Positions 1 to 64,000 of a stretch of DNA of 64,000 nucleotides are shown here, piece by piece. Where the stretch lies: sequence record SRR20825019_638; one strand, given 5' to 3'. Numbering within the stretch: the stretch's first letter is position 1; each line of letters begins with the position of its first letter. Both the position numbers and the translations under genes were made by a program. The notes beneath the pieces are model-generated. The model worked only from the letters and a program-made list of their open reading frames with translations, did not search any database and was not told where the DNA came from.

Positions 1-35
1 GAATCCAGCGCGTCTACCAATTCCGCCACCAAGGC
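1..35 (-). tRNA. tRNA-Leu, 5' half only (truncated by window edge; anticodon starts with C, so CAA or CAG)
   Basis: Reverse complement GCCTTGGTGGCGGAATTGGTAGACGCGCTGGATTC gives the acceptor 5' strand, a Leu-type D-arm (GGCGGAATTGGTAGACGC) and the anticodon stem. TAGCTTTG promoter upstream at 64-71 (minus). Confidence 0.88.
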
Positions 36-137
36 ATTTGGTACACATTTTCAAATGCGAGTGCAAAGCTAAAAAATATTTTTTATTTATCACCAAAAAA
101 TACTTTGATTTATCCTTGAGCAACCCAATTTAATTTT

Positions 138-145
138 TAAATTTG
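138..145 (+). promoter_or_regulatory. Bacteroidota primary sigma -7 element for prs
   Basis: TAAATTTG matches TAnnTTTG about 50 nt upstream of the prs ATG. Confidence 0.6.
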
Positions 146-195
146 CACCTCTTTATTTTAAAGTACTTTAAAACGCTAGTTAACAAGAATTTGTA

Positions 196-1137
196 ATGGC
201 CTATCAAGTTCCCGAACCTAAAATTTTTGCTTGCACCCAAAGTGTTGAGCTGGGCAAGAAAATAGCCGCTTCCTATGGTGCGGAATTGGGAAAAATCCAG
301 TTCTCCCGTTACAGCGATGGCGAATTCCAGCCTTCGTTCGAAGAATCTATTCGGGGAGCCCGAATATTTATCATAGGCTCCACTAACCCAAGTTCGGAAA
401 ATTTGATGGAAATGTTGTTGATGCTGGATGCCGCCAAAAGAGCATCCGCAAGACACATTACTGCCGTTATGCCCTACTTTGGCTGGGCCAGACAAGATAG
501 AAAGGATAAGCCCCGTGTTCCGATAGCGGCCAAATTGGTAGCGAAAATGTTGGAGACCGCAGGTGCCACCAGGATTATTACAATGGACTTGCACGCGGAC
601 CAAATCCAAGGTTTTTTTGAAAAGCCCGTGGACCATTTGTTCGCCTCTACCCTATTCTTACCTTATTTAAGAGGTTTGAATCTTGACAACTTGTGCATTG
701 CATCTCCCGACATGGGCGGTTCCAAAAGAGCTTACGCCTATTCCAAGGCTTTGGAGTGTGAAGTGGTCATCTGTTATAAGCAAAGGGCCAAAGCGAATGT
801 TATCTCCCACATGGAACTTATAGGGGATGTTCAGGGAAAAAATGTAGTGTTGGTAGATGATATGGTGGATACCGCCGGAACACTTACCAAAGCTGCCGAT
901 TTGATGATGGAGAGAGGTGCCGAAAGCGTACGCGCCGTAACAACACATGGATTGCTTTCGGGCAAAGCATACCAAAGAATAGAAGAGTCAAAATTGTCGG
1001 AATTGATCGTAACGGATTCCATTCCCGTAGACCACGAGCAAAAGAAAATCAAAGTGTTGTCCTGTGCTGATTTGTTTGCAGATGTAATGCACAGAGTTCA
1101 CCACAATACATCCATATCATCAAAATTTTTAATGTAA
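196..1137 (+). CDS. prs: ribose-phosphate pyrophosphokinase
   Basis: SDGE, PYFGWARQDRK, DLHADQIQGFF and VDDMVDTAGT (PRPP-binding) motifs. Confidence 0.98.
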   Translation: MAYQVPEPKIFACTQSVELGKKIAASYGAELGKIQFSRYSDGEFQPSFEESIRGARIFIIGSTNPSSENLMEMLLMLDAAKRASARHITAVMPYFGWARQDRKDKPRVPIAAKLVAKMLETAGATRIITMDLHADQIQGFFEKPVDHLFASTLFLPYLRGLNLDNLCIASPDMGGSKRAYAYSKALECEVVICYKQRAKANVISHMELIGDVQGKNVVLVDDMVDTAGTLTKAADLMMERGAESVRAVTTHGLLSGKAYQRIEESKLSELIVTDSIPVDHEQKKIKVLSCADLFADVMHRVHHNTSISSKFLM

Positions 1138-1156
1138 ATCAATTTAATATATAACA

Positions 1157-1798
1157 ATGAAGTCAATTACAATCAAAGGATCCCAAAGAGAAAGCGTGGG
1201 CAAGGTCTCTACCAAAGCCTTACGTAATGCTGGAAAGGTCCCTTGCGTACTGTACGGAGGGGATAAACCAGTGCATTTTTCAGCAGATGAAATCGCATTC
1301 AAAGACTTGGTGTACACCCCAAATGCACACACAGTAGTAATTGAATTGGAGGATGGCGAAAAGTTCGCTGCCGTATTGCAGGACATTCAATTTCACCCTG
1401 TAACGGACAATATTCTTCACATCGATTTCTATCAATTGTTCGAAGACAAACCTATCACCATGAAGATTCCTGTGCGTTTGGAAGGGAACTCTCCAGGTGT
1501 TAGAAATGGTGGACGTTTGCTTTTCAGAAAGAGAAAACTTTCCATCAGAGCGTTGCCCGATTTGCTTCCTGATTTTATCACTATTGATATTTCCAAGTTG
1601 AGAATCGGTCAAACCATCGCTGTGGAATCCATCCTTAACGACGATTACACGTTCCTTCACCCAGATAGTACTGCTATCGTTCAAGTTAAAGCTTCTAGAA
1701 CATCTGTTGATGAAGAGCTAGAAGACGAAGATGAAGAAGGTGTAGAAGGAGAAGCTACCGAAGGTGGTGAAGCTCCAGAAGCAGAAGCTGCGGAATAG
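1157..1798 (+). CDS. rplY: 50S ribosomal protein L25 / general stress protein Ctc
   Basis: [23 protein letters not shown] motifs; acidic tail; prs-rplY-pth synteny. Confidence 0.97.
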
Positions 1799-1819
1799 CA
1801 CTCTGAAGATTTTTATAAG

Positions 1820-1860
1820 AGCATCCCGTTTTTACCTTGGTAAAAATTTGGGATGCTTTT
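1820..1860 (+). terminator. intrinsic terminator after rplY
   Basis: AGCATCCC..GGGATGCT outer stem, TTTTTACC/GGTAAAAA inner stem, then a T-run. Confidence 0.65.
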
Positions 1861-1888
1861 GTATTTTTGGGCAAACCATCAGCAGCTA

Positions 1889-2518
1889 ATGCCCAACTTT
1901 ATCGAAAAACTTTTTGGCAAACCAAAACAACTACTACAAGAAACCGACCCTATGAAAAAATTTTTGATCGTTGGACTTGGAAACATTGGTTCCGAATACG
2001 ATGAGACACGCCACAACATTGGGTTCAAAATCCTTGATTTTTTGGCCGAACAGGAAGATTTTACTTTTGAAAGCGCCAAGCTAGGGGCCGTTGCAACGTT
2101 TAAACATAAGGGAAAAAGTGTGGTCTGCCTAAAACCATCCACCTATATGAACTTAAGCGGGAAGGCCGTAAAATATTGGATGGACAAAGAAAATATTGGT
2201 CTGAACAATATTTTAGTGATAACCGATGACATCAATCTGCCCTTTGGCACCATCCGATTAAAAGGAAAAGGTAGCGATGGCGGACACAATGGCCTTAAGG
2301 ACATCCAGAACGTTCTACAAACGACCACTTACAATAGATTCAGGTTTGGTGTAGGTTCCGATTTTGGGAAAGGCCAACAAGTGGATTATGTTTTGGGCAA
2401 ATGGGACACCGACCAACAAAAAGCTATGCCCGAACGTTTAAAAATATCAACCGACCTTATTCGCTCCTTTATTTTTGCAGGTGCAAAAAACACTATGAAT
2501 CAATTTAACGGGAAATAA
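1889..2518 (+). CDS. pth: peptidyl-tRNA hydrolase (start 1889 or 1952)
   Basis: LIVGLGN, TRHNIGF, KPSTYMNLSG, GGHNGLK motifs; TATTTTTG promoter at 1862-1869 argues against the 1853 start. Confidence 0.97.
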   Translation: MPNFIEKLFGKPKQLLQETDPMKKFLIVGLGNIGSEYDETRHNIGFKILDFLAEQEDFTFESAKLGAVATFKHKGKSVVCLKPSTYMNLSGKAVKYWMDKENIGLNNILVITDDINLPFGTIRLKGKGSDGGHNGLKDIQNVLQTTTYNRFRFGVGSDFGKGQQVDYVLGKWDTDQQKAMPERLKISTDLIRSFIFAGAKNTMNQFNGK

Positions 2519-2520
2519 GT

Positions 2521-3207
2521 TTAAAGCACTTTAAAATCGAACACTGAGGATATTGAAGTGTTTCCTTCCAAATCGGTGGTAACCACCCTCCAATAATAGA
2601 CTGTTCCGGACTCAACCCCAACCGGTAATTCCATAGTTGTGGCGTTGGCAATACCAACAGAGGTGGTAGGTGGATTGCTCTCCGAGAAGAAAACCTCAAA
2701 AGAATCGATATCCCCGTCAACATCGGCACCGGACCACTCCAGTAGTATTTCGTTCGCAATGCTCTTTTGTACCGTTGCTCCGGACATTGGACGTATCAAT
2801 TGAGCAGGAAAAGGTGCGTAGGTGGTCTGCGCCCCTGCATTGTAGAACAACCATGTGGGACTCGATGCCACTTGGTCAGAACGAGAGTTTCGCGAGGTCA
2901 CTGACCAAGCATAGGGGGTTCCCTTGGAAATGGTCAAACTCGCAGAGGTTGATGCCGTAGAAATATTTTGGGGCACATTGGTGTTCAAATTGACCACGGT
3001 GAGCGTATAACTATCCGTATTGTTGGATGCCGTCCACCTAAATGTAATCTGCGTAGCATTTTGATTGACATCCGTTCCGGTGGTACACTCAGAATTCTCT
3101 TCGGGAAATACCAACTGAGCTCCTTGTGGTGCTGGAGGAGGCCCATCGTCCCCGCCACAACCGACCAACAAAACCAAAATGAATAACCAAATTATATTTC
3201 GAATCAT
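2521..3207 (-). CDS. lipoprotein with two fibronectin-III-like beta-sandwich domains
   Basis: Lipobox LLVGC; repeated W..Y.W.V patterns (YAWSV, YYWRV). Confidence 0.7.
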   Translation of the reverse strand: MIRNIIWLFILVLLVGCGGDDGPPPAPQGAQLVFPEENSECTTGTDVNQNATQITFRWTASNNTDSYTLTVVNLNTNVPQNISTASTSASLTISKGTPYAWSVTSRNSRSDQVASSPTWLFYNAGAQTTYAPFPAQLIRPMSGATVQKSIANEILLEWSGADVDGDIDSFEVFFSESNPPTTSVGIANATTMELPVGVESGTVYYWRVVTTDLEGNTSISSVFDFKVL

Positions 3208-6200
3208 CTTTTTATCAGTTTGAACATTTCTTTTGCACCTGCCTTTTGTATACCTAGATAATAAATACCCTTGGGAAGACCAGATAGATCTAATTGTAAA
3301 TCATCTCCCGCAACCTTTCGGTTCTCCGTTCGAACCAATCTACCATTTGATGTAAAAATCTGCACAGCTACATCGCCCTCATAACCCGCTATGTAAACCG
3401 AGGTAATGGCATCTACGGGATTTGGCGAAATTATTGGTCTTGAAGAATAGAACAGGGTTTCCTCTATCACACCTTGACAAGGCAGATTAGAATATACTTT
3501 CAGGGTGTTAGAGCCTTCTTTAAGTGCAAGCTGGACTCTTGATTCTTCAGTTTGAGTGACCAGACCATTAAGTTCCACATTATAAAGGGTGGCACCGCTC
3601 AATTCAACACTTAAAATGCCAGAGTCCATCAGCGCATTGATATCCAGCACATCTGGCTGGGAAACCATAGCATTGAAGCACACTTCCTCATACGTTATCA
3701 AACCATTGGTGCCCGTAATGCAAAGCGAATATTCACCGGAAACAAGACTGTCAAAGGTTAGGGTATCCGTAAAATCAAACGACTCTGCACCGCCAGGGCC
3801 ATCCAAAACGGCCGTATAGTTAATGGAAGTATCAACAGGAACAATTGTTATGGAGCCATCGTCATTGCTTCGGCAAGTTTCACTATCTATTTCTATTTCA
3901 AAATTATCCGAAGCAAACCTATATATTGCACATCCGTTGGTATCCACTTCAACACCTTTGGGAGTTCCAAGACATAGATCGTCTCCATCATCAAAAACAC
4001 CATCATCGTCTTCATCTGGTCTATAGTTCCCTTCAATACATATATCCAACGAAAAATCTATTAAACTTCCTCCATCACTCGCTGCTGTATCTTGAATTTC
4101 TAAAACCCACTGGCCCAAAATGGACTCCCCTTTTAAGGACGATAAAAAACCGATTGGAGCTACGGTTCCAGATATAGCCGGATTTCCTGAACATGCTATG
4201 GGATCCCCATCGTCATCAAAAACTGCATTTATATTTCTTAAATCACCACAGGTGTTAGAAATAAGGGTTACCCTTGTACCCATGGGAGAAATAAGGGTGA
4301 CTATTAAATCCTCCAGATAGGTATGGTCCAACTGCAAGTTCACGTTTACATCGGATATCGGTAAATCTTCCACAAACAAAACAGATGTGGTAATTGTTGG
4401 GGTACCTGATGAAGATATGTTGATGGGCAAATCATTGGATTCCCTATTCTTACAATTTACTTGTGATGTTATAAAACTGAAAGGCGTGCCAAATGTTCCC
4501 GTCCCACAGCCATTGTTGGGCCTTACCCTCCAAAAATACTCGGTTTCGGCTTCCAGACTATTGGTTTTAAAAGTTGTGATAGGAGTTGATGCAGATTGTA
4601 CAATATCCGCAAACCCTGCATCAGTGGCCACTTCAACATCGTAGTTAGAGTACAGGGGGTTCTCCTGCCAACTGAGTTCAGCATCCAAAGAAACCCCTAC
4701 CTCACCATTGGCCGGGGAGAGCAAGGCAACATCAGAAAAAGTACCATCCTGTACGGTAAGGGAAAGAACTACACTTTTAGTAACCGATGTTGATTCGGAA
4801 GAAACCGTAATATCGTATACACCCGGAGCAATATTGTCCGTGTTGGACAGCGTCAACTCAACGGCAGTTTCATCAACACTTGCGTCAATCGGGGAAAAGT
4901 TTGCCGTTAATCCCGCCGGCACATCCACCGAAAATGTAGAATTCTCATTGAAACCTGCATAGGTTTCGTATGTAAAAGGAATTATGATGTCATCTGGTTG
5001 ACATACTTCATACTCCAACGATTCAAAATTCAAGACTACTTCGGATTGCTCTATGACAAAGTTCGTGCTATTGACCGCAAAGAATATATTTTCGCTTGCC
5101 TTTACCATAATCCTCCCTGTATTTGTGGTATTTCCAGGCAAAAGGATTTCCTCCGAACCATCGTTAAGGGTGTTCTCCAAAAGTGTTATCGGAAAGGTAA
5201 GCCCCCCATCCAAAGAGAGGAATATATCCACATTTTGGGCATTAATGGGAGCAACATCAGTATTAGCAACATCCCATGTAACTTCTTGAACAGAACCCGC
5301 TTGATACACTTGAGCCTCGGTTTGGGAAGTCACCGAAAAAGGCCCTGACGCTTTTATGACCCTTACATTGAGGACATCGGAGACCACTTGCCCTCCTCCG
5401 TTTGCATTATCCCGAACGGTAAAAGCAAAACCAAGATTCCGTTCAATATCAGAAATGGTCTCCCACGCCGCCCCTACATTTGGATTGGTCTGTGTTAGGT
5501 TACCCTGTGCCACTCGGGATAGTCGTGGAAAATATCGTATTGGAGAAGTAGTTGGCCTGAGAGATCTAAAGTTGGCACCACTGGGATTGATGGAGCCAAA
5601 CGACGACCTAGTGACCAGGCCATCATCTATTTGCTCCCACGTATACGTAAGCACATCGCCTACATCTGGGTCTGTGGCACTACCTTCCAAAACAAAGGCA
5701 GTACCCTTAGGGATAATATAATCGTCAACTGGGGTTACAACTGGTGGAGAATTTACCAATGCCACCGTTTCGGCACAAGAAGTCGTTTCCAAATAAGCTG
5801 AAATTTGCAGTATGCTATAAAAATGAAAATAATCATCACCATTGGCCGCCACATTATTTCCTGTAACGATGCCCGCATACCCCATTATCGTAGATCCACT
5901 TGCGGGTTCTGCTTGTACGCCGGTTCCCTCCGACTCGAAGGACCATGTATGATTAGCTCCAAATTGATGGCCCAACTCATGTGCCACAAAATCCAAGTCA
6001 TATACATCTCCCTGCGGATTATTGGCCGACGAAAAAGCACTACCCTTTCTGTTATCCACACAAACGGAAGCTATAAATCCGGCATTACCATTATCTAAAC
6101 CTTCTCCCACTTGATGGAAAAGATGGCCAACATCATAATTCGCCTCTCCAATCCTAGAAGTAATGGTAGACTGTACTTCGGAATTCAAACTATTTCCATA

Positions 6201-6998
6201 CGGGTCTGTATTGGGATTGGTGAAGATAATCTCATCATTGTTGGGCACAAGCTCCAATGTAACTCCTAAATCTGTTTCAAAAACTTCATTTACGCGTGTC
6301 AATGTGGCATTGATTCCCGCCAGGGCATCGGCCACGGTACCGCCAAGTTCTTGAGTATACTCCCCGGAGGCGGAGACTGCGATTCTATACTTTCGTAGCA
6401 CCTGATCATCTACCAAGGGAACAATTGTCTTGAGAGTACCACCCGATGATTTGTTTTCGGAACCAAACAAATCCTTTGCGGTAGCACAGATAAAATCCAT
6501 TTTGGAAGAAAACCCATCCTCCTTATCATACACAACATAAGTGTTGGGCCTGTTGGAAACCGGCTCCATAAAAGCCGTTTTGTTATTCTGTAAATCCACA
6601 ACCATAGATTGCAAGCCTTTGTGGGAACTACTCAGCTTTACCTTGTACCTACCATCCAAACTTACCCCGGTATAGGATTTTATGTTGGGATATTTTTGGG
6701 CCAGATCTGGATGCAACACCGATGTTTCCTTCAAATTGAAGGGAACAATAACACCTTCGCCGTCGGGAAGATATACTATTTTACCTACCGACTTTGCGGC
6801 GGAAAAAGATTTTATCTGGGTTGAAAAGGCCGTTTTATCCAATAACAAAACCTTTGTAGCCCCCGAAATATCCATAAGGGAAGCACTTCGTAGGCTGGAC
6901 TGTTTGGGCTCTGTTTTCCAATAACCTTGCTGCCCAAAAATGCAAAAGCAGCTAAAAAATATGGTTATTGAAAAAACAAGATGTAATTTAGCTTTCAT
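3204..6998 (-). CDS. reprolysin-like (M12B) zinc metallopeptidase with FN3, proprotein-convertase P-domain, TSP3-like Ca-binding segment and T9SS type A sorting domain
   Basis: HELGHQFGANH zinc motif, Met-turn STIMGYAG, HTYLEDLIVTLISP P-domain, DEDDDGVFDDGDDLC, C-terminal SPNP...LPKGIYYL...KLIKR. Confidence 0.9.
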   Translation of the reverse strand: MKAKLHLVFSITIFFSCFCIFGQQGYWKTEPKQSSLRSASLMDISGATKVLLLDKTAFSTQIKSFSAAKSVGKIVYLPDGEGVIVPFNLKETSVLHPDLAQKYPNIKSYTGVSLDGRYKVKLSSSHKGLQSMVVDLQNNKTAFMEPVSNRPNTYVVYDKEDGFSSKMDFICATAKDLFGSENKSSGGTLKTIVPLVDDQVLRKYRIAVSASGEYTQELGGTVADALAGINATLTRVNEVFETDLGVTLELVPNNDEIIFTNPNTDPYGNSLNSEVQSTITSRIGEANYDVGHLFHQVGEGLDNGNAGFIASVCVDNRKGSAFSSANNPQGDVYDLDFVAHELGHQFGANHTWSFESEGTGVQAEPASGSTIMGYAGIVTGNNVAANGDDYFHFYSILQISAYLETTSCAETVALVNSPPVVTPVDDYIIPKGTAFVLEGSATDPDVGDVLTYTWEQIDDGLVTRSSFGSINPSGANFRSLRPTTSPIRYFPRLSRVAQGNLTQTNPNVGAAWETISDIERNLGFAFTVRDNANGGGQVVSDVLNVRVIKASGPFSVTSQTEAQVYQAGSVQEVTWDVANTDVAPINAQNVDIFLSLDGGLTFPITLLENTLNDGSEEILLPGNTTNTGRIMVKASENIFFAVNSTNFVIEQSEVVLNFESLEYEVCQPDDIIIPFTYETYAGFNENSTFSVDVPAGLTANFSPIDASVDETAVELTLSNTDNIAPGVYDITVSSESTSVTKSVVLSLTVQDGTFSDVALLSPANGEVGVSLDAELSWQENPLYSNYDVEVATDAGFADIVQSASTPITTFKTNSLEAETEYFWRVRPNNGCGTGTFGTPFSFITSQVNCKNRESNDLPINISSSGTPTITTSVLFVEDLPISDVNVNLQLDHTYLEDLIVTLISPMGTRVTLISNTCGDLRNINAVFDDDGDPIACSGNPAISGTVAPIGFLSSLKGESILGQWVLEIQDTAASDGGSLIDFSLDICIEGNYRPDEDDDGVFDDGDDLCLGTPKGVEVDTNGCAIYRFASDNFEIEIDSETCRSNDDGSITIVPVDTSINYTAVLDGPGGAESFDFTDTLTFDSLVSGEYSLCITGTNGLITYEEVCFNAMVSQPDVLDINALMDSGILSVELSGATLYNVELNGLVTQTEESRVQLALKEGSNTLKVYSNLPCQGVIEETLFYSSRPIISPNPVDAITSVYIAGYEGDVAVQIFTSNGRLVRTENRKVAGDDLQLDLSGLPKGIYYLGIQKAGAKEMFKLIKR

Positions 6999-7056
6999 AC
7001 ACGGTTAGGGCATAGTATATTTTCAAATGTAAGCCTTTTTTATTTCTTTATTTGAG

Positions 7057-7986
7057 TTGGAAACAATCCACAACATTTCTGATTTTAAGGACATTCCGCA
7101 CCACACTGTGGTGACCATCGGCACATTCGACGGTGTACATTTAGGACACCGCCAGATACTGAAACGTCTCACAAATAGTGCCAAAAACACAGGTCTTAAG
7201 TCAACAGTGCTCACTTTTTTTCCTCATCCCCGAATGGTATTGCAGAAGGATGTGGACATTAAATTGCTGAACACCCTTGAAGAAAAAAAGCAGATTCTGG
7301 AAACTTTGGGATTGGATTATTTGATCATACATCCGTTTACCAAACAATTCTCTAGACTTTCAGCTGTCGATTTCGTTCGTGACATTTTGGTGAACAACAT
7401 AAAGAGCAAGAGAATCATCATTGGTTACGACCACAGATTTGGCCGCAATCGAAATGCCAATATCCAAGATCTGACCACATTCGGCAATACCTTCGATTTT
7501 GAGGTAGAGGAAATTCCCGCCCAAGAAATCGATGATGTTTCAGTAAGTTCTACTAAAATCAGAAAGGCGCTTTTGGAAGGCGATGTGGAAACCGCCAACA
7601 ATTACCTGAGCTATGCCTACATGCTTACCGGAACGGTTAAAAAGGGCAAAGGTCTGGGAAGGGACTTTGGATTTCCGACCGCCAACCTTCATATTGCCGA
7701 AGAATACAAGCTCATTCCCAAAAATGGTGCCTACGTGGTCAAAAGTCAACTTAACGGGAAAGAGTTTTTTGGAATGATGAATATTGGTTTCAACCCTACC
7801 GTGGACGGTTCCCAAAAAAGTATCGAAGTCAATTTCTTTGATTTTGAGGGTGACCTGTACGATAAAAAAATCCAAGTGCAACTGTTGCACCGCATACGCG
7901 ACGAGCATAAGTTCAACTCTATAGAAGAACTTAAGCAACAATTAAAAAAGGACAAAGACCATTCGTTGGACCTAATCTCCAAGTAA
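7057..7986 (+). CDS. ribF: bifunctional riboflavin kinase / FAD synthetase
   Basis: GTFDGVHLGH, GYDHRFG, VSSTKIR, GFPTAN motifs. Confidence 0.97.
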   Translation: METIHNISDFKDIPHHTVVTIGTFDGVHLGHRQILKRLTNSAKNTGLKSTVLTFFPHPRMVLQKDVDIKLLNTLEEKKQILETLGLDYLIIHPFTKQFSRLSAVDFVRDILVNNIKSKRIIIGYDHRFGRNRNANIQDLTTFGNTFDFEVEEIPAQEIDDVSVSSTKIRKALLEGDVETANNYLSYAYMLTGTVKKGKGLGRDFGFPTANLHIAEEYKLIPKNGAYVVKSQLNGKEFFGMMNIGFNPTVDGSQKSIEVNFFDFEGDLYDKKIQVQLLHRIRDEHKFNSIEELKQQLKKDKDHSLDLISK

Positions 7987-9303
7987 ATGTTGGACCAATT
8001 TCTATTTAAGAAGATTGACAACGCACAACTTGTGGTTTTCCGGATATTTTATGGACTGTTGGTCAGCGCGGAATGCTATGGCGCCATAGCAACGGGTTGG
8101 GTGCGCCGAACCTTGGTGGAGCCCGACTTCACTTTTTCTTTTATCTGGTTTGAATGGTTGCAACCACTGCCAGGAAATGCTATGTACATCTACTTCGCTG
8201 TGATGGGCACTTTGGGACTTTTGATAGCATTTGGATACAAGTATCGATTTAGCGCTTTGGCATTTGCCATATTGTGGTCCGGTGTGTATCTGATGCAGAA
8301 AACAAGCTACAACAATCACTATTACCTGTTGATGCTGCTCGCCTATATTATGGCCTTTTTACCTGCCCATCGAGATGCTTCGTTGGATGCAAAATTAAAC
8401 CCTGGGCTACGTTCACAATCCATGTACAACTGGGTTCGATGGATCATTATCCTTCAACTCTTTATTGTGTACACCTATGCATCCATCGCTAAACTATATG
8501 CAGATTGGCTGGATTTTAGCATGATAGACGTGCTCATGAGCTCCAAAAAGAACTATTATTTAATCGGTGATTTTTTACAACAAAAATGGGTCCACAAAAT
8601 CATAGCAGTTTTCGGTATTTGCTTTGATTTGCTGATTGTACCTGCCCTACTTTGGAAACCTACACGGAAATTGGCCTTTATATTGTCCATTTTCTTTCAC
8701 TTGTTCAATAGCATCGTGTTTCAGATTGGTATTTTTCCATACCTGTCGCTAGCGTTTATCGTCTTCTTTTTTGAACCGCAGAGCATCAGAAACATCTTTT
8801 TAAGGACAAAAAAAATCATTCCAGAAACGAAGATTATCATCCCCAAAGCCAAGAATGCGATTTTGACGGTCCTTGGGATTTATTTTTTGTTTCAATTGAT
8901 CTTACCGCTTCGTCACCATTTTTTTGAGGATGATGTGCTTTGGAACGAAGAAGGCCACCGTTTGAGTTGGCGCATGATGCTCCGTAGCCGTGGAGGAAGA
9001 ATCACCTACAAAGTAGTGAACTCCCAAACCAAGGATACGGTCGAAGTCGACCTGGAAAATTATCTGACCGCAAAACAACAGCAGCGAGTATCCTGCTACC
9101 CCGACTTTACTTGGCAGTTTGCACAACACCTTAAAAAGGAATATGCCCAAAAAGGAGAGGAAATTGAGGTTTATGTGAACAACAGGGTCAAGATTAACCA
9201 AAGTCCGTATCAACAATTTATTGATCCTAATGTGGATCTGGCCAGCGTTCCATGGAAACATTTTGCCCACAACGACTGGATTCTGCCCTCTCCCAAGGAA
9301 TAA
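7987..9303 (+). CDS. HTTM domain membrane protein (vitamin K-dependent gamma-carboxylase-like)
   Basis: Multiple TM segments; YNNHYYL, FHLFN..FQIGIFP, WNEEGHRLSWRMMLR. Confidence 0.88.
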   Translation: MLDQFLFKKIDNAQLVVFRIFYGLLVSAECYGAIATGWVRRTLVEPDFTFSFIWFEWLQPLPGNAMYIYFAVMGTLGLLIAFGYKYRFSALAFAILWSGVYLMQKTSYNNHYYLLMLLAYIMAFLPAHRDASLDAKLNPGLRSQSMYNWVRWIIILQLFIVYTYASIAKLYADWLDFSMIDVLMSSKKNYYLIGDFLQQKWVHKIIAVFGICFDLLIVPALLWKPTRKLAFILSIFFHLFNSIVFQIGIFPYLSLAFIVFFFEPQSIRNIFLRTKKIIPETKIIIPKAKNAILTVLGIYFLFQLILPLRHHFFEDDVLWNEEGHRLSWRMMLRSRGGRITYKVVNSQTKDTVEVDLENYLTAKQQQRVSCYPDFTWQFAQHLKKEYAQKGEEIEVYVNNRVKINQSPYQQFIDPNVDLASVPWKHFAHNDWILPSPKE

Positions 9304-9353
9304 AGTTGGGCACTTCTCCAGATTAAATTAAATTTGCGCCTCAAAACAAGGCC

Positions 9354-10625
9354 ATGCTTCAATTACAGAACATCAGGGAAAACCAGGAAAGTATCATCAC
9401 CGCTCTAAAAAAGCGAAACATCGATGCCGCACCTATGCTATCAAAGGTTTTGGAACTCGACGAAAAAAGACGTTCCATCCAAACCGAACTGGATGCGACC
9501 TTGGCCGAATCCAATAAGCTTTCCAAAGAAATTGGCATGCTCTTCAAAACAGGAAAAGCACAGGAAGCCAATGCCCTAAAAGAAAAAACCGCTGGACTCA
9601 AAGAAGCATCCAAAAAATTGGGTGACGATCTAAATACAACTGCCGATGAACTTCAGCAGCAATTATATTTGATTCCAAACGTGCCCCACGAATCCGTTCC
9701 AGCGGGCAGCTCGGAGGAGGACAACGAAGAAATTTTCAAGGAAGGCGACATCCCAACTTTGTTCGAAGGAGCACTTCCTCACTGGGAATTGGCGAAAAAA
9801 TATGATATCATCGATTTTGAGCTCGGTGTTAAAATTACCGGGGCAGGTTTCCCCGTATACAAAGGAAAAGGAGCCCGTTTACAGCGTGCCCTCATTTCAT
9901 ATTTTTTGGATAAGAATGCCGAAGCAGGTTACACCGAAATGCAAGTGCCGCTTATGGTAAACGAAGACTCTGGTTATGGAACAGGTCAGTTGCCCGACAA
10001 GGAAGGTCAAATGTACCATGTACAGGCCGATGATTTGTACCTTATCCCAACGGCCGAAGTACCCGTTACCAATTTACACCGTGGCGACCTCTTGGCCGAA
10101 AGTGATTTTCCCATTAAATATACCGGCTACACCCCTTGCTTCCGTCGTGAGGCAGGTAGTTATGGGGCACACGTTCGTGGTTTGAACCGTTTGCACCAGT
10201 TTGACAAAGTGGAAATCGTGCGATTGGAGCACCCCGACAATTCATACCAAGCCTTGGATGAAATGGTGGAGCATGTAAAGAACATTCTTCGTGAATTGAA
10301 ATTGCCCTATCGAATCCTTCGTCTTTGCGGAGGGGATTTGGGCTTCACTTCTGCATTGACTTTTGATTTTGAAGTGTTCTCGACCGCTCAGGATCGTTGG
10401 TTGGAAATCAGTTCCGTATCCAATTTTGAGACCTTCCAGGCCAACCGTTTGAAGCTTCGTTACAAGGATGAAAACGGAAAAAGTCAACTAGCCCACACCT
10501 TGAACGGAAGTTCGTTGGCACTGCCAAGGGTACTTGCCGGAATTTTGGAGAACTATCAGACCGATTCAGGCATCAAAATACCTGACGTACTGGTTCCCTA
10601 TTGCGGTTTTGACACTATCGATTAA
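9354..10625 (+). CDS. serS: serine--tRNA ligase
   Basis: N-terminal coiled coil, LIPTAEVP, FRREAGSYG, RLHQFDKVE, EISSVSN, HTLNGS; TAAATTTG promoter at 9329-9336. Confidence 0.98.
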   Translation: MLQLQNIRENQESIITALKKRNIDAAPMLSKVLELDEKRRSIQTELDATLAESNKLSKEIGMLFKTGKAQEANALKEKTAGLKEASKKLGDDLNTTADELQQQLYLIPNVPHESVPAGSSEEDNEEIFKEGDIPTLFEGALPHWELAKKYDIIDFELGVKITGAGFPVYKGKGARLQRALISYFLDKNAEAGYTEMQVPLMVNEDSGYGTGQLPDKEGQMYHVQADDLYLIPTAEVPVTNLHRGDLLAESDFPIKYTGYTPCFRREAGSYGAHVRGLNRLHQFDKVEIVRLEHPDNSYQALDEMVEHVKNILRELKLPYRILRLCGGDLGFTSALTFDFEVFSTAQDRWLEISSVSNFETFQANRLKLRYKDENGKSQLAHTLNGSSLALPRVLAGILENYQTDSGIKIPDVLVPYCGFDTID

Positions 10626-10735
10626 GGTTTAAACCATTAATTTGGATTCGGTTAACAGAATCCCCCACATTTCTGCGTTATATTTGAAATAAAACACAAT
10701 TGGTTAAAGTCCATGGTTTTTATTTTGAGTACAAT

Positions 10736-10817
10736 TGTCATTCCGACAAAGCGAAGCGACGAGGAATCTCACAACCCTGAACTTGAGATGAGATTTCTCA
10801 CTACGTTCGAAATGACA
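10736..10817. repeat. inverted pair of REP-like palindromes
   Basis: TGTCATTCCGACAAAGCGAAGCGACGAGGAATCT (10736-10769) and AGATTTCTCACTACGTTCGAAATGACA (10791-10817); homologs at 34134-34166 and at 34092, 35517, 43825. Confidence 0.9.
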
Positions 10818-10841
10818 CGACACTCTTATTAATTGTTGCTA

Positions 10842-12638
10842 ATGAACATCCCTTTGAGACGTCTTTTAATTCTTATACTATTGCTTTCCAGTTTTATTGG
10901 AGCGGCACAAGAAGATTTCTTGGCCAAACAATACTTTCAGGATGGTGATTACGAGAAAGCATTGGTGTTCTACGAAAAATTAGTGGAGACCAATCCAAGA
11001 CGCACGGATTATGCCGAGGGTCTCGTCGCCTGCTATCAGCAATTGGAACGTTACGATGATGCCGAGACGTTTTTACTTCAAAAAATAGAGGACAGCTACA
11101 CTTTTCCAACCTTTTACATTGAGCTTGGTTACAATTTCACCTTAAAAAATGAAGAGGAAAAGGCAAATGCCTATTATGATAAGGCCATCAGCAAAATAGA
11201 GGACAATCCTAATTATGGCTATAGTGTTGGGTACCGATTCCAGAAATATGCCTTGTTGGACTATGCCATTCAAGCCTATAGCAAGGCGATGGAACTAAAG
11301 CCGGACCTTAACTACGATTTTCAGTTGGCGCGCATTTATGGCGAACAGGGCGATATCGCAAAAATGTATCAATCCTATCTCAATCTAATTTGGGAGGGAC
11401 GTACCTCACGTGCCAATGTGCTACGAAATATCGATGATTTCATCTCCGAGGACCCATCCAACGAAAACAATGTGCTGTTGCGGAAGGTACTGCTTCAAAA
11501 TGCGCAAAAAGCACCTGACATTCTTTGGAACGAACTGTTAAGTTGGCTTTTTATCCAGCAAAAACAGTACAATAGTGCTTTCAGTCAAGAAAAGGCCATT
11601 TTTAAAAGAAGCGAGGGTCAATCCGTTGACCGACTGGAAAACTTGGGAAGCATAGCTTTGGAAGATAAGGACTGGGAAACCGCCACCGAGATTTACGAAT
11701 ATATTGTGGACAACACCGAAAATCCCAGAACTCGACTCAATGCAGAACTCAATTTGATTGACATTGCGTTGGAAAACCCAACCGAAAAGGTTTTGGAAGA
11801 TGTGGAAAAACAATTTGAAGACTTGGTGGAAACATACGGTAACCAAAGTCAAACCCTACAACTTCAGATAGCCTATGCCAATTTCCTGACCTTTAAAAAA
11901 GAAGAGCCTGAGCCCGCTATTGCGATGCTCAAGGAAAGCTTGGAACTCCCCATGGGACGGATGACCATGGCCTACGTAAAATTGGCGCTTGGGGATATCT
12001 TGGTGTTCGACCAAAGGTTCAATGAGGCCTTGATTCTTTTTACACAGGTACAAAAAAGCGTTAAAAACGATGTACTTGGCCAAGATGCCCGGTTCAAAGT
12101 GGCACAGACCAGTTTTTATAAAGGTGATTTTGACTGGGCCCTCACGCAACTTAAGGTGTTGCGCAGCTCAACCTCTCAACTCATTGCCAACGATGCCATG
12201 CAATTAAGTTTGCTGATTTCGGACAATTCATTGGAAGATTCCACACAAACCGCATTGAAAAAGTATGCCAGAGCGGATTTGCTGGCCTATCAAAATAAGA
12301 ATACCGAAGCCATTGAGGTGCTAGAGGATATTTTACAAAATCATAAAGGGGAAAAAATCGAGGACGAGGCCTTGCTAAAACAAGCGGAACTCCTCGTTGA
12401 ACAGAAAAACTATGAAAGTGCGGAGTTCAACTATCAGAAAATAGTAGAGTTTTATGGGGATGGCATTCTAGCCGACGATGCCCATTTTGCCTTGGGCGAA
12501 CTGTACGAGAACATCTTGAACGAACCCGAAAAGGCAAAAAGCCATTACGAGAAAATCATCTACAACTATCAGGACAGTTACTATTTTCCCCAAGCCCGTA
12601 AGAATTTTAGAAGGTTACGAGGTGATGCAATCAATTAA
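10842..12638 (+). CDS. tetratricopeptide repeat protein with signal peptide
   Basis: Hydrophobic N-terminus; many TPR-like helical repeats (GDYEKALVFYEK, ALGELYE). Confidence 0.85.
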   Translation: MNIPLRRLLILILLLSSFIGAAQEDFLAKQYFQDGDYEKALVFYEKLVETNPRRTDYAEGLVACYQQLERYDDAETFLLQKIEDSYTFPTFYIELGYNFTLKNEEEKANAYYDKAISKIEDNPNYGYSVGYRFQKYALLDYAIQAYSKAMELKPDLNYDFQLARIYGEQGDIAKMYQSYLNLIWEGRTSRANVLRNIDDFISEDPSNENNVLLRKVLLQNAQKAPDILWNELLSWLFIQQKQYNSAFSQEKAIFKRSEGQSVDRLENLGSIALEDKDWETATEIYEYIVDNTENPRTRLNAELNLIDIALENPTEKVLEDVEKQFEDLVETYGNQSQTLQLQIAYANFLTFKKEEPEPAIAMLKESLELPMGRMTMAYVKLALGDILVFDQRFNEALILFTQVQKSVKNDVLGQDARFKVAQTSFYKGDFDWALTQLKVLRSSTSQLIANDAMQLSLLISDNSLEDSTQTALKKYARADLLAYQNKNTEAIEVLEDILQNHKGEKIEDEALLKQAELLVEQKNYESAEFNYQKIVEFYGDGILADDAHFALGELYENILNEPEKAKSHYEKIIYNYQDSYYFPQARKNFRRLRGDAIN

Positions 12639-12668
12639 TTTTACCCTCAAAGAAAACAGAAGAAGCAA

Positions 12669-12986
12669 ATGCTGATATACAACGTTACCATCAATATAGA
12701 TGAAAGTGTCCATGACCAATGGTTGGACTGGATGAAGGACAAGCACATCCCCGATATGCTGGCCACGGGAAAATTTTCACACGCCAAAATGGTTAAGGTA
12801 TTGGTAGAGGAAGATATGGGTGGAATCACCTATTCCATACAATACACCACCCAGAGCAGGGACACCTTGGAAGCCTATTACAAAGATGATGCGGAACATT
12901 TACGTGCCCAAGCACAGCGAATGTTTCCCAACAAATTCGTAGCCTTTAGAACCGAACTGGAAGTCATCAGTCAACAAATACCTTAA
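12669..12986 (+). CDS. DUF4286 family protein
   Basis: IYNVT..WL.WMK..HIP..LATG.F pattern; ends F.AFRTELEV. Confidence 0.85.
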   Translation: MLIYNVTINIDESVHDQWLDWMKDKHIPDMLATGKFSHAKMVKVLVEEDMGGITYSIQYTTQSRDTLEAYYKDDAEHLRAQAQRMFPNKFVAFRTELEVISQQIP

Positions 12987-12991
12987 CCATT

Positions 12992-13300
12992 TTGGAATAT
13001 TTATTTTCCTACGGAACACTCCAGGACCATCAAGTACAACACTATATTTTTGGCCGTTTGCTCAAGGGAAAAACCGATTCCGTTTTAGGTTTTAAAAAAT
13101 TGGAAAATGCCATTTATGGGCGTTACCCGTTGGTCATCAACACCAACGATCCAACGGATAAAGTTGAAGGTGTAGCCTACGAAGTGAATGACATAGACCT
13201 AAAAAAGGCGGATATTTATGAAACCAGTGCGTACAAACGCCAAAAATTTCCTTTGGAATCTGGGGATGAAGCTTGGATCTATATCGAAAATTCCAACTAA
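12992..13300 (+). CDS. gamma-glutamylcyclotransferase (AIG2-like) family protein
   Basis: LFSYGTL, D.YE, AWIY motifs. Confidence 0.85.
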   Translation: MEYLFSYGTLQDHQVQHYIFGRLLKGKTDSVLGFKKLENAIYGRYPLVINTNDPTDKVEGVAYEVNDIDLKKADIYETSAYKRQKFPLESGDEAWIYIENSN

Positions 13301-13318
13301 CTTGCAAAAAAACCGGCC

Positions 13319-14191
13319 GTGTCCAAAAAGAAAAACAAGAAGTACTCCAATGGCGCCCCACACAAGAACAAATATGTGCAGGAAGATGGTGCCGTAAAGG
13401 CAAAAAAGCATTTGGGCCAGCATTTTCTTAAAGATGAAACCGTAGCTGAAAAAATTGCCCAGACCTTATCGCTGAAAGGATACAAAAATGTTCTCGAAAT
13501 CGGGCCTGGAATGGGGGTGCTCACCAAATATCTTTTGCAGCGCGATTTGGATTTGGTGGCAATGGACTTGGATGACGAATCCATCGTGTACCTCAACCAC
13601 AGCTTTCCCTTGGAACACGCTGCAATTTTGAAACAAAATAATCGCTTGAATGTCATTGAGGCCGATTTCCTCAAGTTTGATCTTACCGATCTGTATGGGG
13701 AGGAACAATTTGCGATTATAGGTAACTTTCCCTATAACATATCCAGCCAGATTGTATTTAAAATGCTGGAAATCCGGAAACAGGTACCCGAATTTTCGGG
13801 AATGTTCCAAAAAGAAGTGGCCAAACGTATTTGCGAAGGACCAGGGAACAAAACCTACGGAATCCTGTCCGTTTTGGTCCAAGCGTATTATGATGCGGAA
13901 TATTTGTTCACGGTGCCACCCGGAGTTTTTGATCCTCCACCAAAGGTGGATTCCGGTGTGCTCCGATTGACCCGTAAAAAAGAACTCAAACTTCCTTGCG
14001 ATGAACGTCTTTTCTTTAAAGTGGTGAAATCATCGTTTAACCAAAGACGAAAAACTATTCGTAACAGTCTTAAAACCTTCAACCTTTCCGATAATCTAAA
14101 AGAAGATGCTATCTTTGACCAACGTCCGGAACAGCTAAGCGTAGCTGATTTTGTAACCTTGACACAGAAGATAGCCGATGACTCCGTTTAA
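13319..14191 (+). CDS. rsmA: 16S rRNA m6,2A dimethyltransferase
   Basis: [44 protein letters not shown]. Confidence 0.97.
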
Positions 14192-15530
14192 ACTCACAGA
14201 CGAACTTTTAGAAGAGATCAGGGAACTGATCGCCGAGAACAAGGACGCCGAACTTCAATTAATGATGAAGGAGTTCCACTATGCCGATATTGCGGAAATA
14301 GCGGACGAAATGGAAGTCGAGGAAGCCACTTATCTGATCAAGCTACTTGACAGTGAAAAAACCTCGGACATTCTTGCAGAAATGCACGAGGATATTCGTG
14401 AGGCCGTACTTAAAAACCTTACGGCCAAGGAAATCGCAGGAGAGCTTTCGGAACTGGACACGGACGATGCCGCGGATATCATCAACGAACTTCCAAAAGA
14501 ACTCGTTCAAGAAGTAATCTCGGAAATTGAAGATCGCGAGCACGCCAAGGACATCGTGGACCTTTTGCGCTACGAGGAAGATTCTGCGGGTGGTCTTATG
14601 GCAAAGGAATTGGTAAAGGTAAACGAGAATTGGACAGTTACCAATTGTGTAAAGGAAATGCGGGCCCAAGCAGAAAATGTGACCAGGGTACATTCCATAT
14701 ATGTCGTAGATGAAGAAGGCAAACTAAAGGGACGTCTTTCCCTAAAAGATTTACTTACGGCATCCGCCAAAAGTCATATCAAGGACATTTATATTCCCAA
14801 GGTCGATTCCGTAAATGTCAACGAAAAAGGGGAAGAAGTGGCCAGGATCATGTCCAAGTACGATTTGGAGGCCATTCCTGTAATAGACGAAATAGGACGC
14901 TTGGTGGGCCGTATCACCATTGATGATATTGTAGATGTGATTCGTGAAGAGGCCGACAAGGATTATCAAATGGCAGCAGGTATCTCTCAGGATGTAGAAG
15001 TAAATGATAGCATCTGGATACTCACGCGCGCCCGGTTACCTTGGTTGATTTTAGGCCTATTGGGCGGTTTGAGTGCAGCGGCCATTATGGGAACCTTTGA
15101 AGATATGATCTCCAAGCACGCGGTGTTGTTCTTTTTTACCCCATTGATTGCGGCTATGGCGGGAAATGTCGGGGTGCAATCGAGTGCCATTGTAGTGCAA
15201 GGTCTTGCCAACGACGACCTCAAAGGAAGTGTTGGAAACCATTTGCTGAAAGAAATGTTATTGGCACTGCTTAACGGACTTATTTTGGCGCTGCTGTTAT
15301 TGCTCTTTACTTGGATATGGAAAGGATCTTTTGCAACCGCATTGGCCATTTCGTTATCTTTAGTGGTCGTGATCGTGGTCGCTGGCCTGATAGGGACCTT
15401 TATCCCCATGTTCCTTCACAAAAGAAACATTGACCCGGCTATCGCCACAGGCCCCTTTATCACCACCAGCAACGATATTTTTGGGATCCTGATCTATTTT
15501 TGGATAGCCAAGATGATTTTGGGTATATAA
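14178..15530 (+). CDS. mgtE: magnesium transporter MgtE
   Basis: Acidic N-domain, CBS pair, [28 protein letters not shown]. Confidence 0.96.
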
Positions 15531-15538
15531 TTAAAGCT

Positions 15539-15904
15539 ATGAAATCCATCAACCTAAAAGAGAAACACGCCGAGTTTACCAAACAATGGCATCCGCATCA
15601 AATTGCCATTGTTGATGATATGCAGGTACTTTTGGCCAAACTACAAGGAGAATTTGTCTGGCACGCCCACGAGAATGAAGATGAACTGTTCCATGTCATC
15701 AAAGGGACGCTCTACATGCAATTTCGTGACCGGACAGAGGTCGTAAACGAAGGTGAGATCATTGTAGTGCCCAAAGGCGTAGAGCATAACCCTATGACCA
15801 AAAATGACGAAGAGGTACATGTGCTTCTTTTTGAAAAAATGAGTACGGCCCACACGGGAAAGGTGCTCCACGAAAAGACACAAACCCACTATCCAAAAAT
15901 CTAG
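15539..15904 (+). CDS. cupin domain protein
   Basis: GEFVWHAHENEDELF and VVPKGVEHNP cupin motifs. Confidence 0.9.
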   Translation: MKSINLKEKHAEFTKQWHPHQIAIVDDMQVLLAKLQGEFVWHAHENEDELFHVIKGTLYMQFRDRTEVVNEGEIIVVPKGVEHNPMTKNDEEVHVLLFEKMSTAHTGKVLHEKTQTHYPKI

Positions 15905-15923
15905 GAGTTGTATATTTGCCCCC

Positions 15924-16856
15924 ATGAAAGTTCTCCACTTAGACACCAATCACCCATTGCTCATTGAACAATTTGCCGAGCTCGGGTTCGAAAATCACGA
16001 AGATTACACATCCACCAAAGAGGAAGTAGAAAAGAAAATCCACGAGTACGATGGAATCATTATCCGAAGCAGATTTACCATAGACCGACAATTTTTGGAA
16101 AAGGCCACCAATCTTAAATTTATAGGAAGAGTGGGCGCGGGCTTGGAGAATATTGACACGGACTACGCCAAATACAAAAATATATTCATGGCATCTGCCC
16201 CCGAGGGCAACAGAAATGCTGTGGGAGAACACGCTTTGGGCATGTTGCTTTCCTTAATGAACCACATGGGCAGGGCCGACCGTCAAGTGCGAAAAGGCAA
16301 ATGGAAACGCGAACCGAACAGGGGCGTTGAACTGGATGGTAAAACTGTCGGAATCATAGGCTACGGAAATATGGGCAAGGCTTTTGCCAAAAAACTACGT
16401 GGTTTTGATGTAGAGGTCATCTGTTACGATATTGTTGGTGGTGTAGGTGATGAAAATGCACGCCAGGTAGGAATTATGGAATTTCAACAGCGCTCCGATG
16501 TTATTAGCTTACACGTTCCACAGACTGAGAAGACCATCGGCATGGTAAATTCTGAATTTATTGAAAAAATCCATAAGCCGTTTTGGTTATTGAACACTGC
16601 ACGCGGAAAATGCGTGGTGACCAAAGACCTTGTAGAAGCCCTTAAATCTGGAAAAGTGCTCGGTGCCGGACTGGATGTTCTGGAATATGAACAAAAGTCC
16701 TTCGAAAATATGTTCGCCAAAAAACCTAAGGCGTTTAAATTTTTACGAAAAGCAAAGAACGTTCTGCTCACCCCACACATAGCTGGCTGGACCGTGGAGA
16801 GCAAAGAGAAATTGGCTCAGACAATTGTTGACAAAGTCAAAGAAAGATTTTGTTAA
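15924..16856 (+). CDS. D-isomer-specific 2-hydroxyacid dehydrogenase (phosphoglycerate dehydrogenase-like)
   Basis: GAGLENID, GIIGYGNMG, NTARG, LDVLEYE, TPHIAG. Confidence 0.92.
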   Translation: MKVLHLDTNHPLLIEQFAELGFENHEDYTSTKEEVEKKIHEYDGIIIRSRFTIDRQFLEKATNLKFIGRVGAGLENIDTDYAKYKNIFMASAPEGNRNAVGEHALGMLLSLMNHMGRADRQVRKGKWKREPNRGVELDGKTVGIIGYGNMGKAFAKKLRGFDVEVICYDIVGGVGDENARQVGIMEFQQRSDVISLHVPQTEKTIGMVNSEFIEKIHKPFWLLNTARGKCVVTKDLVEALKSGKVLGAGLDVLEYEQKSFENMFAKKPKAFKFLRKAKNVLLTPHIAGWTVESKEKLAQTIVDKVKERFC

Positions 16857-16912
16857 CTTTATAAACCATCCAATAGCTTTTGGCTCTGGTAGTTTTTTAA
16901 ATTTTACCAGAT

Positions 16913-17371
16913 ATGCCGATTGAAGCCAAATCACTGGACGAATACATAGCAAAGCTTCCCATTGAACGACAGGAGGCAGTTTCCAAACTTCGGGACTCCG
17001 TAAAACAGAATTTGCCCACCGGATTTGAGGAATGCATCAACTATGGGATGATCGGATTCGTTGTTCCGCACTCCATGTATCCGGATGGATATCATGTTGA
17101 CCCCACCTTGCCCCTCCCTTTCATAAATATTGCCTCACAGAAAAACTTTGTGGCCCTTTATCATTCAGGAATCTATGCCGACCCAAATGTGCACGAATGG
17201 TTTGTGAGCGAATATCCCAAACACGTAAAAACAAAATTGGATATGGGGAAAAGCTGTATCCGCTTTAAGAACATCAATACAATTCCTTATCAGCTTATAG
17301 CCGCTCTTTGTCAAAAAATAACTCCCCAAGAGTGGATTGCACTGTATGAAAAAAACACTAAAAAACCATGA
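16913..17371 (+). CDS. DUF1801 domain protein
   Basis: E.INYGMI, ASQKNFVALY, DMGKSCIRF. Confidence 0.88.
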   Translation: MPIEAKSLDEYIAKLPIERQEAVSKLRDSVKQNLPTGFEECINYGMIGFVVPHSMYPDGYHVDPTLPLPFINIASQKNFVALYHSGIYADPNVHEWFVSEYPKHVKTKLDMGKSCIRFKNINTIPYQLIAALCQKITPQEWIALYEKNTKKP

Positions 17372-17754
17372 AAAACAGAGTTACAGGATTAGGAGGGTTT
17401 TTCTTTAAAAGCAAGGACCCCAACCACATAAAAGAATGGTATAAAAATCATTTGGGATTGAACACCGACGCATATGGCTGTACCTTTTGGTGGAAGGACA
17501 AAGATGGCAACGATTGTTCCACCCAGTGGAGCCCCATGGATGAAAAGACCGAATACTTTAAACCGAGCGAGAAACAGTTCATGATGAACTTTAGAGTGGA
17601 AAATTTGGTAAAACTGCTTGAGGTCCTGAAAAAAGAAGGGGTCACGGTGGTAGGGGAAATCGAGGAGTACGAATACGGAAAATTTGGTTGGATATTGGAT
17701 CCTGAAGGAAACAAGTTGGAACTGTGGGAACCTGTTGATAAAGCATTTCTGTAG
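17368..17754 (+). CDS. VOC (glyoxalase/bleomycin resistance) family protein
   Basis: VTGLGGFFF, MMNFRV, YGKFGWILDPEGNKLELWEP. Confidence 0.92.
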   Translation: MKNRVTGLGGFFFKSKDPNHIKEWYKNHLGLNTDAYGCTFWWKDKDGNDCSTQWSPMDEKTEYFKPSEKQFMMNFRVENLVKLLEVLKKEGVTVVGEIEEYEYGKFGWILDPEGNKLELWEPVDKAFL

Positions 17755-17807
17755 CTATTGAATTATTTGCTACATTTAACCTTCATTAACCAACACATTA
17801 AATAAAC

Positions 17808-18194
17808 ATGTCAGAAGAAAAAAAAGACTTTGGAGACAGGGCCGAAGAAGCTGCTAAAGATTTCAAGGAAGATGTAAACAAAGCATTTGACCCTGCAAAT
17901 CCTGAAAGTGGAAAAACAGTGGCCATTATTGCCCACTTAACTTTTATTGGGTGGATTATTGCGATTATAATGAACAGTAGTAACAAAACGGAAATTGGTT
18001 CCTTTTACATAAGGCAAACGCTAGGTATTTTCCTTCTCCTAATTGTGACCTCTTTTATTCCTTTCGTAAACCTTATCGGATGGTTATTGGGTGTAGTTCT
18101 TTGGATCGTTAGTTTGATTGGTTCCATTAACGCCAGCCATAAACCCGTATTCTTGGTAGGAGAATATTTTCAAGATTGGTTCAAAAGCTTATAA
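17808..18194 (+). CDS. small membrane protein (DUF4870-like)
   Basis: Charged N-terminus, then GKTVAIIAHLTFIGWIIA, FYIRQTLG and three TM helices. Confidence 0.7.
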   Translation: MSEEKKDFGDRAEEAAKDFKEDVNKAFDPANPESGKTVAIIAHLTFIGWIIAIIMNSSNKTEIGSFYIRQTLGIFLLLIVTSFIPFVNLIGWLLGVVLWIVSLIGSINASHKPVFLVGEYFQDWFKSL

Positions 18195-18203
18195 TAACTT
18201 TTT

Positions 18204-18230
18204 AAAAGCCGGACATGATCCGGCTTTTTT
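18204..18230 (+). terminator. intrinsic terminator
   Basis: AAAAGCCGGA-CATGA-TCCGGCTTTTTT. Confidence 0.85.
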
Positions 18231-18275
18231 CAATATTTGTTCATCGTAATATTACAATAAATACCGAAATAAAAT

Positions 18276-18767
18276 ATGGTTATCAGAAGTATGGCTCCCT
18301 CGGATTGGGAGCATGTTTCCAGAATATATCTTGAAGGTATTTCTACAGGATTTGCCACTTTCGAGACCCAAGCTCCCAAGTATCAAGATTGGGACAGGGC
18401 CCACACCAAGGAATGCCGCTTGATCGCTGAAAACGAGGGTGAAATTTTGGGATGGGCGGCACTTTCCCCCGTATCCAGTCGTTGTGTGTATGGCGGGGTC
18501 GGTGAGGTTAGCGTTTACATTTCGGACAAAAGTCGCGGAAAGGGCGTTGGAAAATTGTTGATGCAACACTTGATCGAAGAAAGTGAAAAAGCAGGTTATT
18601 GGACCATACAGTCGGGCATATTTCCCGAGAACCTGGCAAGCATCAAACTGCATGAAAAAGTAGGATTCCGATATATTGGCAAACGCGAACGTGTTGGTAA
18701 GATCCACGGGGTTTGGAAAGACAACCTCCTTTTTGAAAAACGCAGCCCTAAGGTCGGAACGGATTAG
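18276..18767 (+). CDS. GNAT N-acetyltransferase (phosphinothricin acetyltransferase-like)
   Basis: ATFET, EVSVY, RGKGVG, N.ASIKLHEKVGF. Confidence 0.9.
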   Translation: MVIRSMAPSDWEHVSRIYLEGISTGFATFETQAPKYQDWDRAHTKECRLIAENEGEILGWAALSPVSSRCVYGGVGEVSVYISDKSRGKGVGKLLMQHLIEESEKAGYWTIQSGIFPENLASIKLHEKVGFRYIGKRERVGKIHGVWKDNLLFEKRSPKVGTD

Positions 18768-20584
18768 TCCTCCTCAATAGTTCCATTGCCTTCGGCCACC
18801 TTACGTTCCAGCTCTGCTTGGAACTCCTCCATAACGGGCTTTACCGTACTTTCCGGAAGGTCTGCGATACGGATGTACATTAAACCGTCCACCGAATTAT
18901 TGAACAAGGGGTCTACATTGAAAGCCACCACCTTAGCATTTTGTTTGATGTATTTTTTAATCAAAACCGGCAAACGAAGACTTCCCGGTTCCACTTCGCT
19001 GATCAATTTATCGAACTTGTTCAGATCAGCCTGCGTCTCGTCAAATACAAATTCCTTGTCGGCATCCTTCAACTTTACCTTGAATTCTTTTTTAGGCCGA
19101 ATATATTGTGCCACGTAGGGGTCCCAATAATTGGATTTCATAAACTCGATCATCAACGATTTGGAGAAATTGGAAAATTGGTTGCTGATACTCACTCCGC
19201 CAATCAAATATCGGTGCTCTGGATGCCTTAATGTCGTATGCACAATGCCCTTCCAAAGCAAGAAAAGGGGCATTGGTTTTTGCTGATACTCCTTTATGAT
19301 ATAGGCACGGCCCATTTCGATGGATTTCTCCATCATGCCATACAGTTCGGGTTCAAAACGGAAAAGGTCCTGAAGGTAAAAACCATCGATACCGTATTTG
19401 TTGAATATTTCCGACCCCAATCCCATTCGGTAGGCACCGACTATGGCCTTGGAATCATCGTCCCATAAGAACAAATGATGGTAATAAGAATCAAACTTAT
19501 CAAGGTCGATGGCGTTGTTTGTCCCCTCCCCCACTTCACGGAATGTTACCTCTCGCTGGCGGCCGATTTCATTTAGGCAAAAGGGCATATCCTTGGCCTG
19601 TGCAAGGAATACCTCGTAGTTTTTACTCTGCAGCATACGGCAATCCTTTTCCCTCAGCTTTTCAATCTCACCTTCCAGCACCTTTGCACTAATCGCAGTG
19701 GCTATTTTCTTGGGCGGTTTTGGAATTTTTAGAGAAGTGGGCACCTTATCGATAAAACGCTCTTTTTCAAAAGCATTGGCCAGCAAATAGGTCTTTTTCC
19801 GGAGCAGTTCCGCAAAACCTTCCAAAGTTTCCTCCTCGTTCTGTGTGTTCACGGAGATAGGCTGACCTATCCTTACCTTGATCGGACGTCGACTCTGAGA
19901 GGTAAGCTCAGAAGGCAATTTTGCCGTTCGGAACACATCGTCGATTTTTGACAATCGATAAAACAAGCGGCTATTTTTGGCATGAAAATAAATGGGCACT
20001 ACAGGCACCTCGGCCTTTCGTATCAATTTTATCGCCGCTTCTTCCCAAGGCCGGTCCACAACCAATCTTCCATCTCGGTAAGTAGACACCTCCCCAGCAG
20101 GAAAAATCCCCAAGGGATGACCGTCCCGGAGGTGCTTTAGCGCATTCTTGAAACCCACAATGCTACTCTTGGCGTCCTTGTGGTTTTCAAAAGGGTTCAC
20201 GGGCATAATATAGGGCTTCAAAGGCTCTATCCTGTGCAATAAAAAATTAGCGATTATTTTATAATCGGGTCGTTCGTTCAACAATAACTTGAGCAGCAAT
20301 ACGCCATCAATTCCTCCTAAGGGATGATTACTGATCGTAATGAAAGGACCAGATTTTGGCAAACGTTTGATATCCTCCTCGGGAATGTCAAAATCGATTT
20401 CGTAGTGATCTAAAATGGCATCCAGGAATTCTGGACCGGAAAGGTCTTTATTTTTATCGTAAAATCTATTGATGGTACTAATTCTGGTAGCCACCATTAA
20501 AAGCCATCCTACAAAAGTGCCCAAAAAGCCATATTTGTCCAGATGGATGACTTTCGCCACCTCTTTAGCAGAAACCAAGCCCAT
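18764..20584 (-). CDS. fused PlsC-like acyltransferase + GNAT N-acyltransferase (OlsF-like, candidate ornithine-lipid synthase)
   Basis: NHPLGGID (HxxxxD) and FPAGE in the N-half; GRQREVTFREVGEG, DLDKFD, GAYR, EMGR in the C-half. Confidence 0.8.
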   Translation of the reverse strand: MGLVSAKEVAKVIHLDKYGFLGTFVGWLLMVATRISTINRFYDKNKDLSGPEFLDAILDHYEIDFDIPEEDIKRLPKSGPFITISNHPLGGIDGVLLLKLLLNERPDYKIIANFLLHRIEPLKPYIMPVNPFENHKDAKSSIVGFKNALKHLRDGHPLGIFPAGEVSTYRDGRLVVDRPWEEAAIKLIRKAEVPVVPIYFHAKNSRLFYRLSKIDDVFRTAKLPSELTSQSRRPIKVRIGQPISVNTQNEEETLEGFAELLRKKTYLLANAFEKERFIDKVPTSLKIPKPPKKIATAISAKVLEGEIEKLREKDCRMLQSKNYEVFLAQAKDMPFCLNEIGRQREVTFREVGEGTNNAIDLDKFDSYYHHLFLWDDDSKAIVGAYRMGLGSEIFNKYGIDGFYLQDLFRFEPELYGMMEKSIEMGRAYIIKEYQQKPMPLFLLWKGIVHTTLRHPEHRYLIGGVSISNQFSNFSKSLMIEFMKSNYWDPYVAQYIRPKKEFKVKLKDADKEFVFDETQADLNKFDKLISEVEPGSLRLPVLIKKYIKQNAKVVAFNVDPLFNNSVDGLMYIRIADLPESTVKPVMEEFQAELERKVAEGNGTIEED

Positions 20585-20662
20585 AGAAAATGTATTTAGG
20601 TACGTGTAAAGATAGGAAATAAACCCTATAGCACTTTCTACCTAAATATTGGGCGGAAACCT

Positions 20663-21913
20663 TTATTTTACAACAAGTTGCACAGTTTCCTTGCCCCTTT
20701 GCTCCACTAAAACGGATTTCCCGTTTTGAAGCGATTTGACCGAATCATCATTAAAATGGCGAATGGTATAGAGGGAAACGTCCTCGTGGCAAACAACTTT
20801 AAATTTCCGCTTAAGCTCTTCCAATAAAGGTTGAAGCCCCCTGAACTTATTGTCCAAACAGACGGAAAAACTAATGGCGGAATTCTGGATCAAATCCACT
20901 TTAAGTCGATGGTCAGAAAATAGTTTGAAGATTTCGCTGATGTTATCCTCAACAATGAAGGAAAAGTCCAGAGAAGACAATTTTAGCAGGACTTGATTCT
21001 TCTTAACTATGAAGCAGGGAACTTTTGGTTCTATGCCATTTCCTTTTCCAACAGTGGTCCCTTTGTCCTTGGGATTCACAAACGATTTTACTTTCAAGGG
21101 AATTTCCTTGCGCTGTAAAGGCTGCAAGGTTTTAGGGTGAATTACCGAAGCTCCGTAAAACGCAAGTTCTATGGCTTCCCGATAAGAAATCTTGTCCAAC
21201 AATTGGGCATTCTCAAAGTTTCTGGGGTCCGCATTCAACACTCCCGGAACATCCTTCCAAATGGTGACCGATTCCGCATTGAGGCAATACGCCAAGATAG
21301 CCGCGGAGTAATCGGAACCTTCCCTGCCCAACGTAGTGGTAAAGTTGTTGTCGTCGCTTCCCAAAAAACCTTGGGTAATGTTCAATTTGGAAACATCTAC
21401 ACGAGACTGTACTTCTTGTTGGGTTCGTTCCCAATTTACTTGAGCATCCCTATTACTGTTGTCCGTCTTGATAAGCGTTCTCACATCCAACCATTCGTTG
21501 GCAATACCAATTTCGTTTAGGTAAGCACTTACTATGGTGGTCGACAATAATTCCCCGTAGCAAACCACTTGGTCGTAAACAAAAGCATACTTGGGCGATT
21601 TGTTCCAAGCCAAAAAACCCTTTACCTCTTCAAAAAGGACTTTCACCTTGGCGTAAACGGGATGACTCAGGTTTTGAAAAAGGTCGGACAGTATTCCATG
21701 GTGGTAATCCATAACTTCTTGAATGGAGGCATTCACCTGATCCCTATCGTTAAAATAAGATTCCACCACCTTTTCCATGGCATTGGTGGTCTTGCCCATG
21801 GCAGAAATGACCACTAGTGTATCGTTGTAACCTACCTCCCGTAAAACGTTCACTACATTTTTTACCGCATCCGCATCTTTGACCGATGCTCCTCCAAACT
21901 TAAATACCCTCAT
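20663..21913 (-). CDS. lysC: aspartate kinase
   Basis: KFGGASV, SAMGKTTN, TTLGREGSDYSA, WKDVPGVLNADP. Confidence 0.95.
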   Translation of the reverse strand: MRVFKFGGASVKDADAVKNVVNVLREVGYNDTLVVISAMGKTTNAMEKVVESYFNDRDQVNASIQEVMDYHHGILSDLFQNLSHPVYAKVKVLFEEVKGFLAWNKSPKYAFVYDQVVCYGELLSTTIVSAYLNEIGIANEWLDVRTLIKTDNSNRDAQVNWERTQQEVQSRVDVSKLNITQGFLGSDDNNFTTTLGREGSDYSAAILAYCLNAESVTIWKDVPGVLNADPRNFENAQLLDKISYREAIELAFYGASVIHPKTLQPLQRKEIPLKVKSFVNPKDKGTTVGKGNGIEPKVPCFIVKKNQVLLKLSSLDFSFIVEDNISEIFKLFSDHRLKVDLIQNSAISFSVCLDNKFRGLQPLLEELKRKFKVVCHEDVSLYTIRHFNDDSVKSLQNGKSVLVEQRGKETVQLVVK

Positions 21914-21941
21914 GTATTTTATATTCTGATATTTGGTCGGC

Positions 21942-22424
21942 CTAGTTTAGGCTTTCTATATAATTTTTGATTCCTTTTTCATCCAATTGAACCACATCCC
22001 AATCTCTAAGCACATTGGCTCCCTTTTTCTCATAAAAGGCAATGGCGGGTTCGTTCCAGTCCAACACCTCCCAACAAATGCGTTTTACCCCTAATCTGGC
22101 ACCATACTTCACTACTTCATCCAACAAGGCGGTCCCCAATCCACTCCCTCGCACCTTTTCAGATACGATCAGGTCTTCCAAATGAATAGCCGGACCCTTC
22201 CACGTAGAGTATCTTGGGTACACCAAAGCTATGCCGGCGATTCCATTTTGTGTATCTGCCACAAAACAATGGAACAACTTGTGATCACCGAAACCATGTT
22301 CCACTAAATCCCGCTCAGTGACTTCCACAGCATCAGATTCCTTTTCAAAATCAGCCAATTCTTGGATCAAGTTCAAAACCTGTTCCATATCCGTTGGTCG
22401 CGCTTCTCTAATTGTATATTCCAT
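21942..22424 (-). CDS. GNAT acetyltransferase (diamine/SSAT-like)
   Basis: ELADFEK, YSTWKG, LEDL, RGSGLG, VLDWNEPAIAFY. Confidence 0.9.
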   Translation of the reverse strand: MEYTIREARPTDMEQVLNLIQELADFEKESDAVEVTERDLVEHGFGDHKLFHCFVADTQNGIAGIALVYPRYSTWKGPAIHLEDLIVSEKVRGSGLGTALLDEVVKYGARLGVKRICWEVLDWNEPAIAFYEKKGANVLRDWDVVQLDEKGIKNYIESLN

Positions 22425-22535
22425 AATTGTTACAAATAAAACTCAAAGTTATAAAATTACACAATTAAAGCTCTTCGAAAACGTTGTAGTTTCACAAAAT
22501 GCCCGATATTTGTCCATAAATAAAACAGTACTTCC

Positions 22536-23543
22536 ATGTTTGAGAAGCAGCATCGCACACTCGGTGAATTTATTATCGCAAATCAAAATTCTTTTCAATA
22601 CACTTCCGGGGAACTATCGAGATTACTGAACGGCATTCGACTGGCGGCAAAAGTAGTGAACCATGAGGTGAACAAAGCCGGGCTCGTCGATATCATTGGA
22701 GCTGCAGGTGAGACTAACATTCAAGGTGAAAACCAACAAAAATTGGATGTTCTTGCAAACGAAAAGTTTATTCAAACCTTGAAGAACCGTGAAATTGTTT
22801 GTGGTATTGCTTCGGAAGAAGAGGATGATTTTATCAGCATCAATAGTTTTGACAAACAGCACCAGAACAAGTATGTGGTTTTGATAGACCCTTTGGACGG
22901 TTCTTCCAACATTGACGTGAACGTATCCGTAGGAACTATTTTTTCCATCTATAGAAGAATTACACCTGTTGGAACCCCCGTTACTTTGGAAGATTTCCTT
23001 CAACCTGGCAAAAACCAGATTGCTGCTGGTTACATCATTTATGGTACATCCACCATGCTCGTCTATACCACTGGCGATGGCGTGAACGGATTTACCCTGA
23101 ATCCAGCTTTGGGCACCTTTTATCTGTCCCACCCCAATATGCAATTTCCGGAAAAAGGTCAAATTTATTCCGTGAACGAAGGGAACTATATCCACTTTCC
23201 ACAAGGAGTAAAAGATTACATTAAATATTGCCAAATGGAGGAAGGTGACCGACCCTATACTTCAAGATACATTGGGTCGTTGGTTTCTGACTTTCACCGA
23301 AACATGATCAAAGGTGGAATTTACATGTACCCCAAAAGCAGCAAGGCCCAAAATGGTAAGCTACGTTTATTGTATGAGTGCAACCCCATGGCTTTTTTGG
23401 CCGAACAGGCCAACGGAAAGGCCAGCGATGGTTATCAACGCATCATGGATATACAGCCCACCGAACTCCATGAACGTGTTCCCTTTTTCTGCGGAAGCAA
23501 AAAAATGGTGGAAAAGGCGGAGGAGTTTATGGCAAAGTCCTAG
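22536..23543 (+). CDS. fbp: class 1 fructose-1,6-bisphosphatase
   Basis: [40 protein letters not shown]. Confidence 0.97.
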
Positions 23544-23968
23544 CTCCTGCGCTGCATCAATTCGTGGTAATCCTCGAAAGGGATTCTTCCAGTAAATATT
23601 TTGATGGATTTGTCGACGATTTCTGAAGCTGATTTTGGTGAAAAGCCAAGGCCTACAGCATACTTTTCTACAATTCTGCGCTCCTCGTCATCGATATCAT
23701 GATCGGAGAAGATAATCTGAAAAAATTCGAATAGCCTCATATACCTTTGCTCACCGCTGTGAGGTGTCTCAATAGGATATTTGTTCTCTTTTTTCATCAC
23801 CTCTTTGAATTCTTCCTCGGTAATGTCGAGCTTAAAGGCAAACTTTTCCAAAATGGCTTTTTCTTTTGGATTGATTTCCCCGTCTACCGCAGCCAAACTC
23901 GCCAAAGTGGCAAAATGAGCCAAATTCTTTCTATGGTCTCCGTGCTCGTAAAGATCTAAAATCGGCAT
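23540..23968 (-). CDS. TerB family protein
   Basis: [12 protein letters not shown] and SDHDIDDEE metal-binding repeats. Confidence 0.85.
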
Positions 23969-24058
23969 ATTTCAAATTTTGTGGCACAAATATAAATGTT
24001 TAATAGAGATAAAAATATTAAAAAGGGCACCAAAAGAAATTTGTAATTTACGACTGCT

Positions 24059-25087
24059 ATGAAAACACCTTTGCTCGAATTTACCTCCAAAGGAATCTAT
24101 TGTAAAAAAGCAGATGTTTATTTGGACCCCTGGAAACCCGTGGACAAGGCCATTATTTCACACGGCCATGCCGATCACAGTAGATGGGGCCATAACAAGT
24201 ACATTACCCACCATAAGAATGTTCCTATCGTGAAGCATCGTTTGGGCGATATTTCCATTTCAGGAAAAGACTGGGGCGAAACATTCACGGTCAACAACGT
24301 GAAGTTCAGTTTCCATCCCGCCGGGCACATTGTGGGCTCCGCACAAATACGGGTAGAGCACAATGGCGAAGTATGGGTGTTCACCGGAGATTACAAAATT
24401 GAAGATGATGGGCTCACTACTCCATTTGAGCTTGTAAAATGTAACACCTTCATCACCGAATGCACCTTTGGGTTACCGGCATTTCGCTGGCGACCACAAA
24501 AAGAGGTGTTCAGTGACATCAACCAATGGTGGGCGCAAAACCAATCGGAAGGAAAAACCTCGGTGCTTTTTGGTTATTCCCTGGGCAAGGCACAACGTCT
24601 GATCAAACATTTGGACACTTCCATCGGAAAAATATACACGCACGGAGCCGTAGAAAACATGACCGAAGTGCTCCGACCCCTTACCGATTTACCGCCAACA
24701 CATCTGATTACAAAAGAAACCAAGAAAGACGAGCTTTTGGGCAATATTGTGGTTGCTCCGCCCAGTGCCCATGGAAGTCCCTGGATCAAAAAAATGGTCC
24801 CATATGTCACGGCGACCGCGAGCGGTTGGATGGCTTTTCGAGGCGCACGAAGACGGAGAGCGATTGATAAAGGTTTTGTACTAAGCGACCATTGCGATTG
24901 GAGGGGACTATTGCAGACAATCGAAGCCACCGGTGCTGAAAAAATAATCTGCACACACGGCTACACCGACATTTTCTCCAAATATTTGATGGAATTGGGC
25001 TACGATGCCCGAACCGAATCTACGCAATACGAAGGCGAACTGTCCGAAATCAATGCTAACGAACAAGAAAAATCGAAAGCGGAATGA
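24059..25087 (+). CDS. ligase-associated DNA damage response exonuclease (MBL/beta-CASP fold)
   Basis: SHGHADH, PAGHIVGSAQ, TGDYK, ITECTFGLP, LSDHCDW; first gene of the ligase/helicase/PdeM operon. Confidence 0.93.
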   Translation: MKTPLLEFTSKGIYCKKADVYLDPWKPVDKAIISHGHADHSRWGHNKYITHHKNVPIVKHRLGDISISGKDWGETFTVNNVKFSFHPAGHIVGSAQIRVEHNGEVWVFTGDYKIEDDGLTTPFELVKCNTFITECTFGLPAFRWRPQKEVFSDINQWWAQNQSEGKTSVLFGYSLGKAQRLIKHLDTSIGKIYTHGAVENMTEVLRPLTDLPPTHLITKETKKDELLGNIVVAPPSAHGSPWIKKMVPYVTATASGWMAFRGARRRRAIDKGFVLSDHCDWRGLLQTIEATGAEKIICTHGYTDIFSKYLMELGYDARTESTQYEGELSEINANEQEKSKAE

Positions 25088-26739
25088 AACAGTTTGCCAA
25101 GCTCATAAAAACATTGGACGGCACCAACAAAACCAGCGTAAAAGTGCAAGCACTGTCCCAATACTTTAAAGAAGCGAGCGACCAAGACAAGGTTTGGACC
25201 ATCGCCATACTGTCCCACAGAAGACCTCCGCGCCCCGTGAACACAACTTTGCTACGCACTTGGGCCGCTGAACTATCCCATATTCTAACTTGGCTTTTTG
25301 AGGAAAGCTATCATATTGTGGGAGATCTGGCGGAGACCATTGCCTTGGTGGTGCCCTCAACAGAAAAAGGCTCAAAAAAATCACTGACCTCCTTTTTACA
25401 GGAGATGATGGCCTTGAAACAAAAAACGGAAGCAGAAAAAAAGGAATACCTTTTTCAACACTGGACCATATTAGATTATTACGAGCGTTTTGTTTTCAAC
25501 AAACTGATTACGGGCAGCTTCAGAATCGGAGTGAGTCAAAAATTGATGACCCGTGCACTATCCAAAGCCACGGGTATTGAAGAGGACATTCTCGCTTATA
25601 AACTAATGGGCAATTGGGACCCGAACCGCATCAGTTTCCACGACTTGGTTTTGGAGGAGAAAGAGAGCGATTACCTCTCCAAACCATATCCCTTCTTTTT
25701 AGCATATGCCGTTGAGGACGACGTCACAGATTTGGGTGAGGTAACCCAATGGTCCGTAGAGCATAAATGGGACGGCATTCGGTCTCAAACCATTCTACGA
25801 AATGATGAAATCTTTGTTTGGAGTCGGGGTGAAGAACTCGTCACCGATAAATATCCAGAATTTGAAGCCTTTGTGGGCAGTATTCCAAATGGGACCGTGT
25901 TGGACGGGGAGTTGTTACCGTATCCCAAAGGGGAAATCGGCACTTTTAAAGACCTTCAGACCCGAATAGGCCGCAAGAACGTTTCAAAATCATTGTTGGA
26001 AAAAATTCCTGTCAAGTTGAAAGTCTATGATATTTTGGAATGGAAGGGGAAGGACATCAGGAATAAAACGTATCTGGAGCGAAGAAAAATTTTAGAATCT
26101 ATGATTTCGACTACGCTCAATAAACAGGTCACTGAGCGTAGTCGAAGTGACAAATTACCCTTACTCCTGTCCGAACGGATGCAATTCAATTCTTGGGAAG
26201 ACATGGCAAAAGAAAGGGAATTGTCCAGAGAAAAACACAGTGAGGGCCTGATGCTCAAACGCAATGACTCCACCTACCAAGTGGGACGAAAAAAAGGGGA
26301 TTGGTGGAAATGGAAGGTCGACCCGCTCACTATTGATGCCGTGCTCACCTACGCTATGCGGGGTCATGGTCGGCGAAGCAACCTCTTTACCGATTACACC
26401 TTTGCCCTCTGGTATGAAAATGAAGAAGGTGAAAAAGAACTGGTCACCTTTGCCAAGGCCTATTCCGGCTTAACGGACAAAGAGTTTCGACAAGTGGATG
26501 CATGGATCAAGAAAAACACGTTGGAGCGTTTTGGTCCCGTTCGGAGCGTGACCCCGCAGCACGTTTTTGAAATCGCTTTTGAAGGCATTGCTCCCTCCAA
26601 GCGTCATAAAAGTGGTGTTGCCACACGCTTTCCCAGAATTTTAAGATGGCGGAAGGACAAAAAAATCGATGAGGCCAATTCATTGGATGATTTAAAAGCA
26701 CTAATCCCGAGCAAAGCGAAGGAATCCCTCAACAAATAA
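25084..26739 (+). CDS. ATP-dependent DNA ligase (ligase-associated repair system) carrying repeat-derived peptides
   Basis: Motif I EHKWDGIR, LDGE, EGLMLK, WWKWK, RFPRI. Confidence 0.96.
   Translation: MKQFAKLIKTLDGTNKTSVKVQALSQYFKEASDQDKVWTIAILSHRRPPRPVNTTLLRTWAAELSHILTWLFEESYHIVGDLAETIALVVPSTEKGSKKSLTSFLQEMMALKQKTEAEKKEYLFQHWTILDYYERFVFNKLITGSFRIGVSQKLMTRALSKATGIEEDILAYKLMGNWDPNRISFHDLVLEEKESDYLSKPYPFFLAYAVEDDVTDLGEVTQWSVEHKWDGIRSQTILRNDEIFVWSRGEELVTDKYPEFEAFVGSIPNGTVLDGELLPYPKGEIGTFKDLQTRIGRKNVSKSLLEKIPVKLKVYDILEWKGKDIRNKTYLERRKILESMISTTLNKQVTERSRSDKLPLLLSERMQFNSWEDMAKERELSREKHSEGLMLKRNDSTYQVGRKKGDWWKWKVDPLTIDAVLTYAMRGHGRRSNLFTDYTFALWYENEEGEKELVTFAKAYSGLTDKEFRQVDAWIKKNTLERFGPVRSVTPQHVFEIAFEGIAPSKRHKSGVATRFPRILRWRKDKKIDEANSLDDLKALIPSKAKESLNK
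26104..26150. repeat. REP-like inverted pair in-frame inside the ligase gene
   Basis: Perfect 14-bp IR TTCGACTACGCTCA (26106-26119) / TGAGCGTAGTCGAA (26133-26146); encodes ISTTLNKQVTERSRSD. Confidence 0.9.
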
Positions 26740-27166
26740 ACCAGAAAAATTGAATTTGTAGCATAACCCCAGTAAATAGAAACCGAACAGATTATTTCAA
26801 ATGCTATTGTTTGAAATTTATGTGTTTAAAACACCATCAATGATGAAAGGGTATTGTTACATCTTAACGAATAAAAATAAAACCGTACTCTATATCGGGG
26901 CCACCAATGATTTACAAAGGCGTATAGGTGAGCACAAAAACGGCAAATATGCGTATTCGTTCACAAAAAGATATAATTGCCATAACTTGGTATATTTTGA
27001 AGAATTTGACACCATAAAAGAAGCCTTTGAAAGGGAAAAGCAATTAAAAGCTGGTAATCGGAAAAGGAAGGAAGATTTGATCAATGCAACAAATCCGGAT
27101 TGGAAGGATTTGTCTTTGGAATGGTAAACCCATCAATTTGACAGATTCCTTCGCTGCGCTCGGAAT
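26704..27166 (+). mobile_element. candidate REP-bounded GIY-YIG element
   Basis: Imperfect 23-bp terminal IRs ATCCCGAGCAAAGCGAAGGAATC (26704-26726) and GATTCCTTCGCTGCGCTCGGAAT (27144-27166) enclose a single nuclease gene within a conserved operon. Confidence 0.65.
26840..27127 (+). CDS. small stand-alone GIY-YIG nuclease (start 26840/26843, alternative 26801)
   Basis: GYCYIL...LYIG, DLQRR..EH, FTKRYN, EREKQLK, NPDWKDL; catalytic Tyr/Arg/His/Glu appear intact. Confidence 0.93.
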   Translation: MMKGYCYILTNKNKTVLYIGATNDLQRRIGEHKNGKYAYSFTKRYNCHNLVYFEEFDTIKEAFEREKQLKAGNRKRKEDLINATNPDWKDLSLEW

Positions 27167-29629
27167 ATGAACAGAAAAGAACTATTAGAAATAGCCGAAA
27201 ATTGGTTCCAAGAACAAAACTGGAAACCATTTTCTTTTCAAAAAGAGAGTTGGAATGCCTTTTTGGAGGGCAAACATGGCCTTTTGAACGCTCCCACTGG
27301 AAGCGGCAAAACCTATGCACTTTGGTTTCCGATCGTGCTCAACTACATCAAAAACAATTCTGATTACAAGACCAAGCACAAAAAAGGACTAAAAGCCATC
27401 TGGATTACGCCATTGCGAGCACTTTCCCAGGAAATCAAACAATCCGCAGAACGCATTACCCAAGATTTGGAAACCCAAATGACCGTGGGCATTCGAACTG
27501 GGGACACATCAGCAAAAGAACGGGCAAAAATGCGAACCCATATGCCCGACCTATTGATCACAACTCCTGAAAGCTTACAGTTATTGCTCTCATCCAAAGA
27601 CTATAAAAAAACATTCAAAAACTGCTCCGCCATTGTGGTGGACGAATGGCATGAACTTTTGGGCACCAAACGGGGTGTTCAAATGGAATTGGGAATCTCC
27701 CGATTAAAAACTATCTGCAAGGAATTACGCATTTGGGGCATATCGGCCACCATTGGAAATCTGGAGCAAGCTCGCGAAGTCCTGTTCGGGCCAACATCGC
27801 CAGAATTGGAAAATTCGGTCTTGGTCAAGGCCAACCTCAACAAAAAAATCACGGTGAAAAGTATTGTTCCAAAGGAAATGGAAACCTTTCCTTGGCGCGG
27901 GCACTTGGGATTACATCTTTTAGATCAGGTGGTGCCCATCATCAACAACAGTAAAACCACCTTGCTTTTTACCAATACCCGAAGCCAATGCGAAATCTGG
28001 TTTCAGAAAATCTTGGAAAAATACCCCGAGTTTGCTGGCGAAATGGCGATGCACCACGGCAGCATCAACAAAGAAACCCGATTGTGGGTGGAGCAGGCCA
28101 TCCGAAACCAAAGTCTAAAAGCCGTGGTCTGCACATCGAGCCTTGACCTGGGAGTTGATTTTGCGCCTGTGGAAACCGTGATCCAAAGTGGCGGTCCCAA
28201 AGGCGTAGCTCGTTTTTTACAACGTGCCGGACGTAGCGGGCACCGACCGGGCAAAGAAAGTGTCATCCATTTCTTGCCCACGCACGCCATCGAATTGGTT
28301 GAGGCTTCGGCCATGCAAAAAGCGGTATTGAACAGCGCCGTGGAAGACCGCATACCATACCTCAACAGCTTTGATGTCCTTATTCAGTATTTGACCACTT
28401 TGGCGGTTTCCGATGGGTTTTATCCGGATGAGATCTATCCTGAAATCAAACAAACGTTCTGTTATCAGACCTTGACCGAAGAACAATGGCAATGGCTGTT
28501 GAATTTTTTGGTGATGGGAAGTCAAAGTTTGAAGAGCTACGACGAGTATAAAAAGGTGGAGATTGAAGAAGATGGCAAATTCAAAGTGAACAGCAGGGCG
28601 GTTGCTATGCGACATCGGTTTCAAATCGGGACCATTGTGGGCGATGCCACCATCTCCGTTCGCTATCAAAAAGGAGGATACATTGGCAGTATCGAGGAAT
28701 ATTTTATTTCCAAATTGAGTCCCGGCGACGTTTTCACTTTTGCAGGACGTAATCTGGAATTTATTAGGATCAAAGGGATGGCCGCACACGTTCGAAATTC
28801 CAAAAAGAGAACCAACAAAGTGCCCAGCTGGATGGGAGGGCGTTTGAGTTTTTCCGCAAAGATGTCCGAACTGTTGCGGCAGGAATTGTACACCGCCGAA
28901 TTGGAGTTTTCGGAACAGTCGGAAGAAATACAAGCATTGCAGCCGATGTTTGCCAAGCAGCGGGAAGAAAGCATAGTGCCACAGCCGCATCAATTTTTGA
29001 TAGAAACCTTTAAGACCCGTGATGGCTACCACCATATGTTTTACCCTTTTGAAGGCAGGGCCATTCACGAAGGGATGAGCAGTCTCTTGGCCTATCGCAT
29101 CAGTTTGTTGATGCCGATAACCTGCTCCCTCGCTTTTAACGATTATGGGTTTGAGTTGCTATCGGACAGGGAAATCAACATTCAGGAAATTTTGGACAAC
29201 AACCTTTTTACGCCGGAGTATATGTTGTCCGACCTTCAAAAAAGTTTGAACTCCAATGAAATGGCACGAAGAAAGTTCCGTGATATTGCCGTCATCAGTG
29301 GAATGGTTTTTACGGGCTATCCCGAGAAAGGAGTCAAAATGAAGCATCTGCAAAGCAGTTCGGAATTGCTGTTTGATGTGTTCCGTGATTTTGAAGATGA
29401 TAATCTGCTCTATCAGCAAGCCTATAGCGAAACTTTTGAGCATCAATTGGAAGAAGGTCGACTACGATTGGCCTTGGAGCGAATTGCACAACAAGATATA
29501 GTTTGGAAACAATGCTCCCAACCTACGCCTCTCTCCTTCCCAATTATTACGGATAGGCTACGCGAAAAACTATCCAACGAAAAATTGGCGGACCGCATCC
29601 AACGGATGGTGAGTAAACTAACCAAATGA
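27167..29629 (+). CDS. ligase-associated DEXH-box helicase (Lhr-like)
   Basis: APTGSGKT, TPLRAL, TTPESL, DEWH, SAT, HHGS, SSLDLGVDF, QRAGRSGH. Confidence 0.95.
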   Translation: MNRKELLEIAENWFQEQNWKPFSFQKESWNAFLEGKHGLLNAPTGSGKTYALWFPIVLNYIKNNSDYKTKHKKGLKAIWITPLRALSQEIKQSAERITQDLETQMTVGIRTGDTSAKERAKMRTHMPDLLITTPESLQLLLSSKDYKKTFKNCSAIVVDEWHELLGTKRGVQMELGISRLKTICKELRIWGISATIGNLEQAREVLFGPTSPELENSVLVKANLNKKITVKSIVPKEMETFPWRGHLGLHLLDQVVPIINNSKTTLLFTNTRSQCEIWFQKILEKYPEFAGEMAMHHGSINKETRLWVEQAIRNQSLKAVVCTSSLDLGVDFAPVETVIQSGGPKGVARFLQRAGRSGHRPGKESVIHFLPTHAIELVEASAMQKAVLNSAVEDRIPYLNSFDVLIQYLTTLAVSDGFYPDEIYPEIKQTFCYQTLTEEQWQWLLNFLVMGSQSLKSYDEYKKVEIEEDGKFKVNSRAVAMRHRFQIGTIVGDATISVRYQKGGYIGSIEEYFISKLSPGDVFTFAGRNLEFIRIKGMAAHVRNSKKRTNKVPSWMGGRLSFSAKMSELLRQELYTAELEFSEQSEEIQALQPMFAKQREESIVPQPHQFLIETFKTRDGYHHMFYPFEGRAIHEGMSSLLAYRISLLMPITCSLAFNDYGFELLSDREINIQEILDNNLFTPEYMLSDLQKSLNSNEMARRKFRDIAVISGMVFTGYPEKGVKMKHLQSSSELLFDVFRDFEDDNLLYQQAYSETFEHQLEEGRLRLALERIAQQDIVWKQCSQPTPLSFPIITDRLREKLSNEKLADRIQRMVSKLTK

Positions 29630-29649
29630 CCAACAAACATCCAAGCACC

Positions 29650-29832
29650 TGTCATTACGTGCCCCGACACGGAATCTCTCTCATCCGAGTGATACTGGAA
29701 CAAGTTCAGCATAACGCGAGAAGGTGTCATTTCGAAATGAGGAGGGCAACGACGATTGAGAAATCCCATTCATTCCAAAACACATTGAAAAAAAAGATTT
29801 CTCACGCTCCCGCTGGTCGGTTCGAAATGACA
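29650..29832. repeat. cluster of four REP-like palindromes between helicase and pdeM
   Basis: Units at 29650-29677, 29691-29716, 29725-29766 and 29795-29832; the last two form a TGTCATTTCGAA...TTCGAAATGACA inverted pair. Confidence 0.88.
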
Positions 29833-29862
29833 ATTGAACTAAATTTGTAGTATCGAAGGCAA

Positions 29863-30495
29863 ATGAGACAAAATATTCAAATACATAATCAAGAGTTTCA
29901 ACTGCACCCTTTGGGTGGATTGTTTTGGGAGGAAAAATCACTCTTACTGATCAGTGATGTACACTTGGGCAAGGTATCCCATTTCAGAAAATTTGGAGCT
30001 GCGGTACCAAGAAAGGCCATTCACAAAAACTTTCTGCTTTTGGATAAACTCGTTTCGGATTTTCAGCCTTTTCAAATCTGCTTTTTGGGCGATCTGTTCC
30101 ATTCATCGCTCAACAAAGAATGGGAATTGTTTGAGAATTGGGTAGGCAAAACACCTTCCGAAATCCTTTTGGTGGCAGGCAACCACGACATTATTGCCCC
30201 CGAAAAGTTCAAACAACTTAAGATTTCAATATTTCCAGAGTTGGTTATTGACTCTTTTTTATTGACCCATCATCCCGAAGAACGTGAGGGCTATTTTACG
30301 TTTTGCGGCCATATTCATCCTTCCATTAAACTCAAAGGTTTTGGAAGGGAACACATCAAATTGCCCTGCTTTTTTAAATCCAACAATCAAATGATTCTCC
30401 CAGCTTTCGGTCAATTCACGGGCACCCATTCCCTTGACCCTAAAGATTCGGATGAAGTTTTTGCCATTGTTGAGGATAGTATTATTAAGGTTTAG
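29863..30495 (+). CDS. pdeM: ligase-associated DNA damage response endonuclease PdeM (metallophosphoesterase)
   Basis: SDVHLGK, LGDLFH, GNHD, HHP, GHIHP, LPAFGQFTG. Confidence 0.93.
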   Translation: MRQNIQIHNQEFQLHPLGGLFWEEKSLLLISDVHLGKVSHFRKFGAAVPRKAIHKNFLLLDKLVSDFQPFQICFLGDLFHSSLNKEWELFENWVGKTPSEILLVAGNHDIIAPEKFKQLKISIFPELVIDSFLLTHHPEEREGYFTFCGHIHPSIKLKGFGREHIKLPCFFKSNNQMILPAFGQFTGTHSLDPKDSDEVFAIVEDSIIKV

Positions 30496-30595
30496 ATTCT
30501 TCGCTCTCCTCAGAGTGACATAAGTAAAGACTGTTATTCCGTGCTTGACACGGAATCGTATCCGAGTGAGACGCTGAAACAAGTTCAGCGTGACG
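30494..30595. repeat. cluster of three REP-like palindromes between pdeM and mfd
   Basis: AGATTCTTCGCTCTCCTCAGAGTGACA (30494-30520, overlaps the pdeM stop), TGTTATTCCGTGCTTGACACGGAATC (30532-30557), GACGCTGAAACAAGTTCAGCGTGACG (30570-30595). Confidence 0.9.
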
Positions 30596-30639
30596 ATAAG
30601 AAACTCAAAAAAACATTTTTAGTACAAGTTTTCGCGGTT

Positions 30640-30647
30640 TATCTTTG
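30640..30647 (+). promoter_or_regulatory. -7 promoter element for mfd
   Basis: TATCTTTG matches TAnnTTTG 17 nt before the TTG start. Confidence 0.6.
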
Positions 30648-30664
30648 CCGCAAAGTTTTTTGGA

Positions 30665-33600
30665 TTGACCAAAACCCTAATTCCCAAATTATTTGAACAG
30701 TCTCCCCAACTCGGGAAACTGAGGGAGATTATTGCCCAACCTCTCGACTCCGCTCGAAGTGATAGTCAAAAAATAAGCCTTAAAGGGCTTGTAGGTTCAT
30801 CCCTTTCATTTGTGATTTCAGAAACTTTCAAGTCTGCCGAATCACCATTCTTGCTGATTTTGAACGACAAGGAAGAGGCTGCTTATCTTTTGAATGATTT
30901 GGAGCAGTTGATTGGAGAAAAAGATGTGCTTTTTTATCCCGGAAGTTATCGAAGGCCTTATCAAATCGAGGAAACGGACAATGCCAACGTACTTCTGCGT
31001 GCCGAGGTATTGAACCGCATCAATTCCAGAAAAAAACCGGCGGTAATCGTTACGTATCCCGATGCCCTTTTTGAGAAAGTGGTGACCAGAAAGGAACTGG
31101 ACAGAAACACCCAAAAAATTAAATTGGGCGATGAAATCTCGTTGGATTTTTTGAACGAAGTGCTGTTTGAATATCAGTTTAAGCGGGTGGATTTTGTAAC
31201 CGAACCCGGTGAATTTTCTGTTCGCGGCGGTATCGTGGATGTTTTCTCCTTCTCGCACGATGAACCTTATCGCATCGAGTTCTTTGGGGATGAAGTGGAC
31301 AGTATCCGAACTTTTGATGTGGAAACCCAGCTTTCCACGGACAAGGTGAAGAAAATTACCATTATCCCAAACGTAGAAAATAAGTTTACCGAAGAAATAC
31401 GGGAAAGCTTCCTAAAATATATATCCGCCAACACGGTGGTCTTTGCGAAAAACCCTGCGCTGATCTACGATCGCATTGATTCCTTTTTTGAAAAAGCTGA
31501 GGAGAGCTTTGCCAAGTTGAGTCAAGAGATCAAACACGCGAAGCCCAAGGAACTCTTTTTGGATTCAGCTTTGTTGAAAGGGCAGTTGAAGGATTATTTA
31601 TGTTTTGAGATTGGTACTTCGACTCCGCTCAGCAACCAAAATACAGGAGAAATGGTCACTGAGCGAAGTCGAAGTGACATCATTCAATTCAACACCAAAC
31701 CCCAGCCAGCTTTCAACAAAAAGTTTGATTTGCTCATTGAAAATCTTAATGACAATCGGGATGCGGGTTACAGCAACTATATTTTCTGCTCCACCGAGCA
31801 ACAGGCTAAACGCTTTCACGACATTTTTAACGAAGTGGATGAAACGGTGCACTACCAGACCATCATTTTTCCGTTGTACCAAGGTTTTGTGGACCAGAAC
31901 CTAAAGATTGCGTGCTATACGGACCACCAAATTTTTGAGCGGTACCATAAGTTCCATTTGAAGAATGGCTACGCCAAAAAGCAAGCCATCACGTTGAAGG
32001 AACTCAACAAACTGGAAATCGGCGATTATGTGACCCACATTGATCATGGTATCGGCAAGTTTGGTGGGTTGCAAAAAATTGATGTGGAGGGCAAAAAGCA
32101 GGAAGCCATCAAACTAATTTATGGCGACCGTGATATTCTCTACGTCAGCATCCATTCGCTGCATAAAATTTCCAAATACAACGGCAAGGACGGAGCACCT
32201 CCCAAAATATTCAAACTGGGTTCCGCAGCTTGGAAAAAACTAAAGCAAAAGACCAAGGCAAGGGTCAAAAAGATTGCTTTCGACCTTATAAAAGTCTATG
32301 CCAAACGGCGATTGGAAAAAGGATTTCAATATGCCCCGGACAGCTATTTACAGTACGAATTGGAAGCCTCTTTCTTATACGAGGATACTCCGGACCAAGA
32401 GAAAAGCACTCAGGATGTAAAGAAGGATATGGAGAGCGAACGCCCTATGGACCGCTTGATTTGTGGGGATGTTGGTTTTGGGAAAACAGAAGTCGCGATA
32501 CGGGCTGCGTTTAAAGCCGTGGACAACGGCAAACAGGTGGCTATTTTAGTTCCCACCACGATTTTGGCTTTTCAGCATCATAGAACATTTTCCGAACGAT
32601 TGAAAGAAATGCCGGTAACGGTGGATTACCTCAACCGTTTTAGAACAGCGAAGGAGAAAAGGGAGACCCTAGAGAATTTAGAAAGTGGGAAAGTGGATAT
32701 CATTATTGGAACGCACCAGTTGGTCAACAAAAATGTAAAGTTCAAGGATTTGGGCTTGCTCATTGTGGACGAGGAACAGAAATTCGGGGTTTCCGTAAAA
32801 GAAAAACTGCGTTCCATCAAAGAAAATGTGGATGTGCTTACACTGACCGCCACACCGATTCCAAGGACGCTACAGTTCAGTTTGATGGCCGCTCGTGACC
32901 TTTCCGTCATCAATACGCCGCCACCGAACCGGTACCCTATCGAAAGCCACGTGATTCGATTGAATGAGGACATTATCCGTGATGCCGTGTCCTACGAAAT
33001 CCAACGGGGCGGACAGGTGTTCTTCATCCATAATCGCATTGAGAACATCAAAGAAGTAGCTGGGATGATTCAGCGTTTGGTGCCCGATGCCAAAATTGGG
33101 ATTGGACACGGACAAATGGAGGGCAAAAAACTGGAAACCTTGATGCTTTCCTTTATGAACGGTGAGTTTGATGTTTTGGTTTCGACCACCATCATTGAAA
33201 GTGGTTTGGACGTGACCAACGCCAACACCATTTTCATTCACAACGCCAACAATTTCGGTTTGAGCGACCTTCATCAGATGCGCGGACGTGTGGGCCGAAG
33301 CAACAAAAAGGCTTTCTGCTATTTTATCACACCACCTTATGAAGTGATGACCACCGAGGCCCGAAAACGTATCGAAGCCCTCGAACAATTCACAGAGTTG
33401 GGCAGTGGTTTCAACATTGCGATGAAGGATTTGGAAATTCGTGGTGCCGGTGACTTGTTGGGAGGAGAGCAGAGTGGATTTATCAACGAGATTGGATTTG
33501 AGACCTATCAAAAAATACTGTCCGAAGCCATAGAGGAGCTCAAGGAAAACGAGTTCAAGGAATTGTATGATGAAGTTGAGGGCGATAAGGAAAAAGTATA

Positions 33601-34087
33601 TGTAAAAGAGATGCAGTTGGACACGGATTTTGAACTGCTCTTCCCCGATGATTACATCAACAATATTACCGAACGCTTAAACCTCTACACCCAATTGAAC
33701 GATGTAGAGGACGAGGAAGGCCTACAGAAATTTGAAGCGCAATTGGTGGACCGTTTTGGCGAGTTGCCCGAGCCTGTAGTGGATTTGATGAATTCCGTCC
33801 GTGTTAAATGGATCGCCACTCACATTGGTTTGGAAAAGGTGATCATGAAGAAGGGCAAATTTATCGGTTACTTTATTGCGGACCAGCAATCCAGTTTTTA
33901 CCAAAGTGCCGTGTTCACCCAAGTGCTGCAATATGTACAGAGCCATCCCCAACAGGCCAAGCTTAAGGAAAAACAGACCCGAACAGGTTTACGGTTACTG
34001 TTGACATTTGACAGAATCACTAGTGTGGACAAGGCGTTGAAGGTTTTGGCGCCTTTTACGCCACAAGAACAAAATGTTTCAGCATAG
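30665..34087 (+). CDS. mfd: transcription-repair coupling factor with repeat-derived insertions
   Basis: GEFSVRGGIVD, HIDHGIGKF (RID), CGDVGFGKTEVA, DEEQKFGV, TATPIPRTL, HQMRGRVGRS, DLEIRGAG (TRG). Confidence 0.98.
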   Translation: MTKTLIPKLFEQSPQLGKLREIIAQPLDSARSDSQKISLKGLVGSSLSFVISETFKSAESPFLLILNDKEEAAYLLNDLEQLIGEKDVLFYPGSYRRPYQIEETDNANVLLRAEVLNRINSRKKPAVIVTYPDALFEKVVTRKELDRNTQKIKLGDEISLDFLNEVLFEYQFKRVDFVTEPGEFSVRGGIVDVFSFSHDEPYRIEFFGDEVDSIRTFDVETQLSTDKVKKITIIPNVENKFTEEIRESFLKYISANTVVFAKNPALIYDRIDSFFEKAEESFAKLSQEIKHAKPKELFLDSALLKGQLKDYLCFEIGTSTPLSNQNTGEMVTERSRSDIIQFNTKPQPAFNKKFDLLIENLNDNRDAGYSNYIFCSTEQQAKRFHDIFNEVDETVHYQTIIFPLYQGFVDQNLKIACYTDHQIFERYHKFHLKNGYAKKQAITLKELNKLEIGDYVTHIDHGIGKFGGLQKIDVEGKKQEAIKLIYGDRDILYVSIHSLHKISKYNGKDGAPPKIFKLGSAAWKKLKQKTKARVKKIAFDLIKVYAKRRLEKGFQYAPDSYLQYELEASFLYEDTPDQEKSTQDVKKDMESERPMDRLICGDVGFGKTEVAIRAAFKAVDNGKQVAILVPTTILAFQHHRTFSERLKEMPVTVDYLNRFRTAKEKRETLENLESGKVDIIIGTHQLVNKNVKFKDLGLLIVDEEQKFGVSVKEKLRSIKENVDVLTLTATPIPRTLQFSLMAARDLSVINTPPPNRYPIESHVIRLNEDIIRDAVSYEIQRGGQVFFIHNRIENIKEVAGMIQRLVPDAKIGIGHGQMEGKKLETLMLSFMNGEFDVLVSTTIIESGLDVTNANTIFIHNANNFGLSDLHQMRGRVGRSNKKAFCYFITPPYEVMTTEARKRIEALEQFTELGSGFNIAMKDLEIRGAGDLLGGEQSGFINEIGFETYQKILSEAIEELKENEFKELYDEVEGDKEKVYVKEMQLDTDFELLFPDDYINNITERLNLYTQLNDVEDEEGLQKFEAQLVDRFGELPEPVVDLMNSVRVKWIATHIGLEKVIMKKGKFIGYFIADQQSSFYQSAVFTQVLQYVQSHPQQAKLKEKQTRTGLRLLLTFDRITSVDKALKVLAPFTPQEQNVSA
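30741..30764 (-). repeat. REP-like unit in-frame near the mfd N-terminus
   Basis: CTCTCGACTCCGCTCGAAGTGATA (rc TATCACTTCGAGCGGAGTCGAGAG) shares the GAGCG.AGTCGA core; encodes PLDSARSD. Confidence 0.75.
31616..31677. repeat. REP-like inverted pair in-frame inside mfd
   Basis: ACTTCGACTCCGCTCAGCAACC (31616-31637) / GGTCACTGAGCGAAGTCGAAGT (31654-31675); encodes TSTPLSNQNTGEMVTERSRSD. Confidence 0.92.
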
Positions 34088-34091
34088 GATT

Positions 34092-34247
34092 AGATTTCTC
34101 ACATCCGTTCGAAATGACAAGTAAGCACTCGTAGTCATTTCGACAGAGCGTAGCGACGAGAAATCCCAAGTAGCCAAGATTCCGTGTCATACTTCGACTC
34201 ATTTCGACTTCGCTCAATGACCAGCGCTCAGCATCCGCACAGAATGA
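34092..34247. repeat. composite REP-like cluster with nested units between convergent mfd and serine hydrolase
   Basis: Units at 34092-34119 and 34134-34166, plus three nested units at 34177-34247. Confidence 0.9.
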
Positions 34248-34249
34248 AT

Positions 34250-35407
34250 TTAAAAAGCCTCATACACCTGCTTCACAAACTCCCCGATTTTTGAAGGTTC
34301 CAGCCAGCGCGTCACAATGACCAAACCACTTTTTTGATCCACCACAATAAAGTTGCCTCCAAAACCTGCGGCGTAGAACACATGTTCGGGAACACCATCC
34401 CAGTGGCGTCCTCCTTGTTGGTTCAGCCACCACATATAGCCATAATTCACATTGGGCACAGAAGGCGTAGTGGCTTTTTTGATCCAATCTTCGCTGATGA
34501 TTTTCTCATTTTCCCATATACCATTGTTTAAAAAAAGTGTTCCAAAACGGGCCATATCCTCTGTGGAGATAAAAAGTCCAGCTCCAGAGTGCCCACCACC
34601 GGTCACGGATTTCATCTGTATCCCATCGACTACGGTCCAAGCATCTTCGTAGCCAAACCAACGCCAAGTTGTGGTCGCCCCGATCTTATCCATCACCTCT
34701 TCTTTGAGGACCATGGGCAGCGGTTTTCTCCACACATGGGTCAACGAATAGGCCAATACGTTTACGCGAACATCGTTGTACTCCATTACCGTACCGGGTT
34801 CGTTGAGCTTTCGGAATTTCCAATCGTCCAGACCACCTTCACTCGGTGGACGGTCCGCCCAATCCTTACCGCCCCACAATTCCCCTGACCAGTCTGAATT
34901 TTGTTGCAATAGGTGTTCCCAAGTTATTTTGGAGTTGTGCGCACCATCAAAAGTTCCATCCCAAATGTAGTCCCCCACTTTATCCTTGGTATCGTTGATC
35001 AAACCTTGGTCTTCGGCCAGTCCAGCAACAGTGGATAAAAAGCTTTTGGTGACACTGAAAGTCATATCCACACGTTTGGTGTCTCCCCAAGAAGCCAGCA
35101 GGTAGCCATTTTTCATAATCATACCTGCTGGACCGCCTCGCTTTTTGGTAGGCCCCAGAATTTGATGAAAAGGTTCATGTTTGAAGCCTTCCAATATGGC
35201 AATACGCAAATCTCTGGAACCTGAATATTCATTGGCATTGGCGTATTCTACCGCCTTATCCAAAGCTTCTTGATTCCATTTAAATTGTCCCTTTTCTGCA
35301 GCTTTCCACGTTTCGTAGCGTTGTGGGAAATTGATTTTTTGGGCGTTGACAGTAAAGGTTGTGGTGAACGCAACAAGAAGTGCTGCTGCAACTAGGGTGT
35401 TTTTCAT
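34250..35407 (-). CDS. serine hydrolase (beta-lactamase class C-like) with signal peptide
   Basis: SVTK (SxxK), EYND, GYMWW, AAGFGGN; real start MKNTLVAA, because the longer ORF reads through repeats. Confidence 0.9.
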   Translation of the reverse strand: MKNTLVAAALLVAFTTTFTVNAQKINFPQRYETWKAAEKGQFKWNQEALDKAVEYANANEYSGSRDLRIAILEGFKHEPFHQILGPTKKRGGPAGMIMKNGYLLASWGDTKRVDMTFSVTKSFLSTVAGLAEDQGLINDTKDKVGDYIWDGTFDGAHNSKITWEHLLQQNSDWSGELWGGKDWADRPPSEGGLDDWKFRKLNEPGTVMEYNDVRVNVLAYSLTHVWRKPLPMVLKEEVMDKIGATTTWRWFGYEDAWTVVDGIQMKSVTGGGHSGAGLFISTEDMARFGTLFLNNGIWENEKIISEDWIKKATTPSVPNVNYGYMWWLNQQGGRHWDGVPEHVFYAAGFGGNFIVVDQKSGLVIVTRWLEPSKIGEFVKQVYEAF

Positions 35408-35485
35408 TTTTGAGGTTTGGTTTGGACCAGAAAGGTAGTGATTGTTGGGGAATTTAGCCTTTGTCAATTCAAAGGATATTTTTAT

Positions 35486-35608
35486 AGATTCTTCGCGGCG
35501 CTCAGAATGACAAATCAGATTTCTCACTGCGTTCGAAATGACAATTAGCACTTATGGTCATTTCGACTTCGCTCAATGACCAGCGTTCAGCATCCGTAAA
35601 GAATGACA
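35486..35608. repeat. composite REP-like cluster; direct-repeat derivative of 34092-34247
   Basis: Units at 35486-35512, 35517-35543 and 35559-35581, plus remnants to 35608. Confidence 0.9.
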
Positions 35609-35614
35609 GTACTG

Positions 35615-37597
35615 CTAAAACCGTTTTTTATGAACCTGATCACCCTCTTTGTTGTAATAGCGCCAAGTGCCCACTTGCTCATCATTGCGGAAACGGCCAC
35701 GGATTTTTTGGGTGCCGTCGGGATAGAATGCTTCGTAACGACCGTGCTTTAGGCCATCCTTTAAATCCACCTGAAACCGAATGTTCCCGTTGGCATATTT
35801 TTTACTAAAGGACTTGGCATTCAAATCATTGGGGTAAATGGGCCTTAAATCAAAAACCGCATCAGTGATTTCTGTGGATGCTGTACTTTGATTTGTGGTC
35901 ACAACTTCAGTCTCGGGTTGGGCCATATCCATCGCCTTTTTCACCTCTTTCACATCCTGATAATTGAGCACCAATATGCTTTCAAACAAGTCATCTTCTG
36001 GGGACAATTGCAATCCTACTTGGGGGAAGCAGATAATAAAATCCTTGTTCTTCCGCATTTTTTGTTTGGTAGATGCATCGGCCAGAGCGTACATATTATC
36101 AAACAACAAAGGCACATTGCTGTAAACAAACACCGTGGACTCTGAATCGAATTGTTCATCAAAATTTTTGAACTCCTCCGAAGTCGCCAGGATATCGCCC
36201 TCCGATACTTTATCAATTATACCCTTTAGGGTATTGGGACTGTCACTAAAAATCACAAAGTCATCAATTTGGGTAAAGTAAGGTTTGTCAAACTCATCAA
36301 ACCTACCGCCCAACAACATCTTAAAGAAACCCTTGATGGACAAAAAGTTGATTTCATAATCCTTATAGTTGACCGCCTTGAACTTTACAGGCGTCTTTTT
36401 ACGGATCTGCTCCACCACAAAATCCAAATTGGTCTTGGCATCTTCCGCATCATTGGCTTTGAGCACCAGCGCCACATCATTTTTACCTTTAGTAATGTGG
36501 GATTTAATCTGAAGCACGCCAATTTCGTCACCAATCCAACTTACAAAATTCTCTTTTACATCAATCTTTAGGAATTTTTCCACTTTGGCAATTCCCTTTT
36601 GATAGCTCTCGAACTGTTCGGGATCGTTCTGCTGGACCATCTCAAAATTCTTGTAGAACTCAGAAAAACTATCAAATCCATAGCTGATATAAAGTGCCGT
36701 GCTGTTCGGCGCCACTTGGGGAATGGAGCGTTCCGCGGTGCCCGATTTTTGCAACGCCTCCAAATAGTATTCGTTTACGGCGCTAATGTTGGTGTATCCA
36801 TTGGCGGTCAATGTGCTGTTCTCGTCCAAATCAAAATAAAATCCAGAGAACAAAAAGTTTTCACTTACACGGTTTACCCAATCGGAAGGTTTATCGGAAT
36901 ACATTTTAACGTAATCATCAAAATAATGGTATTGCACATACATTCGGAAGAGATCTTCGTGGCCCACTTTTCGGTTGATTTCCAAAAAATTAAGGTTTCG
37001 GCCAAGCACAGGTTCCTCATACTGATCTATGGAAGCCTCTACCAAGGTGTGGGTATACGAGGCCACCAACTGGTTTTTGATGAAGGCCAGATACATCGTT
37101 TCCTTGCTCTCACGATTGTGCACTTCTAAAATCTCGTGTTCGTGGTAAATCCGTTTGCTCAGCACATAGCCATCGTCCAGTAAAGTGTTCAAATAGGTTT
37201 TGAGCAGTTGCAGTTTGGCAATGCGCTTCAAATCCAGCACGTAGAAAATTCCATAATCCTTCGGGGAAATCATATGGATGGAAATGAACAGGGAACGATT
37301 ATCGAAAAACTCGAACAACTTGTGGTTATCATTGAAAATCGTATCCACCTTTTGAATGTTCTCGGTAAGCTCTGAAAAATAATCGTTCTTTTTGAGGTGG
37401 TGCCAACCTTCACTTTGGCTGACTTTTTCCCAACTTTCCACGGGCTGTTCCGATTCAATAATGAAAACTGCATCCTTCGGAATCAGATAAATGGACTGAA
37501 GATTGGTCTTGGGAGATAGAATAAAAATATAGGCCAAATAGCACAAGTACAGCACAAACAGGCCCAACAAACCGAAAAGAATCCTTTTTTTGGTCAT
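35615..37597 (-). CDS. DUF3352-like membrane-anchored protein with C-terminal MORN-variant repeats
   Basis: N-terminal TM; SWIGDEIG; C-terminal KDGLKHGRYEAFYPDG / VGTWRYY. Confidence 0.7.
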   Translation of the reverse strand: MTKKRILFGLLGLFVLYLCYLAYIFILSPKTNLQSIYLIPKDAVFIIESEQPVESWEKVSQSEGWHHLKKNDYFSELTENIQKVDTIFNDNHKLFEFFDNRSLFISIHMISPKDYGIFYVLDLKRIAKLQLLKTYLNTLLDDGYVLSKRIYHEHEILEVHNRESKETMYLAFIKNQLVASYTHTLVEASIDQYEEPVLGRNLNFLEINRKVGHEDLFRMYVQYHYFDDYVKMYSDKPSDWVNRVSENFLFSGFYFDLDENSTLTANGYTNISAVNEYYLEALQKSGTAERSIPQVAPNSTALYISYGFDSFSEFYKNFEMVQQNDPEQFESYQKGIAKVEKFLKIDVKENFVSWIGDEIGVLQIKSHITKGKNDVALVLKANDAEDAKTNLDFVVEQIRKKTPVKFKAVNYKDYEINFLSIKGFFKMLLGGRFDEFDKPYFTQIDDFVIFSDSPNTLKGIIDKVSEGDILATSEEFKNFDEQFDSESTVFVYSNVPLLFDNMYALADASTKQKMRKNKDFIICFPQVGLQLSPEDDLFESILVLNYQDVKEVKKAMDMAQPETEVVTTNQSTASTEITDAVFDLRPIYPNDLNAKSFSKKYANGNIRFQVDLKDGLKHGRYEAFYPDGTQKIRGRFRNDEQVGTWRYYNKEGDQVHKKRF

Positions 37598-37670
37598 TTT
37601 TCCAAAAAGTGTCTTTTTCTAGAACGAAGAAGATTTCGTTTTAGTTTAGACCGAGAAAAGGAATCTTAAA

Positions 37671-38330
37671 TTATAATGATTTTAAATCCTTGATGGTTTT
37701 GAAAGCAACGTCTACCTGTTCATCGTTCACCAAAATGGTAAACTCATTGGTCGTAGAGATGACCTCGTAGAGAACAATGCCTTCCCAAGCCAATCGCTGA
37801 AAGATGAAGTAGTAGATTCCAGGAACCGAGACGTTCTCTGCGGGCAACTTCACGGTAATGGAGGACAGCCCCTCCGCTTTTTGTGTGCAGCGTTCCATTT
37901 TAAAGTACTTCTCCACTACACCATCCATCACATTGCTGATCACAATATTGATTTCGTTCACACCACGTGAAGACGTATAAAAAACATCTTGATTGGCATT
38001 CACTTCCTCCAACAATCGAGCTTGTTGTTGCAAAATAGTGTCCGAAGCCAAAAAGGTGTAGTCCGTAAGGTTGGAACGCACGGTAATCTCCCCGATGTTC
38101 TTGAGTACTTTTACGATTTTATGGGTTGCCCTGAACTCAAGATCATCCGACAAACGTTTAAGGGCCATCACTATAGCGCCATCTTTTACATCTTTGCCCA
38201 GCTCTTCGGCAATTTCAGGTTTGATCTGTCGGGACAAAGAAGTCAAATTGATAATCCCTTGTGCCAATGCGGTCTGCAAAAAAGGCTTTTTCTTGATGTA
38301 ATGTTCTACTACAGCAGATATTGTTTTCAT
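37671..38330 (-). CDS. small ACT-domain protein with N-terminal HTH-like region (lacks an amino-acid kinase domain)
   Basis: GIINLTSLSR..AIVMALKR N-terminus; VPGIYY...LAWEGI..EVISTTNEFT ACT-like C-terminus. Confidence 0.75.
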   Translation of the reverse strand: MKTISAVVEHYIKKKPFLQTALAQGIINLTSLSRQIKPEIAEELGKDVKDGAIVMALKRLSDDLEFRATHKIVKVLKNIGEITVRSNLTDYTFLASDTILQQQARLLEEVNANQDVFYTSSRGVNEINIVISNVMDGVVEKYFKMERCTQKAEGLSSITVKLPAENVSVPGIYYFIFQRLAWEGIVLYEVISTTNEFTILVNDEQVDVAFKTIKDLKSL

Positions 38331-38382
38331 TATCGGTTGATTTTGAACAAAAATAACATATTGTTACAAAACAAACAAATGG

Positions 38383-38742
38383 TTAAAAATGATAGAACGC
38401 ATTTTCAAAGTGCTCAATTTCAAATTTTTCGCCTTTTTGGATTACCGTGACAACATCAAATCGGACTTCCACATCTAAATTGTTTTCCTCCAAATAATGA
38501 TTGGCCGCTAACACTAAAAGTTTAATTTTTTTAGCAGAAATCACTTCCGAAATTTCCTTGAGAAACCTTGTTTTTCTTGACTTTACCTCAACTATGACCA
38601 AGAGGTTGTTTTTCATTGCAATAATATCGACCTCAGCTTTTAAATAGCGATAATTAATTGCCCTTACTTCATAGCCGGAAGCTTTCAAAAAACCCACTGC
38701 TTTTTGTTCTCCTAGTTTTCCGAATGTGTTATGATCTGCCAT
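38383..38742 (-). CDS. yraN: YraN (UPF0102) family protein
   Basis: GKLGE, NYR, EVDIIA, VEVKSR, RFDV. Confidence 0.93.
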   Translation of the reverse strand: MADHNTFGKLGEQKAVGFLKASGYEVRAINYRYLKAEVDIIAMKNNLLVIVEVKSRKTRFLKEISEVISAKKIKLLVLAANHYLEENNLDVEVRFDVVTVIQKGEKFEIEHFENAFYHF

Positions 38743-38909
38743 ACAATTTGTAAAAATCCAAAAAAATTATGCATTTCATCGAAAAATTTGGTCGTTCACG
38801 GACTTCAGAGCGTTAAGATTGTAATTTGTTGGCTCAATTGAACCACATCCAACACTAGCATAAGCATATAGTTGCCCCACTATGTACCAAAATAACGCCA
38901 GACATTGCT

Positions 38910-40406
38910 ATGGAGTACTTTATCAATTGTAATTCCTCAACCTTGGCGCCGTACACAACTCCATTGGACGAGGTACGTGCCGCCCACTTGTACCGAAGGC
39001 TCGGTTTTAGTGCCTCTGTGCAGACCATTAATGCCGCTGTTGGACAATCGGCCGACGCCCTTGTAGACAACTTGGTCAATCAAGCACTCGCCGCCCCAAC
39101 GATTCCTGCACCGGAATGGGCAGATTGGAACAATGCAAACTATCCGGCCGACGATGACCTTGCCCGGCAAATGAGAAACGGCCAAATCGATGACCTTACG
39201 ACGGCTTACGGTAACGCTCTCGTTAACAATGAGTTGCTGGACAGACTCAGTTTCTTCTGGAGCAACCACTTTGTCACACAATTGGAAACTTATAACTGTC
39301 CTGGGTTCTTGTACTATTACATCAATTGCTTGCAACGCAATGCCCTGGGAAACTTTAAGACATTCACCAGTGAAATTGGGCTTACCAGTGCCATGCTCTA
39401 TTATTTGGACGGTGTACGAAACCGAGGAAACAATCCCAATGAGAATTATGCCCGTGAACTATACGAGCTTTTCACCTTGGGAGAAGGGAACAATTACACG
39501 GAAGAAGACATCATTGAGACGTCCAAAGCCCTGTCCGGATATACCGAACGTGGTGAAGAGGGATGTACTGCGGTTACCTTTGACCCCACTGAGTTCAATA
39601 CGGAGAACAAAACCATATTCGGGCAAACTGGAAATTGGGGCTACGACGATGTAATGGATATTCTTTTTAATGAAAGACCGGATGAGATAGGATGGTTTAT
39701 CTGTAAAAAATTATACGAGTTCTTTGTCCACCCAGATTCTACTAATGATGAAGGTGGAATTGCCCCACAGATTATCGATGGTATGGCCCAGACCTTTATC
39801 AGCAGTGGGTTTGAAATTGCCCCAGTACTTCGACAACTGTTTAAAAGTCAGCACTTTTTTGATGAAACCGCCATCGGGGTCATTATTAAAAGTCCGGCGG
39901 ATCTGTATTTCAACCTTTTGAAAGAAACAGGGTTCACTTACGATGACATGACCATTATTAACATTATAGATTCATGTGCATTGATCGGACAACGATTTTT
40001 TCAGCCTCCCGAAGTGGAAGGTTGGCAACGGGACCGAACTTGGATCAACACCAATTTCTTTATAGGTCGATGGTTGACCGTAGAGTTCTACTTGCAACGT
40101 TTTTACCAGAACAACCCAGAACAGTTCAGAGACTTGGGCTTGGAGCTTTCGGGCAATGCTGGACTTACAAGTAATAACCCTGATGAAGTTGCAAAACCCA
40201 TTATTGAAAAATTTGTGCCTAAAGGTTTGTTGACCGAAACAGACTATCAAAGGGCATATCTTGCATTTAGGAGCGATGTAGACGTTAATTATTATGAAGG
40301 TGGGACAACTCCTTCATGGACTTTACTTGGATGGGAAACAGGGCCTTCACAGGTATATCTTTTACTCCGTCACTTATCCAGAGAACCCGAATTTCAACTC
40401 AAATAA
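38910..40406 (+). CDS. DUF1800 family protein
   Basis: AAHLYRRLGF, FWSNHF, MLYYLD, NENYARELYELFTLG, PP.VEGW, PEFQL. Confidence 0.92.
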   Translation: MEYFINCNSSTLAPYTTPLDEVRAAHLYRRLGFSASVQTINAAVGQSADALVDNLVNQALAAPTIPAPEWADWNNANYPADDDLARQMRNGQIDDLTTAYGNALVNNELLDRLSFFWSNHFVTQLETYNCPGFLYYYINCLQRNALGNFKTFTSEIGLTSAMLYYLDGVRNRGNNPNENYARELYELFTLGEGNNYTEEDIIETSKALSGYTERGEEGCTAVTFDPTEFNTENKTIFGQTGNWGYDDVMDILFNERPDEIGWFICKKLYEFFVHPDSTNDEGGIAPQIIDGMAQTFISSGFEIAPVLRQLFKSQHFFDETAIGVIIKSPADLYFNLLKETGFTYDDMTIINIIDSCALIGQRFFQPPEVEGWQRDRTWINTNFFIGRWLTVEFYLQRFYQNNPEQFRDLGLELSGNAGLTSNNPDEVAKPIIEKFVPKGLLTETDYQRAYLAFRSDVDVNYYEGGTTPSWTLLGWETGPSQVYLLLRHLSREPEFQLK

Positions 40407-40416
40407 CCCCATCACC

Positions 40417-42135
40417 ATGTGCGACAATCACCACACCCACGATAATTCCCCTCACAAAGGCATCGAGCACGATGGCCACGATCTAGAACATAAAAAATGG
40501 AGCCGACGTTCCTTTATCCAAGCTCTGGGCATAGCAGGTTCTGGTTCCATGTTTTTGGGCAGCCATTTTATTTCGGCCTCCTCACCTTCACCGCTTACAG
40601 CTGCCGTAGCTGCCGCGGAAACGGACAATATTCTGATTCTCATCCGACTATCTGGCGGAAACGACGGACTTAGTACCGTAATCCCGATCCAACAATATGA
40701 TACGTATGCGAATGCAAGGCCCAACATCTACATCCCAGAAAGCAAGGTCTTAAAACTTACCGACGATTTTGGGGTGCCCACTTACATGAGCGCCCTGGAA
40801 TCCCTTTGGGGGAATGGCCAGTTCAAGGCTGTGCATGGAGTAGGTTATGAAAATCAAAGTCTATCCCACTTTACCGGCTCCGATATTTTTGCCAATACGG
40901 ATTTGACTACGACCGGGTTTTCAGGAGAAAATACAGGATGGATGGGCAGACATTTTGAGGAACTTTATCCCGATTATTTGATTACTCCTCCACCTGCTCC
41001 CGCTGCCATTCAAATCGGAAACTTGGCAAACATGATTTTCCAAGGTGAAGAAACCAACTATGCCTTCGTGACCAATAATGTGGACCAGTTGGAACAAATT
41101 GCGGAAACCGGTGCTTTCTATGAAATCGAGAATGCTCCTTTTGACAACTGTATGTATGGCGACCAACTCCGTTTTTTGCGAGGTGTTGCCAATACAACCT
41201 ACGAATATGCAGGCACCATTCACGATGCCTACATGAGGGGACAGAACCAAGTAGAATATCAGGACAATGGCTTTGCTCGTCAATTGGCCCTCTTGGCCCG
41301 TTTGATCAAAGGAAACTTGGGCACCAAGGTGTATATGATCTCTTTGGGAGGTTTTGATACCCACGGTAATCAGCCCATTGTACACGAACGTTTGATGTCC
41401 AATCTTTCCATTGCCATCAATAATTTCTATGAAGATTTGGCATTCACCGAGCAAGATGATAATGTCCTCAGCATGACCTTTTCCGAGTTTGGTCGACGCA
41501 TCTTTGAAAACGGCTCCAATGGTACCGACCATGGAAAAGCTGCCCCTACCCTGTTCTTCGGTTCTGGATTGAGCGGAAGTGCCTTTGTAGGCGAACATCC
41601 ATCGTTGGACGAACCCAATAACCGTGGTAACTTGGAATACACCATGGATTTCAGGAACCTTTATGGCACCGTATTGGCCGAGTGGCTATGTGTACCAAGG
41701 CAAACCGTTGAGCAGCATTTATTGGGCCATCCCTATCAGGCCATCGACCTTGGCTTTAACTGTAGTGGCGAAACCTTTGATGACATTGCCATGGACAACG
41801 ACCCGCCCACACTACCGGAAACACCACCAAGCCAAGACCCCAATAACCCAGATATAGATATTTTGGATGGCATACAACATGCAGCCATATATCCAGCAAC
41901 ATCTCCACGGAACCCACATATTCATTTAGAAATGCCGGTTGCCGCACATGTGGACATTGAACTGTTCAATATTTTGGGGCAACGTGTTGGCACCTTGTTC
42001 AATGAAATGATGATGGAAGGTCCAATCGACATCAATATACGGGAGCGTATGCGAGATAGCCTATCCACAGGAAAATATATTTATAGAATCTCCGTAGGAG
42101 AAAAAAAGATGAGCAAATCAGTAATGATTGCGTAA
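40417..42135 (+). CDS. DUF1501 family protein with twin-arginine signal and C-terminal T9SS type A-like domain
   Basis: SRRSFIQ; LSGGNDGL, SHF, GGFDTH, SEFGRR..NGSNGTDHG, DFR; C-terminal FNILGQ..LSTGKYIY..K. Confidence 0.9.
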   Translation: MCDNHHTHDNSPHKGIEHDGHDLEHKKWSRRSFIQALGIAGSGSMFLGSHFISASSPSPLTAAVAAAETDNILILIRLSGGNDGLSTVIPIQQYDTYANARPNIYIPESKVLKLTDDFGVPTYMSALESLWGNGQFKAVHGVGYENQSLSHFTGSDIFANTDLTTTGFSGENTGWMGRHFEELYPDYLITPPPAPAAIQIGNLANMIFQGEETNYAFVTNNVDQLEQIAETGAFYEIENAPFDNCMYGDQLRFLRGVANTTYEYAGTIHDAYMRGQNQVEYQDNGFARQLALLARLIKGNLGTKVYMISLGGFDTHGNQPIVHERLMSNLSIAINNFYEDLAFTEQDDNVLSMTFSEFGRRIFENGSNGTDHGKAAPTLFFGSGLSGSAFVGEHPSLDEPNNRGNLEYTMDFRNLYGTVLAEWLCVPRQTVEQHLLGHPYQAIDLGFNCSGETFDDIAMDNDPPTLPETPPSQDPNNPDIDILDGIQHAAIYPATSPRNPHIHLEMPVAAHVDIELFNILGQRVGTLFNEMMMEGPIDINIRERMRDSLSTGKYIYRISVGEKKMSKSVMIA

Positions 42136-42164
42136 GAAGCGGGACACTTTGATATCCATTATTT

Positions 42165-42229
42165 CGAAGCCCTTCGGTAATGCACCCCTCACCCCAAATA
42201 GGGTCGCATTTCCAAGGGTTTCGTTTTTT
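42165..42229 (+). terminator. long imperfect hairpin plus T-run after the DUF1501 gene
   Basis: CGAAGCCCTT..AATGC.ACCC / GGGT.GCATT..AAGGGTTTCG followed by TTTTTT. Confidence 0.7.
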
Positions 42230-42277
42230 GTGTGTATCCCGTTAAAATCAGTATTTTTGGGGCCTAATTAGATTTAA

Positions 42278-44380
42278 ATGGCTCAAAATACTTCACCTTC
42301 CAGATACACTATTACTGCGGCACTGCCCTACACCAACGGTCCTATCCATATTGGGCACTTGGCCGGCGTATACGTTCCTGCAGACATTTACTCCCGTTAT
42401 TTACGGTTAAAAGGCAACGATGTGGCCTTTGTCTGCGGTAGCGACGAGCACGGTGTGGCCATCTCCATGAAGGCCAAAAAAGAAGGTGTCACCCCAAAAG
42501 AAATCATAGACAAGTACCACAGCATCATCAAAAAATCGTTTGCTGATTTTGGTATTTCTTTTGACAATTACTCCAGAACTTCAGCCAAAGTTCATCACGA
42601 AACTGCTTCCGAATTTTTCAAAAAAATGTATGAGCAGGGTGACTTTATCGAAGAGGAGACCGAACAATTGTACGATGATGAGGCCAAACAGTTTTTGGCA
42701 GACCGATTTGTCATTGGAACCTGCCCCAAATGCGGACACGAAGAAGCCTATGGCGACCAATGTGAAAACTGTGGCTCCTCTTTAAATGCTACGGACCTTA
42801 TCCATCCAAAATCCACCATAACCGGAACAGTTCCTTCTTTAAAAAAGACAAAACATTGGTTTTTGCCTTTGGACCGCTATGAAGGATTCCTGAAAAAATG
42901 GATTCTAGAAGAACATAAATCCGATTGGAAACCCAATGTGTACGGACAATGTAAATCTTGGATAGATGAAGGCTTGAAGCCTAGAGCTGTCACTCGCGAT
43001 TTGGATTGGGGCATTCCCGTACCTGTTGCTGGTGGGGAAGGCAAAGTACTTTATGTATGGTTCGATGCGCCCATCGGCTACATTTCATCCACCAAGGAGT
43101 GGGCCGAACGTGAAGGTAAAGATTGGGAACCGTATTGGAAAGATGAAAGTACCAAATTGGTACATTTTATCGGTAAGGATAATATTGTGTTCCACTGTAT
43201 TATCTTCCCAAGTATGTTAAAGGCCAATGGTGATTTTATTTTGCCTGACAATGTGCCTGCCAATGAGTTTCTGAACCTTGAGGGCAACAAACTTTCCACC
43301 TCCAAAAACTGGGCGGTTTGGTTGCACGAGTATTTGGAAGAGTTCCCGGATATGCAGGATGTACTTCGTTATGCGTTGACGGCAAATGCACCGGAGACTA
43401 AGGATAACGATTTTACGTGGAAGGATTTCCAGGCGAGAAACAACAACGAACTCGTAGCCATTTTTGGAAACTTTGTGAACCGAGTGGCTGTGCTGACGCA
43501 TAAATATTATGATGGAGTTGTGCCAGCACCGGCTGAATTCAAAGCTGTTGACAAAGAAGCCTTGGAAGCGCTGAAAGCGTTTCCGGATACCCTTTCCACA
43601 TCATTGGAACGCTACCGTTTCCGCGAAGCCAGTCAGGAATTGATGAACTTGGCCAGATTGGGCAACAAATATTTGGCAGATCAAGAACCGTGGAAATTGA
43701 TAAAAACCGATGAAGAGCGCGTCAAGACCATTATGTTCGTGGCGCTTCAGATTGCGACGGGATTGGCAGTGCTTAGTGAGCCATTTTTACCTTTTACTTC
43801 GGAGAAATTAAAAGGAATTCTCAATGTCATTTCGAACGAAGGTGAGAAATCTATCGAATGGGATGATGTTAGTTTAAAAGAAACCTTACTTTCAGCAGGA
43901 CACACCATCAACAAAAGCGAACTGCTCTTCAGAAAAATCGAGGACACCGAAATTCAACAACAACTGGATAAATTGGAAGCCACTAAAAAAGCAAATGCTT
44001 CGACTACGCTCAGCACAAGTGCAATGGATAAAGAAGCATCTCCGCTCAAAGACACTATCACTTTTGATGACTTTGCTAAACTTGACTTGCGGGTCGGAAC
44101 CATTATCGAAGCCGAAAAAATGCCCAAAGCCGATAAACTTTTGATTTTAAAGGTAGACATGGGACTTGATACCCGGACCATTGTATCCGGTATTGCCAAT
44201 AGCTTTACACCCGAGGACATTGTGGGCAAAAAAGTAACCGTTGTTGCTAATTTGGCCCCTCGTAAACTACGTGGTGTGGAAAGTCAAGGTATGATTTTGA
44301 TGACGGAAAATAAAAATGGTAAATTAGTTTTTGTCAACCCGGACGAACAAGACGTCACGAACGGGGAAACCATTAACTAA
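42278..44380 (+). CDS. metG: methionine--tRNA ligase with C-terminal tRNA-binding domain and repeat-derived insertions
   Basis: [17 protein letters not shown], zinc knuckle CPKC..CENC, YVWFDA, KLSTS; TATTTTTG promoter at 42252-42259. Confidence 0.98.
43825..43852 (+). repeat. REP-like unit in-frame inside metG
   Basis: TGTCATTTCGAACGAAGGTGAGAAATCT, nearly identical to the rc of 10791, 34092 and 35517; encodes VISNEGEKS. Confidence 0.92.
43996..44019 (-). repeat. second REP-like unit in-frame in the metG interdomain linker
   Basis: TGCTTCGACTACGCTCAGCA(CAAG); 14-nt core identical to 26106-26119; encodes ASTTLSTS. Confidence 0.88.
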
Positions 44381-44392
44381 TACAACCTAACG

Positions 44393-45841
44393 ATGAGAAA
44401 AGTATTTCTGGTCCTTACTCTTTTATTTATCAATTTCATTAGTGCTCAGGAAAAATTATTAGAAATATCCAATGATTTAAAAGTAGGTAGCAGAAAGGTA
44501 CATACAGCTTTTACAGTTATCGACGAAGAGACTGGAAATTTTGCGCTATTCTTGGACGATGACAATAAAATGTATGGCTTTTTGTTTTCCCCTTCCTTAA
44601 AATTGATCAACAGGTTTGCCTCTGAAGGACTTCCGAAAAAGTACAACCAAATTATAGGTTATTCCATACTTGATAAAAAGATTCGTCTCTTTTTAAAAGA
44701 TAAAAATGATAAGACTTTCGGAAGTGTCCTGTTTGATTTTGAACAAGGTATCACCCAAGAAACGCTCTATGATTTCAAACTAAAACAGGAGTTTTTCGTA
44801 GAAGGTTACTCCAATGCTTCAAAATTTCATTTGATTACCATCCCGAAAGATAGTAACCTGTTTCATGATTATATTTTTGAAGAGGGCAAAGAATTGGTAA
44901 AGGAAACCATAGACCTATCAAACCAATCCTTTTTGGATGATCAAGGAACTCCAAAAAGCCTCAATACCATTATGGCTACTGGCGGAAATGTTCAAACTAT
45001 AGGAAGCCAATATAGGTTTCAAGTGGATAAAATTGATTCCGAAGCCCCAAATTCTGTTGAAAGCACCAGTAACATTGTAAAAATGTATCCTGGGAAATCT
45101 GGTTTTAAGTTATCGATCGATACGCAAAGGCGTACCTATATCATTGATATTTCAACCCAAGCATTACAGGCTTTGGTCTCTTCTATAGAGAAACCTTATT
45201 TACCGGCAGCGGTTGTAAACTCAAACTCTTTCATCCTTGAAAATAAAATTTATATGATTTCTGCAACAAGTGATGATATGGGATTTTCTGTAAAAACTCT
45301 GGATTCTGGGGAAGAACTGAAAAATATAATTATAACCAAAGATGATGAAATAACCTTCAGCAACACTCCAATTATTCAAGAAGGGGGCATGTATAGCAGT
45401 TACCGGGAAATGGAAAAGACCAGTAAATTTCTAAGAAGGCTCGGAAAGGAAGATATAGGAGTAGCAGTTTCTAAACATAAAGGCAATTATGTGGTCACCA
45501 TGGGTTCCAAAAAAGAAATTTCGAGAGGTGGAGCACCTATGATGATGCCCGGTGTTGGTTTTCCCATGGCATCTGCGGGGGCATTTGCAGTAACCTTTAA
45601 TCCCACCTTTTTTGCCTACGGTAGCTACTCATCCACAAAAGCCACCAGAATTGAATGTTTGTTTGACGAGAATTTTAATCACAAAGAAGGTGAAATTCCC
45701 AAAAATAGCTTCGACCGTATTAAGGAGGCGGCAGACAAGTTTCCTTCCACAGATGCCGAAACAGTATTTCGATTGGACGATTCCTACATTTGGGGATTTT
45801 ACAATAAAAAATTGGACAAATACATGATGTATAAGTTTTAG
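44393..45841 (+). CDS. hypothetical exported protein
   Basis: 482-aa ORF with a Sec signal peptide (..FISAQ); no family recognised. Confidence 0.75.
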   Translation: MRKVFLVLTLLFINFISAQEKLLEISNDLKVGSRKVHTAFTVIDEETGNFALFLDDDNKMYGFLFSPSLKLINRFASEGLPKKYNQIIGYSILDKKIRLFLKDKNDKTFGSVLFDFEQGITQETLYDFKLKQEFFVEGYSNASKFHLITIPKDSNLFHDYIFEEGKELVKETIDLSNQSFLDDQGTPKSLNTIMATGGNVQTIGSQYRFQVDKIDSEAPNSVESTSNIVKMYPGKSGFKLSIDTQRRTYIIDISTQALQALVSSIEKPYLPAAVVNSNSFILENKIYMISATSDDMGFSVKTLDSGEELKNIIITKDDEITFSNTPIIQEGGMYSSYREMEKTSKFLRRLGKEDIGVAVSKHKGNYVVTMGSKKEISRGGAPMMMPGVGFPMASAGAFAVTFNPTFFAYGSYSSTKATRIECLFDENFNHKEGEIPKNSFDRIKEAADKFPSTDAETVFRLDDSYIWGFYNKKLDKYMMYKF

Positions 45842-45893
45842 AAAACGGTTAATCAATCACCCAAATTTATTCTCTATTTAAACCTATTTAGCA

Positions 45894-48026
45894 ATGCAAC
45901 TTGTCCCTTATATTGTCCGGCACACCCATCTTTCGGAGAAAAGTGTGGAGAACACCGTTTCTCTTTTAAACCAAGACTGTACCGTTCCCTTTATTTCGCG
46001 ATACCGAAAAGAACGCACAGGAAATCTGGACGAGGTGCAAATCGGTTCCATTGTGGAGTACAAAGCGCAGTTTGAAGCACTGGAGAAACGAAAATCAGCC
46101 ATCATCAAAGCGGTAAAGGAACAAGATGCGCTAACGCCCGAACTGGAATCCAAATTTCAGAACTGCACCGACCTGACCAGTTTGGAAGATTTATATCTCC
46201 CATTCAAGAAGAGCAAAAAGACCAAGGCCGAGACCGCAAGAAAAAATGGATTGGAGCCTTTGGCCAAGATCATTATGGCACAACGAAGCGATGAAATTGA
46301 ATACATTGCCTCCAAATACCTCAACAAGGACGTTATCAATGAAGATGAAGCCCTTGAGGGTGCCCGCCATATTATTTCCGAATGGATCAATGAGCGTACC
46401 GATATCCGTAACCAATTACGAGGACAGTTAGAGCGGCACGCCTTGATTACCACCAAGGTCGTCAAAACCAAAAAGGAAGATGAAAAGGCTCAAAAATTCC
46501 GTGACTATTTTGATTGGAGCGAACCGTTGGACAGATGCCCTTCTCACCGCTTTTTGGCTATTATGCGAGCTGAAAAAGAAGGTTTTATCCGAGTAAAAAT
46601 CGAAATAGATAACGAAAGAGCTATCCAAAATATGGAACGGCGCTTGATCAAAACCAACAATGCGTGTGCGGAACAGATTGAATTGGCCATAGCCGATGCC
46701 TACAAAAGACTTTTGTTGCCATCCTTGTCCAATGAACTTTTAAAAGTGGCCAAAGAAAAAGCAGATGCTTCGGCCATTCAGGTTTTCTCCAAAAATCTGA
46801 AGCAACTATTGCTCGGTGCCCCACTCGGTGAAAAACGCATCTTGGCCATTGACCCCGGTTTTAGGACCGGCTGCAAAGTGGTTTGTCTGGACGAGCAAGG
46901 CGATTTAAAGCACAACGAAACCATTTATCCCCATCCACCACAGCGTGATACTTCAGGAGCCATCAAAAAAATAAGTTCGTTGGTAGATGCCTATAAAATT
47001 GAGGCCATCGCCATAGGCAACGGAACGGCATCCCGAGAAACCGAGCAGTTGGTAAAGCGGGTTGCGTTCAAAAAACCGATTGAAGTGTTTATCGTGAGTG
47101 AAGCAGGGGCATCCATTTACTCTGCATCAAAAATTGCACGGGACGAATTCCCCAATTATGACGTGACGGTACGGGGAGCTGTATCGATCGGTCGTCGTTT
47201 GGCAGACCCTTTGGCCGAATTGGTAAAAATTGATGCAAAATCCATTGGCGTTGGACAATACCAGCACGATGTGGACCAGATTCAATTAAAGACATCTTTG
47301 GACACGGTAGTGGAAAGCTGTGTAAATTCCGTTGGGGTCAACATCAACACGGCAAGTGTACCCCTTTTAAGTTATGTTTCCGGTATTGGGCCCAAACTTG
47401 CGGAAAATATTGTGGCCCATCGTAACGAAAAGGGAGCCTTCAAAAGCAGGGAAGAAATTAAAAACGTACCTCGACTGGGCGGAAAAGCTTTTGAGCAAAG
47501 TGCAGGGTTTTTACGCATCAAAAATGGTGATAATCCATTGGATGATTCAGCGGTGCACCCCGAGAGTTATAACTTGGTGTCGAAAATGGCGAAGGACCTA
47601 GGTGTTTCTCTAAAAGAAATCGTAGGGAACACATCCGCCCTTAAGGGCATCAACCTAAAATCTTACTGCACCGAATCCATCGGGATGCCTACGTTGGAGG
47701 ATATTTTAAAGGAATTGGAAAAACCAGGATTGGACCTTCGCGAAAAGGCGAAGGTGTTCACCTTCAACCAAAATATAAAAGAGATTACCGATTTGCGCGA
47801 AGGGCAATTGCTGCCCGGGATTGTCAATAACATTACCAATTTTGGCTGTTTTGTGGATATTGGAATCAAGGAAAGTGGACTCATCCACATTTCCAACCTA
47901 TCGGATACTTTTGTAAAGGATGTCAACGAACACGTAAGCCTGCATCAACAGGTGGTGGTTAAAGTCTTGGATGTGAACGTGGCAAGAAAGCGCATACAGT
48001 TGGCATTGCATAAACAAGGTGCCTAA
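45894..48026 (+). CDS. tex: Tex family RNA-binding transcriptional accessory protein
   Basis: TVPFISRYRKE, DPGFRTGCK, EAGASIYSAS, IGVGQYQHD, C-terminal S1 domain. Confidence 0.95.
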   Translation: MQLVPYIVRHTHLSEKSVENTVSLLNQDCTVPFISRYRKERTGNLDEVQIGSIVEYKAQFEALEKRKSAIIKAVKEQDALTPELESKFQNCTDLTSLEDLYLPFKKSKKTKAETARKNGLEPLAKIIMAQRSDEIEYIASKYLNKDVINEDEALEGARHIISEWINERTDIRNQLRGQLERHALITTKVVKTKKEDEKAQKFRDYFDWSEPLDRCPSHRFLAIMRAEKEGFIRVKIEIDNERAIQNMERRLIKTNNACAEQIELAIADAYKRLLLPSLSNELLKVAKEKADASAIQVFSKNLKQLLLGAPLGEKRILAIDPGFRTGCKVVCLDEQGDLKHNETIYPHPPQRDTSGAIKKISSLVDAYKIEAIAIGNGTASRETEQLVKRVAFKKPIEVFIVSEAGASIYSASKIARDEFPNYDVTVRGAVSIGRRLADPLAELVKIDAKSIGVGQYQHDVDQIQLKTSLDTVVESCVNSVGVNINTASVPLLSYVSGIGPKLAENIVAHRNEKGAFKSREEIKNVPRLGGKAFEQSAGFLRIKNGDNPLDDSAVHPESYNLVSKMAKDLGVSLKEIVGNTSALKGINLKSYCTESIGMPTLEDILKELEKPGLDLREKAKVFTFNQNIKEITDLREGQLLPGIVNNITNFGCFVDIGIKESGLIHISNLSDTFVKDVNEHVSLHQQVVVKVLDVNVARKRIQLALHKQGA

Positions 48027-48928
48027 TGCTCAAGATTGCCTATCATCCCATTTACAAACACCCATTGCCCGTAGGTCATCGATTTCCCATGATCAAATAC
48101 GAATTGCTCCCACAGCAATTGTTGTATGAGGGCACTTGCACGGAGGATAACTTTTTTGAGCCTTCCTTTCCAGAGGACCGTCATATTTTAGCGGCCCACG
48201 ATGAAGAATATTATCGAAATCTGGTTGGTTTGCAACTATCCAAGAGAGAAGCAAGAAAGATAGGTTTCCCTTTGAGCGAGGCACTCGTGAAACGCGAACG
48301 CATTATTGCGGATGGCACCATTAAAGGTTGCCATTTTGCCCTTGAAAATGGTATTGCCATGAACATCGCAGGGGGAACGCACCATGCTTACTCCGACCGG
48401 GGCGAAGCTTTTTGCATGTTGAACGACCAAGCCATCGGTGCTCGCTATCTTTTGAATCAAAAATTGGCAAAAAAGATATTGATTGTAGATTTGGATGTGC
48501 ATCAGGGCAATGGTACGGCCGAAATCTTCCAGACCGACCATTCTGTTTTTACTTTTTCCATGCACGGCAAAGGCAATTATCCCTTCAAAAAGGAAACATC
48601 GGACCTTGACGTTCCTTTGGAAAAAGGCACTACGGATGATGAATATCTTTCCATTCTAAAAAAGACATTACCCGAATTATTGGAACAAGTCCGTCCCGAT
48701 TTTATCTTTTATCTCTGTGGTGTGGATGTACTGGAGTCGGATAAACTCGGAACATTGTCGATGACATTGGAAGGATGTAAGGAACGGGACCGCATTGTGC
48801 TTCAAACTTGCAATGATGCCCAAATACCTGTTCAATGCAGCATGGGTGGCGGTTATTCTCCTGATATCAAAATAATTGTTGAGGCACATGCTAATACTTT
48901 TCGGTTGGCACAAGATATTTATGAGTAA
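48026..48928 (+). CDS. histone deacetylase family protein
   Basis: HRFP, GGTHHA, DLDVHQGNGT, D.LG, GGGY. Confidence 0.94.
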   Translation: MLKIAYHPIYKHPLPVGHRFPMIKYELLPQQLLYEGTCTEDNFFEPSFPEDRHILAAHDEEYYRNLVGLQLSKREARKIGFPLSEALVKRERIIADGTIKGCHFALENGIAMNIAGGTHHAYSDRGEAFCMLNDQAIGARYLLNQKLAKKILIVDLDVHQGNGTAEIFQTDHSVFTFSMHGKGNYPFKKETSDLDVPLEKGTTDDEYLSILKKTLPELLEQVRPDFIFYLCGVDVLESDKLGTLSMTLEGCKERDRIVLQTCNDAQIPVQCSMGGGYSPDIKIIVEAHANTFRLAQDIYE

Positions 48929-48957
48929 TTTTGCCGACTATTTTTGTTTATAACCTC

Positions 48958-49800
48958 ATGAAAGCTTTTAGATACCTCTTTCTTATTTTACTGACCTATC
49001 AGGTTTCAGGTCAAGAATTACAGCCAAAAAAAGAAAAAAATCTTTGGAACCACTTTACCTACGATGTAGGTAATATGTTCGGCGGCGTCGGATATTCCTA
49101 TTCCCGTCCGTTTCACTGGCAGGGGAACGATTGGGCCAATTTTGGATATTTGACAGGGGGAACACTACTGCTCTTTACCGTCGATGAAGAACTGAACCGC
49201 TGGAAAAACGGTTTTGACCAAGACATCCCTGATGTGATTATGGATTATGGTCACGAATACGGGAGTCCAGAAAACAATTACATGCTCACTGGTGGGGTAT
49301 ATTTGGCAGGTCTCTTCACCAAAAATGAAAAACTAAGACGTACTGGTGTACTCTTGATTTCGTCGGCCACAGCCGGAGGTTTTCTTCAACAAGTGAGCAA
49401 ACGTATCATTGGTAGGGCCCGTCCCAAAAGTGGAGCAGGTTCGGCAACCTTCGACCCACTGCACCTGGACCGTGTGTACGATTACGACTCATTTCCTTCG
49501 GGCCATGCCATGTTGGCATTCAGCAACGCCTATGCCATTGCAAAACAGTTTAAGAGCCCATGGATAAAAGGCGGATTGTACACCATCGGCATGATTCCCG
49601 GATTGGTAAGGGTTATGGATGATTTTCATTGGGTCTCCGATGTAGCTTTTAGTACCGTATTGAGCATTTTTATCGTGGAGTCCATTGACAGATATCTTGA
49701 TTCCAAATATGATGAGAAGTATAATGACCAAAAGCCGAAAAACGTAAGTTGGAATCTTTCCTTTGGACCAAACACCCTTGGGGTTTCCCTTCATTTTTAA
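48958..49800 (+). CDS. PAP2 family phosphatase
   Basis: K..IGRARP, SFPSGH, R....HWVSDV. Confidence 0.9.
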   Translation: MKAFRYLFLILLTYQVSGQELQPKKEKNLWNHFTYDVGNMFGGVGYSYSRPFHWQGNDWANFGYLTGGTLLLFTVDEELNRWKNGFDQDIPDVIMDYGHEYGSPENNYMLTGGVYLAGLFTKNEKLRRTGVLLISSATAGGFLQQVSKRIIGRARPKSGAGSATFDPLHLDRVYDYDSFPSGHAMLAFSNAYAIAKQFKSPWIKGGLYTIGMIPGLVRVMDDFHWVSDVAFSTVLSIFIVESIDRYLDSKYDEKYNDQKPKNVSWNLSFGPNTLGVSLHF

Positions 49801-49830
49801 CAGATTGCGAATATAATTTCTGTTAATTAT

Positions 49831-49853
49831 TTATTTAGATTGATTTAAAATAA
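49831..49853. promoter_or_regulatory. AT-rich palindrome resembling a Bacteroidota Fur-type box
   Basis: TTATTTAGA-TTGAT-TTAAAATAA (7 of 9 positions pair) directly before a TATTTTCG -7-like element. Confidence 0.45.
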
Positions 49854-49877
49854 TTATTTTCGTGCCCTATTTCGCAA

Positions 49878-50048
49878 ATGGCCATGGGCAAAAAGAAAAA
49901 AGAAAAGAAGAAACTTAAAAAGGCTTTACTCCGAGAATTGCCTCCTACGGGCAAGGTCAAATCCAAGTGCTGCGAAAAATACAAGAAAAGCGAAAAAAAG
50001 CGCTGTAAAAAGTGTCCTTGCTTTGATTTGATGAAAAAAGTAGCCTAA
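49878..50048 (+). CDS. 56-aa Lys-rich protein with CC-x10-C-x2-C motif (not in the ORF track; alternative start 49884)
   Basis: Hand translation MAMGKKKKEKKKLKKALLRELPPTGKVKSKCCEKYKKSEKKRCKKCPCFDLMKKVA*; fills the intergenic gap and has its own promoter-like element. Confidence 0.7.
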   Translation: MAMGKKKKEKKKLKKALLRELPPTGKVKSKCCEKYKKSEKKRCKKCPCFDLMKKVA

Positions 50049-50121
50049 TCATCTCGCTTAAATCACCTGCCTCCTATTCAATTTCTGGTATTTGTCCTAT
50101 TTTTAGGGCAAACTAGAAACC

Positions 50122-51675
50122 ATGATCAAAAAAACCTCCCTTTTATTTACCATGCTCCTTTTGTCCGGCATATCCATGTTGGCACAGGACAAGGACGCAG
50201 TGATTGAAGCAATCATTCAAGAAGCCAACGAAAACTCCCAACTCGAAATCCTTGGCCATCAGCTTATGGATGGTATCGGACCTAGATTGGTCGGTACCCC
50301 ACAAATGAAAAATGCCCACGATTGGGCCGTTGCCAAATACGAAAGTTGGGGAATTCCTGCCCGCAACGAACAATGGGGCGAATGGAAAGGCTGGGAACGT
50401 GGCATTAGCCATATCGATATGGTACATCCCAGGGTACAGAGCCTAAGGGGAACCCAACTGGCCTGGAGTCCAAGTACACCAAAAAAAGGTGTCACCGCCG
50501 AATTGGTGGTTCTGCCCACGGTTTCTGACTCCATGGAATTCAAAAATTGGCTTCCGAATGTCAAGGGAAAGCTCGTAATGATTTCTATGCCGCAACCTAC
50601 GGGAAGACCTGACTACAACTGGGAAGAGTTTGCCACCGAAAAGTCGTTTGAAAAAATGAAGGATGAGCGTGAAGAGCAATCCAAAGCTTGGGATCAAAAT
50701 ATGGGTAACATAGGTTTGAACAGACGCTCCTTGCCCATTGCCCTTGAAGAAGCTGGTGCTGTCGGAATCGTAGCCTCCTATTGGTCCAGAGGGTTTGGGG
50801 TAAACAAAATTTTCGGTGCCTATACCAAAGAAATCCCGACCGTTGACTTGGAATTGGAAGATTATGGGATGCTGTATCGATTAGTGGAATCGGGGCAAAA
50901 ACCGCAACTTCATATTGTAGCAGAATCGAAAGAATTGGGCAAAGTACCCACCTTCAACACTATAGCCGAGATCAAAGGTTCCGAAAAGCCGGATGAATAT
51001 GTGATTCTATCCGCCCATTTTGATTCTTGGGACGGTGGCACCGGAGCAACCGACAACGGTACTGGAACTTTGGTAATGATGGAGGCCATGCGTATTTTGA
51101 AAAAAGCCTATCCCAACCCAAAACGCACCATTTTGGTCGGACATTGGGGCAGCGAAGAACAGGGATTGAACGGTTCCCGCGCCTTTGTTGAAGACAATCC
51201 AGAAATTGTAGCTGGCGTACAGGCTGTTTTCAATCAGGATAACGGAACGGGTAGAGTGGTTAGAATATCAGGTGGTGGATTTTTGAATTCCTATGATTAT
51301 TTAGGAAAATGGTTGCATGAAGTTCCCAAAGAAATTACCGATGAAATAGAAACGACCTTTCCCGGAACCCCTGCCCGTGGCGGTTCGGATTATGCTTCTT
51401 TTCAAGCAGCAGGGGCACCAGCTTTTAGTTTGAGTTCCTTGAGCTGGTCCTACTGGAACTATACTTGGCATACCAACAGGGACACCTACGACAAAATTAT
51501 TTTTGACGATGTAAGGAACAATGCCATCCTCACGGCAATTCTCGCCTACATGGCCAGCGAAGACCCTGAAAAGACTTCAAGGGAAAAAGCTGTGCTTCCA
51601 ATAAGTGATAGAACAGGAGAACAATTGGAGTGGCCAGAGCCACGCTCACCTGAACGCAACGGAGGTCAAAATTAA
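50122..51675 (+). CDS. M28 family metallopeptidase (secreted)
   Basis: Signal peptide, IGPRLVG, SAHFDSWD, GATDNGTG, SEEQGL.GS, SDY, WHT..DT. Confidence 0.92.
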   Translation: MIKKTSLLFTMLLLSGISMLAQDKDAVIEAIIQEANENSQLEILGHQLMDGIGPRLVGTPQMKNAHDWAVAKYESWGIPARNEQWGEWKGWERGISHIDMVHPRVQSLRGTQLAWSPSTPKKGVTAELVVLPTVSDSMEFKNWLPNVKGKLVMISMPQPTGRPDYNWEEFATEKSFEKMKDEREEQSKAWDQNMGNIGLNRRSLPIALEEAGAVGIVASYWSRGFGVNKIFGAYTKEIPTVDLELEDYGMLYRLVESGQKPQLHIVAESKELGKVPTFNTIAEIKGSEKPDEYVILSAHFDSWDGGTGATDNGTGTLVMMEAMRILKKAYPNPKRTILVGHWGSEEQGLNGSRAFVEDNPEIVAGVQAVFNQDNGTGRVVRISGGGFLNSYDYLGKWLHEVPKEITDEIETTFPGTPARGGSDYASFQAAGAPAFSLSSLSWSYWNYTWHTNRDTYDKIIFDDVRNNAILTAILAYMASEDPEKTSREKAVLPISDRTGEQLEWPEPRSPERNGGQN

Positions 51676-51688
51676 AACTACATGTAAA

Positions 51689-51716
51689 AAAAACGCCCCT
51701 AAATTGGGGCGTTTTT
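51689..51716. terminator. bidirectional intrinsic terminator
   Basis: AAAAACGCCCC-TAAATT-GGGGCGTTTTT between convergent genes. Confidence 0.88.
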
Positions 51717-51740
51717 CAACTAACTAACTAAAATCTATGT

Positions 51741-52154
51741 TTACAAAATTCGGGGCGATGCTATTTGCTGCGCCTCAACAATAGCCTCTTTCGAGATATC
51801 TTGTTTGGCTTTATATGTAAAGTATAAACTGGTTCGTTGATAATAATAGTCGCTATGCTCACAATGATTCCCACACGATTGCGCGTGCTCTGAGTAGGCA
51901 GATTGTTTGGCTTTCATATAAATATGGTAAGACGCATTATCTTGGGTCTTCAAATCATTTTCATAGCTTGTTTGATCTTTCCAAAAATCCTTCTCATCCT
52001 CCATAGAGAAAAAAACAGACAATTGTTCATGTTGGGCATCCTTACGAGCCTGTTTTTCATAAAAAGGTATTTCATTATCCTGTGCGGATATTTTAGTGAT
52101 TACCCCTAGGGCAAAAAGTGCTACTATTTGAACTCTTAATCTCATCCCTCGCAT
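51741..52154 (-). CDS. hypothetical exported protein
   Basis: Signal peptide ..ISAQ; DE.DFW.DQ and H..SC..HCEHS motifs. Confidence 0.7.
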   Translation of the reverse strand: MRGMRLRVQIVALFALGVITKISAQDNEIPFYEKQARKDAQHEQLSVFFSMEDEKDFWKDQTSYENDLKTQDNASYHIYMKAKQSAYSEHAQSCGNHCEHSDYYYQRTSLYFTYKAKQDISKEAIVEAQQIASPRIL

Positions 52155-52237
52155 TTATTATATGTACGTTGTTCATTCGAAAAAAGTTCTGGCGTTTGTA
52201 CTTATAACAACTAAAAAAGAATTTACCCTAATACCAA

Positions 52238-52272
52238 AAACAAAAAAGGAGGCCAAACCTCCTTTTTTGTTT
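52238..52272 (-). terminator. intrinsic terminator after ssb
   Basis: AAACAAAAAAGGAGG-CCAAA-CCTCCTTTTTTGTTT (15-bp IR). Confidence 0.88.
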
Positions 52273-52283
52273 CGAATTCATGA

Positions 52284-52616
52284 TCACTTTCCTAACATCA
52301 ACAATTCGTTACATTTAATTTCGGTGATATATCTTTTTTCACCCTCGTTGGTCTCGTACGACCGGTTCATGAGCTTACCTTCTATTATGACTTCTTTTCC
52401 TTTTGATAAAAAATCCTCTGTTATCTCAGCTAATTTGCCCCACGCCACAATATTGTGCCATTGCGTGTCTGTTATCTTTTCGCCCTTTGCATTTTTGTAG
52501 GATTCATTTGTTGCGATGGAAAATTTGGCCAATTTGGTGCCATTTTCCAAAATGATGATTTCAGGGTCGTTTCCCAAGTTTCCAATCAATTGTACTTTGT
52601 TTCTAAGTGAGTTCAT
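52284..52616 (-). CDS. ssb: single-stranded DNA-binding protein, OB fold only
   Basis: NKVQLIGNLGNDPE, FSIATNE, TQWHNIVAWG, KG..V.IEGKL..RSY. Confidence 0.95.
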   Translation of the reverse strand: MNSLRNKVQLIGNLGNDPEIIILENGTKLAKFSIATNESYKNAKGEKITDTQWHNIVAWGKLAEITEDFLSKGKEVIIEGKLMNRSYETNEGEKRYITEIKCNELLMLGK

Positions 52617-52815
52617 AGTAATAAGATTTAAGAGTTGAACATGTGCTCATCGAACTTCATTGCTCGACGAGGCAAACTTAGAAGCTTTAGAAAGTGTTAT
52701 TTGACATGTAATCGTTTGCTTTCGTTTGTAAACATATGTAAACAATTACACGTATTTAAAAGTGACCTAAGAATGTTAACTGTGTCTTATTAATTAACCA
52801 ATAACTACTTAGTCC

Positions 52816-53040
52816 ATGGCAATCCGAAGTATCAATAAATATATTGTTCTCAAAAGATTTAGTTTGGGCAAGATGCTTTACGATAAATTGGATACCATTT
52901 ATGTACAGGAACATGACCCTGTAAACAAAGAACCCCAGAAGGTTTTCAACGGTGAGAAGGAATATGTTACTGACATTTCTTCAGACGTATACCTTTCATT
53001 GCGCAAAGGATTCATTATAGACGATCAGGAAACAGACTGA
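52816..53040 (+). CDS. hypothetical protein
   Basis: 74-aa ORF with ATG, divergent from ssb. Confidence 0.6.
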   Translation: MAIRSINKYIVLKRFSLGKMLYDKLDTIYVQEHDPVNKEPQKVFNGEKEYVTDISSDVYLSLRKGFIIDDQETD

Positions 53041-53251
53041 TCTCAACTGCGTTAAAGCACCAAACAAAGACGATTTTTAGTAATCCGTCTAGCCAAAGCT
53101 TACTTATCCCCTACCCAATAGTGGCCACAGGCCAATTTAGCACCAAAAGAATCCTCGCATACCTTTTGCATCAATATTTACATCATTTCAATCAATCCGC
53201 GCGTGTGTTGGTATGTAATTTTATAGAAAACAAATCAAAAAAATCTATTAT

Positions 53252-53746
53252 ATGGAAGCTGTTAAAGCAAAAAATAAAACTTTCAAAAAACTAGGATTCA
53301 CTTATTTGGAAACTGCTGAAATAGTAGTAAGCCTAAATACCCTTTTGGCCAACTATCAGGTTTTTTATAATAAACTGAGAAATTTCCATTGGAATATTGA
53401 AGGGCCAGAGTTTTTTGAACTGCACGAAGAGTTTGAGAACGAATACAACACAGTTAAAGAAAACATTGATATTGTTGCGGAAAGAATCCGTGTATTTGGC
53501 GTAAAAAGCAATTTTTCGCTTAAAAAAACACTGGAGCTCTCAAAAATAAAAGAACAAGAAAAAAATATCTCCGCACTAGAAATGGTCAGGGAAGTTTTGC
53601 ACGACTACGAAATTCTACATGATAGCATGTTGGACGCCATAAACGCCGCTCTTGAAACAGGTGATGTAGTCACAGAGAATATGCTGACGGAATTTATGAC
53701 AGCGTTGGAGAAAAGACACTGGATGTTCACCGCTTACCTCAAATAG
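53252..53746 (+). CDS. dps: Dps family ferritin-like protein
   Basis: NFHWNIEGPEFFELHEEFE, D.VAERI, EKRHWM. Confidence 0.93.
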   Translation: MEAVKAKNKTFKKLGFTYLETAEIVVSLNTLLANYQVFYNKLRNFHWNIEGPEFFELHEEFENEYNTVKENIDIVAERIRVFGVKSNFSLKKTLELSKIKEQEKNISALEMVREVLHDYEILHDSMLDAINAALETGDVVTENMLTEFMTALEKRHWMFTAYLK

Positions 53747-53795
53747 TTGAAGCACACATTCAGCGAACTGATTTATTAACTATAAAAACTATACT

Positions 53796-54266
53796 ATGAA
53801 AAAGTTGATTACCATACTATCACTAGCAACCCTAACCGCTTTTGCAGGTTATGGTCAGAATAAAAATTCCGGGGTCATGAAGGCCACTACGCAACTAAAA
53901 ACCTTTACCATTTCCGAAAATGGAAAGGAAAAGGAATATAGCGTAAAGGTGATGGAACGAAGGAACTATACCATGGAACTGGACAGCAAGGACAAAGGAA
54001 TGGTGAACCAAGATAGGAAACCATCATCCGCATATGTCACCAAATTGGTAGCCATAGATAGTGACTCAGACCCCAACTATGACGATTATATGGTACTAAA
54101 ATACAAAGGTTCCGAAAGGAACAACTTTGAGGTGGTACAGACCGATAACGGTTTTGATATTAACGTTGACGATAGATCCATGCACTACAATGTGTTGGAA
54201 AGCAATTACCTCATTGACAAGAAGGATAAAAGTTTCTTTATAATTGAGGAATTTGAATCGGAATAG
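53796..54266 (+). CDS. hypothetical exported protein
   Basis: Signal peptide MKKLITILS..GYGQ. Confidence 0.7.
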   Translation: MKKLITILSLATLTAFAGYGQNKNSGVMKATTQLKTFTISENGKEKEYSVKVMERRNYTMELDSKDKGMVNQDRKPSSAYVTKLVAIDSDSDPNYDDYMVLKYKGSERNNFEVVQTDNGFDINVDDRSMHYNVLESNYLIDKKDKSFFIIEEFESE

Positions 54267-54298
54267 TTGATATGATTTCGTTTTTTGATTGATGATGG

Positions 54299-54327
54299 AG
54301 CCAGGGATTTTCCCTGGCTTTTTCTTT
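54299..54327 (+). terminator. intrinsic terminator
   Basis: AGCCAGGGA-TTT-TCCCTGGCT followed by TTTTCTTT. Confidence 0.85.
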
Positions 54328-54375
54328 GCTCAAATCGATGGATTAAAACTTATATTTGAACTTTAATTTCAACCT

Positions 54376-54978
54376 ATGGATTCTTGGCTGCGCCCTATTC
54401 AATTGGAAGGAGAATTGGTAAAATTAGTTCCCCTGCAAAAAACGCACAAAGTGGATTTGGCCTTTGCCGCATCTGATGGGAAACTTTGGGAGTTGTGGTA
54501 CACAGCCGTTCCCTCGCCAAAAACCATAGATACCTATATTGAGACTGCGTTATCCGAACAGGCTTCGGGAAAAGCATTGCCCTTTGCCATCATCAACAAA
54601 AAAACAAACACTATTGTAGGGACCACCCGCTACCTTAATGTGGACGCCAAGAACAAACGCGTGGAAATAGGTGCTACTTGGTACTCCAAAAAAGTCCAGC
54701 GAACAGGAATCAATACCGAATGCAAGTACATTTTGCTAAAATATGCGTTTGAAAACTTAAACTGTATTGCGGTCGAATTTAGAACGCACTTCCACAACCA
54801 TCCTTCCAGAAATGCCATTTTGAGGTTGGGTGCCAAACAGGATGGTATTTTAAGAAACCACCGGGTAGATGAACACGGCAATTTAAGGGATACCGTTGTA
54901 TTCTCCATTTTGGACAGCGAATGGAAAACCGTAAAAACTTCGTTGGAATTTAAAATGACGAGGAGTTACTTGGGTTAA
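54376..54978 (+). CDS. GNAT (RimJ/RimL-like) N-acetyltransferase
   Basis: EIGATW, QRTGINTE, N..SRNAILRLGA..DGILR, RDTV.FSI. Confidence 0.92.
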   Translation: MDSWLRPIQLEGELVKLVPLQKTHKVDLAFAASDGKLWELWYTAVPSPKTIDTYIETALSEQASGKALPFAIINKKTNTIVGTTRYLNVDAKNKRVEIGATWYSKKVQRTGINTECKYILLKYAFENLNCIAVEFRTHFHNHPSRNAILRLGAKQDGILRNHRVDEHGNLRDTVVFSILDSEWKTVKTSLEFKMTRSYLG

Positions 54979-56111
54979 CCTTTGCTCAGCTTCACCAAGT
55001 TGGCAAAATTGTAACTGGCCAATTTTAAGTTCGCCACCGTGTTTGCTTTGGCATCGTCCAAATTCCCAATTTGATTAAGAATGGATACTGCATAGTCCAA
55101 TCCCATTTCTTGCATCTCGTTAATGTCAACATCAACAGACCCGCAAAAGGCGGCAACGGGAACGTTTCTTTTTTTTGCTGATTTTATAATCCCGCTAATG
55201 GTTTTTCCAGAAAAAGTCTGTCCGTCCAATTGTCCTTCGCCCGTAATCACCCAATCCGCTCCTTGCAACGCTTCATCAAAATTGGCTAGCTGCATAATCA
55301 AATCAACACCAGAAACCAGTTCGGCATTCAAGAAAACTACCGCTCCCCCACCAACACCGCCGGCAGCTCCAGAACCTGGAATATTTTGGACATCAATGTC
55401 GAATGATGCTTTAAGAATTTCGGAAAAAATTTTTAACCCTCCATCCAAAAACTCGATATCCTCCTCAGAAGCACCTTTTTGGGCGCCATAAATTTTGGCC
55501 GCACCGTTTTCCCCATAAAAAGGATTGTTCACATCGCACGCCACTTGAATTTTAACTTCGGCCAGCTTTGGATGGATATTGTTTTGACTGATTTCCTTCA
55601 CCTGGCTCAAATTTTTCCCAATCGGTTTCAATTCATTTCCATGGGTATCAAAAAATTGATAGCCCAACGCTTTAGCCATCCCCATGCCACCATCATTGGT
55701 TGCACTGCCTCCAATCCCCAACAATATGGTTTGGACACCACGCTCCAAAGCGTCCAAAATCATCTCACCGGTGCCCAAGGTAGTGGTTTGCATACAATCC
55801 ATTTCGGTTTTTTGCAGCAACTTATAACCGGATGCTTCGGACATTTCGATAAAAGCCGTTTGCCCATCCTCCGACAGCAGATATTGTGTTGTAATCTCCC
55901 TAAAAAGAGGATCATTGACCTTTACGCTCACCTTTGATGCTTTGAGATAATCCGCCACAACATCAATGGTGCCATCTCCACCATCGGCCAAAGGCATCTT
56001 CAAAATTTCCGATTTTGGGAAAACTTTATCGATACCTTGAGCAACGGTTTTACAAAATTCGCGTCCTGTGAGCGAGCCTTTATATTTATCGGGTGCCAAA
56101 ATAAATTTCAT
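54975..56111 (-). CDS. glycerate kinase
   Basis: APDKYKGSL, ADGGDGT, GIGGSATNDGG, GSGAAGG, TGEG..D.QT..GK. Confidence 0.95.
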   Translation of the reverse strand: MKFILAPDKYKGSLTGREFCKTVAQGIDKVFPKSEILKMPLADGGDGTIDVVADYLKASKVSVKVNDPLFREITTQYLLSEDGQTAFIEMSEASGYKLLQKTEMDCMQTTTLGTGEMILDALERGVQTILLGIGGSATNDGGMGMAKALGYQFFDTHGNELKPIGKNLSQVKEISQNNIHPKLAEVKIQVACDVNNPFYGENGAAKIYGAQKGASEEDIEFLDGGLKIFSEILKASFDIDVQNIPGSGAAGGVGGGAVVFLNAELVSGVDLIMQLANFDEALQGADWVITGEGQLDGQTFSGKTISGIIKSAKKRNVPVAAFCGSVDVDINEMQEMGLDYAVSILNQIGNLDDAKANTVANLKLASYNFANLVKLSKG

Positions 56112-56236
56112 CCCTACAATGTACTCAAGTTTATCGAGTTAATCCAAAGATTTGAATCAATACAAGGGAGCAAAATCCAAAACGGCACAGGTTTTGAACA
56201 TAAGGCGGAAGTATTTATCTTTAATAAAATTACATC

Positions 56237-56935
56237 ATGAGAAAGACTATAATTTTTGTAGCAACAGCTTTAATTACTATGACAACCTTTGCCCAATCCA
56301 AAAACTTTTTGGACACTCCCTATTTGGAAACCTCTTCACAAGTGGACACGCTGGTAACCCCGGATAAAATCTATCTGAACATTATTATTCAAGAAAAGGA
56401 CACTAAAGGCCGTGTCTCCGTAGAAGAACAGGAAAACCAAATGGCACAGCGCTTTAAGGCCATGGGCATTGATTTGGATGAGCAACTGGTCATCAAGGAT
56501 ATGGGAAGTAACTTTAAAAAATATTTCCTGCGCCAAAAAGAGGTGCTCAAAAGCAAGCAATATTCCCTAGTGGTTTATTCTGGAAAAGAACTGGGCGAAG
56601 TAATGGTTGCCTTGGAACAATTGGACATTGCCAACACAAGCATTGAAAAAACCGAGTACTCCAAAATGGAAGAACTGGAACTCGAACTACGAACAAAGGC
56701 CGTAAAAAAAGCGTTGCAAAAAGCGGAAGCCTTAACAAAACCGTTGGGTCAAAAAGTGGGAATGGCCATTCACATTGCCGACAATTCGCAATACTACCCA
56801 CGATACAACCAAGCTCCGATGATGGAAATGAAAGCTGTTTCCGCCGACATGGGCAACGCACAACCTTTGGACATCGATTTTGAAAAAATACGAGTGGAGA
56901 CCACAGTAAACGTAAAATTCGCCCTGTCCAATTAA
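56237..56935 (+). CDS. SIMPL (DUF541) domain protein
   Basis: Signal peptide, VTPD, AV.KA..KAE.L, C-terminal V.VKF. Confidence 0.85.
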   Translation: MRKTIIFVATALITMTTFAQSKNFLDTPYLETSSQVDTLVTPDKIYLNIIIQEKDTKGRVSVEEQENQMAQRFKAMGIDLDEQLVIKDMGSNFKKYFLRQKEVLKSKQYSLVVYSGKELGEVMVALEQLDIANTSIEKTEYSKMEELELELRTKAVKKALQKAEALTKPLGQKVGMAIHIADNSQYYPRYNQAPMMEMKAVSADMGNAQPLDIDFEKIRVETTVNVKFALSN

Positions 56936-56971
56936 TGGATAGGGTTTCATCAATCAAAAACCGACCAACCC

Positions 56972-57463
56972 ATGAAATCAATCGTACTTATTTTGCTGTT
57001 TTGCGCAGGAATCGTTTCTGCCCAGGAAACGCTTCAACTTTCCGAAGGAGAATCATCCCCCAAGGCAAATTTAGAGGAAGTCGCATGGATAGAAGGCCAT
57101 TGGACCGGTGAAGCCTTCGGTGGAATTGCTGAAGAAATCTGGAGTGCACCTTTGGGCAACTCCATGATGTTCGTGTTCCGATTGGTAAACGATGACAAAG
57201 TATCCTTCTATGAGTCAGGACACATTCAACAATTGGACGATTCCATTATACTACAGCTTAAACATTTTGATGGAAACATGAGGGGTTGGGAAGAAAAAGA
57301 CCAGACCATCGACTTTAAACTGGTGAAACTTGAACCCAACAAGGTATATTTTGAGGGACTTACCATGGAAAAAATAAGCGAAGACCAAATCAATGTTTGG
57401 GTCCTTATCGAGGAAAACGGAAATACCGGAGAAGTTCTTTTTGCATACAACCGAATGAAGTAA
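56972..57463 (+). CDS. DUF6265-like exported protein
   Basis: WIEGHW.G, EE.W..P.G..M, LKHF, WEEKD. Confidence 0.75.
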   Translation: MKSIVLILLFCAGIVSAQETLQLSEGESSPKANLEEVAWIEGHWTGEAFGGIAEEIWSAPLGNSMMFVFRLVNDDKVSFYESGHIQQLDDSIILQLKHFDGNMRGWEEKDQTIDFKLVKLEPNKVYFEGLTMEKISEDQINVWVLIEENGNTGEVLFAYNRMK

Positions 57464-57471
57464 CAAAATAA

Positions 57472-58053
57472 GTGAAGACCATGTCGGCAAACTTTTGGAC
57501 AGATCAGAAGTTCACAAAACGGGATTATACTAAGCAAAAATTGCCCAAGGGCGATTACGAAAATTGCCGTTTTGTGGACTGCCTGTTCTCCAAGGGGTAC
57601 TTGGACAACCAAAATTTTGTGGAGTGCACTTTTGAAGGATGCGACCTTACCAATACCAATATCGCCAATACTACTTTTAACGATGTAATTTTTAAGGACT
57701 GTAAAATGGTGGGGGTTCAGTTTGAAACTTGCAATCAACTTTTATTATCACTACGTTTTAGCGGATGTAATCTTTCGGTGGCATCTTTTCATGGAATGGA
57801 TTTGCCACGTATCATTTTTGATGGGTGCAAGTTCCATCAAACCGACTTTACAGACAGTAATCTGATACAAGCTAAGTTCCCAGAATGTGATTTTGAAAAT
57901 GCTCTTTTCGACGGCACCCATTTAGAACAGGCCGATTTTACCTCGGCCGTTAATTTCAACATCGACCCATCCATCAATCACATAAAAAAAACCCGCTTCA
58001 GCGAGAGCGGGCTAATCGGTTTATTAAAAAAGTATGATATTGTAGTGACCTAA
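57472..58053 (+). CDS. pentapeptide repeat protein
   Basis: Repeated (A/C).(F/L).. pentapeptides (CTFEG CDLTN ... ADFTS). Confidence 0.92.
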   Translation: MKTMSANFWTDQKFTKRDYTKQKLPKGDYENCRFVDCLFSKGYLDNQNFVECTFEGCDLTNTNIANTTFNDVIFKDCKMVGVQFETCNQLLLSLRFSGCNLSVASFHGMDLPRIIFDGCKFHQTDFTDSNLIQAKFPECDFENALFDGTHLEQADFTSAVNFNIDPSINHIKKTRFSESGLIGLLKKYDIVVT

Positions 58054-58062
58054 TCTTATCCT

Positions 58063-58416
58063 ATGCCTGAAAGAAAATGCTTGGTCTGTGGCGAAAAACT
58101 CTTGGGCCGTATCGACCAAAAGTACTGTTCCGACCATTGTAGAAACGCATACAATAACCTACTGAACAGAGACAGCAAAAACCTTGTTCGAAACATCAAC
58201 AACAAGCTTCGCAAGAATTATAGAATTCTTGACAGTTTCCCTCTCAAAGAGGGCAAAACCAAGACCACCAAAATGCGGTTGCTGGACAAAGGTTTCGATT
58301 TTGAATACCTCACCAACCTGTATACCACCAAAAAAGGCAGCACCTATTTTTTTGTCTACGATTTGGGCTATCTACCCCTCGACAATGACTATTTTATGAT
58401 CGTAAAAAGGGAATGA
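58063..58416 (+). CDS. conserved hypothetical protein with N-terminal zinc ribbon
   Basis: CLVCG...GRIDQKYCSDHCR.AYNN; L.KNYRIL; GFDF.Y.T; YF.YD.GY. Confidence 0.85.
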   Translation: MPERKCLVCGEKLLGRIDQKYCSDHCRNAYNNLLNRDSKNLVRNINNKLRKNYRILDSFPLKEGKTKTTKMRLLDKGFDFEYLTNLYTTKKGSTYFFVYDLGYLPLDNDYFMIVKRE

Positions 58417-58887
58417 TTATTTCCAACTATGGGAAGTAAGCTTGAGGGCCGCAACCACAATATCTTTTCGGCTAATCTGACCTACCAAAATATCGTTCTT
58501 CATCACAGGTAACCTACGTCTATTATGCCTATCAAAAACACCAGCCGCATCAAAAATGGACATATCGTGGGGAATGGTCTCAACATTCTTGGTCATAAAC
58601 CGCTCCACACTCTTGTCCAAAATAGGTTGATTAAAATACCTGCTCTCGGATATCTGTTTCATACAGTCGGCTTCCGAAACAATCCCTACCAAAAAACCAT
58701 TGTTGTCCACAACGGGCCCACCAGAAATATGGTGTTTGGCAAAAGTCTCCATCACTTCCAAAATGGACTGGTCCGGAGAAAAGGTGATCAATTTTTTGGT
58801 CATGTAATCCTCCACCAAAATTGGGGCATTGTATTTCTTCTTGGCCTCCTCTTTGCATCGTACGCCTTGAAAACTTTTGATTGCCAT
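58417..58887 (-). CDS. CBS domain protein
   Basis: V.DYMT, ISGGPVVD...LVGIVSE.D, RRLPV...LVGQISRKD. Confidence 0.92.
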   Translation of the reverse strand: MAIKSFQGVRCKEEAKKKYNAPILVEDYMTKKLITFSPDQSILEVMETFAKHHISGGPVVDNNGFLVGIVSEADCMKQISESRYFNQPILDKSVERFMTKNVETIPHDMSIFDAAGVFDRHNRRRLPVMKNDILVGQISRKDIVVAALKLTSHSWK

Positions 58888-59009
58888 ATGGTTAGATTTT
58901 AAAGTTGAATAATAAATATAGACTTTTTTAGCGAATAACCTAATTTTTGGCGTCAAAATATGAGAACCTTTTAGAATTTCATACATTTAATCACCAACAA
59001 CGCTAAGCC

Positions 59010-61280
59010 ATGAAATTTTCCCGAACCCTTGCCCTATTACTCCTTCTTTTTGCCGTATACTGGAGCTTTAAATCCTTGATGCCTTCCTACAGCCCCGACC
59101 AAGATGTTGAGCTGAAAGCCTTTTCCACAGACAGGGCGCTGGAGCATGTAAAACAATTGTCCATGGAACCCCATGCCGTTGGTTTTCCTGGGCACGAACG
59201 TGTCAAAGACTATATCATTTCCGAATTGAACAAATTAGGTTTGAAAACCACTATTCAGGATGGGTATACTGCCGGAGATTGGGGCAACTTGAGCAAGGCA
59301 ACCAATATTCTTGCAAGAATAGAAGGAAGTGGAGATGGAAAAGCACTTCTTTTACTGTCTCACTACGACAGTAATCCACATTCATCATTGGGTGCAAGCG
59401 ACGCCGGGAGCGGCGTAGCAACTATTTTGGAAGGGGTTCGCGCCTTTTTGAGCGAAAACAGGACGCCCAAAAACGACATCATTATCCTCATCAGTGATGC
59501 AGAGGAACTTGGGCTTAACGGAGCGGACCTTTTTGTAAACAAGCACCCGTGGGCCAAAGATGTAGGCCTTGTCCTTAATTTTGAGGCACGGGGCAGCGGT
59601 GGCCCCAGTTACATGCTCATCGAAACCAACAGGGGCAATGCCAAATTGATAAAAAAATTCAAAGAGGCCAATCCAAAATATCCCGTGGCCAATTCCTTGG
59701 CCTACAGTATCTACAAAATGCTCCCGAACGATACAGACCTTACTGTTTTTAGGGAGGACGGCGATATCGAAGGCTTCAATTTTGCATTTATCGACGACCA
59801 TTTTGATTACCATACTGCATTGGACAACTACGAAAGATTGGACAGGAACACTCTTGCCCACCAAGGCAGCTACTTAATGCCCCTGCTCACCCATTTTAGT
59901 GATGCCAATTTGAACAACCTAAAAAGTTTGAGCGATGAAGTTTACTACAATCTCCCATTGTATCATATGGTCTCCTACCCTTTTGAATGGATCTGGCCTA
60001 TGTTCGGTTTTGCAGTACTTGCGTTTGTACTGCTGCTATTTTTTGGTTTCAAAAACAAAAAGCTCAATATCAAGGATGTTTTCAAGAGTTTTGTTCCAGT
60101 GCTCATCACTTTGCTCGTCAACGGACTTGCAGGATATTTCTGTTGGTCCATCATTACATGGTGGTATCCCGGCTTTAAGGATATGCTTCATGGATTCACT
60201 TACAATGGACATCTCTACATTGTGGTATACGTCATGTTCTCGTTGTTCGTGTGTTTTTATACCTATCACAAATATCGAAAAACAAGCACACCCAATTTAT
60301 TGGTTGCTCCCATTTTTATTTGGCTTATCGTTTGCGGATTGGTGGCACACTACCTTAAAGGAGCCAGCTTTTTTATAATTCCTCTATTTGGTTTGTTGGC
60401 AGGACTTTTAATTACTATTAACCAAGAAAAACCAAACGCTTTCCTTATGGTATTTCTGGCATTGCCAGCAGTACTCATCTACTCCCCATTCATTAAAATG
60501 TTCCCCGTTGGCCTTGGTTTAAAAATGATGGTCGCCGCAACGCTGTTCACAACACTGTTGTTCTTCCTGATACTCCCATTTTTTGGCCAGTTAAAAAGTA
60601 AAGGGCGTTTGGCCTATCTCTGTTTGTTTCTCTTCTTCGCATTTGGAATCACAAGCCATATCCAATCCGACTTTAACGAGAAAAGACCAAAACCAAGCAG
60701 CTTGCTATATGTTTACAATGAAGACAAAAACACTTCCCAATGGGCCACTTACGACAATGTTCTGATTGATTGGAACGGTCAATTTCTTGGAGAGGATAAA
60801 AAGCAACCCGAAGCAGAGACAATTTCCAGTAAATACCGCACCAATTTGAATTATGTTGCCGATGCTCCGAAAAAAGAAATACCCGTGCCGTACATTGACA
60901 CGGTAATGGACACCATCGTTGGTGAGAACAGAGTAATTGAAATCTGCATAACCCCGCAAAGAGACGTAAACCGTTTGGAGATTTTTACAAACCCGATAAA
61001 ATTGGGGAAAGCCAAAGTAAACCAGATTGAGCTATCCTCCTATTTCTTGGAAAACAGGAAAAACAGATTGGTCACACACTACATAACAGACAATAATTTC
61101 ACGGAACTACAATTGGAGTTTCCCAAGGATTCTGTACTGGAACTTATTCTTTATGAAGCATCCAACGACCTTTTGACACATCCTGACTTCAGTATTCCGG
61201 AACGTCCAAAAAACAGTATTCCCATGCCATTTGTTCTAAATGATGCTATATTAACGATTAAAACTTTACGATTTGAGTAA
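59010..61280 (+). CDS. membrane-bound M28 family peptidase
   Basis: SHYDS, GASDAGSGV, DAEELGLNGA, NFEARG..G, NDTD, YHT..D, followed by many TM helices. Confidence 0.92.
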   Translation: MKFSRTLALLLLLFAVYWSFKSLMPSYSPDQDVELKAFSTDRALEHVKQLSMEPHAVGFPGHERVKDYIISELNKLGLKTTIQDGYTAGDWGNLSKATNILARIEGSGDGKALLLLSHYDSNPHSSLGASDAGSGVATILEGVRAFLSENRTPKNDIIILISDAEELGLNGADLFVNKHPWAKDVGLVLNFEARGSGGPSYMLIETNRGNAKLIKKFKEANPKYPVANSLAYSIYKMLPNDTDLTVFREDGDIEGFNFAFIDDHFDYHTALDNYERLDRNTLAHQGSYLMPLLTHFSDANLNNLKSLSDEVYYNLPLYHMVSYPFEWIWPMFGFAVLAFVLLLFFGFKNKKLNIKDVFKSFVPVLITLLVNGLAGYFCWSIITWWYPGFKDMLHGFTYNGHLYIVVYVMFSLFVCFYTYHKYRKTSTPNLLVAPIFIWLIVCGLVAHYLKGASFFIIPLFGLLAGLLITINQEKPNAFLMVFLALPAVLIYSPFIKMFPVGLGLKMMVAATLFTTLLFFLILPFFGQLKSKGRLAYLCLFLFFAFGITSHIQSDFNEKRPKPSSLLYVYNEDKNTSQWATYDNVLIDWNGQFLGEDKKQPEAETISSKYRTNLNYVADAPKKEIPVPYIDTVMDTIVGENRVIEICITPQRDVNRLEIFTNPIKLGKAKVNQIELSSYFLENRKNRLVTHYITDNNFTELQLEFPKDSVLELILYEASNDLLTHPDFSIPERPKNSIPMPFVLNDAILTIKTLRFE

Positions 61281-62079
61281 AAACATTGGTGTTTTGGGCT
61301 GCGGTTGGCTAGGGTTGCCCTTAGCGAAAAAATTAATTGAAGGTGGATACAACGTTCACGGGACCACAACATCATCCGATAAGTTCTCTGCCTTGGAGAA
61401 CGAGGGAATCAAACCCTTCAAGGTTCGTTTGTCGGAAAAAGAAATTGAAGGCGACATCCAAAGCTTCCTTTCCCATCTTGATAAAGTGATCATCAACGTG
61501 CCGCCGAAACTTCGCGGCAAACAAACCGAAAGCTATGTTGAAAAAATCAAGCATCTCATCACGGAAATCAAAAAGAGTGAAGTGGCCCATCTCATTTTTG
61601 TGAGCAGTACGGCAGTCTACGGAGATTCCGAAGGCGAAGTATCCGAAGAATCACCTACACAGCCCGCAACCGAATCGGGTAGACAATTGGTGGAATGCGA
61701 AAGCTTATTTCACAATGAAAACGGATTCAAAACTACCATTATCAGATTTGGGGGATTGATTGGTCCAAATAGGCATCCCATCACAATGCTTTCCGGTCGG
61801 GAGAACCTGACTGGCGGAAACAATCCAATAAATCTGATCCACCTTCATGATTGCATTCACATGATTGCTACCATTCTAGAGCAAGGATACTGGGGAGAAC
61901 TCTTTAACGGTGTATATCCGCATCACCCCAAAAAGCAAATATATTATTTTGAAGAAGCCCAAAAGAGAGGCTTGCCCGCTCCCACATATGACGAAGAACC
62001 CGATACAAAAGGGAAGATAGTACTGAGCAAGAATTTTATGGGCAAAGGCCACACCTTTCAAACTGCAATTGATTCCTAG
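61273..62079 (+). CDS. NAD(P)-dependent atypical SDR / epimerase-like protein
   Basis: GCGWLG, SSTAVYG, IRFGGLIG, NLIH..D. Confidence 0.9.
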   Translation: MSKNIGVLGCGWLGLPLAKKLIEGGYNVHGTTTSSDKFSALENEGIKPFKVRLSEKEIEGDIQSFLSHLDKVIINVPPKLRGKQTESYVEKIKHLITEIKKSEVAHLIFVSSTAVYGDSEGEVSEESPTQPATESGRQLVECESLFHNENGFKTTIIRFGGLIGPNRHPITMLSGRENLTGGNNPINLIHLHDCIHMIATILEQGYWGELFNGVYPHHPKKQIYYFEEAQKRGLPAPTYDEEPDTKGKIVLSKNFMGKGHTFQTAIDS

Positions 62080-62161
62080 GGGCATAGCCTTTTACTTATC
62101 GAATTCTTAACAGGTGGGTTGGGATTAATTTGTTAGATTTGGCGCACTAAATTGAAGATCA

Positions 62162-62872
62162 ATGAAAAAGTCTGTACTCTTGCTGCTCCTATTTGTGGGC
62201 TTTACAGGTATTTCCCAAACAAACGATGCACTTCTAAAGCACTATAATGCCTACTACAAAGAAATGCGCCTTCAGGGTGATATAAATGGTGTAATCAGTG
62301 CATTGACGCACCTTAACGTGATTTCTCCATCCAAAGAGAGAAGGGATACTTTGGCCTTTGTTTACATGAACAATGGCAAACACATGCAAGCTTTGAACAC
62401 TATAGGCATTGAAAAGAATGCTGATGATTCGGATTTGGCGGTACAGGTAAAGGCTTTTTCACTCAAGTCCTTAAACCAGCCCAAAAGAGCTTTGGAACAT
62501 TTTGAGGAGTTGAATTCCAGAAACCCATCTCCTTACTTGGCTTATGAAATGGCCGATCTTAAAATTCAAACTGGAGATATGGATGGAGCCGTTAAAAATA
62601 TCGAATATGGTATTGCCAATGCAACGGATGAAATGAAGTATGCCTTTTATGAAAGGCAACAACCCTATGAAGTTCCTCTAAAAGCGGCTTTCTACCATTT
62701 GAAGGGATTGGCCGATTTTAACCAGAACAAAGAGAATATCGATGCCGCTATTGCTTCTATTGATGAAGCACTGAAAATAGCCCCGAATTTTAATTTGGCA
62801 AGTTTGAGCAAGCAAGCTTTGGAATCGAGAAAGCAACAAGCCGCCGAAGGTTCGGAAGGGACTAAAAATTAA
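62162..62872 (+). CDS. exported TPR-like protein
   Basis: Signal peptide; helical repeats (EALKIAPNF). Confidence 0.75.
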   Translation: MKKSVLLLLLFVGFTGISQTNDALLKHYNAYYKEMRLQGDINGVISALTHLNVISPSKERRDTLAFVYMNNGKHMQALNTIGIEKNADDSDLAVQVKAFSLKSLNQPKRALEHFEELNSRNPSPYLAYEMADLKIQTGDMDGAVKNIEYGIANATDEMKYAFYERQQPYEVPLKAAFYHLKGLADFNQNKENIDAAIASIDEALKIAPNFNLASLSKQALESRKQQAAEGSEGTKN

Positions 62873-62873
62873 G

Positions 62874-63374
62874 CTACTGCTTCTTTTTTAGTTCTTGGAG
62901 TAGGGCATTATCCTTTTCTTCCTTGATTTGGACCAGCTCGGCCACATTATCGTTGGGTACCGCTATTGACAATACATAATGGGCAATCTTCCATTGCCCA
63001 TTTATTTTTTTAAGTACTCCGGAACCTCTGCAAATTTTCAATTGGGTATCCAACAATTCGTCGAACCAGGCAAAATCGGCAGACTCGCCTACATAAATAT
63101 TTCACTGTACCGCCGTAAAGCTCCATGCTTTGCCCTTATCAAAATAGGGTTTGGAGAATGCCCTGAATTCATCGTTCTGCCAATTTTCCATGGCATCCGT
63201 TCCCAAGAACACACCGTCATCGGTCATTTTATCAAAATAAGCCTCAAAATCGGCGTTCGCCGCAGCAAGGTGCCAACTATCCAGCACATCATTGATTTTA
63301 TCTTTCTCCGTATTCTGAGCAAATAGGGTCGCTGATACCGTTAAAAGCACCAAGACAAGAATCTTATGTTTCAT
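62874..63374 (-). pseudogene. NTF2/SnoaL-like protein interrupted by an in-frame TGA at 63102-63104
   Basis: Two listed ORFs are in the same frame: ..AWSFTAVQ*NIYVGESADFAWFDELLDTQLKICRGSGVL..WKIAHYVLS. Confidence 0.8.
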
Positions 63375-63861
63375 CTAGAATCAGTTTTTTATCCAATTGG
63401 CTGTTCATGATCACATTCAACTGCTTACGTATGGAATTGTATGCCTCCAACACCTTTATAGTGGGCTCTGTGGTCGGTTGATTTTCCATAATGCTGGTCT
63501 TGGCCTTGTAGAGAAAAGTGCGCATCACCATTTGTCTGCTCTTCACTTGAAACGAATCGAAAAGTTCTGGGTATTGGCCCGCTTCCAGTTTCTTCTCCTT
63601 TTCTATTAAATCGTCAATAGCAAGTGCCAAATCTTCATTGTTGGTTGCTTTATAAAGCACATCGATACTACTGTTCAAATCTTTGAACTGTTGCCAATCA
63701 GCTACTATAGCAGCTGCTGCGGGATTGATTTCAACTTTTTCGGGCATTTTTTGATAGTTGAACTCCAACTCCTCGGTGTTCACCTCAACAGGAGCTTCTT
63801 CAACCTTTTTACAGGCGTTTAGAAGCACTATCAGAACAAGAATACCTAACAATTTTTGCAT
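63364..63861 (-). CDS. hypothetical lipoprotein
   Basis: Start MQKLLGILVLIVLLNAC (lipobox). Confidence 0.8.
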   Translation of the reverse strand: MQKLLGILVLIVLLNACKKVEEAPVEVNTEELEFNYQKMPEKVEINPAAAAIVADWQQFKDLNSSIDVLYKATNNEDLALAIDDLIEKEKKLEAGQYPELFDSFQVKSRQMVMRTFLYKAKTSIMENQPTTEPTIKVLEAYNSIRKQLNVIMNSQLDKKLILDET

Positions 63862-63925
63862 AAGCGAATGTACAAATTTTAATAAAGGGTATCTTTGACC
63901 TCGAACTAAATTAACTTCATTTTTA

Positions 63926-64000
63926 ATGCATAAGCCCATATTGATCATTGGCGCCTGTGGCCAAATAGGAACGGAACTCACCTTTGAACTTAGAAGCAAG
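63926..64000 (+). CDS. NAD-dependent epimerase / SDR-type L-threonine dehydrogenase, N-terminus only
   Basis: Hand translation MHKPILIIGACGQIGTELT (GxxGxxG); TATCTTTG promoter upstream. Confidence 0.75.
   Translation, partial: MHKPILIIGACGQIGTELTFELRSK

Follow-up and report, generated by a model that had tools for sequence, protein, structure and literature searches.

A probable Ssn-type GIY-YIG nuclease cassette resident between the ligase and Lhr helicase genes of a DNA damage response operon

The junction between the ATP-dependent DNA ligase and Lhr-type helicase genes in the window, which is the whole 64,000-nucleotide stretch of DNA analysed here, is probably occupied by a resident Ssn-type cassette, consisting of a gene for a GIY-YIG nuclease of about 95 residues and its hairpin motifs (Table 1). 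The Ssn-type assignment, which we make with reasonable confidence, was based on size, domain, residues and flanking hairpins. In an ancestor of a Flavobacteriaceae group, the cassette appears to have entered the gap that separates the stop codon of the ligase from the Lhr start, and it would then have travelled with the operon. The left hairpin may thereby have become the C-terminal tail of the ligase, while the right hairpin would have ended up directly before the Lhr start codon, and in some relatives the cassette has decayed or been lost. By analogy with characterized Ssn enzymes, the nuclease most likely recognises the single-stranded form of its hairpins, on one of the two strands, and cleaves a few bases upstream.

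Table 1. Positions of the genes and hairpin motifs of the operon in the window
Feature	Position	Strand	Remarks
Ligase-associated DNA damage response exonuclease, first gene of the operon	24059-25087	+	NCBIfam TIGR04122, E 1.1e-141, above cut-off
ATP-dependent DNA ligase	25084-26739	+	Pfam DNA_ligase_A_N, _M, _C
Left hairpin motif, forward, within the ligase coding tail	26704-26726	+	Stem ATCCC/GGAAT with one mismatch, then C
Third hairpin, AT-rich, directly upstream of the nuclease gene	26786-26826	+	Core stem 26794-26817
Single-domain GIY-YIG nuclease, 95 aa, Ssn-like	26840-27127	+	Pfam PF01541, E 2.9e-18
Right hairpin motif, reverse orientation	27144-27166	-	Directly 5' of the Lhr ATG at 27167
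Lhr-type helicase	27167-29629	+	Pfam DEAD, Helicase_C, WH_Lhr, DEAD_assoc
Inverted doublet of GTC-tagged hairpins, other subtype (ATTTCGA...GAGAAATC), in the Lhr-PdeM gap	29729-29828		Fold z -3.3
PdeM phosphoesterase, last gene of the operon	29863-30495	+	NCBIfam TIGR04123, E 9.2e-68

The operon context proposed in an earlier sequence-only reading of this DNA was borne out, the exonuclease and PdeM both matching NCBIfam models named for the ligase-associated DNA damage response. The same reading had found no transposase in the window, and none of the 55 open reading frames of at least 110 residues has a transposase domain. A 74-residue open reading frame (29626-29850) over the hairpin doublet between Lhr and PdeM gave no Pfam or NCBIfam match.

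The open reading frame of the nuclease (26801-27127, 108 aa) matched PF01541 over residues 16-90, and the likely start at 26840 gives a protein of 95 residues. The only other Pfam match, T5orf172 (E 2.4e-05), covered the same residues, indicating a single domain. In 25 relatives, residues Y7, Y18, G20, R28, H32 and E66 were either invariant or conserved to 90% or more, so that the description of the protein as a stand-alone GIY-YIG nuclease with intact catalytic residues held up. A dN/dS of 0.04, calculated against the two closest relatives, indicated strong purifying selection. The protein was 97% identical to that of a Muricauda sp. record, and a Maribacter flavus record carries a 76% identical copy at the same ligase-Lhr junction. 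Genome-wide counts were made in the nearest genome (G001), in which 100% of the words sampled from the window were present. The C-terminal NPxWxDL motif was conserved in the clade of junction nucleases and absent from a G001 paralogue, L002, whose alignment row departs at this point and which looks by eye more like UPF0213.

None of the three small GIY-YIG proteins had an NCBIfam match above cut-off. A sequence search of the PDB returned no entry named Ssn, and the best solved structures were the UPF0213 or YhbQ-like proteins BH0048 (1zg2, E 3e-6) and EF2693 (1ywl, E 2.5e-4). These resemble the nuclease in size and in having a single domain, but the identity is low and the junction clade has the NPxWxDL C-terminus. 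Homing endonucleases of the I-TevI and Seg type also have a GIY-YIG core and are encoded by selfish genes that insert between host genes. The nuclease shares with them the catalytic core and the location of its gene between host genes, but has no DNA-binding extension. Classification as a GIY-YIG homing endonuclease was rejected, as the protein has only 95 residues and scored 21 bits with TIGR01453, compared with a cut-off of 56.05.

The gene is bracketed by ATCCCGAGCAAAGCGAAGGAATC at 26704-26726 on the plus strand and ATTCCGAGCGCAGCGAAGGAATC at 27144-27166 on the minus strand, which agree at 20 of 23 positions. A repeat search extended the inverted arms to 29 nt with 83% complementarity, and a degenerate 23-mer with up to 3 mismatches had two sites in the 64 kb, the flanks only, compared with none in 100 shuffles. 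The inverted pair described from the sequence was thus present, but the term palindrome was overstated, since the motifs have 5-bp stems and an interior of 12 nt. The interior is GA-rich and the left stem carries a mismatch. The predicted folding of the flanks as single-stranded DNA was no better than that of shuffled sequences (z 0.42 and 0.04). They are called hairpins because of stem covariation, while thermodynamics alone gives no support. In 21 aligned junction copies, 98.6% of the stem cells of the right hairpin were paired, and one pair varied between G-C (11 copies), A-U (7) and C-G (3). These compensatory changes in the alignment indicate that the hairpin is under selection.

Of the 25 related junction loci, 21 have the left motif in the ligase tail, in the form ATTCC...GGAATC and in some cases with hairpins nested in the loop. 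Two relatives from the genus have the motif alone, without the nuclease gene. Together with the sequence after it, the motif supplies the last 12 codons of the ligase (IPSKAKESLNK and stop), as had been noted, and the right motif likewise ends at 27166, one base before the Lhr ATG. In compact junctions of relatives, the ligase ends in LIP(K) and stop.

The hairpin immediately upstream of the nuclease gene was missing from the initial list of repeats and folds more strongly than the flanking pair, with a predicted single-stranded DNA folding energy of -7.2 kcal/mol (z -3.57) that none of 200 shuffles equalled. Its first bases are also the first bases of the right hairpin, forming a direct repeat (26787-26798 and 27141-27152). 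Another direct repeat, at about 26736-26749 and 27167-27179, was considered as a possible target duplication and set aside; it is A-rich, and no counterpart was seen in two relatives (L054 and L015).

The flanks had been assigned to a repeat superfamily scattered through the window. The scattered hairpins belong to another subtype than the flanks. Nine other hairpins in the window carry a tGTC or aGTC tag, and one tagged hairpin lies at 34137-34165, while the flanks are untagged and read cacta-ATCCC and ttcat-ATTCC. An untagged hairpin pattern was not enriched over the whole window, with 80 occurrences compared with a mean of 66.5 in 100 simulations. The junction subtype had three matches in G001 at up to 2 mismatches, and two to five matches per genome in five genomes with a junction copy, the junction pair included. 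In the case of the scattered subtype, 27 of 52 genomic copies cluster around another paralogue, L003, which sits inside the array.

The pairing of the small GIY-YIG family with flanking hairpins is nonetheless real and strong. All three small GIY-YIG genes in G001 are flanked by hairpins, each paralogue by a different subtype. The predicted enrichment near homologues was found, a strictly defined tagged hairpin lying within 150 bp of 20 of 34 family genes. The density of tagged hairpins was 6.3 per kb near these 34 genes and 1.14 per kb in the rest of the loci, and a looser definition was satisfied near 95 of 111 family genes. The expected covariation between nuclease phylogeny and hairpin type was also seen, with 26 changes of stem type on the tree as compared with 38-49 in 500 shuffles, a difference that is inflated by kinship. 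A RAYT elsewhere in the genome does not account for the hairpins, as the only Y1 transposase of G001 (PF01797), which is IS200-like, is encoded on a different contig and its hairpins are unrelated.

Members of the family were present in 132 of 201 genomes, with up to nine matches in each, some of them containing stops. Copies adjacent to the ligase were found at 25 of 80 named loci in several genera, and all 25 are the closest relatives. Some of the named loci duplicate sampled genomes, the flanks of L062 being those of L022 and the flanks of L064 those of L016. The junction label changes twice on a tree of 111 proteins and at least 19 times in shuffles, although kinship inflates the statistic. 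The identities of nuclease and ligase at 24 loci were correlated (Mantel r 0.41, none of 2000 permutations as high), a value that kinship also inflates. The junction copies are essentially one clade that diverged in step with the ligase. The view of the element as autonomous was therefore only partly sustained, since a single clade diverging with the ligase comes near to a fixed operon member, yet sites without the gene exist. Empty ligase-helicase junctions were found in the genus as anticipated. In the ten genus genomes with the ligase, the junction contained an intact gene in three, a pseudogene in one, a solo hairpin in two, other inserts in three, and was clean in one. The gene was present at 3 of 30 genus-level ligase loci, so that a single old insertion would need numerous losses, or else the transfer of the operon as a unit. 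No excision product was found in the assembled contigs of public runs, a search of contigs only in which uncovered parts are uninformative. One contig joining 26723 to 27194 was rejected as an excision product, as 39 other letters match the solo-hairpin allele of the relative G020, and it comes from another strain.

The alternative that fared best is that the nuclease is no longer selfish but has been recruited to the operon, where it serves DNA damage repair together with the ligase, Lhr, exonuclease and PdeM. It may then cleave single strands that the helicase exposes and that form hairpins, and the private hairpins may be control sites. Several observations led us to take this possibility seriously, while considering it doubtful: 1) the low dN/dS, 2) the synteny across the 25 named loci in several genera and the divergence in step with the ligase, 3) an overlap between ligase stop and nuclease start codon in several relatives (L015, L023, L054), 4) a hairpin subtype confined to the operon and 5) the presence of another small nuclease gene, DUF559, at the same junction in three other genera. 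However, the gene is missing at 27 of the 30 genus-level loci and at 6 of 10 in the genus, two relatives have pseudogenes (L020, with a stop and a frameshift, and L071, a 36-residue remnant), and purifying selection would also be expected of a selfish gene that persists. The overlap of stop and start codons, which many relatives have, suggests, under a resident cassette as well, that the nuclease is translated from the transcript of the operon. RNA-library contigs cover 26494-26869 and 26981-27242, which is no proof of transcription.

The sequence-only reading had proposed that the nuclease and its hairpins are an active, REPtron-like unit that cuts and spreads the short repeats of the window. 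REP/REPIN elements with RAYT transposases, the REPtrons, are reportedly the subject of work by Nunvar in 2010, Ton-Hoang in 2012, and Bertels and Rainey. The likeness lies in a single-copy enzyme gene between inverted copies of a hairpin repeat, in vertical persistence, and in the doublets and arrays of repeats at other places in the genome. However, the enzyme here is a GIY-YIG nuclease rather than an HUH Y1 (IS200/IS605-like) transposase, the hairpins are of the (C/T)GTC rather than the GTAG type, and the junction hairpin is not a dispersed, high-copy family. The inverted pair around the gene, the multi-copy and patchy family, the polymorphism of the junction in the genus, the lack of a RAYT linked to the hairpins and the location of L003 within an array of its own subtype are all in keeping with such a unit. 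Nevertheless, it is improbable, as the junction subtype is near-private, the scattered hairpins are of the tagged subtype and cluster around the other paralogue, and the junction copies are essentially one clade. No GIY-YIG enzyme is known to rejoin DNA, so that spread would need host repair. There is no evidence that the junction nuclease spreads the repeats of the window, and since its hairpin subtype is found at the junction only, this copy is apparently not producing further hairpins.

It is equally hard to believe that the hairpins act as RNA, terminating or stabilising transcripts or controlling the translation of Lhr, with their nearness to the nuclease gene incidental. The right hairpin does lie directly against the Lhr ATG, the compensatory change would suit a stem in RNA no less than one in DNA, and Di Nocera et al. 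argue that many REPs are transcribed (PMC3733652). But the association recurs at unrelated family loci, the paralogues of a single genome differ in hairpin subtype, the left copy lies within a coding region and the published Ssn enzymes are reported to bind single-stranded DNA and not RNA (PMC11893778).

A resident Ssn-type cassette agrees with much of what Chenal et al. describe (Nat Commun 2025, PMC11893778). Ssn nucleases are cd10448 GIY-YIG proteins of about 94 residues flanked by hairpin repeats, which are named NTS or, for Ssn-related motifs, SRM. In vitro, four of the enzymes bound the single-stranded DNA of their own hairpins, with binding limited to one strand, and cleaved it a few bases upstream. 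Such strand-specific action on single-stranded DNA, with none on dsDNA or RNA, characterises the family. The GTC tag governs cleavage by the Neisseria enzyme, and the analogy with IS and REP/RAYT elements was raised in their Discussion (PMC11893778). The protein studied here has the same size and single domain, and Y7, Y18 and E66 correspond to the mutated residues Y6, Y17 and E64 of the N. meningitidis enzyme by position number rather than by alignment. In both cases, short hairpins flank the gene on both sides, with a stem that starts with AT and is followed by C, paralogues differ in their hairpin variant, and hairpins cluster around one paralogue. In contrast to the published hairpins, the flanks are untagged with short stems and GA-rich interiors, the subtype is not dispersed, and the cassette lies within a repair operon, where one of its hairpins provides codons of the ligase tail. 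The degenerate pattern published for SRM had no site in the window, both flanks included. Maribacter flavus and Muricauda lutisoli are marked in Supplementary Data 4 as having a cd10448 homologue, and the few Flavobacteriaceae rows considered show little or no SRM enrichment (fold 0.23-2.6; PMC11893778).

The CGTC-tagged REP superfamily (Di Nocera, De Gregorio and Rocco 2013, PMC3733652) is also related. These REPs are described as palindromes with 8-9 bp stems that start with AT, 4-5-nt loops and, at their 5' end, an unpaired tag, CGTC or TGTC. They share with the hairpins here the TGTC tag, the AT-starting stems and a mostly head-to-head dimeric arrangement; some lie inside repair genes, and no dedicated transposase is known for them. 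However, the flanks of the nuclease gene are untagged, with 5-bp outer stems and long interiors, and Flavobacteriaceae are not mentioned in the part of the text that describes the superfamily.

The suggestion that the pairing of nuclease and hairpins might be unpublished has been overtaken, as both the association and the cleavage of single-stranded DNA appear in Chenal et al. (PMC11893778). A literature search for GIY-YIG with repetitive extragenic palindromic elements found no paper, and a search since 2024 for Ssn GIY-YIG and single-stranded DNA hairpins found nothing besides Chenal et al. Judged by title, searches joining GIY-YIG with REP or RAYT gave nothing relevant, and those joining Lhr, PdeM and GIY-YIG gave only unrelated papers.

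The general discovery, that small GIY-YIG nucleases are paired with 'orphan' CGTC-type hairpins and cut them as single-stranded DNA, is thus already published, and the locus opens no new class. Of value as a case study are 1) a nuclease clade fixed at the ligase-Lhr junction with one hairpin translated into the ligase tail, 2) Flavobacteriaceae hairpin variants missed by the published SRM pattern, which may explain the low SRM enrichment in the table rows of Chenal et al. (PMC11893778), and 3) a single genus in which the junction has occupied, solo-hairpin, clean and decayed forms. A bolder proposal, which we offer tentatively and regard as unlikely, is that Ssn cassettes are nuclease-only counterparts of REPtrons, in which the enzyme nicks single-stranded DNA at its hairpin and the repair machinery of the host places copies, either of the hairpin by itself or of the gene and its hairpins, at new sites. 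The junction clade would then have been captured as the hairpin-specific single-stranded DNA endonuclease of the damage response operon, with its private hairpins as control sites. If so, the occupied, solo-hairpin, clean and decayed alleles would be snapshots of the life cycle. The allele series makes it easier to test whether the cassettes move and whether their hosts recruit them.

The GIY-YIG nuclease gene of the window lies between the DNA ligase and Lhr helicase genes of an operon whose first gene matched the exonuclease model, and whose last gene the PdeM model, of the NCBIfam "ligase-associated DNA damage response" set, in agreement with the exonuclease-ligase-Lhr-PdeM operon recognized in the sequence-only reading. 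That reading had proposed the gene and its flanking palindromes as a candidate REPtron-like unit that cuts or spreads the short repeats of the window. The coordinates confirmed the inverted 23-nt pair around the nuclease, with one copy in the ligase tail and the other against the helicase start, and none of the 55 window ORFs of at least 110 aa had a transposase domain, as had been claimed. The inverted arrangement stood, but the strength of the palindromes did not, since the stem of each flank spans only 5 bp, with one mismatch in the left one, and encloses 12 nt, and neither repeat folded as single-stranded DNA more stably than shuffled sequences. Both flanks lack the GTC tag present on nine hairpins of the same layout elsewhere in the window. 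A degenerate flank motif, allowing up to 3 mismatches, was found at two sites only in 64 kb, the flanks themselves, and at none in 100 shuffles.

Features of the junction, the operon and the related loci
Feature	Position	Remarks
DNA ligase ORF	25084-26739	Pfam ligase N, M and C domains; C-terminus IPSKAKESLNK*
Linker palindrome	26106-26146	14-bp stem, z -6.7; in frame within the hypervariable linker of the ligase gene
Left repeat	26704-26726	ATCCCGAGCAAAGCGAAGGAATC; within the coding sequence of the ligase C-terminal tail
Third hairpin	26786-26826	stronger, z -3.6; just 5' of the GIY-YIG gene
GIY-YIG ORF	26801-27127	PF01541, E 2.9e-18; likely start 26840, giving 95 aa
Right repeat	27144-27166	reverse complement of ATTCCGAGCGCAGCGAAGGAATC; 20/23 identity with left repeat
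Lhr helicase ATG	27167	directly after right repeat
74-aa ORF	29626-29850	over the inverted doublet; no family match; probably not a gene
Inverted doublet of GTC-tagged hairpins	29729-29828	occupies the Lhr-PdeM gap
Other GTC-tagged hairpins, mostly paired	10740-10813, 34093-34165, 35487-35539, 43829-43851, ~30495-30519	between housekeeping genes; one extends over the PdeM stop, two flank the region downstream of mfd
L002 25-nt pair	L002 1466-1490 and 1813-1837	brackets a more UPF0213-like GIY-YIG gene; two partial copies further upstream
L003 array	G001 contig C46, 42933-44783	GIY-YIG gene inside an alternating hairpin array of >1.8 kb reaching the contig end
L007 Y1 transposase	G001 contig C34, 64516-64878	PF01797; 156 aa, IS200-like
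DUF559 genes at the ligase-Lhr junction, three other genera	L140 2183-2545; L150 2077-2439; L155 2181-2567	

At the position of the linker palindrome, the ligases of relatives have other in-frame inserts of differing lengths, some of them VTERSRS-like, as translated hairpin repeats would read.

Single-domain GIY-YIG proteins of about 94 aa (CDD cd10448, designated Ssn), flanked by NTS or SRM hairpin repeats, have been described in many phyla (Chenal et al. 2025, PMC11893778). According to that paper, four purified homologues bound their own repeat as single-stranded DNA, on one strand only, and cleaved it a few bases upstream; the C following the palindrome weighs most in binding and the three bases preceding it in cutting. 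Its Discussion likens NTS-ssnA-NTS to an insertion sequence and to the IS200/IS605 and REP-associated transposases, so that the association, of uncertain publication status in the sequence-only reading, had already been reported together with the IS/REP comparison. A CGTC/TGTC-tagged REP superfamily had been defined earlier and was remarked to have no dedicated transposase (Di Nocera et al. 2013, PMC3733652). A literature search found no further paper on the pairing of GIY-YIG genes with hairpin repeats, and none that locates such a gene within the Lhr-PdeM operon.

The window nuclease is consistent with an Ssn in its size, its single domain and the conservation of Tyr7, Tyr18, Gly20, Arg28, His32 and Glu66, in line with the apparently intact catalytic residues of the sequence-only reading. 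The Neisseria enzyme was mutated at Y6, Y17 and E64; the window residues, matched by number rather than by alignment, are one or two positions off. Indirect evidence is that Supplementary Data 4 (PMC11893778) lists a cd10448 homologue for Maribacter flavus and Muricauda lutisoli, and that in a Maribacter flavus record the corresponding ligase-Lhr junction has a copy with 76% identity. Two observations count against membership: 1) the best solved-structure matches by sequence were UPF0213 proteins, and 2) the degenerate SRM pattern of PMC11893778 had no match in the window. That pattern demands pyrimidines at positions occupied by G or A in the stems of Flavobacteriaceae, a mismatch that may account for the low SRM enrichment in a few Flavobacteriaceae rows of Supplementary Data 4.

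A homologue (E 1e-5 or better) was present in 132 of 201 Flavobacteriaceae genomes, one per genus; some genomes had up to nine GIY-YIG matches, and some matches contained stop codons. A strict hairpin pattern (TC-ATTxy, 6-40 nt, the complementary pair, AATC) was applied to 34 genes at 32 loci. At least one such hairpin lay within 150 bp of 20 genes, and 14 had hairpins on both sides; the density was 6.3 per kb near the genes versus 1.14 per kb in the remainder of the loci. With a looser, untagged pattern, whose background is about 1 per kb, 95 of 111 genes had at least one hairpin. Stem type clustered on the nuclease tree (26 changes versus 38-49 in 500 shuffles), although relatedness contributes to this clustering, and the differing subtypes among paralogues of one genome are cleaner evidence.

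Such paralogues were found in G001, the nearest genome, which served as a proxy since all sampled words were common to it and the window. Each of its three small GIY-YIG genes is adjoined by a hairpin subtype of its own. The subtype of the window copy, ATTCC...GGAAT, occurs three times in G001 at up to 2 mismatches, two of these being the flanks. The gene at L002 has a perfect inverted 25-nt pair of different sequence, with 14 occurrences at up to 3 mismatches, three of them adjoining the gene. The L003 subtype, ATTTCGA...GAGAAATC, forms an alternating array and occurs 52 times (control 0); 27 of these copies are in the array, at most about 1 kb from the gene. The scattered tagged hairpins of the window are mostly of this subtype, which is not that of the untagged flanks. 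A RAYT elsewhere flanked by the same repeats could also have explained their abundance, but the sole Y1 transposase of G001 (L007) is on a different contig, and the hairpins beside it are of IS200 type, with no relation to the GTC-tagged ones; consequently, no RAYT explains these repeats.

The junction is variable. Within the genus, the ligase was present in 10 of 41 genomes, and the nuclease gene was intact in three (G001, G021, G034) and a pseudogene with a stop and a frameshift in G030. Junctions without it were also found: G017 and G020 retain the left hairpin alone, with the ligase stop against the Lhr ATG, G019 has neither hairpin nor gene, and G029, G002 and G038 have other repeats or spacers. 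In X15, a sequencing run of an environmental RNA library, one contig joins window position 26723 to 27194. Excision was considered and rejected, because the contig is the solo-hairpin allele, with the same 39 letters as G020, and represents another strain; the occupied form is present on further contigs from X15, and both alleles thus coexist in one sample.

Family-wide, at genus level, the ligase was present in 36 of 121 genomes. Of 30 loci compared, three junctions had the nuclease, eight were compact, eight had short inserts, seven had long inserts and four were unmeasurable. Compact junctions end in ..LIP(K)*, with native codons ATT CCN. In three cases the long insert is another small nuclease gene, of the DUF559 family (Pfam, E 1e-31 to 1e-34), with complex flanking repeats of its own, and L144 seemingly has a broken copy. 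Small nuclease cassettes have landed at the ligase-Lhr junction repeatedly.

Among the best 80 of 511 confirmed relatives, 25 nuclease genes directly follow the ligase 3' end, namely the 24 closest (59-97% identity) and L120; the 55 more distant ones all lie elsewhere. The junction records are named Muricauda, Flagellimonas, Croceitalea, Maribacter, Croceivirga, Aquimarina, Aequorivita and Dokdonia, among others. Junction residence changed twice on the tree of 111 nucleases, versus at least 19 times in shuffles. Nuclease and ligase C-terminal identities were correlated over 24 loci (Mantel r 0.41, none of 2000 permutations as high; mean identity 68% and 88%, respectively), 5 of 29 loci having been left out because the ligase fragment was short or missing. 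The dN/dS of the window nuclease was 0.04 against its two closest relatives. In 21 aligned copies of the right hairpin, 98.6% of stem cells were paired, and one stem pair was G-C in 11, A-U in seven, C-G in three and unpaired in none. The left hairpin of relatives retains ATTCC...GGAATC in the ligase tail, often with a hairpin nested in its loop, which at L059, L060, L063, L073 and L074 adds 4-6 codons to the tail. In each of five genomes tested, the hairpin subtype of the window copy was limited to the junction, with 2-5 matches.

The best account is that an Ssn-type cassette would have entered the ligase-Lhr junction once, or perhaps twice, and was then inherited with the operon, itself patchy in distribution; selection would keep the cassette, with decay or loss in some lines. 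The cassette may be simply tolerated, or the repair operon may have recruited it. By analogy, the window nuclease would act biochemically as the published Ssn enzymes do. The claim that it spreads the repeats of the window is not supported for this copy. Because its flanks lack the GTC tag and its subtype is not dispersed, it may bind its own hairpins without spreading them. A better candidate for repeat spreading is the L003 paralogue, which lies within a hairpin array of its own.

Follow-up and report, generated by a model that had tools for sequence, protein, structure and literature searches.

A three-level nest of REP-like miniature hairpin repeats downstream of mfd, probably built by additions at hairpin tips

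The window analyzed here is a stretch of 64,000 nucleotides from record SRR20825019_638 that carries, as identified from Pfam matches, an ATP-dependent DNA ligase gene (25084-26739), mfd (30665-34087), a beta-lactamase-family gene on the minus strand that is convergent to mfd (34250-35551), and metG (42278-44380). The stop codons of mfd and the convergent gene are separated by a spacer of 162 nt, and within this spacer, at 34177-34247, lies a three-level nest in which an outer hairpin repeat, the C unit, encloses a middle S unit, which in turn encloses an inner S unit, all in the same orientation. An earlier note on this DNA had described three hairpins inserted successively into each other's loops; the exact string that it quoted is present, and its parts map as follows on the plus strand. 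The left arm of the outer C unit (34177-34189) consists of AG, the stem ATTCCGTG, and the first loop bases TCA, and it is followed by the left part of the middle S unit (34190-34199), with T, an imperfect stem AC, and the first loop half TTCGACT. The inner S unit (34200-34223) comprises the stem CAT, the loop TTCGACTTCGCTCA (34203-34216), the stem ATG, the tail ACC, and A. The right part of the middle unit (34224-34236) then resumes with G, which is loop position 8, the second loop half CGCTCA, the stem GCA, and the tail TCC, and the right arm of the C unit (34237-34247) closes the nest with G, the stem CACAGAAT (one mismatch relative to the left arm), and GA. The tag of this outer unit reads GAAT where GACA is usual.

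When the inner unit is excised, the flanking halves TTCGACT and GCGCTCA join to form the 14-mer TTCGACTNCGCTCA, the loop of the S units that also occur in the ligase gene, mfd, and metG. When the middle unit is excised as well, AGATTCCGTGTCA and GCACAGAATGA are joined to a sequence that is one base short of, and has one mismatch to, the form AGATTCCGTGTCAAGCACGGAATGACA, and a plain, un-nested C unit indeed stands reversed upstream of mfd (30536-30556, minus strand, ATTCCGTG-CTTGA-CACGGAAT). Both restorations had been claimed in the earlier note and are reproduced here, as is its observation that the breakpoints lie in the loop of the host hairpin with no clear target duplication, since none is visible in the sequence at either nest junction.

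The nested arrangement is real and results neither from chance nor from misassembly. At the base frequencies of the window, an S unit would have both S half-loops at its sides by chance with a probability of about 6e-8 per unit. An assembly artefact, which had been named as a possible refutation, is not borne out: the genome G001 is identical to the window over the nest region (331 of 331 letters), and the contigs of four public runs placed on 33900-35700, all of them short-read contigs, agree with it. Contigs of run X3, which may be the source of the window, span the stretch with no differences, and those of X11 cover 34094-34304 with none; those of X12 (59 differences in 1801 bases) and X14 (15 in 952) run through the nest without any indel, the differences being substitutions only. 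One of these substitutions, 34184 G>A in the X12 strain, breaks a further pair of the outer stem, so that the innermost stem is perfect, the middle one has one mismatch, and the outer one has one mismatch here and two in another strain. Outer stems may thus decay once they have been split by an insert. A single metagenome contig of X11 joins 34049 to 34250 via 761 other letters and probably represents a relative with a different spacer.

The units that make up the nest belong to real families, which we counted in G001, a near-identical genome that contains 100% of the sampled words of the window. S units have a conserved 14-nt loop, TTCGACTNCGCTCA, enclosed by a short, variable, paired stem of 3-5 bp and followed by the tail WCC. 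Their loop has 53 matches in G001 at no more than one mismatch (38 of them exact) versus 3 control matches; the three base pairs that close it are all paired in 42 of the 53, with at least 15 different stem sequences (among others CCC/GGG 15 times and CGC/GCG 6 times), and ACC or TCC follows 32 of the 53 units. Across the phylum, the exact 14-mer is found in 50 of 151 genomes and 38 of 89 genera (controls, 0-1), with up to 90 copies of the loop in one genome (G097), and it is conserved across classes while the stems vary, which argues that something conserved reads that loop. The C unit, AGATTCCGTG-TCAAG-CACGGAATGACA, is 27 nt long and TGTC-tagged, with an 8-bp stem and a 5-nt loop; in plain copies, the stem ATTCCGTG / CACGGAAT encloses the loop TCAAG. 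A and B units have the common ends AGATT...AATGACA, and the P unit is a 21-nt hairpin.

Several of these units stand in the window outside the nest. An inverted pair of A units (34092-34165, plus strand, AGATTTCTCAC..TTCGAAATGACA and the reversed partner) forms a long REPIN-like hairpin beside the nest, with arms at 34093-34100/34158-34165 and 34109-34118/34134-34143; it folds at -12.9 kcal/mol (z -3.1) and is kept in most congeners. Inverted S pairs lie in the reading frame of mfd, in frame (31618-31673, plus strand), and inside the DNA ligase gene (26106-26146, plus strand). An S unit loop is also located in frame within metG (43999-44012, plus strand); it is present in G025, and G020 is without 21 nt that G025 has there, which indicates that in-frame deletion also removes units. 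In metG, another in-frame unit, of A-like type, is located at 43826-43851, where G025 has an S-like unit.

The earlier note had proposed a search for un-nested ancestral alleles at the 3' end of mfd, and un-nested alleles exist in relatives. We found mfd and the downstream gene to be syntenic in all 25 genus genomes drawn, and the spacer could be read with both gene ends anchored in 18 of 20 loci, with lengths of 51-945 nt. In three genomes, the C unit stands by itself at 4-9 nt from the same end of the downstream gene, in the intact form AGATTCCGTGTCAAGCACGGAATGACA in G005 and G014 and with one more substitution in G009 (CACCGAAT). In three others (G006, G011, and G015), the loop of the C unit encloses an S unit that is uninterrupted, and these middle units have diverged from one another. 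All three layers are present only in G001 among the 18 spacers read. Elsewhere, this site is different in nearly every congener: in G020, the sister of G001, and in G025, the left arm and the left half of the middle unit are present along with an odd right part; a B unit occupies the site in G024 and G019; and the remaining congeners have other genes or nothing recognizable. The existence of one-, two-, and three-layer alleles at the orthologous site supports the view that the nest grew as units were added into loops.

A midpoint-rooted tree built from 1 kb of the downstream gene (18 rows; of 15 inner branches, 4 are starred and 4 unresolved) gives these alleles an order. Under the midpoint root, the one-layer genomes are early branches, the genomes with a middle unit all fall in one clade (support 99/97), and G001 is sister to G020 (support 97/95). 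The most parsimonious reading of these sequences would be that the middle unit was gained once, on the branch leading to that clade.

The age of the inner unit is less straightforward. A second, half-nested copy at 35557-35608 (plus strand) contains an inner S unit and, after it, the middle and outer units reduced to their right halves, and is 94% alike over 49 nt; together with an A unit at 35517-35543, it equals the 34092-34247 cluster minus 64 nt between 10-nt direct repeats (TCATTTCGAC). This copy is common to G020, whose own mfd-3' site is without the inner unit, and the inner unit may therefore predate the split of G001 and G020 and have been lost in G020; alternatively, the second copy was derived from another composite.

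In addition to the mfd-3' site, we compared the window with 72 kb of syntenic sequence from G020 and G025. Gaps of at least 12 nt within aligned blocks number six and represent five events, all five of which are hairpin units and four of which lie in the loop of another unit. In the ligase gene, where the window has a plain S unit, G020 reads TTCGACT, then the inner unit as in the nest, then GCGCTCA; that is, the identical unit has entered the identical loop position of the second S of the pair. The loop of the second S of the mfd pair holds an in-frame 21-nt P hairpin in G020 and is without it in G001, G010, G011, and G042, an A-unit loop in G020 holds a 16-nt hairpin (A to A[K]), and the S-like unit in metG of G025 contains a P hairpin. 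The C unit upstream of mfd is plain in the window and its near-identical genome G001, in G010, and in G024, and in G020 it holds both a middle and an inner unit. The G020 nests in the ligase gene, in mfd, and upstream of mfd are independent of one another and fall within a single stretch of 10 kb. Overall, about 10 nesting events are backed by orthology, and all of them lie in the host loop and none in a stem.

The position and orientation of these events are specific, and more sharply so than the word "loops" would suggest. By its core alone, P is found 27 times in four of five genomes; it sits at TCGACTN^CGCTC, between loop positions 8 and 9 of S-like loops, in 17 of the 27 by a strict test and in about 21 by eye, always in one orientation, and it leaves the host's own position-8 base, which is variable among hosts, in place. 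The other copies comprise three free ones (L113, L114, and L124), one ambiguous case, and two that lie in an A loop and in another hairpin, respectively. S units with a TCAT stem occur 12 times in five genomes, with 8 nested at the same spot, 1 half-nested, and 3 free. The inner unit (24-25 nt) is found at the same S loop position in G020, G025, G043, G013, and G004, and a search of 61 genomes for the 38-nt S-in-S composite gave 11 copies, in 6 of them, and no control match. The 12 fully nested S[S] copies all have ..ATGACCAG|CGCTCA at the junction, while loop position 8 is A or T in the un-nested orthologous hosts and G in only 4 of 53 free loops. Insertion of S into C similarly loses the middle A of TCAAG. 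This exchange of a single apex base is equally compatible with templated copying and with an enzyme.

The claims that small units are themselves mobile and that loops are preferred targets can each be accepted in part. In sister genomes, single units of 16-25 nt do arrive alone within units that were already there (ligase S to S[S], Mfd S to S[P], and A to A[K]), and whole composites move as well. Likewise, all of the roughly 10 orthology-backed events fall in loops, at a fixed position and in a fixed orientation, and most free S units lie outside hairpins. An outer helix of at least 6 bp surrounds 5 of the 53 free S units in G001, against a mean of 1.5 and a maximum of 7 for shuffled pairing, and S units are also found in plain coding DNA; loops are thus not the sole targets, which counts against insertion at tips as a complete account. 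The stricter idea that S units always land in hairpins was rejected because the flank complementarity of the free units is only weakly in excess.

Composites also recur as blocks. The whole triple nest is present elsewhere in G043, at 2.41 Mb in G020 (orthologous to C4 of G025), and upstream of mfd in G020; whole composites are found at four or more other loci, and the triple-nest copies in G043 and G020 are 88-93% like that of the window. The C unit upstream of mfd in G020 gained both a middle and an inner unit, with no intermediate seen, and these recurrences indicate that blocks move too. In G004, a region of about 20 kb (C1:1645391-1666185) holds at least five A[S[S]] composites of the form AGATTTCTCC..CCCCCTCGACT, the inner unit, and CGCTCAGGGTGACAGCTCGAAATGACA.

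Our results lead us to propose that the three-level nest of REP-like miniature hairpin repeats probably arose by the addition of each unit at the tip of the previous hairpin, with the order of the steps taken from the comparison of genomes. A C unit would first have been present beside the convergent beta-lactamase-family gene, 4-9 nt from its stop; an S unit of about 23 nt would then have replaced the middle A of its loop; and a second S unit (stem CAT/ATG, 24-25 nt) would finally have entered the center of the S loop, at position 7/8. We infer that these additions were copy events aimed at an exposed hairpin tip, either extruded or on single-stranded DNA, that they were position and orientation specific, made no target duplication, and were independent of a RAYT, and that composites, once formed, would have been copied as blocks. 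An origin of the inner unit by tandem duplication was rejected, because the unit has its own paired stem and ACC tail, like the free units L034, L142, and L147.

What agent would carry out such additions is a more tentative matter. The most likely candidate, though one that we hold with less than even confidence, is an enzyme acting in trans to nick and join DNA at hairpin tips. Against insertion at tips stand the facts that no enzyme was found, that G020 shows no replichore bias, and that the tree covers 1 kb with a midpoint root. In the strand test of G020, which placed dnaA at 1.90 Mb and assumed a terminus opposite to it, the loop sense was on the leading strand in 16 of 32 S clusters. A search of five genomes for a long element that starts at the left junction of P found none, the 22 junction matches being 18 short P copies and 4 chance matches, and no target duplication was detected at any mapped junction. 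More speculatively, it is possible, if doubtful, that a conserved host or selfish enzyme of the phylum recognizes the 14-nt S loop and the tips of related hairpins, cuts there on extruded or single-stranded DNA, and pastes in hairpins of 21-25 nt in a fixed orientation without duplicating the target. If true, this would constitute a new class of hairpin-tip-directed, RAYT-independent DNA insertion, and it would explain why the loop is conserved across classes when the stems are variable, why units are stacked in loops, and why the linkers of repair genes have been invaded repeatedly.

A process without a dedicated enzyme is unlikely to be the full explanation, yet it has enough in its favor to be weighed with care. 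Replication might stall or break at an extruded hairpin, and the nascent strand might then switch to a related hairpin located elsewhere, in which an insert is already present, copy that insert, and switch back, with pairing through the shared loop halves (TTCGACT / CGCTCA) or through shared C arms, so that short-patch conversion spreads nests. The apex base is donor-like, as would be expected of such microhomology-templated copying, with CCAG before CGCTCA in 12 of 12 S[S] copies and A or T in un-nested orthologues, and the middle A of TCAAG is dropped when S enters C. Inserts are confined to one orientation and to the point between the conserved halves of a host that belongs to their own or to a related family, exactly as expected, and no transposase, target duplication, or parent element was found. 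In G001, two loci (L023 at C38:389026 and L024 at C38:398496) have the same flanks and the same stem, GTCGC/GCGAC, but differ in the direction of the S loop, which appears to have been inverted inside an unchanged palindrome, as template switching at inverted repeats would give. However, this process offers no account of first arrivals at places without homology, such as metG, the Mfd linker, the filling of spacers, and the free P units, its microhomologies are only 6-7 nt, and P retains the host's position-8 base, with nothing between the halves replaced. The tip-directed enzyme and templated copying may also act together, the former opening new sites and the latter spreading composites.

It is rather improbable, in our estimation, that a ready-made composite, either the middle plus inner units or a C[S[S]] block of about 70 nt, was copied into or over a resident C unit at the mfd-3' site in one event. 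The similar triple nests in G043, at 2.41 Mb in G020, and upstream of mfd in G020 would fit such an event, as would the acquisition of both layers by the last of these with none in G001, G010, and G024 and no intermediate known, and the five A[S[S]] copies in about 20 kb of G004. Nevertheless, the two-layer form is present at this very site in three congeners, whose middle units are diverged as by old vertical descent, and the inner unit entered a pre-existing S alone in the ligase gene of G020.

A REP/RAYT (REPIN) system, in which a domesticated Y1 transposase would move the S, C, and A units as its REPs, is highly improbable. Their size, hairpin form, inverted doublets, and lack of target duplication are REPIN-like, and the four S-richest genomes, which belong to other genera (G092, G097, G102, and G127), each have 5-7 Y1_Tnp matches. 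Yet only one of five genus genomes has a Y1_Tnp match, an IS200-type gene that has hairpin ends of its own and lacks a neighboring S unit; G131 carries 19 S loops without any Y1_Tnp; and none of 19 Y1_Tnp loci from the four S-rich genomes, 1.9-2.0 kb each, contained an S-like loop at up to two mismatches, other GC-rich hairpins flanking these genes instead. The GTAG tag, moreover, is absent from the consensus forms of the C, A, S, and P units. The sole Y1 gene among the five genus genomes (L070, 1459-1920, on C34 of G001) is an IS200-type tnpA of 153 aa that is apparently inserted in a gene. In the loci from the S-rich genomes (L173-L191), the Y1 genes encode about 150 aa, and some of the hairpins beside them end in ..GTTTGTAG; these look like classical REP/RAYT units that co-exist with S units.

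Equally remote is the idea that the nest is a terminator, mRNA stabilizer, or protein-binding site whose coaxial helices are maintained by selection rather than by mobility: its location between convergent genes, the covariation of S stems, and the conservation of the loop across the phylum (50 of 151 genomes), pointing to a loop-binding factor, would suit such an element, but this reading was dropped because the 73-nt nest is no more stable than shuffles (plus strand, -4.3 kcal/mol, z +1.2; minus strand, -7.1, z +0.4), and against it stand also the decaying outer stems, the absence of terminators and promoters from scans of 33900-34400, the absence from the whole window of any Rfam family at the gathering score (with only chance-level matches, E 1.8 or more, in 33950-35700), the difference of the site in nearly every congener, and the presence of the same units in frame inside genes.

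Among known systems, the outer C unit is matched by a TGTC-tagged variant of the CGTC-tagged REPs, which the relevant passages of Di Nocera, De Gregorio & Rocco (2013, PMC3733652) report from Bacteroidetes. Those repeats, tagged CGTC, TGTC, or CCTC, are mostly head-to-head dimers, are also found inside replication and repair genes, and form a class that "apparently lacks a dedicated transposase" (PMC3733652). Read on the other strand, the C unit has TGTC, an 8-bp stem starting with AT, a 5-nt loop, and a short tail, and the present units occur in repair genes too (mfd and the DNA ligase gene). In contrast, the same passages describe "loop variants" with self-complementary inner parts and no unit in the loop of another, and the loops there are 4-5 nt long (PMC3733652), while S units have a 14-nt conserved loop and a variable stem of 3-5 bp. 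The C unit ends in ..GGAATGACA (TGTC on the other strand) in G005, G006, G014, and G015; the G009 copy keeps the tag, with a stem that reads CCGAATGACA, and the C copies upstream of mfd in G010, G020, and G024 also have it. Besides the GAAT of the nested copy, the window has a mutated tag, TGTT, at 30536. A stem of 8-9 bp that starts from A-T and T-A pairs and encloses a loop of 4-5 nt is found in plain C units and not in S units. At the untagged end, where the superfamily consensus is CCA, C and A units have AG (CT on the other strand), S units have ACC or TCC in the 32 of 53 copies mentioned above, and the inner unit has ACCA.

The likeness to REPINs, in the portions of Bertels & Rainey (2011, PMC3116915) that bear on it, extends to non-autonomous miniature hairpins, inverted doublets, vertical persistence, and the lack of target duplication; in contrast to that system, the present units have no GTAG tag and no RAYT beside them, most genus genomes searched are without Y1, and single units, not only doublets, are newly inserted. 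Inverted doublets are represented here by the A pair beside the nest and by the S pairs in mfd and the ligase gene. The "peel and paste" elements of the IS200/IS605 family have hairpins in single-stranded DNA, a specific short target, a fixed orientation, and no target duplication. Unlike them, the present units have no associated TnpA and no replichore bias in G020, and their target is a loop tip. The terminal inverted repeats, target duplication, and related autonomous IS of a MITE are not seen together either, there being no duplication and no long element at the P junction. Nor is this a mosaic of the BIME type, in which REPs adjoin one another in alternating orientation and with set linkers, the three units here lying one inside the other in the same orientation, with only the A pair side by side.

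Rickettsia palindromic elements (RPEs) share with the present units the toleration of in-frame hairpin repeats in the linkers of conserved proteins, one Mfd linker here holding units in 29 of 30 genomes (none recognizable in G048). RPEs are longer, at about 100 nt or more, and to our knowledge their nesting in one another's loops has not been described. They are named among intragenic palindromes in the passages of PMC3733652 referred to above. IS elements that target REPs (Tobes & Pareja 2006, PMC1525189; ISPpu9, PMC12288879), so far as the consulted portions of these reports go, likewise use one fixed position in a hairpin repeat, which is rebuilt on their removal; those are full IS elements with a transposase, whereas the inserts here are gene-less hairpins of 16-25 nt. 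The mobile GC clusters of yeast mitochondria (Wu & Hao 2015, PMC4478555, in part) are also small hairpins that merge and shuffle into composites; in contrast to the present units, they are organellar, have a putative target duplication AG, and combine conserved stems with variable loops, which S units reverse. In the text of the literature searched, no report of miniature hairpins that lie stacked in one another's loops was found, and the consulted portions of PMC4524435, PMC12306157, PMC2800124, and PMC4478555 do not describe nesting.

For the question of how RAYT-less REP-like repeats spread, this locus and its relatives provide before-and-after alleles, exact junctions, and inserts of 16-25 nt. 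The fixed position and orientation, the lack of target duplication, and the replacement of one apex base make that question testable with hairpin oligonucleotides and by strain comparison. These units also reshape, in frame, the linkers of the conserved proteins Mfd, DNA ligase, and MetG. Moreover, composite REP "loop variants" may represent stacked insertions instead of single families, a point of importance for the annotation of repeats.

Further loci illustrate the range of arrangements that these units take. The Mfd linker at 31595-31700, between the UvrB-interaction and RID domains, has different in-frame hairpin sets by lineage, which may be an S pair, a GAGACCCTGAAACAAGTTCAGGGTGAC-type hairpin, or CTCGACTGCGCTCGA-type units, and across 30 genus genomes the segment measures 69-141 nt, always a multiple of 3. 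The spacer upstream of mfd (30496-30664 in the window), readable in 29 of 30 loci, is a unit-free 57-58 nt in G051, G013, G042, G056, and G014 and extends to 640 nt of stacked and side-by-side units in G053. In G020, same-strand S clusters are found at 3.97-3.99 Mb. Finally, a non-coding tandem array in G001 (L031, 256-879; C60, about 99705-100328) has 6.1 copies of a 101-nt period with one S unit each and adjoins runs of the heptamers AGTCAGG and CAGTAGG.
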